Assembly: GCA_027310965.1 (NCBI GenBank)
Contig: DAICZW010000003.1
Coordinates: forward strand, 1-38,644
DNA length: 38,644 nucleotides
Origin: a bacterium
GTDB taxonomy: Bacteria > Patescibacteriota > Minisyncoccia > UBA6257 > 2-01-FULL-56-20
Reading direction: 5' to 3'
Part shown: in pieces, positions 1 through 38,644 of the stretch
How the letters are laid out: the number at the start of each line of letters is the position of its first letter
Position numbering within the stretch: position 1 is the first letter of the stretch
The notes under the pieces: model-generated
What the model was told of the DNA's origin: nothing
The model's database searches: none
The model's input: only the letters and a program-made list of their open reading frames with translations
Translations under genes and position numbers: made by a program

Positions 1-11
1 AAAGCGGACTT

Positions 12-35
12 AAAAATCCCGCGCGCGGGATTTTT
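12..35 (-). terminator. intrinsic terminator candidate after rpmG (palindromic, usable on either strand)
   Basis: Perfect palindrome AAAAATCCCGCG|CGCGGGATTTTT. The GC stem is flanked by A/T runs and lies ~40 nt past the rpmG stop. Confidence 0.5.
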
Positions 36-77
36 ATGAACACTCTGCTTCTCCATTAATTAATAATTTAATCTCCC

Positions 78-257
78 CTATTTTCCCGTGATCTTCGCCT
101 CTTTGTGCGGCAATGTCTTGCGGCACCAATCGCAGAATTTTTTGAGCTCTATCTTCCTTTCGACCGACTTCTTATTTTTATGCGTATAATAATTCCGCCG
201 CTTGCAGACGGAGCACTTCAATACTATTAAACTGTCCGAGCGTTTTGCCTTTGCCAT
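78..257 (-). CDS. rpmG: 50S ribosomal protein L33
   Basis: 59-aa MAKAKRSDSLIVLKCSVCKRRNYYTHKNKKSVERKIELKKFCDWCRKTLPHKEAK, a typical L33 with CxxC...CxxC. I use the internal ATG at 255-257 rather than the ORF-track start at 293. Confidence 0.9.
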   Translation of the reverse strand: MAKAKRSDSLIVLKCSVCKRRNYYTHKNKKSVERKIELKKFCDWCRKTLPHKEAKITGK

Positions 258-333
258 GAAAACGATAGTACTATAAGACCCGCGAAATAGCAAATTTTTC
301 TGAAAACAACAGCACTTTAATCTCTGATTGTTG

Positions 334-406
334 AGCCACCTCCCGGATTTGAACCGGGGACCTTCGCTTTACGAAAGCGCTGCTCTACCAACTGAGCTAA
401 GGTGGC
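334..406 (-). tRNA. tRNA-Thr (anticodon CGT)
   Basis: The minus-strand read folds as GCCACCT-TA-GCTC-AGTTGGTA-GAGC-A-GCGCT-TTCGTAA-AGCGA-AGGTC-CCCGG-TTCAAAT-CCGGG-AGGTGGC-T. Anticodon loop is TT-CGT-AA. No CCA is encoded. Confidence 0.85.
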
Positions 407-422
407 GTTTCTGCTTCCTAAG

Positions 423-451
423 AATTTATCAGGTTTTTTTTATTTTTACAA
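423..451 (-). promoter_or_regulatory. candidate sigma70-like promoter for tRNA-Thr
   Basis: The minus strand reads TTGTAA - 17 nt - TAAATT, ending ~17 nt upstream of the tRNA 5' end. Confidence 0.25.
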
Positions 452-462
452 TGCGATGCTGA

Positions 463-488
463 CGTTATCCCGAAGCTTCGGGATAACG
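463..488. repeat. perfect 26-nt palindrome (13-bp arms)
   Basis: CGTTATCCCGAAG|CTTCGGGATAACG lies between the fba terminator and the tRNA-Thr promoter region. No adjacent T-run. Confidence 0.6.
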
Positions 489-510
489 AAAATATCCGGA
501 ACCAATGCTC

Positions 511-544
511 TTTTTTAAAAAAGGCGGCGAGAGATACCCGCCTT
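511..544 (-). terminator. intrinsic terminator candidate after fba
   Basis: Stem AAGGCGG/CCGCCTT (521-527 with 538-544), followed on the minus strand by TTTTAAAAAA. It lies ~115 nt past the fba stop. Confidence 0.45.
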
Positions 545-658
545 TGAAAGTACGCACTACAACTTCTTGTTTTTGCCAAGGTTCCGCAAAAAATCATTCT
601 ATAAAAATACCTCTCTCCGAGAGATTGATAATTTCCCCATCCTCCACTCATCCACTCG

Positions 659-1549
659 TCACTCCTCCTCAATGCCGTTGAACAGTTTTATCCTGTCCGT
701 AACGATCTTCTGTATTTCAAAAACCGCCGCCGGAAGGATTTTATACGGCGCGATTTCTTCGGGATTATTTTTCAATCCCGCTTCCACGCCGCGGCGCCAG
801 GCAAGGCGGAGCTCGCTCGAAACATGGATGATCGTCATGCCGGATTTCGCCGCCGCGACGAAATCTTCGTCGGCCGTGCCCGATCCGCCGTGCAGCGTCA
901 TATATTTTCCGCACGCCGCCCTGATCGCTTTGATGCGTTCGATATCGAGCCGCTTATGTTCGGCGCCGGTCACCATTGTTTTTAAAAGGCCGTGCATATT
1001 CCCCACTGCAGGCGCAAGAACATCGATACCGGTAGCCTGCACGAACCGGACCGCTTCTTCCGGCGTGGAAAGCGCGATATTATCCGGCCGCTTTTCCATC
1101 ACTTCCGACGATGTGCCAATATAACCGATCTCGCCTTCGACGACGATTTCCGGATCAATCGCGTGCGCGATGCGCACCGCCTCTTTCGTCTGCGCGATAT
1201 TTTCTTCGATCGGCAGTCCCGAACCGTCAAAAAGAATTTCATCGAAACCTGCCCCGGCGGCGGCCTTCACTCTCTCCAATGAATGCGTATGGTCGGCGTT
1301 CAGGAAAATCGGATAATCATATTCTTCCCGCATGCTCCGGATAAGCGCCGCCGCCCGGCGCACGCCGATAAAATCCCGCTCTCCTTCCGAAACGCCGATG
1401 AGGATAGGCGTGCTGTCGTGCCGCAGTGCCGTAATATTTTGGCCGGCGGCGAAAATTCCGTTGAGTGCGGCAAGTTCGGAAATATTAAAATGGCCTATGG
1501 CAACCCGCCGCGCATCCGCATCCGCCAAAGATTCACGTAATGTTTTCAT
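659..1549 (-). CDS. fba: class II fructose/tagatose-bisphosphate aldolase
   Basis: 296 aa with HFNISE, NADHTHS and TLHGGSGT motifs, and a length typical of the FbaA/KbaY family. Confidence 0.9.
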   Translation of the reverse strand: MKTLRESLADADARRVAIGHFNISELAALNGIFAAGQNITALRHDSTPILIGVSEGERDFIGVRRAAALIRSMREEYDYPIFLNADHTHSLERVKAAAGAGFDEILFDGSGLPIEENIAQTKEAVRIAHAIDPEIVVEGEIGYIGTSSEVMEKRPDNIALSTPEEAVRFVQATGIDVLAPAVGNMHGLLKTMVTGAEHKRLDIERIKAIRAACGKYMTLHGGSGTADEDFVAAAKSGMTIIHVSSELRLAWRRGVEAGLKNNPEEIAPYKILPAAVFEIQKIVTDRIKLFNGIEEE

Positions 1550-1592
1550 TGATATGATATGGTGATTACCCCCCTTTTTTTTGAATTGCTCC

Positions 1593-2597
1593 TTATATCG
1601 GTTTCGGTTTATAATTTTTCGGCGCTTTTTTGAGCAGCGAAAGCAGTGCCTGTTTTTTCAAAAGTCCCGTCTGTGCTCCGAAGTATTGGACGACGTGCAT
1701 TGATTCGATCGGCGCCCAGCGGAGCGCGTCATAGATCGGAAAGCCGTAGATCAAAGCGCAAAGAAAACCGGTCGAAAAAGCGTCACCCGCGCCCGTGCGC
1801 GAAATAGGCGGCCTTGGATCCGGATACGGCGGCATGAAAAAACGATGGCCGCCGTCCGAAGCGTACGCTCCTTTCGGTCCGTCCGTGATGACCACGATCT
1901 TCGGCCCGAGTTTGTGTAATTTTTCAAACAGCGGCACGATGTCCGATTTTTTGCTTCCCGTCACCAGTTCCGCTTCCTCGCGATTCACAAAAAGAACATG
2001 CGTCAGACGATAGATCTCTTTTAATTTTTCCGGTCCGAACTGCAGCTGGAACGTGCCGGGATTAAAACCCATTTTCACGCCGGGATGTTTTTTCACGAAA
2101 TCGGCAACTTTCTTATGAAACGGCAGAGTATGTTCGCCGATGGACGAAAAATAGAGCCAATCGGCATGACGGTCGATGTCGGCCGGCTCGAAATAATCGT
2201 AATCGTTGTGCTTAATGAGGATTGTCCGCTCGGCCTTGAAATTCAATACAAAATGATAGTTCGTCGGCTTTTGTTTGTTCAATTTCACGAACTTCGTAGC
2301 CACGCCCTCTTTCCGGAAAACACCGATGATCTCCTTCCCGTAATGATCGCCGCCAACCGCGGTAAGAAATGCTGTCTGCAGACCGAGACGGCTCGCACCT
2401 ACGGCGACATTCGCGGCATTACCGACGCCGGGAACTATCGTGACCGATTCGTACGGAATCTTGTCCGCGAACGGCATGCATAATTGGGGGTGTTCACGGT
2501 CGGCGCCGAAACGCACCGACGCCACCTGTAGCGTTACAAAGCAATCGGTCGTGCAATCGCCGATGCAAACAAGATCGTATTTTGATTTTTGCGGCAT
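1593..2597 (-). CDS. PfkB-family carbohydrate kinase (substrate not assignable)
   Basis: 334 aa with the C-terminal TGAGDAFSTGF signature of the ribokinase/PfkB fold and an N-terminal GDCTTD region. Confidence 0.8.
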   Translation of the reverse strand: MPQKSKYDLVCIGDCTTDCFVTLQVASVRFGADREHPQLCMPFADKIPYESVTIVPGVGNAANVAVGASRLGLQTAFLTAVGGDHYGKEIIGVFRKEGVATKFVKLNKQKPTNYHFVLNFKAERTILIKHNDYDYFEPADIDRHADWLYFSSIGEHTLPFHKKVADFVKKHPGVKMGFNPGTFQLQFGPEKLKEIYRLTHVLFVNREEAELVTGSKKSDIVPLFEKLHKLGPKIVVITDGPKGAYASDGGHRFFMPPYPDPRPPISRTGAGDAFSTGFLCALIYGFPIYDALRWAPIESMHVVQYFGAQTGLLKKQALLSLLKKAPKNYKPKPI

Positions 2598-2704
2598 GTT
2601 TGAATTGTGCAGGATTTATTTCCTTTATTTATTTCCTTTATGGTATCATAAAAACATCTCCGCGTCATCCGGAAAGCGACGATTTGACAAAAAAATTAAT
2701 AGAA

Positions 2705-2710
2705 TATGAT
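2705..2710 (+). promoter_or_regulatory. -10-like hexamer TATGAT, 6 nt before the GGDEF start (leaderless geometry)
   Basis: TATGAT-ttaagc-ATG(2717). Confidence 0.35.
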
Positions 2711-2716
2711 TTAAGC

Positions 2717-3451
2717 ATGGAGAAAGAACCATTCGAAAGTCAAAATTCGATAGAAAATCCGGCCGAAACCGAAACGAAGGAATCCTTCATTCAGGAAATC
2801 GGGCGGTTGAACGCGGAAAACGGACAATTGAAAACGGAAAACAATCAGCTTAAAACAGATAAAGAGCGCCTTGCGGAGGAAAATAAACGGCTAAACAAAC
2901 TCGCTACGAAGGATCTCTTGACGGGAGTGGATAATCGACACGGATTTTTAGAAAAGATAAACGGCATCATCGATAAGACATGGCCACCCGAACCAGAAAG
3001 ACGCGATCCAGAGCAGAAACACGAACCAGGAGCCGTTTTGATTATCGATATCGATGATTTTAAGAAAATAAACGATACCTATGGTCACGCAGCCGGCGAT
3101 GAGGTCTTGCGCCAGATTGCAGAAGAGCTGCAAAAAATAACCAGAGGAAACAACGACATCGTAGCCCGCTGGGGCGGAGAAGAATTCGTCATCTTTTTTC
3201 AAGACACCGATGCGGAAAAAGTTATCGAAAAATTTTACGATGAAGAAACGGGGCAAGCGCAGAAAATTTTTTACGCCGCTGTCGGCGAAGAAAAATCCCC
3301 TCTGCTCATAACCCTCAGCGGCGGCGTGACGGATATTATTGAAGGGAAAAACATCGAGGAAATTATAGATATGGCCGATAAACTGCTCTACCGGGCAAAA
3401 GAAGAAGGGAAAAACAGGATCTACCGGACGGAAAAAATGAACAATAATTAA
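2717..3451 (+). CDS. diguanylate cyclase (coiled-coil N-terminus + GGDEF domain)
   Basis: Motifs RWGGEEF, DIDDFKKINDTYGHAAGD and YRAKEEGKNR. The N-terminus carries ENGQLKTENNQLKTDKERLAEENKRL heptads. Start moved to ATG 2717 because the track start at 2582 overlaps the pfkB start. Confidence 0.85.
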   Translation: MEKEPFESQNSIENPAETETKESFIQEIGRLNAENGQLKTENNQLKTDKERLAEENKRLNKLATKDLLTGVDNRHGFLEKINGIIDKTWPPEPERRDPEQKHEPGAVLIIDIDDFKKINDTYGHAAGDEVLRQIAEELQKITRGNNDIVARWGGEEFVIFFQDTDAEKVIEKFYDEETGQAQKIFYAAVGEEKSPLLITLSGGVTDIIEGKNIEEIIDMADKLLYRAKEEGKNRIYRTEKMNNN

Positions 3452-3484
3452 AATAATGCGCTGTCCGGCGCATTATTTTTTTCA
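3451..3484. terminator. bidirectional intrinsic terminator between the convergent GGDEF gene and tkt
   Basis: 11-bp stem AAATAATGCGC/GCGCATTATTT with loop TGTCCG, followed by a T-run. Confidence 0.6.
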
Positions 3485-3600
3485 CAAAAGTTTTTTTACG
3501 GCATTTATGACGCTTTTCGCGCCGTGCCGTATTTTCAAAAAGATCCCCCTCTAGAGAAGAGAATGAGCCGTGGAGGAGCCTCTTTTTTGGAAAAGGAGCG

Positions 3601-4602
3601 TTATTTTCTCTTTATAGCTTTTTTAACGGCAATGACAATGCTCTTGACGTCCATATTATATTTTTCAAGAAGCTGGGCGGGCTGGCCCGACTCGCCAAAA
3701 CCGTCGCGCATGCCGACGAATTCCATCGGCACCGGATGATATTTCGCCAGAGTCTCCGCAACCGCACCGCCAAGTCCTCCCGCAATCTGATGCTCCTCGA
3801 CCGTAACGACGGCGCCGGTTTTTTTTACGCATTCGATTATTTTTCTCTCGTCAAGCGGCTTTATCGTATGGCAGTTCAGCACGATCACGCCGATCTTTTC
3901 CTTTTCAAGTTCGCGCGCGGCGGCAAGCGCGTTATAAGTGATAGCGCCGCAGACGATGATCGATACTTCCGGTTTTTTAATGCCGGCCGACGGAATCCAG
4001 AATATCTCCGCTTTCCCCGGCGCATAAGGCGTTTCAGTCGTCGTCATGACCGGCGTCTTTTCGCGCTGGAACCGCAGGTAAACCGGACCCCAGATATGCG
4101 CGGCGGCTTCGGTCGCCTTCCGCGCTTCAATGGCGTCGCACGGCACGAATACTTTCATATTCGGCATCGTCCGCATAATGGCGATATCTTCCGTAGCCTG
4201 ATGCGTTGCGCCGTCGGGTCCCACGGAAATGCCGGCATGATGCCCCGCGATTTTCACGTTCGAATCATTGTACGCAATCGTCGTCCGGATCTGTTCCCAA
4301 TTCCGTCCCGGAGAAAAAGTCGCGTACGACGCGATGAACGGGATCTTCCCGCTGATACCCAGACCCGCGGCGACGGTCGCCATATTCTGCTCCGCAACGC
4401 CAAGCTCAAAAAACCGCCCGGGAAATTTTTTGGCGAACGCTTCGGTGCGCGTCGATTCCGTAAGATCGGCGCACAACGCGACGACATTCTGATCCGCATC
4501 GCCCGCAGCCACCAAACCGTCGCCGTAACCGTCGCGCGTCGGCCTCTGTTCGGCATCGGCATCGAATAATTTCGGATTTAAATGTAATGCGGGATTAAGC
4601 AT
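3601..4602 (-). CDS. tkt: transketolase, C-terminal (pyrimidine-binding + C-terminal domain) subunit
   Basis: 333 aa with FFELGVAEQNM and the Pyr/C-terminal transketolase layout. It is encoded separately from the TPP-binding half. Confidence 0.9.
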   Translation of the reverse strand: MLNPALHLNPKLFDADAEQRPTRDGYGDGLVAAGDADQNVVALCADLTESTRTEAFAKKFPGRFFELGVAEQNMATVAAGLGISGKIPFIASYATFSPGRNWEQIRTTIAYNDSNVKIAGHHAGISVGPDGATHQATEDIAIMRTMPNMKVFVPCDAIEARKATEAAAHIWGPVYLRFQREKTPVMTTTETPYAPGKAEIFWIPSAGIKKPEVSIIVCGAITYNALAAARELEKEKIGVIVLNCHTIKPLDERKIIECVKKTGAVVTVEEHQIAGGLGGAVAETLAKYHPVPMEFVGMRDGFGESGQPAQLLEKYNMDVKSIVIAVKKAIKRK

Positions 4603-4714
4603 GCGTCGTAGTGTTATAATGTTCTAATTCTAATATTGTAATGTTCTCATGGCTGAGCGTTGATTCAGTGTTGTATTTTCACTATAACACTACACCATGA
4701 GAATATTACATCTT
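4603..4714 (-). repeat. IG-1 spacer element, copy a (fills the whole tktN-tktC spacer)
   Basis: Words TAGTGTTATAATGTTCTAAT and ATTGTAATGTTCTCATGG lie on the low-coordinate side. Their complements TATAACACTAC and CCATGAGAATATTACA lie on the high side. The core carries GAGCGTTGATTCA. Confidence 0.8.
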
Positions 4715-5575
4715 TCATTCGTGTTCGCTTTTTATCTTGCCGCCCAATGTCCGCAGTTCCTTTAAGGCATGTTCCGCCTCCCCGGGTTTGAATGTTTTTG
4801 AATGCCATAAATAATCCTTCTCCATAAAATCAACCCCTTTGCCGGCAATCGTATGCGCGATGATTGCCGTCGGCTTTTCATAGATCGCCCGCGCCTCGGC
4901 GGCCGCCGCGATAATCTGCTCGAAGCTATGCCCGTCAATCTCAAGCACGTGCCAATTGAACGATTCGTATTTTTCACGCAAAGGTTCGAGCGGCATGACG
5001 TTCTCGGTGAAGCCGTCGATCTGGATATTGTTCCGGTCAATGACCACGGTCAGATTATTCAGGCGGTTTTTGCCCGCGAACATGACCGCCTCCCACGTGT
5101 TCCCTTCTTCGTGCTCGCCGTCGGACGTGAGGCAGTAGGTCTGCCATTTCTTGGCATCCAGTTTCGCCGCAAGCGCGATGCCGATGCTCTGCGCGATGCC
5201 GGATCCCAGCGGCCCCGATGTCGTTTCGATGCCCGGCAAAGCGCCGCGATGCGGATGACCCTGCAACCGCGTGCCGAGCCGGCGCAACGTCCTCAATTCT
5301 TCAACGGGAAAATATCCCGCGTGCGCAAGCACCGCATACTGCACGGGACAGATATGGCCGTTCGAAAGAATAAGCCGGTCGCGCTCGGGCCACGCCGGAT
5401 GCTTCGGATCGTGTTTCAAAATATGGAAATAAAACGCCGCGAAAACATCCGCCATGCCAAGCGGTCCCGCGATATGGCCGGAGCCGGCGCGCGAAACCAT
5501 GGCAATCACGTCCTCACGGAGGCGATTCGCCATGAACTCGAGCGATTTCAATTTTTTTTCGGTAAGAGGCTCCAT
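4715..5575 (-). CDS. tkt: transketolase, N-terminal (TPP-binding) subunit
   Basis: 286 aa with GHIAGPLGMADV and SDGEHEEGNTWEA motifs. Ends with TGA. Confidence 0.9.
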   Translation of the reverse strand: MEPLTEKKLKSLEFMANRLREDVIAMVSRAGSGHIAGPLGMADVFAAFYFHILKHDPKHPAWPERDRLILSNGHICPVQYAVLAHAGYFPVEELRTLRRLGTRLQGHPHRGALPGIETTSGPLGSGIAQSIGIALAAKLDAKKWQTYCLTSDGEHEEGNTWEAVMFAGKNRLNNLTVVIDRNNIQIDGFTENVMPLEPLREKYESFNWHVLEIDGHSFEQIIAAAAEARAIYEKPTAIIAHTIAGKGVDFMEKDYLWHSKTFKPGEAEHALKELRTLGGKIKSEHE

Positions 5576-5660
5576 AGATGTTGTAGTGTCCTAAATGTTC
5601 TAATACTGTAATGACAGAGAGCGTTGCATTCTCACCATAACACTACAACATTACAACTCT
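5576..5660 (-). repeat. IG-1 spacer element, copy b
   Basis: ATGTTGTAGTGT (5578-5589) is perfectly complementary to ACACTACAACAT (5640-5651). The core carries GAGCGTTGCATTC. Confidence 0.8.
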
Positions 5661-6170
5661 TCATTTTTTTATGACTTGATAATGTAATTGTATCTCATTT
5701 TCCGCTATCTTTTTCGTGCCAAGCAATTTCAAACGTTTTTCAAAATCGGATCCGTTCACAAGCGATATCCCTTGGCTCAGAATAATTGGTTCAATGTCCA
5801 AATATATCTCATCGACGAGATCATCTTTCAAAAAAGAACCGTTCAAAATCGCACCTCCCGCCACGACAACATTCTCGAAATTACTTAATAATCCCAGTGC
5901 TTCTTTTGGCGAACCGGCAATACTATGTTTTTTACCGAGAGGCTCGAATGATTTATTGGAAACTATCACGACTTTGACATTCTCAAACTCTTTGAATTCC
6001 GGCTGCTTCGTAATGATATCATACGTCCGATGGCCCAAAATAACATTGCCTGCCGTCCGCACCATGGCGCTATAACTATCCCATTCTTCTTTGGAAATAA
6101 AACTGGCATCATCATCCTCCTTTGCGATAAAACCATTCACCGTTATCGCCATATAAAGAATTACTTTCAT
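5661..6170 (-). CDS. RibD_C / dihydrofolate-reductase-like family protein
   Basis: 169 aa starting MKVILYMAITVNGFIAKEDDD, with ...VVAGGAILNGSF.... The layout is typical of the YwjB/RibD C-terminal family. GC is visibly lower than in neighbouring genes. Confidence 0.7.
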   Translation of the reverse strand: MKVILYMAITVNGFIAKEDDDASFISKEEWDSYSAMVRTAGNVILGHRTYDIITKQPEFKEFENVKVVIVSNKSFEPLGKKHSIAGSPKEALGLLSNFENVVVAGGAILNGSFLKDDLVDEIYLDIEPIILSQGISLVNGSDFEKRLKLLGTKKIAENEIQLHYQVIKK

Positions 6171-6264
6171 GGTATGGATTTTAATTCTTTATTTTTACAG
6201 AAAGCGTGAATCCTCAGCCAAGCTGAGAACGACATGCGAACTTTATTACGACACTACAACATTA
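6171..6264 (-). repeat. composite spacer: REP-like hairpin (6204-6236) plus an IG-1 half element (6248-6264)
   Basis: GCGTGAATCCTCAGCcaaGCTGAGAACGACATG is followed by ACGACACTACAACATTA, which overlaps the rpe stop codon. Confidence 0.7.
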
Positions 6265-6915
6265 GAACTCTAGAACCCGCAGCGCTTCATATGCTTTCGC
6301 CGGATCGGCGCTTCCGAAAATATAGGCGCCCGATGCGATCGTATCGGCGCCGGCATCTTTCACCAATGCGGCCGTTTCGGGATTCATGCCGCCGTCCACT
6401 TCTATCATTATAGCACCTTCGCGTTTTAAAAACTTTATTTTTTCGAGTGCCGACGGATCAAACGATTGCCCCGCAGGCCCCGGACGGACAGCAAGCACCA
6501 AAAATTCCGAGAATAAACCGAGATAAGGATTTAATGCTTCAATCGGCGTATCGGGATTTGAGGCAAGCATCACCGTCGCGCCGGTTCCTTTTTCGCCGCC
6601 GGCCGCCGCCAGGATATTCCGCGCCGACGCGACGGTAATCGTTTCAACGTGCACGATGATCCGTTGCGCGCCCGCCGCGCGCCATGCCGCAATATAATCT
6701 TCGGGTCGCGCGACCATCAAATGGACCTCCTTATTGAACGGAATGCCCATCGCCGCGAACGCCGCGGGATCGTGCCATGTCGCGTGCGCCGAAAAAATAC
6801 CGTCGGTCACGTCAATATGGATCCAGTCATCGGTACGCATAAATTTTTTCGCGGCGGCGATTTTCTCTTCGACGCACGCGCGATCGGGACAGTTGATGAC
6901 GGTAATGACATCCAT
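6262..6915 (-). CDS. rpe: ribulose-phosphate 3-epimerase (diverged)
   Basis: 217 aa with IHIDVTDG, HLMV, VHVE, RPGPAGQSF and EVDGG, the TIM-barrel motif order of Rpe. Confidence 0.75.
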   Translation of the reverse strand: MDVITVINCPDRACVEEKIAAAKKFMRTDDWIHIDVTDGIFSAHATWHDPAAFAAMGIPFNKEVHLMVARPEDYIAAWRAAGAQRIIVHVETITVASARNILAAAGGEKGTGATVMLASNPDTPIEALNPYLGLFSEFLVLAVRPGPAGQSFDPSALEKIKFLKREGAIMIEVDGGMNPETAALVKDAGADTIASGAYIFGSADPAKAYEALRVLEF

Positions 6916-7008
6916 GCTTTGATGTTGTAACGATGCAATGTTCTCAATGTTGCAATGAAAAACCGCCGCTCCATCACTAAAACATTACAACACTGCAACG
7001 CTTTACGT
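6916..7008 (-). repeat. IG-1 spacer element, copy d
   Basis: GATGTTGTAACGATGCAATGTTCTCAATGTTGCAATG ... AAAACATTACAACACTGCAACG. Confidence 0.75.
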
Positions 7009-7461
7009 TTATCTCTCTGGTTCGCTTTCCCTTATTTTCTCGAGACGGCGCGCATAGCGCTCCTCTTTCCCGAACGGTGCCGCGAGAAATGTTTTTACAA
7101 TCTGGTCCGCCGTTTCTTCATCCGTAAAATCAGCCGCGAGACAGAGCACGTTCGCGTCGCTGTCATGGCGCGCCTGATACACATGGTCGGCCGATGCCGG
7201 AAGCGCCGCACGGACATTTTTATATTTATTCGCCGCAATAGTCATTCCGAAACCCGATCCGCAGATCAGGATCCCGCGATCGGTGTCCGGCGCGGCGCCT
7301 ACATGCTTCGCGACCGGCCGCGCATAATCGGGATAGTCGTCGTTTTTATCGTACACCACGGCACCGACGTCGACGACATCATACGCCTCGTTCTTTAAAA
7401 CACTCTTCAGGTGCTCTTTCAATTTAAATCCGCGATGATCCGCGCCTATGTAAATGGTCAT
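7009..7461 (-). CDS. rpiB: ribose-5-phosphate isomerase B
   Basis: 150 aa with IGADHRGF and ICGSGFGMTIAANK. Confidence 0.9.
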   Translation of the reverse strand: MTIYIGADHRGFKLKEHLKSVLKNEAYDVVDVGAVVYDKNDDYPDYARPVAKHVGAAPDTDRGILICGSGFGMTIAANKYKNVRAALPASADHVYQARHDSDANVLCLAADFTDEETADQIVKTFLAAPFGKEERYARRLEKIRESEPER

Positions 7462-7476
7462 ACGATAAAATTTTGA

Positions 7477-8508
7477 TTACAGGATTTCCGCGACTTTCTG
7501 CACATGCTTCACGAGCGTCGAAACATACCCCGCTTCGTTGTCGTACCAGGAAAACACGTTCACGAGATCGCCGTCTATGACCTTTGTGAGATCCAGACTG
7601 ACGATGGCGCCGTACGGTTCGCCGATGATATCCGATGACACCAACGGGTCGGTCGTCACTTTAAAAATTCCCTGCCAGCGCGGCGATGCGGCGGCTTCGG
7701 TGAGAATCTGGTTGATCTCTTCAACGCTCGTTTTTCGCTTCGCAAGAAACGTGATATCCGAAATGGAACCGGTGATAGTGGGAACGCGGAAAGAAACACC
7801 GTCAAAACGGCCCGCGAGCCCGGGGATCGCGCGCGTGACCGAAATCGCGGCGCCGGTCGTTTCGGGAACCGTGTTGTGAGCGGCCGCGCGGCCCTTGCGG
7901 AAATCGTGTCCGCCGCGAACGGGTCCGTCCACCAGACTTTGCGTTGCCGTGTAAGCGTGCACCGTGGAAAGCACCGCTTTCAGGATACCCGGATTTTCCG
8001 AAAGGATCTGTATAACAGGCGATGCGGAATTCGTGGTGCACGAGCCGTTCGAAGTTATCGCGCACGTTTTGAGCGCGTCCTCGTTCACACCCATGAGGAC
8101 CGTTTTGCCGGCAGGACCGTCGGCGTCTTTCGCCGGCGCCGTAATCACCACGCGTTTCGCGCCCGCCTGCACATGCACCATCGCCTTCTCGTACGATTCA
8201 AAAAGTCCGGTTGATTCGACGACAATATCGATAGCAAGATCTTTCCACGGAAGCTGCGCCGGGTCTTTGATCTGCAGGAATTTTATTTCGGCGCCGGAAA
8301 TGACAAGGTTCCCTTTCGCAAGATCGGCTTCCACCGCTTTATCGTACCGGCCGTAAGCCGTATCGTATTTCAAAAGATAGGCGAGATTTTCGAGATTGCC
8401 GAGATCGTTAATGGCGACGATCTCGAGGTTATCCGTAGCAAATGCCGATTTTAAAAATAATCTTCCGATCCGTCCGAACCCGTTTATCGCAATGCGTGTT
8501 TTTTTCAT
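7477..8508 (-). CDS. gap: type I glyceraldehyde-3-phosphate dehydrogenase
   Basis: 343 aa with INGFGRIGR, SNGSCTTNS and WYDNEAGY. Confidence 0.95.
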   Translation of the reverse strand: MKKTRIAINGFGRIGRLFLKSAFATDNLEIVAINDLGNLENLAYLLKYDTAYGRYDKAVEADLAKGNLVISGAEIKFLQIKDPAQLPWKDLAIDIVVESTGLFESYEKAMVHVQAGAKRVVITAPAKDADGPAGKTVLMGVNEDALKTCAITSNGSCTTNSASPVIQILSENPGILKAVLSTVHAYTATQSLVDGPVRGGHDFRKGRAAAHNTVPETTGAAISVTRAIPGLAGRFDGVSFRVPTITGSISDITFLAKRKTSVEEINQILTEAAASPRWQGIFKVTTDPLVSSDIIGEPYGAIVSLDLTKVIDGDLVNVFSWYDNEAGYVSTLVKHVQKVAEIL

Positions 8509-8670
8509 TGTGCTTATTTTCTTATTTTAAAATAGTATAGCATATTGAAAATATTATTACCGTCTTCAAGATCCGTTTTTCATGGCTTTCGCAATCATCC
8601 GCTTTGGGTTATCCCGTGCCGTGAATACGGAACGGATGACGACGGGAAAAGGGATGTTTGCCTTCTCTTT

Positions 8671-9219
8671 TTATGTACTTGATATTTCGACCGTATCCCC
8701 TATTTTTATATCGTCTTTCGCCACGGTGCCGGCGCTCACTTCAAGCACCGCATCAACGCCGGGCGGCGACGAATATATTTTCAATTTCCACAGCGGCGTG
8801 CCGGGCTGCGGCGCGGCGTTCTCAGCGAACCCGAGGACTTTACCCTCCCAGGTTTTGCCTTGCGAACCTTCTGAAATTTTGTTCTGAAAAATTGGGGAGG
8901 GCGAACCGCCGCCGATCCAGATCATATCCAAAGGAAAGTTCATGTCTTTCATCCAAAAATACCTGACCGTCGAAGACCCGAAAAGAAAGACCATCCCGTC
9001 GTTTTGCCCCAGACCCGCGCGAAACGACAGCCCGCGCGCCTGCTCGATTGCCGTCCGCGCAACCTCCGCGGAAAAAACCGCGCTTCCGACCGTCACCCGC
9101 GCCGCAGGAAGCGGCGGATTTTCCTGAGAAAGGACACTATGCCAAAAACCGAACACCACAAGCACTACCGCTATGAACGCAATGATGGCTATTATTATCA
9201 TAATTTTCTTTGAAGTCAT
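8671..9219 (-). CDS. DUF192-family protein with N-terminal membrane anchor
   Basis: ARGLSFR..GMVFLF..FWMKDMNFPLDMIWI...VLEVSAGT matches the DUF192 pattern. Start taken at MTSKKIMIIIAIIAFI (ATG 9217-9219). Confidence 0.7.
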   Translation of the reverse strand: MTSKKIMIIIAIIAFIAVVLVVFGFWHSVLSQENPPLPAARVTVGSAVFSAEVARTAIEQARGLSFRAGLGQNDGMVFLFGSSTVRYFWMKDMNFPLDMIWIGGGSPSPIFQNKISEGSQGKTWEGKVLGFAENAAPQPGTPLWKLKIYSSPPGVDAVLEVSAGTVAKDDIKIGDTVEISST

Positions 9220-9264
9220 CTTCAGTAAAAGGATACCTTTGTTTCGGAAAATTTGCACATCTTA

Positions 9265-9822
9265 TTACAAATGGCGTAGTTCAAACGCCACGATGCCGAA
9301 CGAAACCGCGACATTCAGCGATTCTTTTCCGCGGCCGGAATGTTTCGGATGATCGGCATCGCCGACCATGGCGCCGCGCATGGGAATTTCCAAAATTTTG
9401 CCGGCGCGGTTCAGGATTGACGGCGGCAAACCGCGGACCTCGTCGCCGAGAACCAATGCAATTTTTAAATTTTTACTTTTTCCGCCTGTGACGGATCCGC
9501 TTTTTGCGGAAATTTTTAACTCGTCATACGGAACCGACTTCCTTGATTGTTCGACGGCGAAAATTTTCCAGCCGCCTTTTTTAAGCGCCGCGGTTAAGCG
9601 CGCCGTGTTTTTCACCGACTCCCACGCAACATATTTTTCCGCGCCGAGCGCAACCTTCGCAAAATCCTTGCGCAAATTCCCCAGCCGGTCGTGCGGCGCG
9701 GGTGTAATGCCGCACAAATATATTTTTTCCGCGCCCGCGGCATCGGCTGTCCGGAAAATGGAACCGACATTATGCACGCTCCTCACATTATGAAGTATGA
9801 CGCAAAAAACCATACTCTCCAT
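9265..9822 (-). CDS. SpoU/TrmH-family RNA 2'-O-methyltransferase
   Basis: Motifs NVGSIFRTADAAG, LVLGDEVRGL and SLNVAVSFGIVAFEL. Confidence 0.8.
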   Translation of the reverse strand: MESMVFCVILHNVRSVHNVGSIFRTADAAGAEKIYLCGITPAPHDRLGNLRKDFAKVALGAEKYVAWESVKNTARLTAALKKGGWKIFAVEQSRKSVPYDELKISAKSGSVTGGKSKNLKIALVLGDEVRGLPPSILNRAGKILEIPMRGAMVGDADHPKHSGRGKESLNVAVSFGIVAFELRHL

Positions 9823-10029
9823 TATATTACATAAGGAATGTGCTGAAAATAATAAAACATCTTATGGATAACTATTTAAAAATTTAATTTTCGTCATGCG
9901 AAAGAGGAAATTTATGCTTTGTCCTGAAAAATTCTTAAAGAATATATCTCGCCTCCGCAAGAACGGCCGATAAGCCATTATGACTTTTTCGAATACGTTT
10001 ACCCTCCGTCTTCATGGTGTTTCCGGCGG

Positions 10030-12855
10030 TCATTGACTCGCGGCGGCGGTCGTGGATGACGCCGCATCGGGCAATGCCCACGTCGACATAGTCGGTGCGG
10101 AAACATTGCCGAAATAATCCACGGCACGGACGCCGATATAATAAGTATTCGCAGGATCAATTGCGCAGAAACCCAAACGGATACTGCCGACCGATTGCCA
10201 ATGCAACGCATCAAGCGTCGGCGATGTTCCGCAATTGATCTCGTAAGCGAGCGACGAAGAAGCTGTATCCGGATCGGTGGAAGCCGACCATGAAAGATCC
10301 AATTGTCCGGTCGCGGGATCGACGGAGGTCACAATATCGGTCGGCGGGCTCGGCGGCATATGCGGCGGAAAATTCGGGATGAACACCCATGAAAGATATG
10401 GATAAAAAGAATAGGTATACGGAACCTTGCCGGAGCCATAAACGAACGCGTTCCACATCGCCGTGCCGGTCGCCATCGTCCCCTTCAAAATAACACTCCG
10501 GTTCTGGCAACCCTGATAAGTATAGAGGCGATAATATTTGTTCGGCTGAAGCGCGATATTCAGGCCGCCGACCGTAACCTTCGTATTGGCATGTATAAAC
10601 GGCGCATTGTCCGAAATGGTAAATTGCCGATTAAGCTTGGTATAGCCGGGATCGAGGAATTCCCCAATCCAAAGACTCGATTCGAAAAAAAACGGATCGT
10701 CTATATAACCTTCAAACGTAAGCGAGCGGATCGTGCCATAAAATCCAGTGCCGAGATCGTACCAGTTGTCGTCGTAATGGCTCCCGTGCGAATCGCTGCC
10801 GTCAACTGCCTGGACCGTCGTGGACCAATCCGGTATGGCGACCGTCGCAGTCGCAAATGAAATATCTCCCGCAACGTCAACGGCACGGATACCAAAATAA
10901 TAATCATGGCCGTCCGCAGAGACAGGATATGAAAACGAAGTCGACGTGCCAGTCCATAATGGCGGCGTACCGGATGCAATAACGTCAGTAATAGTTCCAG
11001 AAGCGGTTTGCGGCGAGCTTGTCGATGCGGCATCCAGATCGAAAACAGAGTAAACGATACCATCCGATGATCCGCTCGCATCCTGCGGCGCGGCCCATAT
11101 AAAATCAATCGCGAGCGTGCTCGAATTGAAAACGGCGATTGCATCCATGCCGGCGACGTGCGACGGCGGCGCGAAAACAAAAACGGGGGTGGGCGGTACC
11201 GCAGAGGAAGTCGCATCCGATAATTGAGTCGGCGATGCGGATGATGATACGACGGAATCAATACTGGAAGTTGCCGTTGATGTCGAAGCGGATGCGGTTG
11301 ACGGCGATGACGTGGAAATTGCATCCGTAATCGAAGAAAAACCGTCAACTAAAGTGGATGATGCCGTGGAAGTCGTGATAACCAACGTTGTCGACGATGC
11401 AACGGACGATACCGCGGTGGTGGTCGCAACGCCGATATCGGCAATAATAATAGTAGAAGAAGTATTGTCGGTTGACGCTGCGGATGTCGATGTTGCACTG
11501 TAATCACTGACCGTATCCGTGCCCGCGGAAGAAGACGCATCCTCGGCTTGCCCAATCGTTCCGGATGGCGCAGCCGATGCCAACGCAGAAGAATCTTCCG
11601 GCGATGCGGCAGAAAAAGACGGCGGCGCGCTCGTTATCGTCGCTGAAACGCCGCCTGTCGGAACAGTTTGCCCGCTTGTGGCGAGCGAAGTCGAACCATT
11701 GCCGCCGCCGGACGAATCGGAAATATCCTGCGTAGTCGATGAAACGATATCCGAGGAATAATTTTGCGACGACAAACCGTTCGACGCGGCACTGTCCGGA
11801 TCTAAACTTAAAACCGATGAATTCGCGGCCGGGGAATTTGCCGGAGTGAATGCGCTATCGATGCCGCTTGGCGCAGAGGACAATCCTGCGCCGTTATTCA
11901 AACTCTCCGCGCTTGAACTCTCCGTAGTCGCATCAAAAATATTATTTCCATCCGAAGATCGGCCCGTTGAAAACGAAAATAAAGAGGAATTCTTCGTGAT
12001 AATTTGCGATTGCCCCTTTGAATTTTCCCCTGAAAAATCCCGAGAGGAAGGCGCCGGCGCGGACGACGTTCCGGAAATAGAAGAAGCGCCGATGCTTTCG
12101 TATGATGACGTCGCGCCACTTATTAATCCGTTATCGGCCGCCCTATTGCTGTCCGATCCGACACCGCCTGCCGCGCCGAACAAATTACCGGCGGCTTGCG
12201 CCATGATCGCGCCGATATCACCCAAAAGGCCCGTGTCCGGCGCGCCGTTGTCCGAAACATACCGCGCTTCTTCCTTTATACCGGTATAGCCGGAAATCGG
12301 CTCGAAATTATGCGCCGAAAAACTTCCATCGGCATTTTTATCGTACATCGCGAAATGAAGATGCGCGCCGGGATGCTCCGCGCATGCAGTTCCCATTACA
12401 AGGCCGGTATCGCCGAGTTTTCCCAAAACGGCACCCGTTTTTACCGCATCGCCGTCGTTCACCGCAATGCTTCCCTGGATAAGATGCGCATAGCGGCTCA
12501 CGATATTGCCGTCGCCCGCCACAAGAATTTCCGTGCCATAGCCCCCGTTATACCCTGCTTCTTCGACAATCCACGCTTTTCCCGGCGCCGCCGCAAGAAT
12601 ATTTTTGCCGTAAGTATTACAGCCGTCCTGCGTGAAATCCGCCGCATAAGCGTCTTTATGAATGTGCGTCGGAGGACTGTCATACCCCTGCGTCACGACA
12701 AAACTTTGCTTGTTTTCATAGGGAAGCTTCGCCGCAAACGATTGCGCCACTGCATACCGCACGCAAAATACCGGTAGCGCGGCAAGGGCGGCCATAAAAA
12801 ACATGGCTATAAATTTCTTATTTCGACGAACGAGCGGCGCTATGGTCACCGACAT
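10030..12855 (-). CDS. large secreted M23 metallopeptidase with ~330-aa Ser/Thr/Ala-rich linker and FN3-like C-terminal repeats
   Basis: N-terminal signal/anchor RRNKKFIAMFFMAALAAL. M23 motifs HIHKD and GAHLHF. Two FN3-like modules end in YYFGIRAVD / YYIGVRAVD. Start taken at ATG 12853-12855 so as not to overlap the upstream gene. Confidence 0.8.
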   Translation of the reverse strand: MSVTIAPLVRRNKKFIAMFFMAALAALPVFCVRYAVAQSFAAKLPYENKQSFVVTQGYDSPPTHIHKDAYAADFTQDGCNTYGKNILAAAPGKAWIVEEAGYNGGYGTEILVAGDGNIVSRYAHLIQGSIAVNDGDAVKTGAVLGKLGDTGLVMGTACAEHPGAHLHFAMYDKNADGSFSAHNFEPISGYTGIKEEARYVSDNGAPDTGLLGDIGAIMAQAAGNLFGAAGGVGSDSNRAADNGLISGATSSYESIGASSISGTSSAPAPSSRDFSGENSKGQSQIITKNSSLFSFSTGRSSDGNNIFDATTESSSAESLNNGAGLSSAPSGIDSAFTPANSPAANSSVLSLDPDSAASNGLSSQNYSSDIVSSTTQDISDSSGGGNGSTSLATSGQTVPTGGVSATITSAPPSFSAASPEDSSALASAAPSGTIGQAEDASSSAGTDTVSDYSATSTSAASTDNTSSTIIIADIGVATTTAVSSVASSTTLVITTSTASSTLVDGFSSITDAISTSSPSTASASTSTATSSIDSVVSSSASPTQLSDATSSAVPPTPVFVFAPPSHVAGMDAIAVFNSSTLAIDFIWAAPQDASGSSDGIVYSVFDLDAASTSSPQTASGTITDVIASGTPPLWTGTSTSFSYPVSADGHDYYFGIRAVDVAGDISFATATVAIPDWSTTVQAVDGSDSHGSHYDDNWYDLGTGFYGTIRSLTFEGYIDDPFFFESSLWIGEFLDPGYTKLNRQFTISDNAPFIHANTKVTVGGLNIALQPNKYYRLYTYQGCQNRSVILKGTMATGTAMWNAFVYGSGKVPYTYSFYPYLSWVFIPNFPPHMPPSPPTDIVTSVDPATGQLDLSWSASTDPDTASSSLAYEINCGTSPTLDALHWQSVGSIRLGFCAIDPANTYYIGVRAVDYFGNVSAPTMSTWALPDAASSTTAAASQ

Positions 12856-12916
12856 GTGAAGACAATGCGCGAACGAAGCACGCTCTCGACGGCGTTTGAA
12901 GGTCAAAAAAAGTTTT

Positions 12917-13558
12917 TTATTTTGTTCCATTTTCAAAATGCATGCCGTTAATAAATTGCGTAAGTGCGGCATCGCAAACCGCATTGCCGTCGGCCTTTCG
13001 TATGTCCAAAACCGAAGGAGCTATTTCGTAAATATTCCCCTCCGCGGCGACATAGGCAAGCGTTGTCGCGACGCCATCCATGGTCCCCTTCCATTCCAAA
13101 GCGGCATCCGCGCCGGACACCGAAAGCCCCTCGCTCGATATTTCGGCAACCGCAATCGTAGGATCTTCGCTCAAATGAGCGGCCAGCCAATGATCCATAT
13201 CCGCCGCGGGAATATCCCTAAAAAGGGAAACTTCTATTTTGCACTCCGGCGACGAGCTTGCCTCCGGACGATAATCCGGATAGACCGCGACGCCGCTCCC
13301 TTTTTTATTTTCAAGATACCAGCTTGGCGGCAGGACGAATGAATAACCGCCCGTTTTGTCGCTGACAAAATGGCTGCCATCCGGCAGTAATGCCTGCGAA
13401 ATATCATCGGCGTTCAAAGATGCGCCCGATGGCTGCGCGCCGATCCGCCCGTGCCGCGCCATTATAAAGACAACGACCGCCGCCGCTACCATCACGATAA
13501 ATATCCCCGCGAAAATAAAATACGAACCCGTCTTTTTTGGTTTTTCGATATTCTGCAT
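12917..13558 (-). CDS. membrane-anchored extracytoplasmic protein, PsbP/DcrB-like (tentative)
   Basis: 213 aa. TM helix FIFAGIFIVMVAAAVVVFIM, then GGYSFVLPPSWY, a motif reminiscent of PsbP/DUF1795 folds. Confidence 0.55.
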   Translation of the reverse strand: MQNIEKPKKTGSYFIFAGIFIVMVAAAVVVFIMARHGRIGAQPSGASLNADDISQALLPDGSHFVSDKTGGYSFVLPPSWYLENKKGSGVAVYPDYRPEASSSPECKIEVSLFRDIPAADMDHWLAAHLSEDPTIAVAEISSEGLSVSGADAALEWKGTMDGVATTLAYVAAEGNIYEIAPSVLDIRKADGNAVCDAALTQFINGMHFENGTK

Positions 13559-13702
13559 GAAAATATTTTTATTGGTTATTTTTCTTTCATTCTATGCCGC
13601 CGCGCATTAAATTTTCTTTAAAGAATTTATGCGGGGACAACTGAGAAGCGTTGATTCAAAACCGCCCTTGAATGGCCGGTCGACCTCAACGCTCATCACG
13701 GA

Positions 13703-15604
13703 TCATTGGATTGTGAAATCGTCCGCATTATTGTCCGTATCGATAATCGCGCCGTTTTGAAAAATCCTCGTGAGCGCCTGGTCCGCCGCGGGGTCGGTCG
13801 GATACGCCGCGCCTTCGCCATATTGGTTCACGCCCGTTCCCCACGCGACCGCATCGACCATGACGCCCGTGGCATCGAAAAGCGCAACGCTATTATCCGC
13901 ACCCAGCGTCTCGGTACTCGAAACATCCGCGCCGATCGCCGCCGAAAATCCGTTCGCGGAATTCGCCCACGTAAAAATGCCGCCGGCCGGCACCGCACTG
14001 CCCGCCGGAAATTCTCTCAATGAATAATCCGCGCCCGTGCCGCTTTTTTTGCGTAATTTCCATCCGCTCACGTCGACCGCGCTATTTTCAGGGTTATAAA
14101 TTTTCACAAAATCATCCGTTGTCGATGCGCCCGCAATCTGCACGGCGACGATCATAAGATGCGCAATCGCTCCGGCGGTCGTCGCAGCGCCTGACGCAAC
14201 CGTTGATGTCGTTGCGTCGCCGAATACGACGGCTGATGTTGACGATAGCTGGATATCGCCGCCGCCGGAACCGCCGGAAATATCAAAACTTGAAGACGCA
14301 TCCGCCGCGACGGACGATAGATCGGCGGTAATATCACTCCTCAAAAGACCGCCCGAAGAATCATTGGCGGCACATACCGAAGACGACGTTTGCGTCACCG
14401 AAGAAGTCGCAACAGCAACCGGCGCAATATATCCCGTTGAATTTTCGGCTTTCGGCGTTCCGCCGGGATCCGCGCTCGTATGCCATCCGAAATCGGCGCG
14501 ATTACGTTCCAATGTCCGCTTCGCGCCATTGTCGCCGCCCGGCCATCCGTCCGACGCGTCCAAAATATCCACGGGCGCGCACGCGCCGTCAAAAATGCCG
14601 AGCGCGTCGCCCGTATTCGGCAACGCGCCGGAATAAATCTTGTCCGCCGGAATACCGGATATCGCATTGTCATCCGTACGCTTGAGAAAATAGAACGATG
14701 ACGGCGCAATACGGTCGCTATCACCGAAAACGACCGTTATATTTTCCGCCGTGTCGATAAGCTCCCAGCCGGCGAGCGGAACCGTGCTTGACGTCTCATT
14801 TTTTATCTCCATCCATTCGTCATTGCCCGCGCCCGCCGCGCTTTCGCCGCTTTGCGCAGGCGATCCCATCCACGCGATCTCGTTCAAAATAATCCGATGC
14901 GACGGCGCGGCAGTATTCGCGGCGGTAAACGCGCATCGCGGCCGCGCCGGCGGCGATGATGGCCTCCCGTTAAAAGAAGATGTGCTCCCCAAAAGCGATG
15001 ACGTCGAAAACGACGCTCCGAAAGGCGGAACGAAAGATGCCGTTCCCGATACGGAATCCGAAACGGAATCGGGACTGCCTGTCGCATTTTCGGAAGTATC
15101 GGAAGTCATCCCCGGAACATCACCGCCATCCGGCATGATCGTGCTTGATACTGCGCCGCTTGCCGCCACGACATCCAGTTCCAAACCGGAAACGCTTTCC
15201 ACGCCGGATGATTGCCGTATGTCGGCTTGCGCGCTTACCGCGGCGGCGGCATTTTTACTTGCCGGTGGTTGCGCAAAATCATTTCCGGCGATATTCGCAT
15301 CGGCTGTTCCGCCAGCCGGATCATTTTCATTCACAGTTGATGACGAACTCATTTCTACAGACGACGAACTATCAGCAGAAACATTCTCCAGTGCAACTTC
15401 CTTTGTATTTCCGCTTAAAGACAAACCGAATGCTTCACGGAACGACTGCACGGCGATGGCCGCGTTATTTTTCAAAAAACCGCTGCCGGCGCCGAACGCG
15501 AAAAAATATACGGCAGTGCCCGCCGTTAAAACCCCTGCGAAAATCAACGCATGACGGATGAATTTTCTCTTTTTATCGACGGCGACTTCCTCGTATATTT
15601 CCAT
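13703..15604 (-). CDS. membrane-anchored surface protein with two lamin-tail domains (LTD)
   Basis: 633 aa. N-terminal TM, a Ser-rich linker, then IILNEIAWMGS..NDEWMEIKN..LAGWEL and VQIAGASTTDDFVKIYNP..VSGWKL. Confidence 0.75.
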   Translation of the reverse strand: MEIYEEVAVDKKRKFIRHALIFAGVLTAGTAVYFFAFGAGSGFLKNNAAIAVQSFREAFGLSLSGNTKEVALENVSADSSSSVEMSSSSTVNENDPAGGTADANIAGNDFAQPPASKNAAAAVSAQADIRQSSGVESVSGLELDVVAASGAVSSTIMPDGGDVPGMTSDTSENATGSPDSVSDSVSGTASFVPPFGASFSTSSLLGSTSSFNGRPSSPPARPRCAFTAANTAAPSHRIILNEIAWMGSPAQSGESAAGAGNDEWMEIKNETSSTVPLAGWELIDTAENITVVFGDSDRIAPSSFYFLKRTDDNAISGIPADKIYSGALPNTGDALGIFDGACAPVDILDASDGWPGGDNGAKRTLERNRADFGWHTSADPGGTPKAENSTGYIAPVAVATSSVTQTSSSVCAANDSSGGLLRSDITADLSSVAADASSSFDISGGSGGGDIQLSSTSAVVFGDATTSTVASGAATTAGAIAHLMIVAVQIAGASTTDDFVKIYNPENSAVDVSGWKLRKKSGTGADYSLREFPAGSAVPAGGIFTWANSANGFSAAIGADVSSTETLGADNSVALFDATGVMVDAVAWGTGVNQYGEGAAYPTDPAADQALTRIFQNGAIIDTDNNADDFTIQ

Positions 15605-15643
15605 TGGTTATTTTTATTCGACGCGCATACGCACGTGAATTTC

Positions 15644-15813
15644 ATAGGACTTACGCGTTTGAAAAAATATTTTAAAAACGTCAGATGTTTCAAACCGCAA
15701 GGGCCTGGCCAATTACTTCGTTATTTTCCTGCGGTTTTCATCGCCGTAGTCGGACTACGGCTCCCAAAATCCTCGGAAAATGCCTCGTACTTGGCCAAGC
15801 GCATAAGTCCTAT
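15644..15813 (+). repeat. ~170-nt terminally inverted, hairpin-rich element (MITE-like), copy A
   Basis: The termini ATAGGACTTACGCG ... GCGCATAAGTCCTAT are inverted repeats. The central palindrome is CCGTAGTCGGACTACGG. The copy aligns along its length with copies at 18327-18492 and 29423-29587. Confidence 0.8.
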
Positions 15814-15851
15814 TTCAATAACCATAGCAAGGAGCGGATTAAATATATCTT

Positions 15852-15905
15852 AAAGGACTCCGCATTTTAATTCGGAAAGGAGGGGCTCTCTTTACTCCTT
15901 TCCGA
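15852..15905. other. perfect 21-bp stem hairpin (12-nt loop)
   Basis: GCATTTTAATTCGGAAAGGAG - gggctctcttta - CTCCTTTCCGAATTAAAATGC. Confidence 0.8.
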
Positions 15906-16035
15906 ATTAAAATGCTCCGTCTAGTGCGGAAACGAGGGACGGGCTTCCTTAAAAGTCCCTCGCAAGCGATAAAGCTTCGTCCGGGGCGGAAACGAAGTAT
16001 CGCATCAAGTTCCATTAATGTAATGAGAATTCGAT

Positions 16036-16070
16036 TCAAAAAACAGGCCGGCAAAAATTGCCGGCCTGTT
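16036..16070 (-). terminator. intrinsic terminator (minus strand), probable end of the ndk transcript
   Basis: 13-bp stem AACAGGCCGGCAA/TTGCCGGCCTGTT with a 3-nt loop, followed on the minus strand by TTTTTT. Confidence 0.65.
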
Positions 16071-16080
16071 GGCAGCGATA

Positions 16081-16112
16081 AGGAAGTAAACGCGTCCGCG
16101 CGTTTACTTCCT
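16081..16112. other. perfect 14-bp stem hairpin with tetraloop
   Basis: AGGAAGTAAACGCG-tccg-CGCGTTTACTTCCT. No T-run on either side. Confidence 0.7.
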
Positions 16113-16213
16113 CCAGACGAACCGACGGATGAAACAAAGTTTCATAAAATTTCCGAACAACCCGCGAACACTGCCTAAAAAAATCGTTTTTCGGAATGAG
16201 CTCCAAAAAAAAT

Positions 16214-16822
16214 TTATTGCCCCAGTATCCCGCTCAGTTCCGCATCGTAAAGCATCGCTTCGTTGATAAGGCGGTAGTCGATTAATTCTTTGGGCGTAAA
16301 CCACAGCGCAATCTCTTTTTCCGCGTCGTCCTGCGAACCGGATGCATGGATGAGGTTCCGCACCGCGCGGCCGTCGATATCCGACACTTCATACGAATCG
16401 ATCGTGAAGTCGCCGCGGATGGTTCCCATGCTCGACGTCAAGGGTTCCGTGCCGCCCGTGATCTTGCGTACGATCCCCACCGCGTGCATCCCCTGCCACA
16501 CCATGGCGACCACCGGCCCCTTCGTCATGTATTTTTTGAGATTGCCCAAAATGATTTCCGTGATCACAAGCGGATCCTCGGACGGGGGCTTTGCGCCTTT
16601 TTTCTTATAGGACTCGATGGTCTTGAGCCCGGTCTTCATACGCCATTCGGGATCGATAAGATAATGTTGCTCGATAAGTTCCACGGTCGGCACCGTCATC
16701 TTGATCCCGACCAGCTTCAACCCGCTCTGCTCGTACCGCTTGACGATCTCGCCGATCAGGCTGCGCTGGATGCCGTCAGGCTTTATCATAACCAATGTCC
16801 GTTCGTATTTTTGATGTTCCAT
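16214..16822 (-). CDS. ndk: nucleoside-diphosphate kinase (long form with internal insertion)
   Basis: Motifs ERTLVMIKPDG, GPVVAMVWQG and NLIHASGS. It is 202 aa, against the usual ~140-150 aa. Confidence 0.85.
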   Translation of the reverse strand: MEHQKYERTLVMIKPDGIQRSLIGEIVKRYEQSGLKLVGIKMTVPTVELIEQHYLIDPEWRMKTGLKTIESYKKKGAKPPSEDPLVITEIILGNLKKYMTKGPVVAMVWQGMHAVGIVRKITGGTEPLTSSMGTIRGDFTIDSYEVSDIDGRAVRNLIHASGSQDDAEKEIALWFTPKELIDYRLINEAMLYDAELSGILGQ

Positions 16823-16907
16823 ATTTTTATAAATTTATTTTTATTTTTTTAAGAGTACGGTGTCCGCCGGAGATCGCCTCGACCAGATCAGAAGCGGAGA
16901 TTGCTTT

Positions 16908-18317
16908 TTATAATTGCTTTTTGATCTCTATTCCCAGTTCCTCGAGCTGTTTTTTGTCCACTTCGCCCGGCGCATCCATCATAAGATCGCGACCGTCGCC
17001 TGTTTTCGGAAATGCAATCACCTCGCGGATGTTCGGCTCGTTTTGAAGCAGCGATACCAGCCGATCCAATCCCCAGGCGATGCCGCCATGCGGAGGCGCA
17101 CCGTATCCCAAAGCATCGAGGATATGCCCGAAATTTTTCCGGATACTTTCCTTTTCAAATCCCATGATTTCAAAAACCGCCTCCAATGCTTCGGGCCGGT
17201 GGTTGCGGATGCTCCCGCCGCCGATCTCCGTGCCGTTCATCGCGATGTCATATTGCGCGGATAAAATTTCAGGGATATTTTTCTTTGCAAGCAGGTCATC
17301 CATAAATTCCGGTTTCGGCGCGGAGAACGGATTGTGCGTGAACGTCCATTCTTTCGCCGAAGCTTCGGATCGCGCGGTATTCGTTTCCGTTTTTTCGAAA
17401 AACGGGAAATCCACAACCCAGCAAAACGCGAGAAGATTTTCATCGTTCTTATCTTTCCGCATATCCGGACGGTCGGTGCCGTATTTTTCCATCGCATCTT
17501 TGTAGGTGATGCGCGGAAACGGAATCTCCTGTATTTTTTTACGGGGCGCGGCAGTTGCGACAAGCGCGATCAAAAGTTCTTCGTTTAATGCCATAACCTC
17601 TTCCTGATCGACAAAGCTCATTTCCATGTCGAGCTGCGTAAACTCCGGCTGGCGGTCGCCGCGCGTGTCCTCGTCGCGGAAACAGCGCGCGATCTGGAAA
17701 TATTTTTCGACGCCGGCGACCATCAAAAGCTGCTTGTACTGCTGGGGCGATTGCGGAAGCGCGTAAAAACTTCCCTTCTGGATGCGCGACGGCACGAGAT
17801 AATCGCGCGCGCCCTCGGGCGTCGACTTCGAAAGATTCGGCGTTTCAACTTCGATGAAACCGCGCTCCGAAAGAAAATCTCTTATGAATTTTATTGCGTC
17901 ATGGCGGGCGATGAGATTGTCTTTCATCCGGCTGCGGCGCAAATCCAGATAGCGGTACTTCAGCCGCGCCTCTTCGTTGATGTCGTATCCGTCGCCGAGG
18001 ATAGGCAAAGGCATCTCACCGGTACGGTTCAGGATCGTAAGCTCCGTCGCTCCGACTTCGTACGCGCCGGTCGGAATTTTATCGTTCACCATGCTCGGCG
18101 GGCGTTTTTTCACCCCGCCTTTTATTTTCACCACATACTCAAGCCGCAGTTCGGACGCGTGCGCGACGTCCGGCCCGAAAACCACCTGCGTAAATCCGCT
18201 CCGGTCGCGGAGATCGATAAAAACCAGTTTCCCGTGATCGCGCCGCGCCTGCACCCAGCCGCACAGCTCGACCTCTTTGCCGTCATTTTTTATAATATCT
18301 CCGATAAGCGTTCTCAT
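16908..18317 (-). CDS. aspS: aspartate--tRNA ligase, bacterial-type core without the GAD insertion
   Basis: Motifs FRDEDTRGDRQPEFTQLDMEMSF and GGIAWGLDRL. Start taken at ATG 18315-18317 (MRTLIGDI...); the track's upstream GTG start lies inside the repeat element. Confidence 0.9.
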   Translation of the reverse strand: MRTLIGDIIKNDGKEVELCGWVQARRDHGKLVFIDLRDRSGFTQVVFGPDVAHASELRLEYVVKIKGGVKKRPPSMVNDKIPTGAYEVGATELTILNRTGEMPLPILGDGYDINEEARLKYRYLDLRRSRMKDNLIARHDAIKFIRDFLSERGFIEVETPNLSKSTPEGARDYLVPSRIQKGSFYALPQSPQQYKQLLMVAGVEKYFQIARCFRDEDTRGDRQPEFTQLDMEMSFVDQEEVMALNEELLIALVATAAPRKKIQEIPFPRITYKDAMEKYGTDRPDMRKDKNDENLLAFCWVVDFPFFEKTETNTARSEASAKEWTFTHNPFSAPKPEFMDDLLAKKNIPEILSAQYDIAMNGTEIGGGSIRNHRPEALEAVFEIMGFEKESIRKNFGHILDALGYGAPPHGGIAWGLDRLVSLLQNEPNIREVIAFPKTGDGRDLMMDAPGEVDKKQLEELGIEIKKQL

Positions 18318-18323
18318 GACAAT

Positions 18324-18329
18324 TTTATA
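18324..18329 (-). promoter_or_regulatory. -10-like TATAAA, 6 nt before the aspS start, straddling the terminus of element copy B
   Basis: The minus strand reads GTCCTATAAA-attgtc-ATG. Confidence 0.3.
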
Positions 18330-18492
18330 GGACTTACGCACTTGTGCCGAGTACGAGGCATTTTCCGATTATTTTCCGAGACGTAGTCCGACTACGGCGA
18401 TGAAAATAACCGGAAAATAACGAAGGAATCGGCCAAGCCGTTTCGGTTTGATATATTTTCTTATGATTTTTTTTCAAATGCGTATGTCCTAT
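18327..18492 (-). repeat. ~170-nt terminally inverted element, copy B (inverted relative to A and C)
   Basis: ATAGGACTTACGCAC ... GCGTATGTCCTAT. Its reverse complement aligns with copies A and C. It fills the aspS-mgtC divergent spacer. Confidence 0.8.
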
Positions 18493-18517
18493 GGTATTAT
18501 GGTATCATACTATTACA

Positions 18518-19000
18518 ATGCTCACCTTTTCACAAATGATGATCCGGTTCGCGGTCGCGCTCGTTCTCGGCGCGCTCTTGGGTCTTGAACGCGAGCTCGT
18601 CGGCAAAGAAGCCGGCATCCGCACCGAAATGCTCGTCGCGGGCGGCGCAACAATTTTCACAATGGTCGGCCTCATACTTCCTTATATCGTCTCCGTAAAT
18701 ACCGGCAATACCGCCGACGTCATTGCCAGAAACAGCGGGTTTCTTCAGGTTATCGCGAATATCGTCGTCGGTATCGGATTCCTCGGCGCGGGGCTCATCA
18801 TTAAAACCGACAACCGGTCACGCGGCATCACGACCGCCGCGCTCGTCTGGACGACGGCCGCCATAGGCGTCCTTATTGGCATCGGCATGATAACTTTCGG
18901 CATAGTCGCCGCCGTAATCATAACCGGACTGCTTTACCTGCTCCGCGGATTGGACATTGCGAAAGAAGCGGAAGAAATGGCGCGCGAAAACGCCCGTTGA
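18518..19000 (+). CDS. mgtC: MgtC/SapB-family membrane protein
   Basis: ALVLGALLGLERELVGKEAGIRT signature with 4-5 TM helices. Start at ATG 18518, because the track start lies in the repeat. Confidence 0.75.
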   Translation: MLTFSQMMIRFAVALVLGALLGLERELVGKEAGIRTEMLVAGGATIFTMVGLILPYIVSVNTGNTADVIARNSGFLQVIANIVVGIGFLGAGLIIKTDNRSRGITTAALVWTTAAIGVLIGIGMITFGIVAAVIITGLLYLLRGLDIAKEAEEMARENAR

Positions 19001-19107
19001 AAAACGCGCCAGGTGGCCGCAAGCGTCCTTGTTTCATTAAACCATCCCTGATGGACCGGCCGGAATTCCTGCTTTTATAAAAACTGTTTTCGAGGCGGGT
19101 TCTATAC

Positions 19108-19113
19108 TATAAT
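19108..19113 (+). promoter_or_regulatory. consensus -10 TATAAT, 6 nt before ATG 19120 (leaderless geometry)
   Basis: TATAAT-agagca-ATG. Confidence 0.4.
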
Positions 19114-19119
19114 AGAGCA

Positions 19120-19413
19120 ATGCCCACCAAGTCCGAAAAATATATAAAAACATTGCGGCAGCGGGCGAAAGAATCCCATATCTATCGGAAATATCAGATG
19201 ACCGGCCTCATGGTCGCCGAAATCCTGGGAGATAAAAGCCATACATCGCTCTATATAAAGCTTGCAAAGGAAAAAGACGAAGGAAAACTGCTGCAGCTCG
19301 CAAAAAACGTCGCGGAACGGAAGGATGTGAAAAATAAAGGGGCATATTTTATGTACTGCCTCGCGCGCCAGGGACCCGCGCCGAAAAAACGGATCGTCAA
19401 AAAGAATGAATAA
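19120..19413 (+). CDS. small basic hypothetical protein (97 aa)
   Basis: The ORF overlaps the def start by 8 nt (operon-like). It is Lys/Arg rich, and I recognise no family. Preferred over the antisense 135-aa ORF. Confidence 0.5.
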   Translation: MPTKSEKYIKTLRQRAKESHIYRKYQMTGLMVAEILGDKSHTSLYIKLAKEKDEGKLLQLAKNVAERKDVKNKGAYFMYCLARQGPAPKKRIVKKNE

Positions 19414-19906
19414 TAAAATTCTTCTCATTGAAAACAAAGACGAAGGGAGGGTGCTAAGGAAAAAACCGGCGGATTTTGATTTCAAAAAATGGAAGAAAAG
19501 CGAAATCACGGCGCTCCTCGCGAAAATGAAGCGGATTATGCGCGCAGCGAACGGCGTCGGCCTTTCCGCGAACCAGATCGGACTTGACCTACGGATGTTC
19601 GTCGCCGAAGTGCCGGATCCGCAAGGCGGAACGAAATTCTATGCGGTATTCAATCCGAAAATCGAAAAGACGGGCGGTGCAACGATCGATTTCGAAGAAG
19701 GATGTCTGAGCGTCCCCGGAAAATGGGGCGACGTGGAACGGCCGGAGAAAATAATCGTGAGCGGCCAGGATAGGAACGGCAAAGCGGTAAAAATAAAAGC
19801 GTGGGGATTCCTTGCGCGCGTGTTCCAGCACGAGATCGACCATCTTGAAGGGAAACTTTTCATAGACCGAACGAAGAAAGTGCATGAAGCGGCGCCGAAA
19901 AAATAA
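19406..19906 (+). CDS. def: peptide deformylase
   Basis: Motifs GVGLSANQIG, EGCLSVPG and HEIDHL. Confidence 0.95.
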   Translation: MNNKILLIENKDEGRVLRKKPADFDFKKWKKSEITALLAKMKRIMRAANGVGLSANQIGLDLRMFVAEVPDPQGGTKFYAVFNPKIEKTGGATIDFEEGCLSVPGKWGDVERPEKIIVSGQDRNGKAVKIKAWGFLARVFQHEIDHLEGKLFIDRTKKVHEAAPKK

Positions 19907-20002
19907 TGCTTAAATGTTGTAATGTTTTGTAATGTTATAGCGTTGTAATGAAAATTCATCGCACTATTAAAGACACTCCGACACTATAAAACGCATCGCA
20001 CT
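19907..20002 (+). repeat. IG-1 spacer element, copy e (plus-strand orientation)
   Basis: After the def stop: AATGTTGTAATGTTTTGTAATGTTATAGCGTTGTAATG. Before the fmt ATG: GACACTCCGACACTATAAAACGCATCGCACT. Confidence 0.7.
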
Positions 20003-20869
20003 ATGAACTACATTTTTTTTGGAACACCGCGGTTCGCGGAAATTGTTTTGGACGCTCTTATCCGCGCGGATATGCCGCCCGTTGCGCTCGTCTGCAATCC
20101 CGACCGCCCCGTCGGACGGAAAAAAATCGTGACGGCGCCGGAAACGAAAAAAAGAATACAGGACGCAAACCGCAGCGGCGCGAAAAGCAAGATCGAGATC
20201 CTTCAGCCGGAAAAAATCGGCGATGATTTCATGAACCAGCTTCGTGGCCTGCATCCCGATTTTTTTGTCGTCGCGGCATACGCAAAAATATTGCCGAAAG
20301 CGGCGCTTGATATCCCAAAAATGGGAACACTCGGCGTCCATCCGTCGCTCCTGCCGAAATACCGCGGCGCATCCCCCATCCAGTCGGCGATCCTCGGCGG
20401 CGAAAAAGAAACCGGCGTTACCATTTACCGGATGGATGAAAAAACCGACCATGGGGAAATTTTAGCCGCGCGCCGCATACCGCTCGCTTCCGGAGAAACT
20501 TATCTGCAGCTTGAAAAAGAGCTGGCAAAACTCGGCGGAAAATTGCTCGTTGAAATGATGCCGAAATTCATAAACGGCGAAATGAAAAGTATCCCGCAAG
20601 ATGAAAACACGGCGATAGTCACGAAAAAATTCCAAACTCAAGACGGATTCGTCACGCCGGAAGATTTAAAGGATGCCGAGAACGGCGATGCTCAAAAAAC
20701 CGATGTGCTATTCCGGAAGATCCGCGCCCTCAATCCCGAACCGGGCGTCTGGACCATGCAAAACGGCAAACGGGTAAAATTGCTTGAGGCGGAAATTGAA
20801 AACGGCGCATTGCATCTCACCACAACCCAGCGCGAAGGCGAAAAGGCGAAAACAAATCGAAACCGTTAG
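20003..20869 (+). CDS. fmt: methionyl-tRNA formyltransferase
   Basis: Motifs IFFGTP, VVAAYAKILP and HPSLLPKYRGASPIQ. Confidence 0.9.
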   Translation: MNYIFFGTPRFAEIVLDALIRADMPPVALVCNPDRPVGRKKIVTAPETKKRIQDANRSGAKSKIEILQPEKIGDDFMNQLRGLHPDFFVVAAYAKILPKAALDIPKMGTLGVHPSLLPKYRGASPIQSAILGGEKETGVTIYRMDEKTDHGEILAARRIPLASGETYLQLEKELAKLGGKLLVEMMPKFINGEMKSIPQDENTAIVTKKFQTQDGFVTPEDLKDAENGDAQKTDVLFRKIRALNPEPGVWTMQNGKRVKLLEAEIENGALHLTTTQREGEKAKTNRNR

Positions 20870-20890
20870 AAAACCTTAAAACAGTATTTT

Positions 20891-20920
20891 CTGTCATCCT
20901 CGCGGAGGCGAGGATCCATG
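20891..20920 (+). repeat. REP-like short hairpin element
   Basis: CTGTC-ATCCTCGC-ggag-GCGAGGAT-CCATG. Confidence 0.65.
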
Positions 20921-20992
20921 CTTTGAAAAAAAACTGGGATATGTCATCGTCCGTCACTGCCGACAATGACAGCAAAAAATTCTCTAAAACAT

Positions 20993-21022
20993 AAAACGAC
21001 CACTAAAGCGGTCGTTTTGTAT
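20993..21022. terminator. bidirectional intrinsic terminator between convergent fmt and sod
   Basis: Stem AAAACGACC/GGTCGTTTT with an 8-nt loop and A/T runs on both sides. Confidence 0.55.
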
Positions 21023-21132
21023 GACAAGCGGAATTTCCGACCCGTCGTTACGCGGATCATCACCTTGCCCAAGGCTAATCCCTATAAAACGCAAAGTCAA
21101 ATCTAATTTAATAATCTTTTAATCTGCTATTT

Positions 21133-21738
21133 TCATAGATTTTTTTCCGCCGCGGTCCAATCAACGACATGCCACCATGCAGCGATGAAATCCGGCCGGC
21201 GGTTCTGATAATTCAGATAGTAGGCATGCTCCCAGACATCAATTACTAAAATAGGCTTTTGATTTTTCGAGATCGGACTTTCCTGGTTCGGCGTCGTAAC
21301 GATTGAAAGTTTTCCGTTATCATTGATAACCCATGCCCAGCCGGAACCGAAAACGCCGGCAGCGGCTTTCGAAAACATATCCTTGAATTTCACGAAATCG
21401 CCGAACGAGGCATTGATGGCATCGGCGATTTTTCCCTGCGGCTCCCCTCCGCCGCCGTCTTTTGGCGATCGCATGCACGTCCAGAAAAAAGAATGATTAA
21501 AATGCCCGCCGCCGTGGTTTCTGACCGCCGTCTGGATATCTTCCGGCAGCGCGTCCAGCGACTGCAATAATTTCTCGATCGGCATATCCGGCAGTTGCGG
21601 ATATTTTTCCAATGCGGCGTTCAGGTTGTTCACGTACGCCTGATGGTGCTTGCCATAATGGATCTCCATCGTCCCCGCGTCAAGATACGGTTCTAATGCA
21701 TCATATCCGTACTGCAGCTGCGGCAACTCGAATTTCAT
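21133..21738 (-). CDS. sod: Fe/Mn superoxide dismutase
   Basis: Motifs [32 protein letters not shown] and DVWEHAYYL. Start at ATG 21736-21738. Confidence 0.9.
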
Positions 21739-21912
21739 ATTTTTATTATTATGTTTATTCACCTCTGCCGCAAATGGAACATCTATCATTTACAAAGGAG
21801 CTGAAAAAATCCCCCTTTTCCGAAAATGAATGATTAATGTGCAGTTTTTATGATCTTTTCACTATCCTTTTTCTCCTATATATTATAACATAGAGCGATC
21901 ACAAAACATCCT

Positions 21913-21983
21913 TGGGGGATCGTCTAATGGTAGGACAGCGGCCTTTGAAGCCGTGAATCTAGGTCCGACTCCTAGTCCCCCAG
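21913..21983 (+). tRNA. tRNA-Gln (anticodon TTG)
   Basis: TGGGGGA-TC-GTCT-AATGGTA-GGAC-A-GCGGC-CTTTGAA-GCCGT-GAAT-CTAGG-TCCGACT-CCTAG-TCCCCCA-G. It has the U1-A72 pair typical of tRNA-Gln. No CCA is encoded. Confidence 0.85.
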
Positions 21984-22349
21984 CATTGTGTTCAAATCGC
22001 CGTTTTTAGGTGCTTTTGCGATCACATCAAACGGCGTTTTATACTGTATTTGCGCTACTAATTTGTTCTCAAGCGAAAGGTTCCAAAGTAGAAATACCCT
22101 ACTTCTTTTCCGTCTCCCTGATCGGATGTGCGCGGCTTTAAAAGTAAATATAGAAGTTCGGAGTTCTCCGTCTATAAAAGACAATTATGTTCTTTGCTTC
22201 AGTTGGAAGGAGGTTTATCTCGCTAAGTCCGTCATCAAATATTTTCCTTTTTCTATGCGTGAGGCGCAATAAACCATATAAAATGGATATTATTCCATCA
22301 CTGGGATATAAAATCTGGCCGCCGAGTATACGTCGGCGCTATAATGCGC

Positions 22350-22355
22350 TATAAT
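22350..22355 (+). promoter_or_regulatory. TATAAT, 6 nt before ATG 22362 (one of three overlapping TATAAT boxes at 22340-22360)
   Basis: GCTATAATGCGCTATAATATAATC-ATG. Confidence 0.35.
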
Positions 22356-22361
22356 ATAATC

Positions 22362-22829
22362 ATGAACGCCATCGTAATTTTCATCGCCCAATATCTTTAT
22401 CTTTTCGTGCTTTTGATCGGCGCAGTCTTCTTTTTTATCCAACCGAGGAATATCCAGAAGAGTATGGCCGTCTGCGGCGTTATCATCGCGCCGCTTGCGT
22501 ATGTCCTTTCAAGGATCGGCGGGCTTCTGTATTACGACCCGCGCCCCTTCGTTGTCGGACACTTCATCCCGCTCATCGCCCACGCGGCGGATAACGGTTT
22601 CCCGTCGGATCATGTGCTGCTCACGGGAGCCGTGGCGATGGTCGTCTGGTTTTACAGCAGGAAACTGAGCGCGATCCTCTGGGTGCTTGCCTTTGCGATC
22701 GGCGGCGCGAGAGTGTACAGCGGCGTCCATCATGTTGCGGATATTGCGGGAAGCGTCATCTTCGTCCTCATCGCCGGAATAATATATTATTTCGCGGCGG
22801 GGAACCGGTCAAAAACCATCATCCAATGA
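22362..22829 (+). CDS. PAP2-family lipid phosphatase
   Basis: YYDPRPF, FPSDH and ARVYSGVHHVADI form the three PAP2 motifs. An alternative start is at 22344. Confidence 0.8.
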   Translation: MNAIVIFIAQYLYLFVLLIGAVFFFIQPRNIQKSMAVCGVIIAPLAYVLSRIGGLLYYDPRPFVVGHFIPLIAHAADNGFPSDHVLLTGAVAMVVWFYSRKLSAILWVLAFAIGGARVYSGVHHVADIAGSVIFVLIAGIIYYFAAGNRSKTIIQ

Positions 22830-23314
22830 AAGAAAAAACATGGCGCGAACTATTCGATCTCGGCATCCTTCTGAAAGGAATTGACGGCACTCTGGAACTG
22901 ATGGGCGGTATCGCGCTCCTTATTGTTTCACCCGCCGCCCTTAATGCCATAATCCTCTTTTTCATAGGAGGAGAATTAAGCGAAGACCCGAAAGATTTCC
23001 TGGCTAATCTTTTTTTGCATACCGCGCAAAGCGTCATCCAGACCCGGACCTTCGCGGGCGTCATCCTTATCGTGCACGGCGCCGTGAAAATATTTCTCGT
23101 CGCCGCATTGTTGCGCAACAAGCTTTGGGCATATCCCGCCTCCATTATAATTTTCGGAGGTTTCGTGCTTTACCAATCTTACCAATTGAGCCGCGGTTCC
23201 TCGTTGTTTCTCTGGATCGTTACGATCGTCGATATTGCGGTGATCGGGCTTATCATCCATGAATACCGGTATATAAGAAAACGCGCGGCGCTCAATACGG
23301 GAAGCGGCCTATAA
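22826..23314 (+). CDS. DUF2127-family membrane protein
   Basis: Motifs LLKGIDGTLELMGGIALL, ELSEDPKDFL and LWAYP..YQSYQL. There is a 4-nt ATGA overlap with the PAP2 gene. Confidence 0.65.
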   Translation: MKEKTWRELFDLGILLKGIDGTLELMGGIALLIVSPAALNAIILFFIGGELSEDPKDFLANLFLHTAQSVIQTRTFAGVILIVHGAVKIFLVAALLRNKLWAYPASIIIFGGFVLYQSYQLSRGSSLFLWIVTIVDIAVIGLIIHEYRYIRKRAALNTGSGL

Positions 23315-23392
23315 ATATGTTTCGGATAAAATCCCCTGCCGAGAACCCGTACTTGAAATAGAAGCTATTCCCGGTTAGGATAATATTTTCTC

Positions 23393-24685
23393 ATGATCAA
23401 AAACGACATACGCCATATTATCGGGTTTTTCGCGCTCCGCGCGGCGCTCATCGTTGCCGTATTCGTTGCCGCCGCAACTGTACGGAGCTCCCCCGTCGCC
23501 CACGCAACTGCCACGACGACGACGGCAACGAGCAGTAGCTCGCTGCAGCAGCAGATTGACGCGAACAATCAGCAAATCACCAGCCTCAACCAGCAGATCG
23601 CGACGTATCAGGCAGAGCTTCAGCAAGTCGGCGCGGATAAAAAAACCCTCAAGGCCGCCATCAATACACTCGATCTGCAGCGCAATAAAGTGGAAGCGCA
23701 GGTCGCCGTTACACAGCACGAGATCAATGCCACCCAGCTGCAGATTCAACAGCTGGGCGGAGCGATCACGGACACGCAGCAGACGGTCGCGACCGATCAG
23801 GTGGCGCTCGGCGAAAACCTCCGTAGCCTTCAAAAGGCAAATGATCAGCCGCTCTTAATGCAGCTGCTCTCGTCGGGCACCATCGTCCAAGTATGGGAAA
23901 GCATCAACGCAACCTTGCAAGTGCAGCACGGCGTCCAAAATGATATGCAGGCACTGCAGACGCAGGAAAGCAATCTTGCCGATTCGCGCGCGGCGTCGCA
24001 ACAGAAACAACAAACGCTTGCGGCGCAAAAACAGTCGCTTGCGGCGCAGCAGCAATCGCTCGCCGCCACGGTGCAATCCAAAGGCCAGCTGCTGACCGAG
24101 ACAAACGCAAAAGAATCGGTTTACGAAAAACTGCTCGCCGCCGCGGAAGCGGAACTTAAAAGTTTCTCCACATTCGCTGAGAATGCCGGCGGTTCAAAAC
24201 TTCTCGCGAACCAGACCAACTGCGACGCATGGGGCTGCTATTATAACCAGCGCGACGCGCTATGGGGCAACGAAGCGCTGAACGGAACGCGCTACAATCT
24301 CGCAAGCGACGGCTGTCTCGTCACATCCATGGCGATGGTGATGACGCATTACGGCTATCGCGACGTGACGCCCGCGACCATCAACGCAAACCCGGGCAAT
24401 TTCGCGGCATATTATCCGGCATACCTTTTAATCACCATTAATGTCGACGGCGTAACCGCCACGCGCAAAGCGGCAACCATCGATGCAACGCTTGCAAGCG
24501 GCAATCCGGTGATCGTCGGCCTCAGGGCTTACGGCGGCACGCACTATGTCGTCCTTGTAAGCGGAAGGAGGGGCAATTACCTCATGCGCGATCCCTACAT
24601 TCTCAACGGCAACGACATCAGTTTTTCCGCCCACTATTCGCTGAGGAATATTTTCGGCATCGCGAAAGTCGTAATCAATAAATAA
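23393..24685 (+). CDS. secreted coiled-coil protein with C-terminal C39-like cysteine peptidase domain (PcsB-like architecture)
   Basis: A signal/anchor is followed by ~230 aa of Q/L-rich coiled coil, then DGCLVTSMAMV (Cys) ... GGTHYVVLVSG (His). Confidence 0.65.
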   Translation: MIKNDIRHIIGFFALRAALIVAVFVAAATVRSSPVAHATATTTTATSSSSLQQQIDANNQQITSLNQQIATYQAELQQVGADKKTLKAAINTLDLQRNKVEAQVAVTQHEINATQLQIQQLGGAITDTQQTVATDQVALGENLRSLQKANDQPLLMQLLSSGTIVQVWESINATLQVQHGVQNDMQALQTQESNLADSRAASQQKQQTLAAQKQSLAAQQQSLAATVQSKGQLLTETNAKESVYEKLLAAAEAELKSFSTFAENAGGSKLLANQTNCDAWGCYYNQRDALWGNEALNGTRYNLASDGCLVTSMAMVMTHYGYRDVTPATINANPGNFAAYYPAYLLITINVDGVTATRKAATIDATLASGNPVIVGLRAYGGTHYVVLVSGRRGNYLMRDPYILNGNDISFSAHYSLRNIFGIAKVVINK

Positions 24686-24780
24686 TGTCCGCCGAAAATC
24701 CCATCAAGGCTCATCGGTAAAAACAAAATTCGCATTGCTCCCCCTGCGGCCCTCACGAATGCGAGGACGACAGAAGAAAG

Positions 24781-25563
24781 TTACGGATGCGGAATGGCGA
24801 CGAACTTCGACGATCCCAATCCTTCAAGCGCCGGTTTTTTGATGCCGATCTCTTTTTCCCAAAAAGCATCATCGTTTAAAAGTTCGATGATCCACGGAAA
24901 ATGCGCATCCTGCGAAAATATCACGCCGCCGGATGAAGTAAGCGGATAGAGCGCGCGCAGACAATCTTCGGTCGATTGCACAAGATCGACATTCACGCAG
25001 GCAGCCGCGACTTCATCGCGAAAACCGGGCATGGTGTCCGAAAAAAATCCCTTATGGAATTCCGTACGGCTCACGTCGCCGAATTTTCGGACATTCCCGC
25101 GCACTTCTTCAAGTCCGACCGCATGGCTGCCTTTCGGAAAATGATGTTCGCGGCCATAAATGCTTTTGCCGTGCGTCTCGGTATTTTCAGGCATGCCTTC
25201 GAACGAATCGAAAACGTGGAACGGCCGATTCGCGAGACGGGCGACAAGGCTGAATTTCGCGGTGCTGCCGCCGTGGAACGCGCCGGCTTCGACGATGGCG
25301 CCCGGAACGTCCGCCCCGAGGTTCAAGATAGAGCGCGCGATGGCAAGCATTTCATTTTCGGTGTGCGGACAGTCGACGTAATAGGAAATGGCATAAAAAT
25401 TTTTGATAAGCGAAAGCCGCTCGCCGAACGTGGTGGACGATTTCGTTTTATGAAACAGGAATCCGAGCGCGGCGGGAACATCCTGCGGCAGGTAATAAAT
25501 TTTTCTGTACAAATAATGCAGCGGCCACGGCGTTATCCGTTTGATGCGGCTTCGGATGGTCAT
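24781..25563 (-). CDS. TylF/MycF-family SAM-dependent O-methyltransferase
   Basis: Motifs IVEAGAFHGGSTAKF and VFDSFEGMPE. Confidence 0.7.
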   Translation of the reverse strand: MTIRSRIKRITPWPLHYLYRKIYYLPQDVPAALGFLFHKTKSSTTFGERLSLIKNFYAISYYVDCPHTENEMLAIARSILNLGADVPGAIVEAGAFHGGSTAKFSLVARLANRPFHVFDSFEGMPENTETHGKSIYGREHHFPKGSHAVGLEEVRGNVRKFGDVSRTEFHKGFFSDTMPGFRDEVAAACVNVDLVQSTEDCLRALYPLTSSGGVIFSQDAHFPWIIELLNDDAFWEKEIGIKKPALEGLGSSKFVAIPHP

Positions 25564-25570
25564 AATGTTG

Positions 25571-26317
25571 TTATTTTTCGGTTATTTTTTGTTCATCGAT
25601 CCGCCGCACCAAAACGAACGGCGTCATTTTATTTCCCTGCCCGAGCGGATTATCAAGGAGGACGAGGCGCACCGTTTTCTTGTCGAGCCCCACGCCGCGG
25701 CTCACGCCGAGCACTTTCACGTTAATGAAATTCGCGTCCGCGGTAACGGCCGGCATGCCGAGTTTCTTTTCCACCTCTTCGCAGTCGCGCTGGGGATCGG
25801 CGGGCGGCAGCACGGCCCATTCCGTGTAGGGATACATATCTTCGGGAATAAAACCGTCGATCTCCGACACGCGATGGCCGGCAACAATCCAGAAAATTCC
25901 CCGTATGCCGACAAGCTTGCCAATGCCGCCGATGATCATCGCCAAAATAATCCGCAGCCGGCCCGCTTCCTCGATGGCGACCTGGATTTTCTCTGGATTG
26001 TCCCACGCCGTCATATTTTTATGCTTCATAACTCCTTTTTGCACGAGCCGCGCGAGCCATGTCACTTTCACCGTCGCAATATGCCGCACGCGGTTCTGCG
26101 AAATGGAAATGAGCTTTTCGGAAAGCGCCACCCAGTCGCCGGACTTGAAATGCGGCTTCACGAATTCCGTCAATATTTTTTCCAAATCTTCGCCGAATGC
26201 GATGAGGCGCGGCACTTTAATCGGGAAACGTTCGTACGTGACGCCGTCAACCGTAATAAGCCGTCCCGGCTGGATGCCCGGCGGCGTCTTCGTATCCGGC
26301 AGATTTGATTCCATCAT
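25571..26317 (-). CDS. CofE-like (F420-0:gamma-glutamyl ligase family, PF01996-like) protein
   Basis: GDWVALSEKLISISQNR, LPPADPQRDCEEVEKKLG and LLDNPLGQGNKMTPFVLVRR resemble the CofE fold motifs. Start at ATG 26315-26317. Confidence 0.55.
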   Translation of the reverse strand: MMESNLPDTKTPPGIQPGRLITVDGVTYERFPIKVPRLIAFGEDLEKILTEFVKPHFKSGDWVALSEKLISISQNRVRHIATVKVTWLARLVQKGVMKHKNMTAWDNPEKIQVAIEEAGRLRIILAMIIGGIGKLVGIRGIFWIVAGHRVSEIDGFIPEDMYPYTEWAVLPPADPQRDCEEVEKKLGMPAVTADANFINVKVLGVSRGVGLDKKTVRLVLLDNPLGQGNKMTPFVLVRRIDEQKITEK

Positions 26318-26423
26318 AATGGTGATTATTATACAGGAAAAATAACACGCGTGCCACGGCGGGATAGTACAACTGCTTGCAACACAGAAATCGGATGGTA
26401 TGATGAAATAAAGTAAATGCATC

Positions 26424-26438
26424 ACGAAAATTTTTCGT
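26424..26438. promoter_or_regulatory. operator-like palindrome in the divergent CofE-like/PALP spacer
   Basis: ACGAAAA-t-TTTTCGT lies 29 nt upstream of the PALP start. Confidence 0.25.
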
Positions 26439-26466
26439 AAAAAACTTTTAAAAATACGTTCAAAAA

Positions 26467-27513
26467 ATGAGAAAACTCACGCAATCGCAAAAAGACGAAA
26501 TGCGCGCGCGGCTGCTTGATATAATGGAGCACCGCCTGCCTCCGCTCAGGACGATCCTGACGCCCGACAGCACGAAAGAGGAACCGTGGTTCCGCGAATC
26601 GGGTATTGAAAAAATACTCAAAAAATATGCGTTTTTCGGAGCCGAGATGCGGGCGCATAACGGCAAAAGCGCGCCCGCGTTCATGGCGTGGCTTATGGAC
26701 GAAAAAGCGGGAAAATTCAACAAGGACATTATGGTCATCGGCGCGACATCGGGCAATTGGGGAATGGCATCAGGTCTTATTGCGCCGATGTTTGACGTCA
26801 AAGGATTTTCCGCCGTGATCGAAAGAACGGTTCCAAAAGGAAAGCAAAATCAGCTCATCGCTGCCGGCGCGGAAATCATCTATGCGCCCGACGGCGTCTC
26901 ATCCATCGAACACGCGCAGGCGCTCGCCGAAAAATATCCGGAACAATATCATTTCATCAACCAATATATTCACGAAGGAAGCGTTCTCGGCCATAAGTGG
27001 CCGATGGATCACATTGCCCGCGAACTGGCGCGGCTCGGCGAAACGCCGTCGATCTTCGCCGCGACGACCGGCACCTGTTCGACTATCATGGCGGCAAAAC
27101 GTTATTTGAAAAGCGGATTCCCGCAGATGAAAATACTGGGCGTGGCATCGATGTCAAACAATGAAAAAGTGCACGGAAGCCGGTCGCCGGAAGGACTCGC
27201 CGAACTGAAAAAATTTCCCGGATCGTTCCAATACGAGGACATCGTCGACTTTCCGCTTATGACCGGCATCACGAAGCGGGAGGCCTACGTCATGAGCGCC
27301 GAATTCTACCAGCAATATTACCATTCACTGGGACCGACCTCGATGCTGCTCGAAGCAGGAACGTATCGCTTTTTAAAAGATCATTGGGAACGCCACGGGA
27401 ATTTCGACGCGCTTAAAAACAAAAACGGTGAAATCGTCATGGTTTCGTTTTTTATGGATATGCATCTCCCCTACCTTGACGATCCCGACGTTCTCGCGGC
27501 ATTCGCCAGTTAG
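26467..27513 (+). CDS. diverged PLP-dependent enzyme of the CysK/Trp-synthase-beta (PALP) fold
   Basis: GATSGNWGMASGLIA corresponds to the TSGNTG motif, and TTGTCSTIMAAKRYLK sits where the phosphate loop is expected. The Lys region reads HNGKSAP. Confidence 0.6.
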   Translation: MRKLTQSQKDEMRARLLDIMEHRLPPLRTILTPDSTKEEPWFRESGIEKILKKYAFFGAEMRAHNGKSAPAFMAWLMDEKAGKFNKDIMVIGATSGNWGMASGLIAPMFDVKGFSAVIERTVPKGKQNQLIAAGAEIIYAPDGVSSIEHAQALAEKYPEQYHFINQYIHEGSVLGHKWPMDHIARELARLGETPSIFAATTGTCSTIMAAKRYLKSGFPQMKILGVASMSNNEKVHGSRSPEGLAELKKFPGSFQYEDIVDFPLMTGITKREAYVMSAEFYQQYYHSLGPTSMLLEAGTYRFLKDHWERHGNFDALKNKNGEIVMVSFFMDMHLPYLDDPDVLAAFAS

Positions 27514-27631
27514 AAAAAGAAGAGATAACTCATTACTTATAATTAAGCATTGCATTCCCTCCGTCGTCCCCTCACACTGCCTCCCTTTTTTTCCATCTTT
27601 TTCTTAATCGCTCATTGTTTTTCCTTTCGGG

Positions 27632-27764
27632 TCTGTCATCTCGGAATTTTGAGGCTTTGCGAAAAATATCCGAGATCCAGGATGAACCCTCTTCATTATT
27701 CAATTCAAATTAATCCTGGATTCCAGATAAACACTCGAAAACGCGCGTTTTCCGAAATGACAGA
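27632..27764. repeat. 133-nt element bounded by 15-nt inverted repeats, with three internal hairpins
   Basis: TCTGTCATCTCGGAA (27632-27646) pairs with TTCCGAAATGACAGA (27750-27764), 14 of 15. Internal pairs are ATCTCGGA/TCCGAGAT, ATCCAGGAT/ATCCTGGAT and GAAAACGC|GCGTTTTC. Confidence 0.65.
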
Positions 27765-27803
27765 AAGAGAATAATGTTAATGAACATCATCGCTGTTTCT
27801 TAA

Positions 27804-27835
27804 AGCGTGAATCCTCGCCCAGGTCGAGAACAATG
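27804..27835 (-). repeat. REP-like short hairpin element
   Basis: The plus strand reads AGCGTGAATCCTCGCccaggtCGAGAACAATG, the same flanks as the copy at 6204-6236. Confidence 0.55.
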
Positions 27836-27968
27836 AAATGAACTGGCGCATCGAATCAATATATGCTATTCTATAAATAGAATTTGGGTGCGGGAATTCT
27901 GGAAAATTTCGTCTTTTTTAGACGGATTCCGGCCAGTTCTTTAACAACTTAATAAGGAGGTGAGAAAA

Positions 27969-28010
27969 ATGAAACAGAAGCGGATAAGACCGCCGAAAAA
28001 TCCATTTTAA
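27969..28010 (+). CDS. mini-ORF 1 (13 codons, MKQKRIRPPKNPF) behind a perfect Shine-Dalgarno
   Basis: TAAGGAGGTGA (27953-27963) is an 11-nt complement of the canonical 16S 3' tail. There are 8 nt from GGAGG to the ATG. Confidence 0.4.
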   Translation: MKQKRIRPPKNPF

Positions 28011-28120
28011 GGGAAAAGAAGTCAGTGTTACAATGTAAAAACGCCTCGCACTTAGGCGTGCGGCTGGGAAATTCTCCTATTTAATGATTTTTAAAAAAAT
28101 TTAAAAAGGAGGTGTTTACC

Positions 28121-28150
28121 ATGAGAGGTTTAGATGAAAGAGAATTATAA
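28121..28150 (+). CDS. mini-ORF 2 (9 codons, MRGLDEREL) behind a strong Shine-Dalgarno
   Basis: AAGGAGGTG (28106-28114) has the same 8-nt spacing to the ATG. The stop codon is embedded in the 18-nt palindrome AGAGAATTA|TAATTCTCT (28139-28156). Confidence 0.35.
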   Translation: MRGLDEREL

Positions 28151-28168
28151 TTCTCTTTCCAAAACATA

Positions 28169-28207
28169 ACGACACTTCACAATGAAGCGTCGTTTTTTAT
28201 TTTTTTA
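28169..28207 (+). terminator. intrinsic terminator closing the mini-ORF unit
   Basis: Interrupted stem ACGAC-a-CTTCA / TGAAG-c-GTCGT is followed by TTTTTTATTTTTTT. Confidence 0.6.
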
Positions 28208-28235
28208 ATAACAGCATCAAAAACCGCCGTCAAAA

Positions 28236-29285
28236 TCATCCTGATGCATGCGGTTCCGGTTCACGGCCGGAAAGCAACGGATAAATATCCAACAGCGCAA
28301 AGAAAAATGCCAGCGCCAGCGGGCCGATAAGGAATCCGATAAGGCCAAACACGCTGATGCCGCCCAGTACGGAAAGCAGGATCAGAAACGGATGGGCGTT
28401 CAGGCCGCGGCGCTTGAGTTGCGGCGAAAGAAGATTATCGACGCCGTTCATGGAAACGACGATCCACCAGACGAACAACCCGATGCCGGCGATGATATGG
28501 CCGGTCGCAAAAAGATAGACGATGGCGGGAATATCCACGATTGAAGTTCCCACCATCGGGATGAGCGCGGCAACAACGGCAAGCGATCCCCAGAACGCCG
28601 CGTTCGGGATGCCGAATATCCAAAAACCGGCGATGGCCTCGACGCCATGAATCAGGGCGATCGCGAGCGATCCGCCAACCACCGAATAGATCGCCCGCTC
28701 CATCCGGTCGATCACGCGTTTTGAATAGCGCTGCTCAAGCGGAATAAGCGATGCGATTTTATCGCGAAGCGCATTGCCGTCCGTAAGAAGATAAAACATT
28801 CCGAACAGGCTCAGGAATAACACGAGCGCGAACTGCGCAAGACCGCCGACGAACGGCAGCAGATTCTGCACAACCCAGCCCAGCGCCATGCTGAGATAAT
28901 TCGTGATGTCTATCTGCGGGAAATCAAAACCGCTGAAATGCCGCGCGAGAAAACCGTTCACGATCGCGCCAAGATGCACTTCATTGCCGCCCGCAAACCA
29001 TCCGTAGAGATGCATCGCCTGCCCAAAAATGAGCGTCGCAAGAAAACTGAACGGCACCAGCACGATAAGGATAACGGTAAGCACCGTGATAAGCGCCGCA
29101 AGCCAGTCATAACGGACCAGTTTACGAAGACCGCGATACAACGGATTGAAAACGACGGCAAAGACGATTGCGAAAACGACCACCGAAAGGTATGGCAGGA
29201 AAATATAAACGACAAGCGCGGCCGACGCGAGGAAGAGCGCGACGAGAAAATGATTCCCGAATTGCTTCGGATCCTTCGGTTCCAT
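28236..29285 (-). CDS. AI-2E (PerM/UPF0118) family transporter
   Basis: ~8 TM helices with LIPMVGTSIVDIPAIVYL-type motifs. Start at ATG 29283-29285. Confidence 0.75.
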   Translation of the reverse strand: MEPKDPKQFGNHFLVALFLASAALVVYIFLPYLSVVVFAIVFAVVFNPLYRGLRKLVRYDWLAALITVLTVILIVLVPFSFLATLIFGQAMHLYGWFAGGNEVHLGAIVNGFLARHFSGFDFPQIDITNYLSMALGWVVQNLLPFVGGLAQFALVLFLSLFGMFYLLTDGNALRDKIASLIPLEQRYSKRVIDRMERAIYSVVGGSLAIALIHGVEAIAGFWIFGIPNAAFWGSLAVVAALIPMVGTSIVDIPAIVYLFATGHIIAGIGLFVWWIVVSMNGVDNLLSPQLKRRGLNAHPFLILLSVLGGISVFGLIGFLIGPLALAFFFALLDIYPLLSGREPEPHASG

Positions 29286-29291
29286 ACAACT

Positions 29292-29297
29292 ATTATA
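29292..29297 (-). promoter_or_regulatory. consensus -10 TATAAT, 6 nt before the AI-2E start (leaderless geometry)
   Basis: The minus strand reads TATAAT-agttgt-ATG. Confidence 0.4.
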
Positions 29298-29422
29298 GCA
29301 CATTCCGCCGCCGTCGCGCGGCTCCTTAAACGCGAAGAACGCAAAAAAAGAATTCCGAAAAACTTGAAAAACAATCGTGTGTACGGTACCATCAACCCAT
29401 TCAGCAAAAAACGGTAAAAAAA

Positions 29423-29587
29423 ATAGGACCTACGCATTTGAAAAAAATATAAGAAAATATCTTAAACCGCAGCGGACAAGGCCCGTCCCTTCGTTATTTT
29501 CCGATTATTTTCATCGCCGCAGCCGGACTACATCCCGGAAAATAACCGGAAAATGCCCCGTACCCGGCGCACGTGCGTACGTCCTAA
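29423..29587 (+). repeat. ~170-nt terminally inverted element, copy C
   Basis: ATAGGACCTACGCATTTGAAAAAAA ... CACGTGCGTACGTCCTAA. It is collinear with copy A and ends 10 nt before the tig ATG. Confidence 0.8.
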
Positions 29588-29597
29588 AAATAAATTT

Positions 29598-30710
29598 ATG
29601 CCGACCCATTACGAAAATCTAAAAAAAATAAACGAAAAGGACGGCGTAATCGCTTTCCAGGCGGATATCCCCCTCGCAATCCTTGAAAAAAATATAGGCG
29701 AGGCCGTAATCCGCGAAGCCGCCGATTTTGCGCTCCCGGGATTCCGCAAAGGCAAAGTACCGGAACATATCGTCCGCCAGCACATCAGCGAAATGGACCT
29801 TCTTGAAGATGCGGCGCACGCAGAATTCCGTGACGCCATCCGCGAAATAATCGCCGACGAAAAACTTTCGATCATCGGTGCGCCGCAGGTCACGATTACG
29901 AAGATCGCGCTCAAAAATCCCGTCACTTTCACGGCGCGGTTCGCCCTTTATCCGGAATTCACGCTCCCCGATTACAAAAAAATCGGGCGCGGCATCGCGG
30001 AACGAAAAGAACCGTCCGGCGTTGATGAAAAAGATATCGATACCGCGATCGCGCGCATCCAAAAAATGACGGCACCACGGGAAGATCGCGAAACAGACAC
30101 GGAAAAAGAAAAAAACGCCAAGGGAAGCGGCACGGAAGATGAAGATAAAAAGGAAAACGCTCCCCTCCCGCCGCTCACGGACGATTTCGTGAAACAGTTC
30201 GGAAATTTTGAAAACGTCGCGGCATTCCGCGCGGAGGTGAAAAAACAGCTCGAACAGGAAAAAGAAACGCAGATCAAAGAATCCAAACGCGAGGAAACCG
30301 TCAAAAAAATAATGGCATCATCGAAGATTAAAATTCCGGCGCTGCTTATCGACGAAGAATTTTACGATTTCATGGAGCGGCGCGACGCGGAACTTGAACG
30401 GGCGGGCATGTCGCTTGAGGAATATCTGAAAGAAATCAAGAAAACGGAGAATGAGCTCGAACAGGAAGAGCGGCAATTGATCGAGGACCGGATAAAAATG
30501 AGTTTAGTTATGGGCGAAATCAGAAAAAAAGAATCTATTGAAGCGACCGAGGACGAAGTCCATAAATACATTCCCTCGCTCAAATACCGCTATCCCGACC
30601 GCAGCGAAGAGGACATGCACCGGACTGCGGAGGCATACATCATCCAGGAAAAACTGTTCGATATGCTGGAAGGAAAAAACGAAACCGGCGATGCTGTTCC
30701 GCTTTCATAA
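29598..30710 (+). CDS. tig: trigger factor lacking the PPIase domain
   Basis: The ribosome-binding signature LPGFRKGKVP and C-terminal arm motifs (LPPLTDDFVKQFG...) are present. Start at ATG 29598, because the track start lies in the repeat. Confidence 0.85.
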   Translation: MPTHYENLKKINEKDGVIAFQADIPLAILEKNIGEAVIREAADFALPGFRKGKVPEHIVRQHISEMDLLEDAAHAEFRDAIREIIADEKLSIIGAPQVTITKIALKNPVTFTARFALYPEFTLPDYKKIGRGIAERKEPSGVDEKDIDTAIARIQKMTAPREDRETDTEKEKNAKGSGTEDEDKKENAPLPPLTDDFVKQFGNFENVAAFRAEVKKQLEQEKETQIKESKREETVKKIMASSKIKIPALLIDEEFYDFMERRDAELERAGMSLEEYLKEIKKTENELEQEERQLIEDRIKMSLVMGEIRKKESIEATEDEVHKYIPSLKYRYPDRSEEDMHRTAEAYIIQEKLFDMLEGKNETGDAVPLS

Positions 30711-30871
30711 GAAAAAATTTATAGCCGTATGGATTGAGAGCAGAAAGTCATAGGTTTTCTGGTAGATGATAAGGTCGTCGAACATTGCCGGAAAGAAATT
30801 TCGAAAAGTTAAAAAACACAAAGAAAGAAGGTTCACTCTATTGAATAACCTGATTTTCGACTGTATCCGGC

Positions 30872-30953
30872 GGGGAGAAAGAAAGAAAGTTAAGAGGGAA
30901 AGAAGAAGAGAAGAGAAAAGAAAAGAAGGAAGAAAAACCAAAGGGACAAAGAG
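30872..30953 (+). repeat. polypurine tract (46-nt uninterrupted A/G run at 30892-30937)
   Basis: GGGGAGAAAGAAAGAAAG..AAGAGGGAAAGAAGAAGAGAAGAGAAAAGAAAAGAAGGAAGAAAAA, in the convergent tig/pilin spacer. Confidence 0.85.
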
Positions 30954-30964
30954 ACGAATTTTAT

Positions 30965-32188
30965 TTAGTCCTTGATGCAACGGGCAGAAAACCCGTAGGC
31001 GCGGTAATCGTAATTCGCGGGGACCACGAAGCTCGAGTGGAAGGCGAAGTTGTAGGCGTTCGTGCCGTCGATGGAAGACGACCAGTAGTAGCCGCTCGCG
31101 CCCTGACCAGCAAACAAAGCGTCGGAGGGATCGCGGAGACCGGCATCGGTGAGTTTGAGGGTTGTGTTGTACAAAGCCGTATCGCATCCCGAGGAGCAGG
31201 AAGCAAGGCCGACGGCGCTCACCCAATTGCTCCATTGCGTCTGAGTTGGGATGCTCCATCCGATCGGGCAGGGATTGTTGATGGCGGTGCTGGTACCCTG
31301 CCAGAGGTTGTCATTCTGGGGGGAACGCCAGTCATAAGGGGAATTGGGGGCTTCGATGAAGTCGGCATTGCCGGGAACATCGGTGCTACTGAGGGTGGTT
31401 GTTGCGGTGCTGGTCGTTATCTGATGGCCGTCCGTCAGGCGTCCCCATTGGTAGAGCCATCCATAGGCGGAGGAATCGGTGACGGATTGTGCGATGTTGG
31501 CGGTGCCGAGATTACTGGCGAGCCAGCAATTGCCGTCCTCGCCAATGACGGTATGGTAGATGGTGGTGTCGGGAGCAAGGCCGGTGACGGTACTTTCGCC
31601 GCAGACAAAGATCGGCGATCCCGCGCCTACGGTAAAGGGAGATTGCGCTTGGAATTTCTGCGATTCCGCGTTGGCGAAGACCTCCCAATTGGTGCCGCCG
31701 GTCACATAGGTATAATAGAGGTTCGAGGAGGATTGATTCACGGGATCCACGGGAAGGGAACCCAGCAGGGAGCCGAACGATGCCTTCGTGAAATTGACAG
31801 GAATCCAGCCGGTGCCGTCGACATGCGTATAGGTGGAAGATGCCGCGCAATGAAAGGATCCTCCCGAGGGGAAGCCCAGTCCCGAACAGTCGGTGCCGGC
31901 GGTCGTCGTCGCCGTCGGATCGGGAATGGAGAGATAGGTGACGGACGAAGAGCCGAGGGAGAATCCTATGAATCCTCCTGTGTCCGCGACATAGGCATTG
32001 AGGGCGGTCGTGAGGGCGCTCAGATCGGAAAGACGGTTGCTGTCCCTGCTTTGTTTCAGGAGTTCGGAGGGATTCAGGACCATAACGACCGCCACCATGA
32101 GGACGGCGATGATGGCGATCACGACGAGAAGCTCTATGAGGGTGAAGGCGGAACGGGATGCTTTGTTTGTTGTTCTTTTCGTCTTCAT
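30965..32188 (-). CDS. type IV pilin-like protein with large C-terminal FISUMP (Fibrobacter succinogenes major paralogous, TIGR02145-like) domain
   Basis: Prepilin N-terminus MKTKRTTNKASRSA|FTLIELLVVIAIIAVLMV. C-terminal motifs are GNCWLASNLG, GWLYQWGR, CPIGWSIPT, GYYWSSS and YGFSARCIKD. Confidence 0.85.
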   Translation of the reverse strand: MKTKRTTNKASRSAFTLIELLVVIAIIAVLMVAVVMVLNPSELLKQSRDSNRLSDLSALTTALNAYVADTGGFIGFSLGSSSVTYLSIPDPTATTTAGTDCSGLGFPSGGSFHCAASSTYTHVDGTGWIPVNFTKASFGSLLGSLPVDPVNQSSSNLYYTYVTGGTNWEVFANAESQKFQAQSPFTVGAGSPIFVCGESTVTGLAPDTTIYHTVIGEDGNCWLASNLGTANIAQSVTDSSAYGWLYQWGRLTDGHQITTSTATTTLSSTDVPGNADFIEAPNSPYDWRSPQNDNLWQGTSTAINNPCPIGWSIPTQTQWSNWVSAVGLASCSSGCDTALYNTTLKLTDAGLRDPSDALFAGQGASGYYWSSSIDGTNAYNFAFHSSFVVPANYDYRAYGFSARCIKD

Positions 32189-32371
32189 GGGAGGGAGAAG
32201 AAAGGAAATGAAAGAAGCGGGGTTACTCTCTCTCGTGGGGGAGGCTTACTTTTTTGATGCGGTGTCTATAGTCATGATGGGTTGTTTGCGACGACTGAAC
32301 TTATTATATTACAACTTATTTAAAGATATGTGCCTTAATTATTATTTTATGGCTTGATCTATTCTATTCAA

Positions 32372-34093
32372 TCATTCTTCCTCCGTTATGCGGATTACTT
32401 CTTCTATGGAAACCAATCCTTCAAGCGCCTTTATGACGCCGTCCTGGCGCAACGTGAGCATACCCTGGTTTTTCGCTTCTTTCGTTATTTTTTGCGCGGT
32501 CGGACCGGCATTGATGACGTCTTCAAGCGCGGGCGTCATATGGAAAACTTCGAAGATCGCTTCCCTTCCAAGAATACCCCTTCCTTTGCAGATTTCGCAT
32601 CCCTTCGCGCGCGTGATCTTGTACGGTTCCGGATATTTTGCGCGGACATCTTCCGGAAGTTCCGCGAGCGTCCTTCGGATGACGTCCTGCATATTCTGCG
32701 GCGCCGGTTCAGCCGCCTTGCAGTTGTAACACAGAAGTCCGACGAGCCGCTGGGATATCATAAGGTTCAAAGAAACCGGCAGAAGGAACGGCTCCACTTT
32801 CATGTCGATAAGGCGCGGGATGACGCCGGCGGCATTGTTGGTGTGCAGCGTCGAAAGGACGACGTGCCCCGTAAGCGCCGCCTGCACGGCAAGTCCGGCG
32901 GTCTCCGCATCGCGGATCTCGCCGACCATGACGACATCCGGATCCTGCCGCAATATTTCGCGCAATCCCGCCGCGAAGTCGTAGCCGATCTCCGGCCTCA
33001 CCTGCGACTGGTTGACGCCCGCGACAAAATATTCGACGGGGTCTTCCAAGCTCACGATATTCCTGCTCTCATTGTTCAATGTCTGGAGAAAAGCGTACAG
33101 CGTCGTCGTCTTGCCGGAACCCGTCGGTCCCGTTATAAGAATCATGCCGTACGGCTTCGCAAGCCCTTCTTTCACAATCTCAAGATTCCGGTAAAGGAAC
33201 TGGAGGTTGTCGAAACTCTTCAACCCCGTCGACGGATCAAGCACGCGGAGGGCGACTTTTTCGCCGAGCGGCGTCGGAAAGGTCGCCACGCGGAAATCGA
33301 TGTCTTTATTCAATATTTTTGCGCGGAACCGGCCGTCCTGCGGCACTCTCGTTTCGTCGATTTTTAAACTTGAAATGACTTTAATGCGCGAGACAACGGG
33401 CTGGGCGAGTTCGATGGGAAGCGATGCAACCTGTTTCAGTTCGCCATCGATCCTGAAACGGACACGCAATGTTTTTTCCTGCGGTTCGATGTGGATATCG
33501 GACGCGCGGCCCTGCACCGCTTCACGGAGCGTATCGGCGACGATTTTGACCACCGGCGCATCTTCCGCGCTTGACGCGCTTTCAAGGTTCGCCACTTTAC
33601 GGCCGCCTTCGCCTTCTTTTATATTCAATGACTGCACTGCTTTCGCAATCTCGCTGCGGTAGGGGGAATACCGCCTCAAAACATCCTGCCAGTCGCCGTA
33701 AGAAATGAGATAGACGCCCAAATTGTAACGATTCTGCCGCGCAATGAACTTCACCGCATCCTGCGCTTTCGGATCCTCCGGATGCAGCATGCCGACGATC
33801 AAAGCGTTGTTCTCGAGAGAAAGCGGAATTGTCGCATAAGTCCGCGCCGTTTCCTCCGGCACCGTGACAAAAAGTTTTTCATCGATGCTTTGCGGATCGA
33901 TCTTCTTATAAGGAACCCTTAAAACGGCGCTTTTTATTTCCGCGACCTTCGCATCATCCAAAAGCCGCTGCTTGGCTATGGTCGCCTCGAGGGGCTCTCC
34001 GCTGATGAGCGTATCTCTCTTCAGGCGGTTCGCCGCCGGCGCGTCAAGCAGTCCCTGCTTTTTTATCTGCTCCAAAAGTTCATCGTCGGTCAT
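32372..34093 (-). CDS. pilB: type IV pilus assembly ATPase PilB (GspE family)
   Basis: Walker A GPTGSGKTTT, plus GEIRD and the tetracysteine CYNCK...CEICKG. Start at ATG 34091-34093. Confidence 0.9.
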   Translation of the reverse strand: MTDDELLEQIKKQGLLDAPAANRLKRDTLISGEPLEATIAKQRLLDDAKVAEIKSAVLRVPYKKIDPQSIDEKLFVTVPEETARTYATIPLSLENNALIVGMLHPEDPKAQDAVKFIARQNRYNLGVYLISYGDWQDVLRRYSPYRSEIAKAVQSLNIKEGEGGRKVANLESASSAEDAPVVKIVADTLREAVQGRASDIHIEPQEKTLRVRFRIDGELKQVASLPIELAQPVVSRIKVISSLKIDETRVPQDGRFRAKILNKDIDFRVATFPTPLGEKVALRVLDPSTGLKSFDNLQFLYRNLEIVKEGLAKPYGMILITGPTGSGKTTTLYAFLQTLNNESRNIVSLEDPVEYFVAGVNQSQVRPEIGYDFAAGLREILRQDPDVVMVGEIRDAETAGLAVQAALTGHVVLSTLHTNNAAGVIPRLIDMKVEPFLLPVSLNLMISQRLVGLLCYNCKAAEPAPQNMQDVIRRTLAELPEDVRAKYPEPYKITRAKGCEICKGRGILGREAIFEVFHMTPALEDVINAGPTAQKITKEAKNQGMLTLRQDGVIKALEGLVSIEEVIRITEEE

Positions 34094-34217
34094 GATATGA
34101 TGTTCTAATGTTGTAATAAAAAAATAAAACGCTTCATTCATCCGACGCAATTCTTATTGCGTCGTCCGCCCGAAGGAGGGAGTCCATACTTCCGATCTTT
34201 TTTCTTAATTTTTCAAA

Positions 34218-34252
34218 ATGTGAATCGTCCAGCCAAACCGGACGATGACAGG
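34218..34252 (-). repeat. REP-like short hairpin element
   Basis: The plus strand reads ATGTGA-ATCGTCCAGcc-aaa-ccGGACGAT-GACAGG. The flanks match the other copies, but the stem sequence is different. Confidence 0.6.
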
Positions 34253-34257
34253 AGGAA

Positions 34258-34294
34258 ACTTTCTTATTATTTTTTTTCAAATGCGTAAGTCCTA
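34258..34294 (-). repeat. solo left-end fragment of the ~170-nt element (copy D)
   Basis: The minus strand reads ATAGGACTTACGCATTTGAAAAAAAATAATAAGAAA, matching the first ~37 nt of copies A, B and C. It ends 2 nt from the stop of the 99-aa gene. Confidence 0.7.
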
Positions 34295-34296
34295 TT

Positions 34297-34596
34297 TTAT
34301 TGCGGAGGAATGAACGGATTACTGCGGCCGGTCGAGGACGGAACCGTCGAAGACGGAACATATTGCTTCAAAGATTGGAAAAGCGGGTTCTGTGTCACCG
34401 CCGATGCATGGATCGTGATTCCGGCAAGAGAAGTGGTCGATGCGAAATTCGCGGAAGGCGCAACGATAACCGATTCGGGTGCCGCGAAAAAAAGATAATA
34501 AACCGCCCCGACCCCGACTGCGATAAACACAAGCCATCCTATAACGCTCATAATGCTCCCGCTGCTGTTTTTTTCTTCTTCAATGACAATAGCCAT
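34297..34596 (-). CDS. small single-pass membrane protein in the pilus operon (function unknown)
   Basis: 99 aa with TM helix VIGWLVFIAVGVGAVYYLFF. It sits between the pilO-like gene and pilB. Confidence 0.6.
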   Translation of the reverse strand: MAIVIEEEKNSSGSIMSVIGWLVFIAVGVGAVYYLFFAAPESVIVAPSANFASTTSLAGITIHASAVTQNPLFQSLKQYVPSSTVPSSTGRSNPFIPPQ

Positions 34597-34684
34597 GGTG
34601 TTATATTTTAGTGTTTTAATGTTGTAATTGTTTTAACGAAAAGCTCAGCGCTCTATCGCCATAACATTACAACATGAGAACTTT
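34597..34684 (-). repeat. IG-1 spacer element, copy g
   Basis: GGTGTTATATTTTAGTGTTTTAATGTTGTAATTG ... CATAACATTACAACATGAG. Confidence 0.75.
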
Positions 34685-35290
34685 TTAAGGCATTTGGTAA
34701 TATGCGACGATGGTCAGCTCGTAATTGAAATTATCCTGGTTGTTCGCCGCGTTTTGCGGTGCGGACTGGGCGGGCTGAATGGAAATATTTTTCATGTCGA
34801 AAATCCTGATGTTCGTCTCCAGTTCCGAAAGAAAATTCTTGAAATCCTCGTAACTGCCGTTCGCCTCAATGGCGAAAGAAATGCTGTCGAGAGGCTTCAC
34901 GATTGACGGCGCGGAAACGTCCATTTCTGTAGTGGAGGACGCTATAACGGGCGCAAGCGCAATATTCATGGTCAGTATGTTTATGTTATTAGTTCCGGCA
35001 ATGCCGTATATCTGGTTAAGGGCGCCGGAAATATCCTCTTCGGATGGAAGCGCGAGCGCGACCGTTCCCGCCGTCTGGCTTTCGCTCTTATAACTCGCAA
35101 CCAATTGCTGCACCTGCTGCGTCGTCGAAGCTTCCTGTAACAAAATATTCTGCTCGCTCGCCGCTTTTCCCCTTAATGCCTGCATGTCGCCATACGCCGG
35201 CGACACGACGTCGAAATAAACAATGAAGGCCGCAATAAGGAAGGTGAGGGAAACCAGCATGCCTACGAGTCTTTTGGTGGTTTGTTTCAT
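34685..35290 (-). CDS. pilO: PilO-like pilus assembly protein
   Basis: 201 aa with an N-terminal TM, a coiled segment and a C-terminal ferredoxin-like region. Assigned from its position after pilM/pilN. Confidence 0.6.
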   Translation of the reverse strand: MKQTTKRLVGMLVSLTFLIAAFIVYFDVVSPAYGDMQALRGKAASEQNILLQEASTTQQVQQLVASYKSESQTAGTVALALPSEEDISGALNQIYGIAGTNNINILTMNIALAPVIASSTTEMDVSAPSIVKPLDSISFAIEANGSYEDFKNFLSELETNIRIFDMKNISIQPAQSAPQNAANNQDNFNYELTIVAYYQMP

Positions 35291-35319
35291 GAAAAAATTA
35301 AGTTCGTTTTTCCGTAACG

Positions 35320-35886
35320 CTATGCGTTGTTATTATCGGAAAGAATCGAAGCGTTCATAAAAAGAGTGACATTCGCCGCCTGCCATGAACCATTATTTAC
35401 TTTCATGGGAGCGATGCCGGTAACGGTGATACGCGACACTTCCGGCGACGATTCAAAAATGGAAATCTGCTGGTTAAGATCGTCCTGAGTCTTCGCGACC
35501 ACAGTGATCGTCGCCTGGCCCGTGGAAGAAAAAACGATCTGGGAATAATACGCATTCGCCTCCGTGTTGCTTTCGAGCCACGAAAGGAATGGCGTGAAAA
35601 CAACATGGTTCTTCAGCAATACCTGCAAATGGGAAAGTTGGGAATAAAAATCAATCAGGGCGGTCTGATCTGCGGCAGGAACCGTCGTGCTGGCGGAATT
35701 TATTTTTGTTTCAAGGCCGGTTATTTGTGAATTCAAATAAGGTTCATATCCTGCGACAATTCCGAAATAAATAAGAATCATAAGGAAAAAGGCCCCCGCG
35801 GAAAAGAAAAGCAGACCCGAAGACCATCCCGGGGTCTGGGACTCGTCATGGCTTAAGCGGTCGATAACTTGTTGCGGAAGTGCCAT
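35320..35886 (-). CDS. pilN: PilN-like pilus assembly protein
   Basis: 188 aa from ATG 35884-35886. It has a cytoplasmic N-tail, a TM helix (LLFFSAGAFFLMILIYFGIV) and a periplasmic-type domain. Confidence 0.55.
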   Translation of the reverse strand: MALPQQVIDRLSHDESQTPGWSSGLLFFSAGAFFLMILIYFGIVAGYEPYLNSQITGLETKINSASTTVPAADQTALIDFYSQLSHLQVLLKNHVVFTPFLSWLESNTEANAYYSQIVFSSTGQATITVVAKTQDDLNQQISIFESSPEVSRITVTGIAPMKVNNGSWQAANVTLFMNASILSDNNNA

Positions 35887-35967
35887 AGAATTATATTTTG
35901 GTGTTCCGGCGTCGTAATTGCCGCAATGAAAAAATGAACACTGCAATATTATAACATTATAATCTTT
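35887..35967 (-). repeat. IG-1 spacer element, copy h (more diverged)
   Basis: TTATATTTTGGTGTTCCGGCGTCGTAATTGCCGCAATG ... AACACTGCAATATTATAACATTATAATC. Confidence 0.55.
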
Positions 35968-37053
35968 TTATGCGAACTGCTTCATTCCGAGGCCGAGCGC
36001 AACGCTCATAACTGGATTCAATTCCGGGATCAGCGGCTCGATAGCCGGGTCATGCTCAAAGCCCGCGAACGAATTTGCCCTTACGACAGGAAGCGCGAAT
36101 TCCCTTTCAAAGTACGGCCCTATCCCCAAAAGGTTCGCCCCTCCGCCCGTTATGATCATCCGTTCCGTTTTTTTTGCGGAAGGAAACTGCGCTTTATAAC
36201 CGAACTGCGCCTTCTTCACTTCATTTATTATAGCATCAAGGAACGGAATCATGATTGTGGATAACTCGCGGTTCGGGCCAGTACCTAAAATACCCCGTTC
36301 TTTTTTGAGCTCTTCCGCCCGCAAAGCGTTGATGCCGAGGCTCTCCGCAAGATTCTGCGTGAGCGTTGCCGCCGCAAAGTCGCTTTGTACGTTCCAGGCA
36401 AGCCGGCCATTCTCAAGAAAAATGATATTCGTGGAACGGCTTCCGATATCCACAACGATGGTCGACGTCGGATCGCCGCCGAAAATCCTCGCCAGGCTCA
36501 GACTCTCGATCTCGAGCGCCCGAAGCGAAAGACCCGCCGCCGCGAACATCCTCTGATATTTTTTGATCTGCTCCAAAGGAACGGAAATGAGAAGGATTTT
36601 CTGACGCATGAACCCCTCGTCATCCTGGGACTCCCCGACTTTCAGCCAGTCGAGCGCGACTTCGGAAAGCGGGATCGGAACATACTGCTTTGCCTGATAC
36701 TGTATCGCCTTTTCCATTTCCTGCTGGCTCATATTCGGAAAATCAAGCACGGTCATGAAAGCGGAAAACGGGGCAATCGACGCGACGGCGTCTTTCGTCG
36801 CCGTCCCCATCTCGCGGATGACGGTTTTTAAGAGTTCCGTCACGTCGGATTCGAATATCTTCAAATTACTCGTTTGCAATGCCTGGTTTGCGCGGGCCAA
36901 ATAACCGCTCGATTCAAGGAGCCCGTAATTCACGACAAAAGGCCGCTTGTCGCCCTGTTTCACTTCCACCACCTTGATCGATGTCGTTCCGATATCAACG
37001 CCAAGAGAGGAAGGAAAAACAGTTCTTTTAAAAAGATTAAAAGGGTTTTCCAT
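35968..37053 (-). CDS. pilM: type IV pilus assembly protein PilM (actin-like ATPase fold)
   Basis: Motifs LGVDIGTTSIKVVE, VVDIGSRSTNIIF and ITGGGANL. Confidence 0.85.
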   Translation of the reverse strand: MENPFNLFKRTVFPSSLGVDIGTTSIKVVEVKQGDKRPFVVNYGLLESSGYLARANQALQTSNLKIFESDVTELLKTVIREMGTATKDAVASIAPFSAFMTVLDFPNMSQQEMEKAIQYQAKQYVPIPLSEVALDWLKVGESQDDEGFMRQKILLISVPLEQIKKYQRMFAAAGLSLRALEIESLSLARIFGGDPTSTIVVDIGSRSTNIIFLENGRLAWNVQSDFAAATLTQNLAESLGINALRAEELKKERGILGTGPNRELSTIMIPFLDAIINEVKKAQFGYKAQFPSAKKTERMIITGGGANLLGIGPYFEREFALPVVRANSFAGFEHDPAIEPLIPELNPVMSVALGLGMKQFA

Positions 37054-37070
37054 GATCTTGATATTTCTTC

Positions 37071-37076
37071 TATTAT
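37071..37076 (+). promoter_or_regulatory. -10-like TATTAT, 6 nt before the comF ATG (leaderless geometry)
   Basis: TATTAT-catact-ATG(37083). Confidence 0.3.
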
Positions 37077-37082
37077 CATACT

Positions 37083-37847
37083 ATGAAATTCGATTTTTTT
37101 ATAGATATGCTGTTTCCGCGGCGATGCCTCCGCTGCCGCGACGCGGTAAAAAACGGCGTTCTCTGTCCCCTCTGCCGCGCAGGCATCGCGGTGCACGCAT
37201 CATTTTTTTGCGGACAATGCAAAGCGCGGATACCAACAGAAACCGGTCACGAAACGGACCCTCAGACTGGTTCAGGCCGCATTTCAAAAATATGCCACAA
37301 AGATTTTCCCTATGTTCTCGGCGCCGCGGCATCGTACGGCGATGAAACCATGCGGACGCTCATCCATCATCTCAAATTCCGCGGCGTCCGGAGCGCGGCG
37401 GAACCGCTTGCGGCGATCATGGCGGAATATCTCTTGAAAACGGGGATAGATTGCGCGGGTTATTGCATTATTCCCGTTCCTCTTTCCGCAAAACGGGAAC
37501 GGGAACGCGGGTTCAACCAGTCGGAACTCATCGGAAAAATACTTGCCGGGCATCTCGCCATTCCGAATTTTTCACGGGGGAAATCAGGCGGGCATAGCGC
37601 GTCACTCGAAACAAAAATACTTGTCCGCATCCGCCATACCCCGCCGCAAAGTTCAACGGAAAACGCCCGTGAGCGCGAGATGAACGTCCGCGGCTGCTTT
37701 GCGGCGCCACCCGATTCCTTGCGCGGGAAAAATATCATCCTTATCGATGACGTAACGACTTCCGGCGCAACCTTTTTTGAAGCCGCGCGTGCCGTAAAAA
37801 ACGCCGGCGCGAAAAAAATAATCGCGCTTGCGGCGGCCATGGCATAG
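37083..37847 (+). CDS. comFC: ComF-family phosphoribosyltransferase-fold protein
   Basis: N-terminal Cys pairs CLRC..CPLC..CGQC, and the PRT motif IILIDDVTTSGAT. Confidence 0.8.
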   Translation: MKFDFFIDMLFPRRCLRCRDAVKNGVLCPLCRAGIAVHASFFCGQCKARIPTETGHETDPQTGSGRISKICHKDFPYVLGAAASYGDETMRTLIHHLKFRGVRSAAEPLAAIMAEYLLKTGIDCAGYCIIPVPLSAKRERERGFNQSELIGKILAGHLAIPNFSRGKSGGHSASLETKILVRIRHTPPQSSTENAREREMNVRGCFAAPPDSLRGKNIILIDDVTTSGATFFEAARAVKNAGAKKIIALAAAMA

Positions 37848-37949
37848 GAAAGAAGAATATAGAAAAGAGAATATAGAAATCGGATGTTAAAATTCCCCAT
37901 TCTATGCTTCTTTTGGTATTTCCCAAAAAAATGTGATACAATAAAACCA

Positions 37950-38426
37950 ATGGAAGAAGAATTCAAAGTTAAATGGCATGCGCCGGAATTCGAGCACCGC
38001 GAACGGAATGTTTCGTGGTACTGGATATCCATGATCGTTGCCGCGGCCATCATCGCGTTCGCCGTCTGGCAAAAAAACTTCCTTTTCGGCCTCTTTATCG
38101 TCATCGCCGAAATGCTCGTCATCGTGTGGGGAAACCGGACGCCGCGCATAATCCCGTTCCTTCTCACCGATAAAGGCGTGCGGATCGAACCGGGGAAGCT
38201 CCATCTGTTCTCCGAAATGGAAAGTTTCAGCGTCGACGAAGCGCTGCATGACGAGGAATGGGATACCGTCATCTTCCATTTCCACGGCACGTTCAAGCTG
38301 CCGCTCATCATAAAACTGCCGAAAGAAAAGCGCGAGGAAGTGAGAACGCACGTCAAGAAAACGCTCAAGGAAACCGATTACGAACCGTCTTTCCTCGACT
38401 CGCTTGAAAAAATAATCGGATTCTAA
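37950..38426 (+). CDS. hypothetical two-TM membrane protein with a small C-terminal soluble domain
   Basis: 158 aa from ATG 37950, with WYWISMIVAAAIIAFAVW and LFGLFIVIAEMLVIVW. TACAAT lies 7 nt upstream of the ATG. Confidence 0.55.
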   Translation: MEEEFKVKWHAPEFEHRERNVSWYWISMIVAAAIIAFAVWQKNFLFGLFIVIAEMLVIVWGNRTPRIIPFLLTDKGVRIEPGKLHLFSEMESFSVDEALHDEEWDTVIFHFHGTFKLPLIIKLPKEKREEVRTHVKKTLKETDYEPSFLDSLEKIIGF

Positions 38427-38519
38427 TAGTGTTGAAGATGTTATAGTGTTGGGTCGGTCGGGGCGATCTTGTTGTAATGCGCAAGATCATTACAACACTG
38501 CATTCTTATCGCTTCACAT
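38427..38519 (+). repeat. IG-1 spacer element, copy i, ending at the tRNA-Arg 5' end
   Basis: TAGTGTTGAAGATGTTATAGTGTTGG ... GATCTTGTTGTAATGCGCAAGATCATTACAACACTGC. Confidence 0.7.
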
Positions 38520-38591
38520 GCCCTCGTCGTTCAACGGATAGGACGCAAGATTGCGGATCCTGTAATCGAGGTTCGATTCCTCGCGGGGGCA
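38520..38591 (+). tRNA. tRNA-Arg (anticodon GCG as read; one A-C mismatch in the anticodon stem)
   Basis: GCCCTCG-TC-GTTC-AACGGATA-GGAC-G-CAAGA-TTGCGGA-TCCTG-TAAT-CGAGG-TTCGATT-CCTCG-CGGGGGC-A. An A20-type D-loop is present. No CCA is encoded. Confidence 0.75.
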
Positions 38592-38644
38592 CAAATGGTT
38601 TATAATAAACGGACACTCTTTTCTCGATGTCCCAGCCCATCAAC

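Follow-up and report, generated by a model that had tools for sequence, protein, structure and literature searches.

MITE-like palindromic repeats of bacteria, such as Correia/NEMIS, ERIC/IRU and RUP, are inverted-repeat elements of about 100 nt that lie in intergenic DNA near genes, are co-transcribed with them and form species-specific families. The cyanobacterial STRRs are tandem 7-nt intergenic units, in genome-specific families, and we know of no STRR with a consistent stop-to-start palindromic layout. In the early mRNA of phage T7, RNase III sites are intercistronic hairpins that are conserved and individually evolved, and cleavage at these sites has been demonstrated. The genomes of Patescibacteria are tiny and tightly packed, and are usually presumed to be poor in repetitive DNA. 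REPs are extragenic palindromes (14-40 nt in E. coli), and a stop-proximal intercistronic class is known (PMC12306157). Direct repeats of the heptamer TAACTGA occur in Beggiatoaceae, Cyanobacteria and some Bacteroidetes (MacGregor 2015, PMC4679880). They abut start codons in the position of a Shine-Dalgarno (SD) sequence, and the ORFs that they precede are mostly SD-less (PMC4679880). S1, Csp and CsrA have been proposed as binders, and the Beggiatoa genome contains 169 direct TAACTGA sets and one inverted set (PMC4679880).

We analyzed a stretch of 38,644 nt (the window) from a Patescibacteria metagenome-assembled genome (MAG), in which one repeat family, IG-1, fills nine junctions. TAACTGA is the closest precedent for IG-1. 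Both are tandem short direct repeats of two to six or more units that are nearly all intergenic, run 'forward' toward a start codon and end a few nt short of it, and contain stop codons when read forward. Both are present even in ribosomal-protein operons, and both are patchy across phyla, with shorter, repeat-free spacers in near relatives. In contrast to the 7-nt TAACTGA unit, the IG-1 unit is 8 nt long (AYTAnAAC), most copies in the window add a reverse-complement array after the upstream stop codon and thus become palindromes, and the host is a Patescibacteria MAG.

IG-1 also resembles REP/BIME elements in being extragenic, palindromic in its word layout and multi-copy (nine in 38.6 kb) with a common consensus, and in its location at gene ends and within operons, where many copies begin a few nt past a stop codon. 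However, IG-1 is 81-112 nt long instead of 14-40 nt, its arms are A/T-rich tandem octamers and not a single GC-rich stem, GTAG is found in only some units, and no RAYT gene was seen in about 48 kb. MITE-like repeats, like IG-1, differ in presence and absence between relatives. Unlike them, IG-1 has no visible target-site duplication, has inverted arrays whose ends vary by whole units, varies in internal unit number and order, and has no cognate transposase that we could find. The STRRs differ from IG-1 in unit length and sequence. T7 RNase III sites would be a model for IG-1 if it is processed, but IG-1 lacks structural covariation. An Rfam search of the window returned three tRNAs only, with IG-1 reaching no family's gathering score, and a literature search with the literal octamer-array sequence found no matching paper. 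The earlier note on this DNA had recognized no described counterpart. By sequence IG-1 is indeed unlike REP/BIME, ERIC and CRISPR, but given the TAACTGA and REP precedents the statement was too strong.

Octamer arrays in nine spacers

IG-1 is a genuine single family of intergenic elements. It comprises nine gene-to-gene spacers with a repeat of about 90 nt (complete copies are 81-112 nt), and these lie where the earlier note had placed them, with the flanking genes TktC/TktN/RibD_C/Rpe/RpiB, Def/Fmt, PilM/N/O/orf99/PilB and DUF5673/tRNA-Arg all confirmed. The elements fill spacers in functionally unrelated operons, also as noted before. A single layout accommodates the seven complete copies over their whole length, and the covariance model (CM) that we built from them scores them at 51-86 bits. 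The word GTTGTAATGTT has 35 matches with up to two mismatches, against 7.1 +/- 2.8 expected, and none of 100 shuffles reaches 35; GTAGTGTTAT has six matches with up to one mismatch, against 0.5 expected. Overall, IG-1 words are about 5-fold over chance. Their proposed confinement to intergenic space held when checked: two-unit words have a density of 4.44/kb in non-coding DNA and 0.09/kb in coding DNA, a difference of about 50-fold. Of the co-directional spacers in the window that are 40 nt or longer, nine of 20 contain IG-1, compared to none of nine spacers between convergent or divergent genes (Fisher p=0.017).

The octamer-array build of each arm is new here. IG-1 words are tandem 8-nt units, and self-identity at a lag of 8 is 0.43, compared to 0.27 in other spacers. 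The unit profile is G-T-T-n-T-A-r-T. The post-stop arm is an array of two to four GTTnTArT units that begins 0-14 nt past the upstream stop codon (the GU array). The pre-AUG arm is an array of two to six AYTAnAAC units, the last of which ends 2-8 nt from the AUG (the A/C array), in agreement with the few nt claimed before. A core of about 20-35 nt separates the two arms. An AGCGTTGATTC-like box had been described as frequent in this core. It is clear in 4603-4714, but otherwise we found it only in an unrelated spacer, 13559-13702. Positions 4 and 7 of the unit are degenerate and the other six are nearly fixed, which resembles selection on a recognized word more than free decay. Copies vary in unit number and order, and their ends differ by whole units.

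Four copies lie on the minus strand at one end of the window. S1 (4603..4714; CM 61 bits) runs from the TktN stop codon to the TktC AUG, with a GU array at 4675-4712 (GATGTAAT ATTCTCAT GGTGTAGT GTTATAGT) and an A/C array at 4603-4650 (ATGAGAAC ATTACAAT ATTAGAAT..ATTATAAC ACTACGAC) that stops 2 nt short of the AUG; its predicted RNA fold has -29.2 kcal/mol (z -4.2). S2 (5576..5660; CM 82 bits, fold z -0.8) connects the RibD_C stop codon to the TktN AUG and has a GU array at 5634-5657 (GTTGTAAT GTTGTAGT GTTATGGT) and an A/C array at 5580-5612. S3 (6245..6268) is a half copy, a GU array alone (GTTCTAAT GTTGTAGT GTCGTAAT), whose first unit contains the Rpe stop codon TAA; the remainder of that spacer (6171-6244) consists of a GC hairpin unrelated to IG-1 plus an A/U-rich leader. 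S4 (6916..7008; CM 83 bits) extends from the RpiB stop codon to the Rpe AUG, with arrays at 6976-6999 (GU) and 6924-6956 (A/C) and a fold of -29.8 kcal/mol (z -2.9). Thus, four of the nine filled junctions belong to one core carbon-metabolism operon.

The pilus genes carry three more minus-strand copies. S5 (34094..34117) is the converse half copy, an A/C array alone (ATTACAAC ATTAGAAC ATCATATC) that adjoins the PilB AUG at 34093. S6 (34597..34684; CM 86 bits, -24.5 kcal/mol, z -5.0) joins the PilO stop codon to the orf99 AUG, its GU array at 34661-34681 and its A/C array at 34600-34628. S7 (35887..35967; CM 68 bits, fold z -0.6) is complete and degenerate, with a GU array at 35939-35963 and a weak A/C array at 35890-35918, between the PilM stop codon and the ATG of a PilN-like gene (35886). 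This ATG is a more plausible start than a TTG upstream of it. The start-codon calls of both PilB and the PilN-like gene are shifted by IG-1 copies.

The remaining two copies are on the plus strand. S8 (19907..20002; CM 65 bits, fold z -0.1), from the Def stop codon to the Fmt AUG, has a GU array of four units (19916-19951). The earlier note had A/C words last in every complete copy, but the 3' half of S8 contains no unit above the profile threshold. S9 (38427..38519; CM 51 bits) is atypical. It runs from the stop codon of the DUF5673 gene to the 5' end of a tRNA-Arg and has a GU unit spanning 38440-38452; further in, GTTGTAAT (38471-38478) and ATTACAAC (38489-38496) form a hairpin.

Polarity and folding

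The polarity of IG-1, including the inversion of the plus-strand copies, had been taken as evidence that the element is oriented by transcription. We do not find this argument valid. A sequence of the form X...rc(X) reads alike on either strand, so two-armed copies necessarily have a polarity in line with transcription. Orientation tests that are not trivial gave weak or mixed results: by leave-one-out scoring, six of seven copies are sense-oriented (p=0.06; S9 is the sole copy with a higher antisense score), but related elements elsewhere occur in both orientations relative to flanking genes. Where arrays are neighbors in other contigs, the GT array precedes the AC array in 15 cases and the reverse order has none.

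An IG-1 transcript can, in modeled folds, form a stop-to-start hairpin, and the measurements here do not support selection on it. The predicted folding stood for four of the nine spacers, which clearly beat shuffles (z -4.2, -2.9, -3.5 and -5.0), but not for the other five (z -0.1 to -1.6). In one of the four, 34091-34163 (z -3.5), the fold is mainly an unrelated GC hairpin. Compensatory changes between the arms, whose absence the earlier note had named as grounds for refutation, were not found among these copies. Arms paired no better in cis than in trans (mean duplex -20.9 and -22.4 kcal/mol, respectively, with 4044 of 5040 permutations equal or better), and RNAalifold gave no covariation (term +1.1), with a double change in only two of 17 pairs. 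Sense and antisense folds of IG-1 are equal, with no consistent bias and no G·U signature. The same is true of 65 structured co-directional spacers from Patescibacteria: 32 have the better fold on the sense strand and 33 on the antisense strand, and there is no G·U signature. For spacers of 60-170 nt in 84 Patescibacteria loci, co-directional ones are as structured as convergent, terminator-bearing ones (mean z -2.0), whereas divergent spacers are less structured (z -0.7, p=3e-4).

Relatives and the probable gain of IG-1

IG-1 was not found at orthologous junctions among 80 GTDB species representatives and four metagenome relatives, and those whose TktN identity is 78-88% have no copy. A scan of these relatives with the covariance model, as the earlier note had proposed, gave zero matches in 1.27 Mb (84 Patescibacteria loci outside the window). 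Of the 20 TktN loci that are closest (L005-L024, 69-85% TktN identity), 18 have no match to the word; four others (L085-L088, 86-88% identity) have isolated single matches, and the remainder of the 84 loci have matches at background level only. The 9.3 kb to the left of the window (L090) contain no further IG-1 copy. Same-species contigs, from two NCBI MAGs and from Logan assemblies, are 99.99-100% identical and have no variation to score, so the empty-site comparisons are between species only. Because IG-1 is absent at the same sites in close relatives, it looks like a gained repeat and not like a conserved operon signal.

The corresponding junctions in relatives are tight or differently filled. 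In L088, RpiB and Rpe overlap and the gap between Rpe and TktN is 1 nt; in L087 that gap is 10 nt. In other relatives these operon junctions are filled by palindromes of unrelated families, for example arrays of AATTTTCA in L007, arrays of TCTAATTAATAA in L006 and GC hairpins in L085. These junctions, together with the valS case below, indicate that IG-1 was probably gained by insertion or expansion. Families of 7-9-nt inverted arrays differ from genome to genome among the 84 related loci, each genome having one of its own.

In L198, a related element lies between a TATAAT box and the valS AUG. The relatives L215-L217 (ValRS identity of 92, 88 and 84%) lack this element upstream of valS. Related copies are also present in rplN-rplX, serS-aminotransferase and ATP-synthase contexts. 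Two copies in L007 are identical until the downstream ATG and diverge exactly there. The sites of gain are junctions that are short in relatives and lie between co-directional genes or between promoter and start codon. No target-site duplication was visible at the copies in the window, at those in L007 or at the L198 insertion, and we found no transposase or RAYT gene in about 48 kb (the window and an extra 9 kb).

Possible readings: tolerated repeats, leaders or hairpins

The best reading, in our view, is that IG-1 is a REP/MITE-like palindromic repeat, related in kind to known intergenic repeats. Any RNA- or protein-binding role is putative. More specifically, we suspect with moderate confidence that these are dispersed, quasi-palindromic repeats of the intergenic space, restricted to one lineage, that were gained and are tolerated because their design is harmless. 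The mechanism of gain could have been insertion, or slippage combined with conversion. On entering the element, a ribosome or transcript would always meet the GU array first, since the word-level palindrome is identical on both strands. This array presents a UAA or UAG every 8 nt, so most reading frames would be reached. In fact, 22 of 27 frames stop within 40 nt of entering IG-1; for control spacers the figure is 13 of 30 (p=0.003). The downstream gene would always receive the A/C array, a G-poor leader that is free of start codons and ends 2-8 nt from the AUG; the last 35 nt contain no ATG, GTG or TTG in eight of nine copies. Such a leader would resemble those of most genes in this window. 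The earlier note had pointed out that genes downstream of the elements have no SD. This is true, but it holds for nearly all 37 genes of the window and is not specific to the elements: an SD-like motif was flagged in five of the 37, none clearly well placed, and leaders are mostly G-poor. We postulate that copies persist because they are harmless from either side, offering stop codons to whatever enters and a G-poor leader to the gene that follows. If they affect coupling or the stability or processing of the mRNA, these effects would be by-products or later co-option. The absence of a visible target-site duplication and of a transposase in about 48 kb, and a unit number and order more variable than in typical MITE copies, speak against this REP/MITE-like reading.

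Several properties fit a leader function better than pure passenger DNA: the fixed unit positions, the confinement to co-directional spacers, the orientation of six of seven copies, the ATG boundary in L007, and the bias of arrays toward start codons. The A/C array might be a functional initiation region that replaces the SD, a landing pad for S1, a Csp-like protein or another RNA-binding protein, with the GU array as an optional complement. We consider this unlikely, even though the arrays end close to the AUG, six of eight unit positions are near-invariant, and the TAACTGA precedent has a matching geometry (PMC4679880). In 117 independently sampled contigs, an ORF ATG follows within -8 to +40 nt of A/C-oriented arrays in 35 cases and of GT-oriented arrays in 10 (p=2.5e-4), and about half of the sampled A/C arrays lack a GU partner. 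However, the bias of solo arrays in the same contig set is just 21 vs 10 (p=0.07). Similar octamer arrays just before start codons were found in other Patescibacteria and in Mucilaginibacter/Bacteroidota. Counting this window, arrays occur in two lineages without SD use; Bacteroidia ribosomes are SD-blind (PMC6847099, PMC7797042). But the contigs were collected with our own word pattern, and this spread across phyla may therefore be ascertainment bias. Most genes in the window start without any array, the nearest relatives have the same genes without one, S9 precedes a tRNA, and other Patescibacteria have very different words beside the AUG, some of them purine-rich. A broader version of this idea, which strikes us as quite improbable, is that ACAACAUU-like A/C octamers are a ribosome-recruiting substitute for the SD common to Patescibacteria and Bacteroidota with a logic akin to that of TAACTGA, and the post-stop GU array is an anti-leader opened by the ribosome that ties downstream initiation to termination upstream, the two making a portable coupling cassette. 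Pairing of the A/C word with the conserved 16S 'GUUGUAAA' segment or an epsilon enhancer site was also considered and would have an unfavorable geometry. The window has no candidate gene for a PUF-like or HutP/TRAP-like periodic RNA binder.

A stop-to-start RNA hairpin, in which a terminating ribosome melts the GU arm and frees the start, or in which the long A/U-rich stem provides an RNase III-type site that processes or stabilizes the polycistronic mRNA, also seems doubtful. The GU array is within reach of a terminating ribosome, the stems of S1, S4 and S6 are 20-30 bp (z from -2.9 to -5.0), IG-1 is restricted to co-directional spacers, and those of relatives are structured like convergent spacers. 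Furthermore, E. coli stop-proximal REPs affect upstream translation, according to PMC12306157, citing Liang et al. Nonetheless, five of nine copies fold no better than shuffles, and there is no cis-specific complementarity, covariation or sense-strand advantage. Half copies exist, one copy is upstream of a tRNA, the L198 element follows a promoter and not a cistron, and orthologous junctions do not conserve the element. The conservation of words rather than structure would better suit a role at the level of DNA, as would the strictly convergent arrangement of arrays and the likeness of some units to extended -10 boxes (TGTTATAAT/TGTTATAGT). In such a role, the inverted arrays would be bound by a DNA-binding protein (a nucleoid protein, a regulator or a recombinase), or they would be promoters or terminators. 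We regard a DNA-level role as very unlikely. The 8-bp spacing is not in helix phase, A/C-only arrays beside an AUG would fire opposite to the gene, and the operons concerned are functionally unrelated. We reject the promoter and terminator version: neither sigma-70-type promoter-like sites (8 vs 5.6 and 9 vs 6.1 expected) nor terminator-like sites (12 vs 8.6 and 14 vs 10.8 expected) are enriched over shuffles in element regions, and almost none lie within the elements.

Two other kinds of array were considered and rejected. TIGR-Tas arrays do not fit, as the flanks of IG-1 are conserved housekeeping genes and there is no Tas/Nop-domain gene. Integron attC sites follow the ORF of a mobile cassette in the order R''(RYYYAAC)...R'(GTTRRRY) and are accompanied by an integrase. 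IG-1 has GTT... first and ...AAC last, its flanks are core operons, and the window contains no integrase.

If IG-1 copies are passengers, they illustrate how selfish or slippage-driven DNA can persist in essential operons while SD-less translation continues to work. Functional A/C arrays or hairpins, on the other hand, could provide a clue to initiation and coupling in lineages that ignore the SD. IG-1 copies are also likely to disrupt MAG assemblies.

The repeat unit and its setting

IG-1, the spacer repeat of about 90 nt, is a genuine repeat family with a neat structure. Nine spacers carry it where the earlier note had placed them, and its words are enriched over shuffled sequence in the window: GTTGTAATGTT has 35 matches with at most two mismatches (7.1 expected; no shuffle attains 35) and GTAGTGTTAT has 6 with at most one mismatch (0.5 expected). 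What had been described as a vocabulary of words is a tandem 8-nt unit, which the note overlooked. Self-identity at lag 8 is 0.43 versus 0.27 in other spacers, and lag 16 gives a further peak. An iterated profile of 52 units gives G-T-T-n-T-A-r-T, with positions 4 and 7 degenerate and the remaining six nearly fixed. The family has one common layout: two to four units of GTTnTArT (the GU arm) lie 3' of the stop codon, and two to six units of the reverse complement, AYTAnAAC (the A/C arm), lie 5' of the AUG, the last unit 2-8 nt from it. The two-unit word GTTnTArTGTT has 4.44 matches/kb in non-coding versus 0.09/kb in coding sequence, and copies occupy 9 of the 20 spacers between co-directional genes that reach 40 nt, versus none of the nine convergent or divergent ones (p=0.017).

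The window is a piece of a Patescibacteria (Paceibacteria-type) MAG. The NCBI MAGs GCA_027308915.1 and GCA_027308945.1 contain identical sequence, as do Logan assemblies of SRR9320195-99. It encodes the halves of a split transketolase, TktN (4715-5575) and TktC (3601-4602), the best homologues of TktN carrying the names Paceibacterota, Parcubacteria or Patescibacteria. Also encoded are a RibD_C protein, Rpe, RpiB, GAPDH, Def/Fmt, three tRNAs and a type IV pilus block (PilM, PilN-like, PilO, orf99 and PilB). Between the transketolase halves there is only an IG-1 spacer, whereas two relatives have a small DUF5671-like gene there (L085 10950-11291; L087 10933-11289). A small ORF (MAKAKRSDSLIVLKCSVCKRRNYYTHKNKKSVERKIELKKFCDWCRKTLPHKEAKITGK) at about 78-257 (-), shorter than the ORF-length cut-off in use, is by eye a putative ribosomal protein L33.

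The earlier note stated that genes downstream of the elements lack a Shine-Dalgarno sequence (SD). This is true there, but it is near-general among the 37 window genes and so is not specific to the elements. A GGAG-, GAGG- or AGGA-like motif was flagged in 5 of the 37, none clearly well placed, and the leaders of most are G-poor; SD absence downstream of IG-1 belongs to the genome, not to the elements. The only two perfect SD motifs in the window (AAGGAGGTG, at 27954-27962 and 28106-28114, +) each lie 6-8 nt ahead of a tiny ORF (MKQKRIRPPKNPF, MRGLDEREL) in the long 27514-28235 spacer. They bring to mind rpsU of Flavobacteria, a lone SD-bearing gene (PMC9976891).

Orientation and folding

Every complete copy was said to have the same polarity relative to transcription. 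However, reverse-complementing X...rc(X) gives back the same order of words, so the GU-first, A/C-last order appears on either strand, and the "inverted" look of plus-strand copies is uninformative because the arrangement reads alike on both. Orientation is readable from asymmetric features only. Both half copies, one with only the GU arm downstream of the Rpe stop (6245-6268) and the other with only the A/C arm upstream of PilB (34094-34117), obey the polarity rule, with a one in four chance of doing so. Leave-one-out HMM scoring ranks sense above antisense for 6 of 7 complete copies (p=0.06), the reversed one being the copy that precedes a tRNA. A covariance model trained on the seven sense-oriented complete copies also detects related elements on other contigs, and these face either way relative to their genes: L206 and one copy in L129 are sense, whereas L169 2279-2375, between two plus-strand genes, and the L198 copy, relative to valS, are antisense. 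Thus, the claim of transcript orientation is at best weakly supported.

IG-1 shows no signature of selection for RNA structure. Four spacers fold well compared with shuffled sequences (z -4.2, -2.9, -3.5 and -5.0), in one of which (34091-34163) the fold is mostly a GC hairpin unrelated to IG-1; z in the other five ranges from -0.1 to -1.6. The sense strand is preferred in five spacers and the antisense in four, and both fold equally well. The 5' half of a copy pairs with the 3' halves of other copies as strongly as with its own (mean duplex energy -20.9 kcal/mol in cis and -22.4 in trans; 4044 of 5040 permutations at least as good). RNAalifold on seven copies gave 17 pairs at -4.6 kcal/mol with a positive, penalizing covariation term, and only two of these pairs have a double change. 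Compensatory changes between arms, whose absence the earlier note held would count against its proposal, were not found: pairing in trans is as strong as in cis and there is no covariation. The complementarity of the arms comes from the common word and not from copy-specific compensation.

Relatives and other contigs

IG-1 was gained at junctions that are short in relatives. RpiB and Rpe overlap in L088, and the Rpe-TktN gap is 1 nt there and 10 nt in L087. Of the 20 closest TktN loci (L005-L024), 18 lack the word entirely; further relatives (L085-L088; 86-88%) have only single isolated matches, and matches in the remainder of the 84 Patescibacteria loci compared are at background level. Across these loci (1.27 Mb), the covariance model found the window copies and nothing else.

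Some relatives have unrelated palindromic families at the same junctions. L007 has AATTTTCA/TGAAAATT arrays in two near-identical copies of about 95 nt (8716-8805 and 9912-10000) that begin at the stop codon and whose identity ends exactly at the downstream ATG, an architecture like that of IG-1 with a different word. L006 has TCTAATTAATAA arrays and L085 has GC hairpins of the tgtcattccggcggaagccggaatccag type. In many of the 84 loci (L005-L088), TRF reveals 7-9-nt A/T-rich tandem arrays particular to the genome concerned, often as inverted pairs in spacers (e.g., L014, L020, L024, L058, L067 and L079). In 241 spacers of 60-170 nt from Patescibacteria loci, the divergent ones have a mean fold z of -0.7, whereas co-directional spacers average -2.0 (p=3e-4 versus divergent) and convergent spacers -2.0 to -2.6. 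The structured ones show no sense-strand advantage (32 versus 33). Thus, structured repeats 3' of genes seem to be a common trait across the group, and their families turn over fast.

A metagenome scan for GTTNTAATGTTGTARTGT retrieved at least 120 contigs, many with 8-nt periodic arrays; these contigs were chosen by the word itself, so ascertainment may account for part of their spread across phyla. With three satellite-like contigs excluded, and among the matches listed, an ORF ATG follows within -8 to +40 nt after 35 A/C-oriented arrays versus 10 GT-oriented ones (p=2.5e-4). For arrays without a partner, an ATG follows 21 A/C versus 10 GT (p=0.07), and neighboring arrays run GT then AC 15 times and never in reverse, again among the matches listed. 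In L104 (Mucilaginibacter, Bacteroidota), (CAACnTTn)n arrays lie 5' of several ATGs, interleaved with a CCCGATAGCTATCGGG hairpin (4735-4770, 5179-5234, 6501-6760 and 7925-8132). Long (CAACnTTn)n arrays directly 5' of start codons were also noted in L169 and L167; among all these arrays, one is about 150 nt long.

Some proteins of L116 and of L198, a Paceibacterota or Minisyncoccia contig, have counterparts of 40-52% identity in the Patescibacteria loci. The string ACACTACAACATTA[AT]AAC is common to the window and to elements of L198, L116, L129 and L170, which are located upstream of valS, after serS, beside the ATP synthase operon and between rplN and rplX. In L198 the element separates a TATAAT box from the valS AUG; in relatives at 92, 88 and 84% ValRS identity it is missing, and TATAAT stands nine nt upstream of the AUG. 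L198 valS is a second, independent locus of insertion-like gain. In two Paceibacterota relatives, the valS TATAAT is only 9 nt 5' of the ATG (L215 1430-1464; L216 9965-10000), a spacing that suggests leaderless or nearly leaderless mRNAs in this group.

Origin, function and precedents

We postulate that IG-1 spreads or expands as DNA, via a transposase or by slippage and conversion, and that hosts tolerate it because its word palindrome does no harm on either side. On entry, UAA or UAG recurs every 8 nt; 22 of 27 frames meet a stop within 40 nt in IG-1, whereas in control spacers 13 of 30 do (p=0.003). The exiting side is a G-poor leader with no start codons, resembling native leaders. Alternatively, the A/C array could be a landing pad that replaces the SD, or the stop-to-start hairpin could be a coupling or processing device. 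Folding, cis/trans pairing and covariation do not support the coupling hairpin, which the earlier note had put forward. The remaining arguments for function are that unit positions are fixed, that IG-1 is confined to co-directional spacers with 6 of 7 copies in sense, that the L007 copies abut the ATG exactly, and that arrays of this type have an orientation bias of 35 versus 10. We therefore retain both functional readings, regarding the landing pad as unlikely and the hairpin device as similarly improbable. If A/C arrays do drive SD-independent initiation, the weight of the finding would rise sharply.

The nearest precedent for IG-1 is the TAACTGA heptamer repeats (PMC4679880). A Beggiatoa-like genome has 169 sets, mostly intergenic, pointing to the start codon and ending about 1 nt before it. 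The SD is mostly absent, the sets are present in ribosomal-protein operons, and the proposed binders are S1, Csp or CsrA. These repeats also occur in Cyanobacteria and Bacteroidetes, and close relatives of their hosts have shorter, repeat-free spacers (PMC4679880). In contrast, IG-1 has an 8-nt unit, another word and another host phylum, and the upstream stop is usually followed by its complementary array. By the REP definition of PMC12306157, IG-1 qualifies on most points, but it is 2-3 times too long and differently built; unlike MITEs, it is without target duplications and fixed ends. An attC site, terminator, promoter and CRISPR/TIGR were all ruled out as its identity, and IG-1 in the window matches no Rfam family.

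Other repeats are also present. GC-rich hairpins, (C)TGTCATYCC...GGRATCCAG, lie directly 3' of stop codons, a family distinct from IG-1 at the same type of junction. The window has a single copy (about 20890-20925), and they are numerous in related Patescibacteria, including L006, L008 and the L085 spacers 6794-6889, 8631-8828, 9932-10000, 10862-10949 and 18579-18652. A second window family of about 111 nt, GGCC..CGTTATTTTCC..CGTAGTCCGACTACGGCG..GGAAAATGCCTCGTAC, unrelated to IG-1, has direct and inverted copies of 75-86% identity (15685-15795, 18324-18456 and 29480-29590) that adjoin gene starts in long spacers. A 42-nt piece is repeated at 90% identity at 18457-18498 and 34260-34301.

Follow-up and report, generated by a model that had tools for sequence, protein, structure and literature searches.

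A hairpin-rich repeat of about 165 bp recurs across the window (the whole stretch of 38,644 nucleotides analysed here), and two of its copies lie directly upstream of aspS and tig; the question is whether it is a non-autonomous mobile element or a structured RNA module common to these genes. We consider it likely that the repeats are non-coding MITEs of ~165 bp with terminal inverted repeats (TIRs) of ~17 bp, that stem from, and are moved in trans by, an IS701-family DDE transposase of the ISPlag1 clade (NF049921-type). An earlier note, made from the letters alone, had left both readings open; that of a non-autonomous mobile element is upheld by the TIRs, by target-site duplications (TSDs), by the occurrence of copies at unrelated sites in different lineages and by the absence of the element from the orthologous aspS and tig spacers.

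Architecture and insertion footprint of the repeats

The window holds four element loci, denoted A to D, and a fifth was found in a sister assembly. Their coordinates are as follows.

15645–15812, plus strand: MITE copy A, 168 nt (alignment, BLAST and fold)
15645–15661: left TIR of copy A
15796–15812: right TIR of copy A
about 15723–15781: central hairpin of copy A
15640–15644 (left) and 15813–15817 (right): TSD of copy A, TTTCA (read directly from the sequence and the flank listing)
18328–18491, minus strand: MITE copy B, 164 nt, in the divergent mgtC–aspS spacer
29424–29586, plus strand: MITE copy C, 163 nt, in the spacer that separates the AI-2E transporter gene (start 29303, minus strand) from tig (ATG 29598)
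about 34139–34294, minus strand: partial copy D, corresponding to half of a variant-subfamily element, TIR tip at 34294 (BLAST and alignment)

Full-length alignment and pairwise BLAST (81% identity for A–B, 85% for B–C and 72% for A–C; E values of 1e-22 to 1e-50) agreed with the earlier description of A, B and C as end-to-end repeats, which have diverged by 15–28% from one another; the copies at the four window loci show no sign of recent movement in the window genome. At 163–168 nt, A–C are of MITE size and have no transposase coding capacity. The terminal 13-mer ATAGGACNTACGC occurs 10 times at two or fewer mismatches, compared with 1.7 occurrences expected from shuffles. Every full copy is predicted to fold into a rod-like, long imperfect hairpin (z-scores of −5.9, −7.5 and −4.3 for A, B and C, respectively, relative to shuffled controls), and repeat analysis recovered the central palindrome with its flanking A/T-rich inverted repeats that had been noted before. 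The left-end sub-hairpin GTTTGAAA...TTTCAAAC, also reported there, is strong in copy A and only there, and the proposed right-end fragment at 15626–15637 has to be dropped, being a 10-nt exact match at chance level (E=4.5). Logan contigs of the window organism break at the repeat.

Copy D had been taken for a solo left end of 37 nt at 34258–34294. This module is real and common to A–C (35 nt, 94% identical to B by BLAST), but it is not solitary, as D spans ~34139–34294. A variant element of 259 nt with both ends present lies at a different locus of a sister assembly (L052, 10033–10291) and has ~45 nt in common with A–C at each end, around a longer and different core. Since the window sequence at 34139–34294 is homologous to half of this variant, D represents a second subfamily in truncated form. 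On one side of it a 99-aa gene ends (stop at 34297), and on the other lies the ATG of pilB (34093, taken from the 573-aa gene call in contig L054), toward which D points, as noted earlier. A hairpin of the variant core (GACGCAATAAGAATTGCGTC, window ~34139–34175) recurs by itself at L054 9076–9116 (93% over 41 nt), about 2–2.5 kb past the right end of the window in the same genome.

The sister contig L052 is identical to the window over 28214–31413, with an identical copy C at the same site. Beyond 31413, the pilin-like gene at 30965–32188, which has an N-terminal methylation motif, falls from 100% to 46–81% identity (31413–32201) and is followed by genes unrelated between L052 and the window; this divergence reflects a type IV pilin locus that is hypervariable or, alternatively, a recombination breakpoint.

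Alignment of the termini placed the true element ends at TAGGAC...GTCCTA, and each of A, B and C carries a ~17-bp TIR (TAGGACNTACGC[A/G]YTTG) on either side. The TA that had been described as bounding each copy from outside is thus the outermost dinucleotide of the element itself at each end, inside the TIR, and in related ends it is swapped for CA...TG. Immediately outside these ends, the following flanks were read (left / right, or the duplicated sequence), the L numbers denoting loci in other sequences with the same ends.

Copy A: TTTCA / TTTCA, exact (5/5)
Copy C: AAAAA / AAAAT, 4/5
Copy B: TACCA / TAAAA, no intact TSD
L001: ATTTA duplicated, exact (5/5)
L002: AATCA duplicated, exact (5/5)
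L012: AAAAT duplicated, exact (5/5)
L013: AAGAT duplicated, exact (5/5)
L008: TTTAA / TTAAA

Exact 5-bp TSDs were therefore present in 5 of the 15 non-redundant elements with these ends (TTTCA, ATTTA, AATCA, AAAAT and AAGAT), a frequency reached in about 1 of 100,000 trials when right flanks were permuted among the 15 elements (P ~1e-5). The duplicated target is 5 bp long, variable and A/T-rich. A Stowaway-like MITE of the IS630/Tc1-mariner type, duplicating TA, had been suggested because the element begins and ends with TA; with TA lying inside the TIR, replaced by CA...TG in related ends, and with duplicated flanks of 5 bp instead of TA, this idea fails and we give it practically no credence, the ends instead matching the IS701 ISPlag1 clade as described below.

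Orthologous spacers and gene context at aspS and tig

Near-identical contigs to the window are present in three further assemblies (GCA_027308915, GCA_027308945 and GCA_027308955), and the nearest named homologues of its aspS belong to "Patescibacteria group bacterium" and Candidatus Paceibacterota. On sequence grounds, the host is a member of the Patescibacteria (CPR), Paceibacteria-like and with very short intergenic spacers. The closest relative compared was Logan ERR14373511, with amino-acid identities of 86% for aspS and 79% for tig.

The earlier note had asked for empty orthologous sites in relatives, and presence/absence polymorphism was found at both genes. At the aspS site of this relative (L022), the start codons of mgtC and aspS are ~30 nt apart (48 nt between gene calls) with no element between recognisably homologous flanks (CATTGTAATAGTAT... 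and ...AATTG...ATGAGAACGCTTAT). At the tig site of ERR14373511 (L049), the spacer between the AI-2E transporter gene and tig is 22 nt (GGGTACTATCAACCCATTCTTATGCCGACC) and free of the element; the window has the homologous GGTACCATCAACCCATTC, then 21 A-rich bases, the 163-nt element, 11 bases and ATGCCGACC. A second relative, fully syntenic (ERZ28656406 scaffold_405, L050), has spacers of 98 and 126 nt (126 nt at tig) without the element, and the tig spacer of L051, with homologous flanks, likewise lacks it. Across relatives, the orthologous aspS and tig spacers thus measure 22–126 nt, all without the element, and we conclude that it was inserted in the window lineage. The relatives in this comparison are 14–21% diverged in protein sequence, so that the empty sites are not base-precise; relative to them, extra A-rich bases accompany C and a duplication of ATACCA accompanies B.

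A further relative (GCA_028865305.1; L021, 9700–9900), whose aspS is 82% identical, has a 334-nt spacer upstream of this gene, in which AAGGTGGCACCGCGG is followed by a terminator-like hairpin. The arrangement resembles a T-box leader; such a leader is absent from the window and from the closest relative.

The gene context of copies B and C involves three further features.

16908–18317, minus strand: aspS, 469 aa, directly downstream of B (NCBIfam NF001750, 2.4e-197)
29598–30710, plus strand: tig, 370 aa, directly downstream of C (TIGR00115; start codon conserved with L049)
29364–29392, plus strand: promoter-like site TTGAAA-17-TACCAT upstream of C (predicted, consensus scan)

As stated earlier, the right ends of B and C point into aspS and tig close to their start codons: B ends 10 nt from the aspS ATG (18317), its left tip being 26 nt from the mgtC ATG (18518), and C ends 11 nt from the tig ATG (29598). 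The −10 region of the promoter-like site upstream of C is conserved in the MITE-free L049 (GGGTACTATCAACCCATTCTTATG), and the position of this site would place C inside the tig 5′ UTR. A TGTAAT box conserved with that same relative is located 19 nt upstream of B; within the element itself, no predicted promoter was consistent across copies. B and C are probably transcribed, as judged from these predicted sites, within hairpin 5′ UTRs of ~200 nt belonging to aspS and tig. The public tig call (P0241, 385 aa) starts at an in-frame ATG (29553) inside copy C; comparison with homologues in relatives places the true start at 29598, so that the interval 29553–29597 adds 15 spurious residues. The 469-aa aspS product aligns with the bacterial 590-aa profile over two separate segments and appears to be without the insertion domain; equally short homologues of both aspS (469 aa) and tig (370 aa) are common in Patescibacteria.

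This arrangement bears on whether the copies before aspS and tig have been exapted as regulatory 5′ leaders, in which the hairpin might serve mRNA stability or RNase III processing or the element might supply an outward promoter, possibly in parallel with the Correia elements of Neisseria. The right ends of B and C do lie 10–11 nt from the ATG of essential genes in the same orientation, but with only two cases a shared orientation has P=0.5, and native spacers of only 22–50 nt in this lineage explain the short distance, since any tolerated insertion there falls close to a gene boundary. Native promoter-like sites upstream of the element should put the hairpin into the mRNA; a weak predicted hybrid promoter (TCGGCA-17-TAAAAT) spans the B/aspS junction, but it has no counterpart at C, and relatives express the same genes without the element. 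The consensus fold of A, B and C comprises 51 pairs, four of them with compensatory changes, a number that says little on selection because three sequences cannot separate selection for structure from palindromic ancestry. We therefore regard exaptation as unlikely; that B and C lie in the 5′ UTRs of aspS and tig would simply follow from where they happened to insert, although effects on regulation may occur, as the analogy with Correia elements suggests.

That the repeat is a dedicated structured cis-regulatory RNA or sRNA gene common to aspS, tig and pilB, as the earlier note had also proposed, is very improbable. Its predicted structure is very stable and it stands immediately 5′ of these three genes in the sense orientation; yet the same genes in relatives do without it, one relative having the T-box-like aspS leader instead, copy A is antisense to the nearest gene start (a 633-aa gene at 15604), and other family members are positioned just after stop codons. 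TSDs and TIRs point to transposition, and interchangeable cores with conserved ends are the opposite of what a functional RNA would be expected to show. The suggested Rfam scan brought no RNA family to light either: with Rfam 15, only tRNAs were detected at gathering thresholds, and nothing matched the elements at E≤5.

Copy A points, as had been noted, into a gene-free and hairpin-dense region. This is a 400-nt non-coding stretch (15813–16213) holding the ndk terminator (16042–16070), a perfect 21-bp inverted repeat (15862–15915) and further hairpins. Relatives have a NUDIX gene directly after ndk and no such stretch, of which no repeat copy was found elsewhere in the sequences examined.

Shared ends in other genomes and the ISPlag1 clade

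Public collections (a genome collection, metagenomes and viral contigs) were scanned with the left end of the element. The genome collection gave three matches, all short elements, two in a Candidatus Falkowbacteria MAG and one in the cyanobacterium Myxacorys almedinensis; the metagenomes gave 16 unclassified loci with the same 22-nt end, and the viral contigs gave no match. Nearly all matches represent the left end of an element of 39–212 nt with an inverted copy at its other end and a core unrelated to those of the others. In Myxacorys, the element is 39 nt long and its end is identical to the 23-nt CPR-type end; a 43-nt cyanobacterial mini-element had no match when compared with plasmids by BLAST. 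Family members are all intergenic and lie 1–8 nt after stop codons (L002, L005, L010 and L013) as often as before starts. Conserved end modules around exchangeable cores fit selection for recognition by a transposase, not for a functional RNA.

At L010 (242–2084), a gene for a large serine recombinase with Resolvase, Recombinase and Zn_ribbon_recom domains ends 1 nt before a decayed copy of a 134-nt MITE subfamily, and a tRNA-like sequence follows; the locus may be the edge of an integrated element.

A full-text literature search for the terminal 11-mers of the element led to ISPlag1 of Planktothrix, an IS701-group element of 1,306 bp encoding a 337-aa transposase, with a published TIR of CAGGACTTACGCAAGCACGCTATATATAG that begins CAGGACTTACGCAAGCACGC... 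and with described non-coding remnants of 197 bp (PMC2464740). We compared ISPlag1 from Planktothrix plasmids with related copies from other cyanobacteria and metagenomes, the transposases of which are 66–100% identical. All of these copies start CAGGACTTACGCA, with an inner TIR that varies by subclade; the terminal 12–13 nt of the window elements match this invariant start, and the tip YAGGACTTACGC[A/G], invariant in the clade, is present at all MITE ends. Clean 5-bp TSDs flank seven ISPlag1-clade copies on longer contigs or genomes (ACAGT, TTTGG, AATCA, TAATA, TTTTT, CTGCC and ACTAA). Most copies on short metagenome contigs have none, likely as a result of chimeric assembly. The transposases score 401–417 bits against NCBIfam NF049921 ("IS701 family transposase"; cut-off 250), an 812-bp deletion derivative of ISPlag1 is present in L023, and among the 120 closest transposase homologues listed the named ones are mostly cyanobacterial. 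The identity of the terminal 12–13 nt and of the TSD length is the basis for assigning the repeats to IS701/ISPlag1-type MITEs.

The earlier statement that no transposase is present was sustained across the window by tblastn, by Pfam searches of 30 further open reading frames and by NCBIfam searches of neighbouring genes. Nor was one found in ~14 kb of extra flank of the same genome in sister assemblies, which contain no further full copies, or at the Falkowbacteria and 16 metagenome loci bearing the same ends, and tblastn with the ISPlag1 transposase gave no match to any CPR locus examined. With no IS701-type transposase found in the CPR loci, we infer an IS701/ISPlag1-type enzyme as the mobilising partner in CPR from the 12–13-nt terminal identity and the TSD length.

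The same result leaves some room, which we take to be small, for a different transposase family, the repeats then being derivatives of a Tn3-family transposon (TIMEs) or of an undescribed CPR transposon whose ends resemble ISPlag1 by convergence. No IS701-type transposase was seen in any CPR sequence examined, and TSDs of 5 bp occur in more than one family (Tn3 and IS3 among them), but here its length is identical to that of the ISPlag1 clade. The match to ISPlag1 is limited to the outer 12–13 nt and the inner TIR differs; these outer bases are, however, exactly the invariant part of ISPlag1, whose own inner TIRs vary too, and Myxacorys, a member of the cyanobacteria, the main host group of ISPlag1, has the 39-nt element with the identical 23-nt CPR-type end.

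Under the preferred reading of ISPlag1-clade MITEs, the transposase would recognise the conserved YAGGACTTACGC termini and cut the target with a 5-bp stagger, favouring A/T-rich intergenic DNA, and repair of the staggered cut would produce the 5-bp direct duplication. With the very short spacers of the host, viable insertions would fall within a few bases of gene boundaries; B and C would have inserted downstream of the native promoters of aspS and tig but ahead of the start codons of these genes, and would probably be carried in their mRNAs as a long hairpin 5′ UTR.

Related systems and wider significance

In its anatomy and its mechanism, the repeat conforms to a standard bacterial MITE, and among known systems the cyanobacterial deletion derivatives of ISPlag1 are the closest relatives of the window MITEs. 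ISPlag1 and its derivatives in Planktothrix and other cyanobacteria have the same tip, (C/T)AGGACTTACGC(A/G), and the same 5-bp duplication, and non-coding, internally deleted derivatives exist for ISPlag1 too. The differences are that window elements start with TA and ISPlag1 with CA, that the window inner TIR (TTTGAAAAA / YTTG...) and core are unrelated to those of ISPlag1, and that ISPlag1 is mainly cyanobacterial, whereas the window elements belong to Patescibacteria, in which the searches detected no cognate transposase.

Correia elements (CREE) of Neisseria are MITEs of ~100–160 bp with 26-bp TIRs and a TA duplication; they lie next to genes, give rod-like hairpin transcripts, can be co-transcribed and have no transposase in the same genome, and promoter, IHF-binding and RNase III effects are documented for them. 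The window MITEs resemble them in size, TIRs, hairpin, gene-adjacent insertion and missing transposase. They differ in TSD (5 bp versus TA) and in the unrelated TIR sequence, and the functions documented for Correia elements can be extended to the window MITEs only by analogy. TIMEs are likewise non-autonomous, with a 5-bp TSD and a preference for A/T-rich targets. Like other Tn3-family elements they have ends of ~38 bp that start GGGG, whereas the window ends are ~17–20 bp, IS701/ISPlag1-like and begin TAGG or CAGG; a Tn3-derived TIME was rejected on these grounds. REP sequences and IS200/IS605-derived PATEs are also short, intergenic, hairpin-forming repeats, but they produce no target duplication, and in place of TIRs on which a DDE enzyme could act they carry sub-terminal hairpins; a REP/RAYT or PATE origin was rejected in view of the 5-bp TSDs and true TIRs of the window elements.

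The kind of element is ordinary, and it is apparently undescribed in these ultra-small bacteria; in the literature searched, neither MITEs nor IS701 elements were reported from Patescibacteria, whose small genomes are generally said to contain little mobile DNA. A MITE family whose ends and footprint are defined can serve as a simple marker for earlier transposase activity, for variation between strains and for possible horizontal exchange. It is also of practical value for annotation, given the tig start called inside the element, and for assembly, given the contig breaks at the repeat. Copies B and C offer a natural test of the effect of a 165-nt hairpin 5′ UTR on expression in organisms in which leaders appear to be very short. 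A bolder proposal, which we rate as a long shot, is that the conserved 20-nt ends and interchangeable cores define a cross-phylum MITE superfamily that has spread through streamlined Patescibacteria genomes without a cognate transposase, its nearest autonomous relatives being mainly cyanobacterial elements of the ISPlag1 type; if true, it would point to an exchange of genes by CPR bacteria with hosts among the cyanobacteria or elsewhere, and copies could be kept as hairpin 5′ UTRs that set the expression of essential genes such as aspS and tig.

A second intergenic repeat of the window is much shorter. The 10-mer TTGTAATGTT, often present as tandem 8-mers, occurs 13 times at one or fewer mismatches, compared with ~2 occurrences expected, always between genes (4614–4645, 5639–5656, 6258–6267, 6981–6990, 19917–19936, 34103–34112, 34614–34672, 35953–35962 and 38486–38495). 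Eight occurrences are 64–88 nt upstream of a start codon on the same strand, several of them at exactly 66–67 nt, and the motif has the look of a promoter or operator sequence that genes of this organism have in common.

Follow-up and report, generated by a model that had tools for sequence, protein, structure and literature searches.

The window, that is, the whole 38,644-nt stretch of DNA that was analysed, contains a 722-nt gene-free region (27514-28235) separating the gene for a PLP-dependent enzyme (PALP) from the convergent gene for an AI-2E-family transporter (Table 1). The preliminary description had put these gene-free surroundings at 720 nt and had stated that no gene follows the unit on its own strand, the next one being convergent; both statements were borne out, the AI-2E gene lying on the minus strand. 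No credible ORF was detected in the spacer on either strand, and none of its six-frame stop-free segments matched Pfam, by which a pseudogene remnant was ruled out. The GC content of the spacer (0.37) was typical of intergenic DNA in this genome. Two modules, each with an SD sequence and a mini-ORF, occupy its right half, and all the elements reported earlier for both of them were found where they had been placed. In the left half (27625-27770), a long irregular hairpin was predicted (-41.5 kcal/mol, z = -3.0), the arms of which (27632-27646 and 27750-27764) are 93% complementary.

Table 1 Features of the spacer, its flanks and a neighbouring contig. Coordinates refer to the window unless a contig is named.
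Feature	Coordinates	Strand or module	Basis or remark
PLP-dependent enzyme (PALP) gene	26467-27513	+	left flank of spacer
Promoter-like element of module 1: TGCTATTCT (27864-27872), TATAAAT (27872-27878) and palindrome	27864-27883	+	putative
Palindrome ATTCTAT-AA-ATAGAAT, 7-bp arms	27868-27883	module 1	sequence
GGGAATTCTGG	27892-27902	module 1	sequence
Leader hairpin, ~20 bp	27892-27941	+	MFE = centroid, -17.7 kcal/mol, z = -1.9
SD1 TAAGGAGGTGA	27953-27963	+	unstructured stretch
Mini-ORF1, 13 codons + TAA, MKQKRIRPPKNPF	27969-28010	+	sequence
Breakpoint	28017/28018		L002 identical to window until 28017
Extended -10-like TGTTACAAT, before module 2	28026-28034	+	sequence; putative function
Hairpin ACGCCT-CGCACTT-AGGCGT	28041-28059		TTTTT next on minus strand
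AU-rich hairpin, CUCCU (28074-28078) paired with SD2	28065-28121	+	-13.5 kcal/mol, z = -1.3, weak
GGGAAATTCTCC	28066-28077	module 2	sequence
SD2 AAGGAGGTG	28106-28114	+	sequence
Mini-ORF2, 9 codons + TAA, MRGLDEREL	28121-28150	+	sequence
Perfect 24-nt palindrome GAAAGAGAATTA/TAATTCTCTTTC	28136-28159		ORF2 stop at apex
Intrinsic terminator, 12-bp stem AACGACACTTCA/TGAAGCGTCGTT (28168-28194), then TTTTTTATTTTTTT	28168-28207	+	weakly bidirectional
AI-2E-family transporter gene	28236-29285	-	right flank, convergent
Three consecutive SD-led hypothetical protein genes	L050 (GCA_027308915 contig 14) 5280-8144	-

The exact 9-mer AAGGAGGTG was found at only two sites in the 38.6-kb window, 27954 and 28106, both on the plus strand and 152 nt apart, and at both it is followed by 6 nt and then ATG. 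When the pattern AAGGAGGTGNNNNNNATG was compared with 100 dinucleotide-preserving shuffles of the window, there were two matches against 0.00 expected, and the two SD-ATG signals are thus real and non-random. The variant pattern with N8 after the full 9-mer had no match in the window; therefore, the gap of 8 nt reported earlier holds if it is counted from the GGAGG core, whereas from the end of AAGGAGGTG it is 6 nt in both modules. Comparison of the SD regions of modules 1 and 2 revealed 17 identical positions out of 20, and 22 out of 30 when the spacer and ATGA were included. The leader boxes 'GGGAATTCT' (GGGAAWTTCT), which had also been described as duplicates, share a weak 9-nt similarity that does not exceed chance level, and they have different pairing partners. 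The real duplicate between the modules is the SD region and not the GGGAAWTTCT box.

None of the 35 genes of the window carries GGAG or GAGG at positions -20 to -4, and several have TGnTATAAT directly before the ATG, which suggests that these genes may be expressed from leaderless mRNAs. In several genes, the -10 boxes of the TGnTATAAT type end 6-8 nt before the ATG (e.g., 29286-29300, 19100-19119, and 35947-35960); the AI-2E gene, for example, has gtgctataatagttgt and then ATG. Upstream of the PALP genes of relatives, GAGAGGTGA was found. The genome had been described as one that avoids SDs, and this is correct for the window, where the modules are the only SD-ATG pairs, but not for the genome as a whole, in which three neighbouring accessory genes have strong SDs. 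These adjacent genes, located ~5-7.5 kb to the left of the window, carry GAAAGGAGG followed after 4-7 nt by ATG; the hypothetical proteins that they encode begin with MKKIFFLLLAITLAL..., MKGKFIFLVIAMFIAF..., and MKTYEKAIITLLGIIAASLFV..., have signal-peptide or transmembrane-like N-termini, and their genes show a native-like base composition. The strong SDs in front of them indicate that SDs are in use in this genome, and since SD-led accessory genes occur in the same genome, the modules fit an existing class of accessory envelope-gene leaders. The sequences suggest two initiation modes within one CPR genome; the assignment to the CPR follows from the PALP homologues, which bear the name Candidatus Paceibacterota.

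Module 1 is preceded by a promoter-like element, for which the palindrome containing TATAAAT had been proposed as the promoter. This is plausible; however, TGCTATTCT fits the promoters of the genome better (compare TCAATATGCTATACT upstream of the GAPDH gene), and both TGCTATTCT and the extended -10-like TGTTACAAT in front of module 2 resemble the recurrent TGCTATAMT elements upstream of the genes of this genome. A generic sigma-70 scan did not flag the element of module 1, and a promoter function of 27864-27883 is plausible from its sequence. When folding of the leader was predicted, the CGTCT/AGACG hairpin of the preliminary description was present, but as part of the larger 20-bp hairpin. 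The region of SD1 and ORF1 (27946-28040) folded no better than expected (z = +0.3), that is, it is unstructured, so that SD1 is predicted to be accessible. SD2, on the other hand, is predicted to be sequestered in the weak AU-rich hairpin. Between the two, the hairpin at 28041-28059 is terminator-like for transcription coming from the AI-2E gene.

The stop codon of ORF2 is buried in a palindrome, as had been noted, although this is a perfect 24-mer (28136-28159) and not an 18-mer (28139-28156). The 13-mer GAAAGAGAATWAT occurs three times, at 27763 (plus strand, to 27775), 28136 (plus), and 28147 (minus), all of them in the spacer, against 0.16 copies expected in the window. An invertible segment between the copies at 27763 and 28147 was considered and rejected, as the contig ends of the strains do not coincide with these repeats. 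The intrinsic terminator reported after ORF2 was confirmed, with its stem at 28168-28194 and a T run to 28207: a Rho-independent terminator being a GC-containing stem-loop directly before a U tract on the transcribed strand, 28168-28207 has this organization on the plus strand. No antiterminator alternative to the 28168-28194 stem appeared in the predicted folds. The two 3' hairpins together were very stable (z = -5.3), and the minus strand as a whole gave z = -5.4.

A homology and synteny search for the unit in relatives returned no counterpart, the flanking proteins being 67-70% identical and the loci amounting to ~400 kb. The relative loci were taken from a PALP contig search, from PALP protein homologues and their contigs, and from an AI-2E metagenome scan (33 loci). 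In relatives with a PALP of 67-70% identity (L013 and L015), the next gene begins within ~50 nt, and in those with an AI-2E of 70% identity (L016 and L017), other genes follow after short intergenic regions; in none of these four are PALP and AI-2E adjacent. Neither blastn of the spacer nor an nhmmer profile of the SD regions gave a match in the ~400 kb of loci. A conserved ORF1 or ORF2 peptide, or critical codons of either, was likewise not found in the loci of the nearest relatives or in the ~400 kb, where no region is homologous. The Rfam scan of the leaders recovered no family at gathering thresholds or at E <= 10; with Rfam 15, three tRNAs were the only matches in the window that reached the gathering threshold, and the best sub-threshold scores in 27450-28300 were at most 22 bits against thresholds of at least 45, mostly on the terminator hairpins. 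ARAGORN detected no tmRNA or tRNA in the spacer. A distant blastn search against phages and plasmids gave no match, and exact-pattern scans of viral contigs gave none either; with these negative results and the native-like GC content, a mobile or foreign origin was rejected. Judged from the loci searched, the unit is apparently species-specific.

Same-species data came from the MAGs GCA_027308905, 915, 945, and 955 and the Logan assemblies of SRR9320195-98, which carry the flanking genes. Where the spacer is present in these strains, it is identical except for one SNP (28024 A>C), located 2 nt upstream of the extended -10-like TGTTACAAT. The strains differ by 1 SNP in ~13 kb; their identity thus reflects recency and is uninformative on selection. 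Three of the four MAGs break or diverge within the 722-nt spacer: 955 at 27876/27880, 945 at 27988 and 28214, and 905, which diverges at 28017. Logan contigs end in the spacer at 27537, 28063, 28079, and 28214. With contigs of ~3-28 kb, such clustering is, by a rough estimate, unlikely to be due to chance. A unit of 138 nt would be bounded on one side by the contig ends at 27876/27880 and on the other by the divergence at 28017. Neither module had a second copy in ~53 kb of this genome (the window and ~14 kb of flanks) or in the rest of the ~400 kb of loci searched.

Several other unstable or repetitive places were observed in the window. A dispersed intergenic repeat of ~130 nt occurs at 29423-29552, 18362-18492, 15644-15758, and 34260-34298, with 74-92% identity between copies (29423-29552 is 86% identical to 18362-18492 and 74% to 15644-15758), often between divergent genes. 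Its core CAAATGCGTAWGTCCTAT is present in six copies against 0.04 expected, among them 15796-15813 and 18327-18344. Copies abut start codons, as in ...GTCCT ATG at 18491, and the other end reaches the ATG of the trigger-factor gene (29553). Several assemblies have contig ends within the repeat (29462-29517), which may be a mobile promoter/leader cassette or a regulator-binding module. A 609-nt gene-free spacer at 15605-16213 contains a long hairpin with perfect pairing (TTTTAATTCGGAAAGGAG...CTCCTTTCCGAATTAAAA, ~15860-15915), where CTCCTT is the partner of an SD-like AAGGAG, together with repeated units of the GCGGAAACGA type and a GC-rich hairpin at ~16047-16072. Contigs also break at 31323-31403, within the gene of a pilin-like protein (30965-32188, minus strand) with N_methyl and Fib_succ_major domains, whose divergence between strains is far above that of its neighbours; in strain 945 (L005), it is 97% identical overall with one segment of 82% and indels, which fits a hypervariable surface protein. 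At the right end, the alignment of the window with contig 24 of GCA_027308915 (L052) stops at 38596, 4 nt after tRNA-Arg (38520-38592); both sequences continue beyond this point, suggesting strain-specific DNA (38597-38644) downstream of the tRNA and possibly an integration site.

The divergent MAG shows module 1 in another context. Its contig DAIDDU010000034 (L002, MAG GCA_027308905) matches the window at 100% identity for 4551 nt and departs from it after 28017, 7 nt past the stop codon of ORF1; 246 nt unrelated to the window then follow to the contig end, and no homology remained between this tail and the window 3' of 28017. The tail is an open frame of 102 stop-free codons with a TTG start 17 nt after the ORF1 stop and GAGG 5 nt upstream of the TTG. 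The ORF matched Pfam BrkB (PF03631) over 29 residues at profile positions 7-34 with 21.3 bits and E = 2.4e-4, below the gathering cut-off of 33.7, and NCBIfam YihY models with E = 0.0015-0.015; all matches were at N-terminal profile positions, 78-102 residues being available before the contig ends. The ORF is therefore probably the N-terminus of a YihY/BrkB-like membrane protein, at a score (E = 2.4e-4) below the gathering level. No homologue of the fragment was found among 5.8 billion proteins, and no copy of a full-length yihY-like protein was present in any locus examined. A frameshift from ORF1 into the yihY-like frame was rejected: a canonical slippery heptamer is lacking, and a shift to +1 at TTT-TAA soon runs into a stop.

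As module 1 runs into a YihY/BrkB-like frame in L002, it would be a 5' leader there and ORF1 its upstream ORF. A short ORF with its own RBS upstream of a YihY/BrkB-like ORF is seen in L002, whereas in the window only module 2 and the terminator follow. The suggestion in the preliminary description of a relic or orphaned leader is supported by these data: the promoter-leader-SD-ORF1 stretch continues into the YihY/BrkB-like ORF in the sister assembly and has no cargo in the window. A cargo-bearing counterpart of module 2 was not found. Either a chimeric assembly or a variant strain could account for the L002 junction. The facts fit a strain-level polymorphism in which 28018-28213 (module 2 and the terminator) alternates with a yihY-like cassette; they also fit an alternative in which module 1 (27880-28017, 138 nt) is a dispersed leader repeat with a second copy before the yihY-like gene, through which L002 was joined.

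We considered the unit to be made up of SD-type 5' leader (uORF) cassettes, orphaned or copied without their gene, of the class that serves accessory envelope genes, in a variable island, and we give this reading an even chance of being right. Given that the unit is species-specific, that it lies at an unstable spot, and that one module runs into a gene in a sister assembly, gene-less leader copies or remnants are most likely. There would be two paralogous cassettes, each with an extended -10-like element, a leader hairpin, AAGGAGGTG, a 6-nt spacer, ATG, and a few codons. With a cargo present, the strong and unstructured SD1 would recruit 30S subunits, the 13-codon upstream ORF1 would then be translated, and the terminating ribosome, whose footprint would cover the weak downstream RBS, would re-initiate on the membrane-protein gene or gate it; through the RPPKNP stretch, this step could respond to the speed of translation. 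In the window, if the promoter-like elements are active, an RNA of ~170-330 nt ending at the terminator would be made, and the tiny ORFs would perhaps be translated by default, as a by-product. The cassettes would then have remained behind when cargo genes were lost or replaced, or they would be gene-less duplicates of a dispersed leader repeat. Transcription and translation of the cassettes, their coupling, and whether the event was a loss, a gain, or a duplication are inferred from the DNA sequence. Signals that are intact and identical in every strain are also expected of a functional small locus, and this speaks against an orphaned leader.

Such a functional locus could consist of genuine micropeptide genes, for example, for a cationic proline-rich 13-mer, expressed from a free-standing bicistronic small transcript with very strong RBSs. 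From SD and spacing through ATG and stop to the terminator, every signal is perfect and intact; the region around SD1 is unstructured, and all strains sampled share the identical sequence. We nevertheless regard this as unlikely: the identity reflects recency, no homologue was found and hence no sign of selection on the peptides, these have 13 and 9 residues without an export signal, ORF1 acts as the upstream ORF of a gene in L002, and SD2 is base-paired in the predicted fold. An attenuator within the window, which had been suggested from the ORF1 peptide, fits poorly, as no gene follows on the same strand and a ribosome on ORF1 would not reach the SD2 hairpin (28065-28121), which begins 55 nt past the ORF1 stop; no alternative structures that would couple the position of such a ribosome to the downstream RBS or terminator were present in the predicted folds. 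It is scarcely credible that the unit is a type I toxin-antitoxin-like locus, another earlier proposal. The unit would share with such loci the strong RBSs of its small ORFs, the sequestration of one SD by a hairpin, and perhaps an antisense partner, but a type I toxin is a small hydrophobic membrane-active peptide, typically of ~20-60 aa with a transmembrane helix, and MKQKRIRPPKNPF and MRGLDEREL are short, charged, strongly hydrophilic peptides of 13 and 9 residues that have no hydrophobic or transmembrane stretch and no family match, which contradicts the proposal.

A regulatory RNA acting in cis or as antisense on the convergent AI-2E gene would account for the strong structure of the 3' part and of the minus strand overall, and the layout is suitable: a plus-strand transcript that runs across 28036-28207 would overlap the AI-2E mRNA at its 3' end or 3' UTR, and there are terminator-like hairpins on both strands, those of AI-2E on the minus strand at 28194-28168 and 28059-28041. 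It would leave two SD-ATG pairs at identical optimal spacing unexplained, AI-2E homologues of 70% identity lack such a downstream element, and no Rfam family matches; we consider it quite unlikely. The core genes of this CPR genome lack SD pairing, and the cassettes might also be a dedicated free-standing ribosome-engaging RNA of ~320 nt, which would sense or titrate SD-competent ribosomes or give rise to a cationic proline-rich peptide; or they might be portable 'expression leaders', moving from locus to locus and picking up envelope-protein genes. This reading as a whole we hold to be decidedly unlikely. Very improbable is an RNA that acts through its SD boxes on the plus strand, or through their complements on the minus strand, by ribosome titration or by pairing with the few SD-led mRNAs. 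The boxes are maximally complementary to the canonical anti-SD, a reference that may differ from the host's own, the minus-strand complements are 11- and 9-nt copies of the canonical 16S 3' tail, and in a genome with SD-poor housekeeping genes, the small set of SD-led envelope genes offers possible targets; yet the optimal distance to the ATG, identical in the two modules, speaks for translation initiation, and there is neither conservation nor a matching family. A mimic or relic of the 16S 3' end (GTGCGGCTGG at 28056 and CTCCT) was rejected, its local alignment score of 20 lying within a window background that reaches 21.

Upstream ORFs that load or gate ribosomes for a downstream gene are known from the proline-codon-rich mgtL/mgtP leaders of Salmonella mgtA/mgtCBR and from the translation-attenuation leaders of erm/cat. 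The present unit resembles them in that its 5' leader holds a short ORF served by a strong RBS of its own, that in L002 the ORF1 stop is followed after 17 nt by the start of a putative membrane-protein gene, whose RBS is weaker, that the ORF1 peptide has an RPP..P stretch, and that SD2 is sequestered in a predicted hairpin. It differs in that the window has no downstream gene, no structure links ORF1 translation to SD2 or the terminator, no conserved peptide was found, and stalling at RPP..P is only putative here. Orphaned promoter-leader remnants and MITE- or REP-like leader cassettes are comparable in several respects: the unit is species-specific and lies at an assembly-break hotspot, its ~140-200 nt are in the size class of the other dispersed leader-type repeat of this genome, and one cassette is joined to different downstream sequence in another assembly. 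Unlike MITE- or REP-like cassettes, however, no second genomic copy and no terminal inverted repeats or target-site duplications were seen, and unlike orphaned remnants, all signals are intact with no sign of decay. A rare strong SD in an SD-poor lineage has been described for rpsU of Flavobacteriia, where the anti-SD is sequestered by bS21/bS18/bS6 (PMC7797042, PMC9976891). There, as here, an extended near-perfect SD stands out where housekeeping genes have no SDs. In the present case, though, the SDs precede tiny ORFs, the host is a Paceibacterota-like CPR bacterium and not a member of Bacteroidia, and other accessory genes have strong SDs too, so that there is no sign of a single autoregulated target.

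Most likely the locus adds one more case to the uORF-bearing SD leaders or orphan leader cassettes and is not a new kind of element. Its weight would be greater if the cassettes proved to be mobile leaders or their RNA to act on ribosomes; at present, there is no support for either. If the orphan-leader reading is right, the spacer would be a small, well-resolved case of strong-SD uORF leaders being attached to, and detached from, accessory envelope genes, in a CPR genome with leaderless or non-SD initiation of its core genes; without adding a new mechanism, it would be useful for gene callers and for thinking on dual initiation modes.
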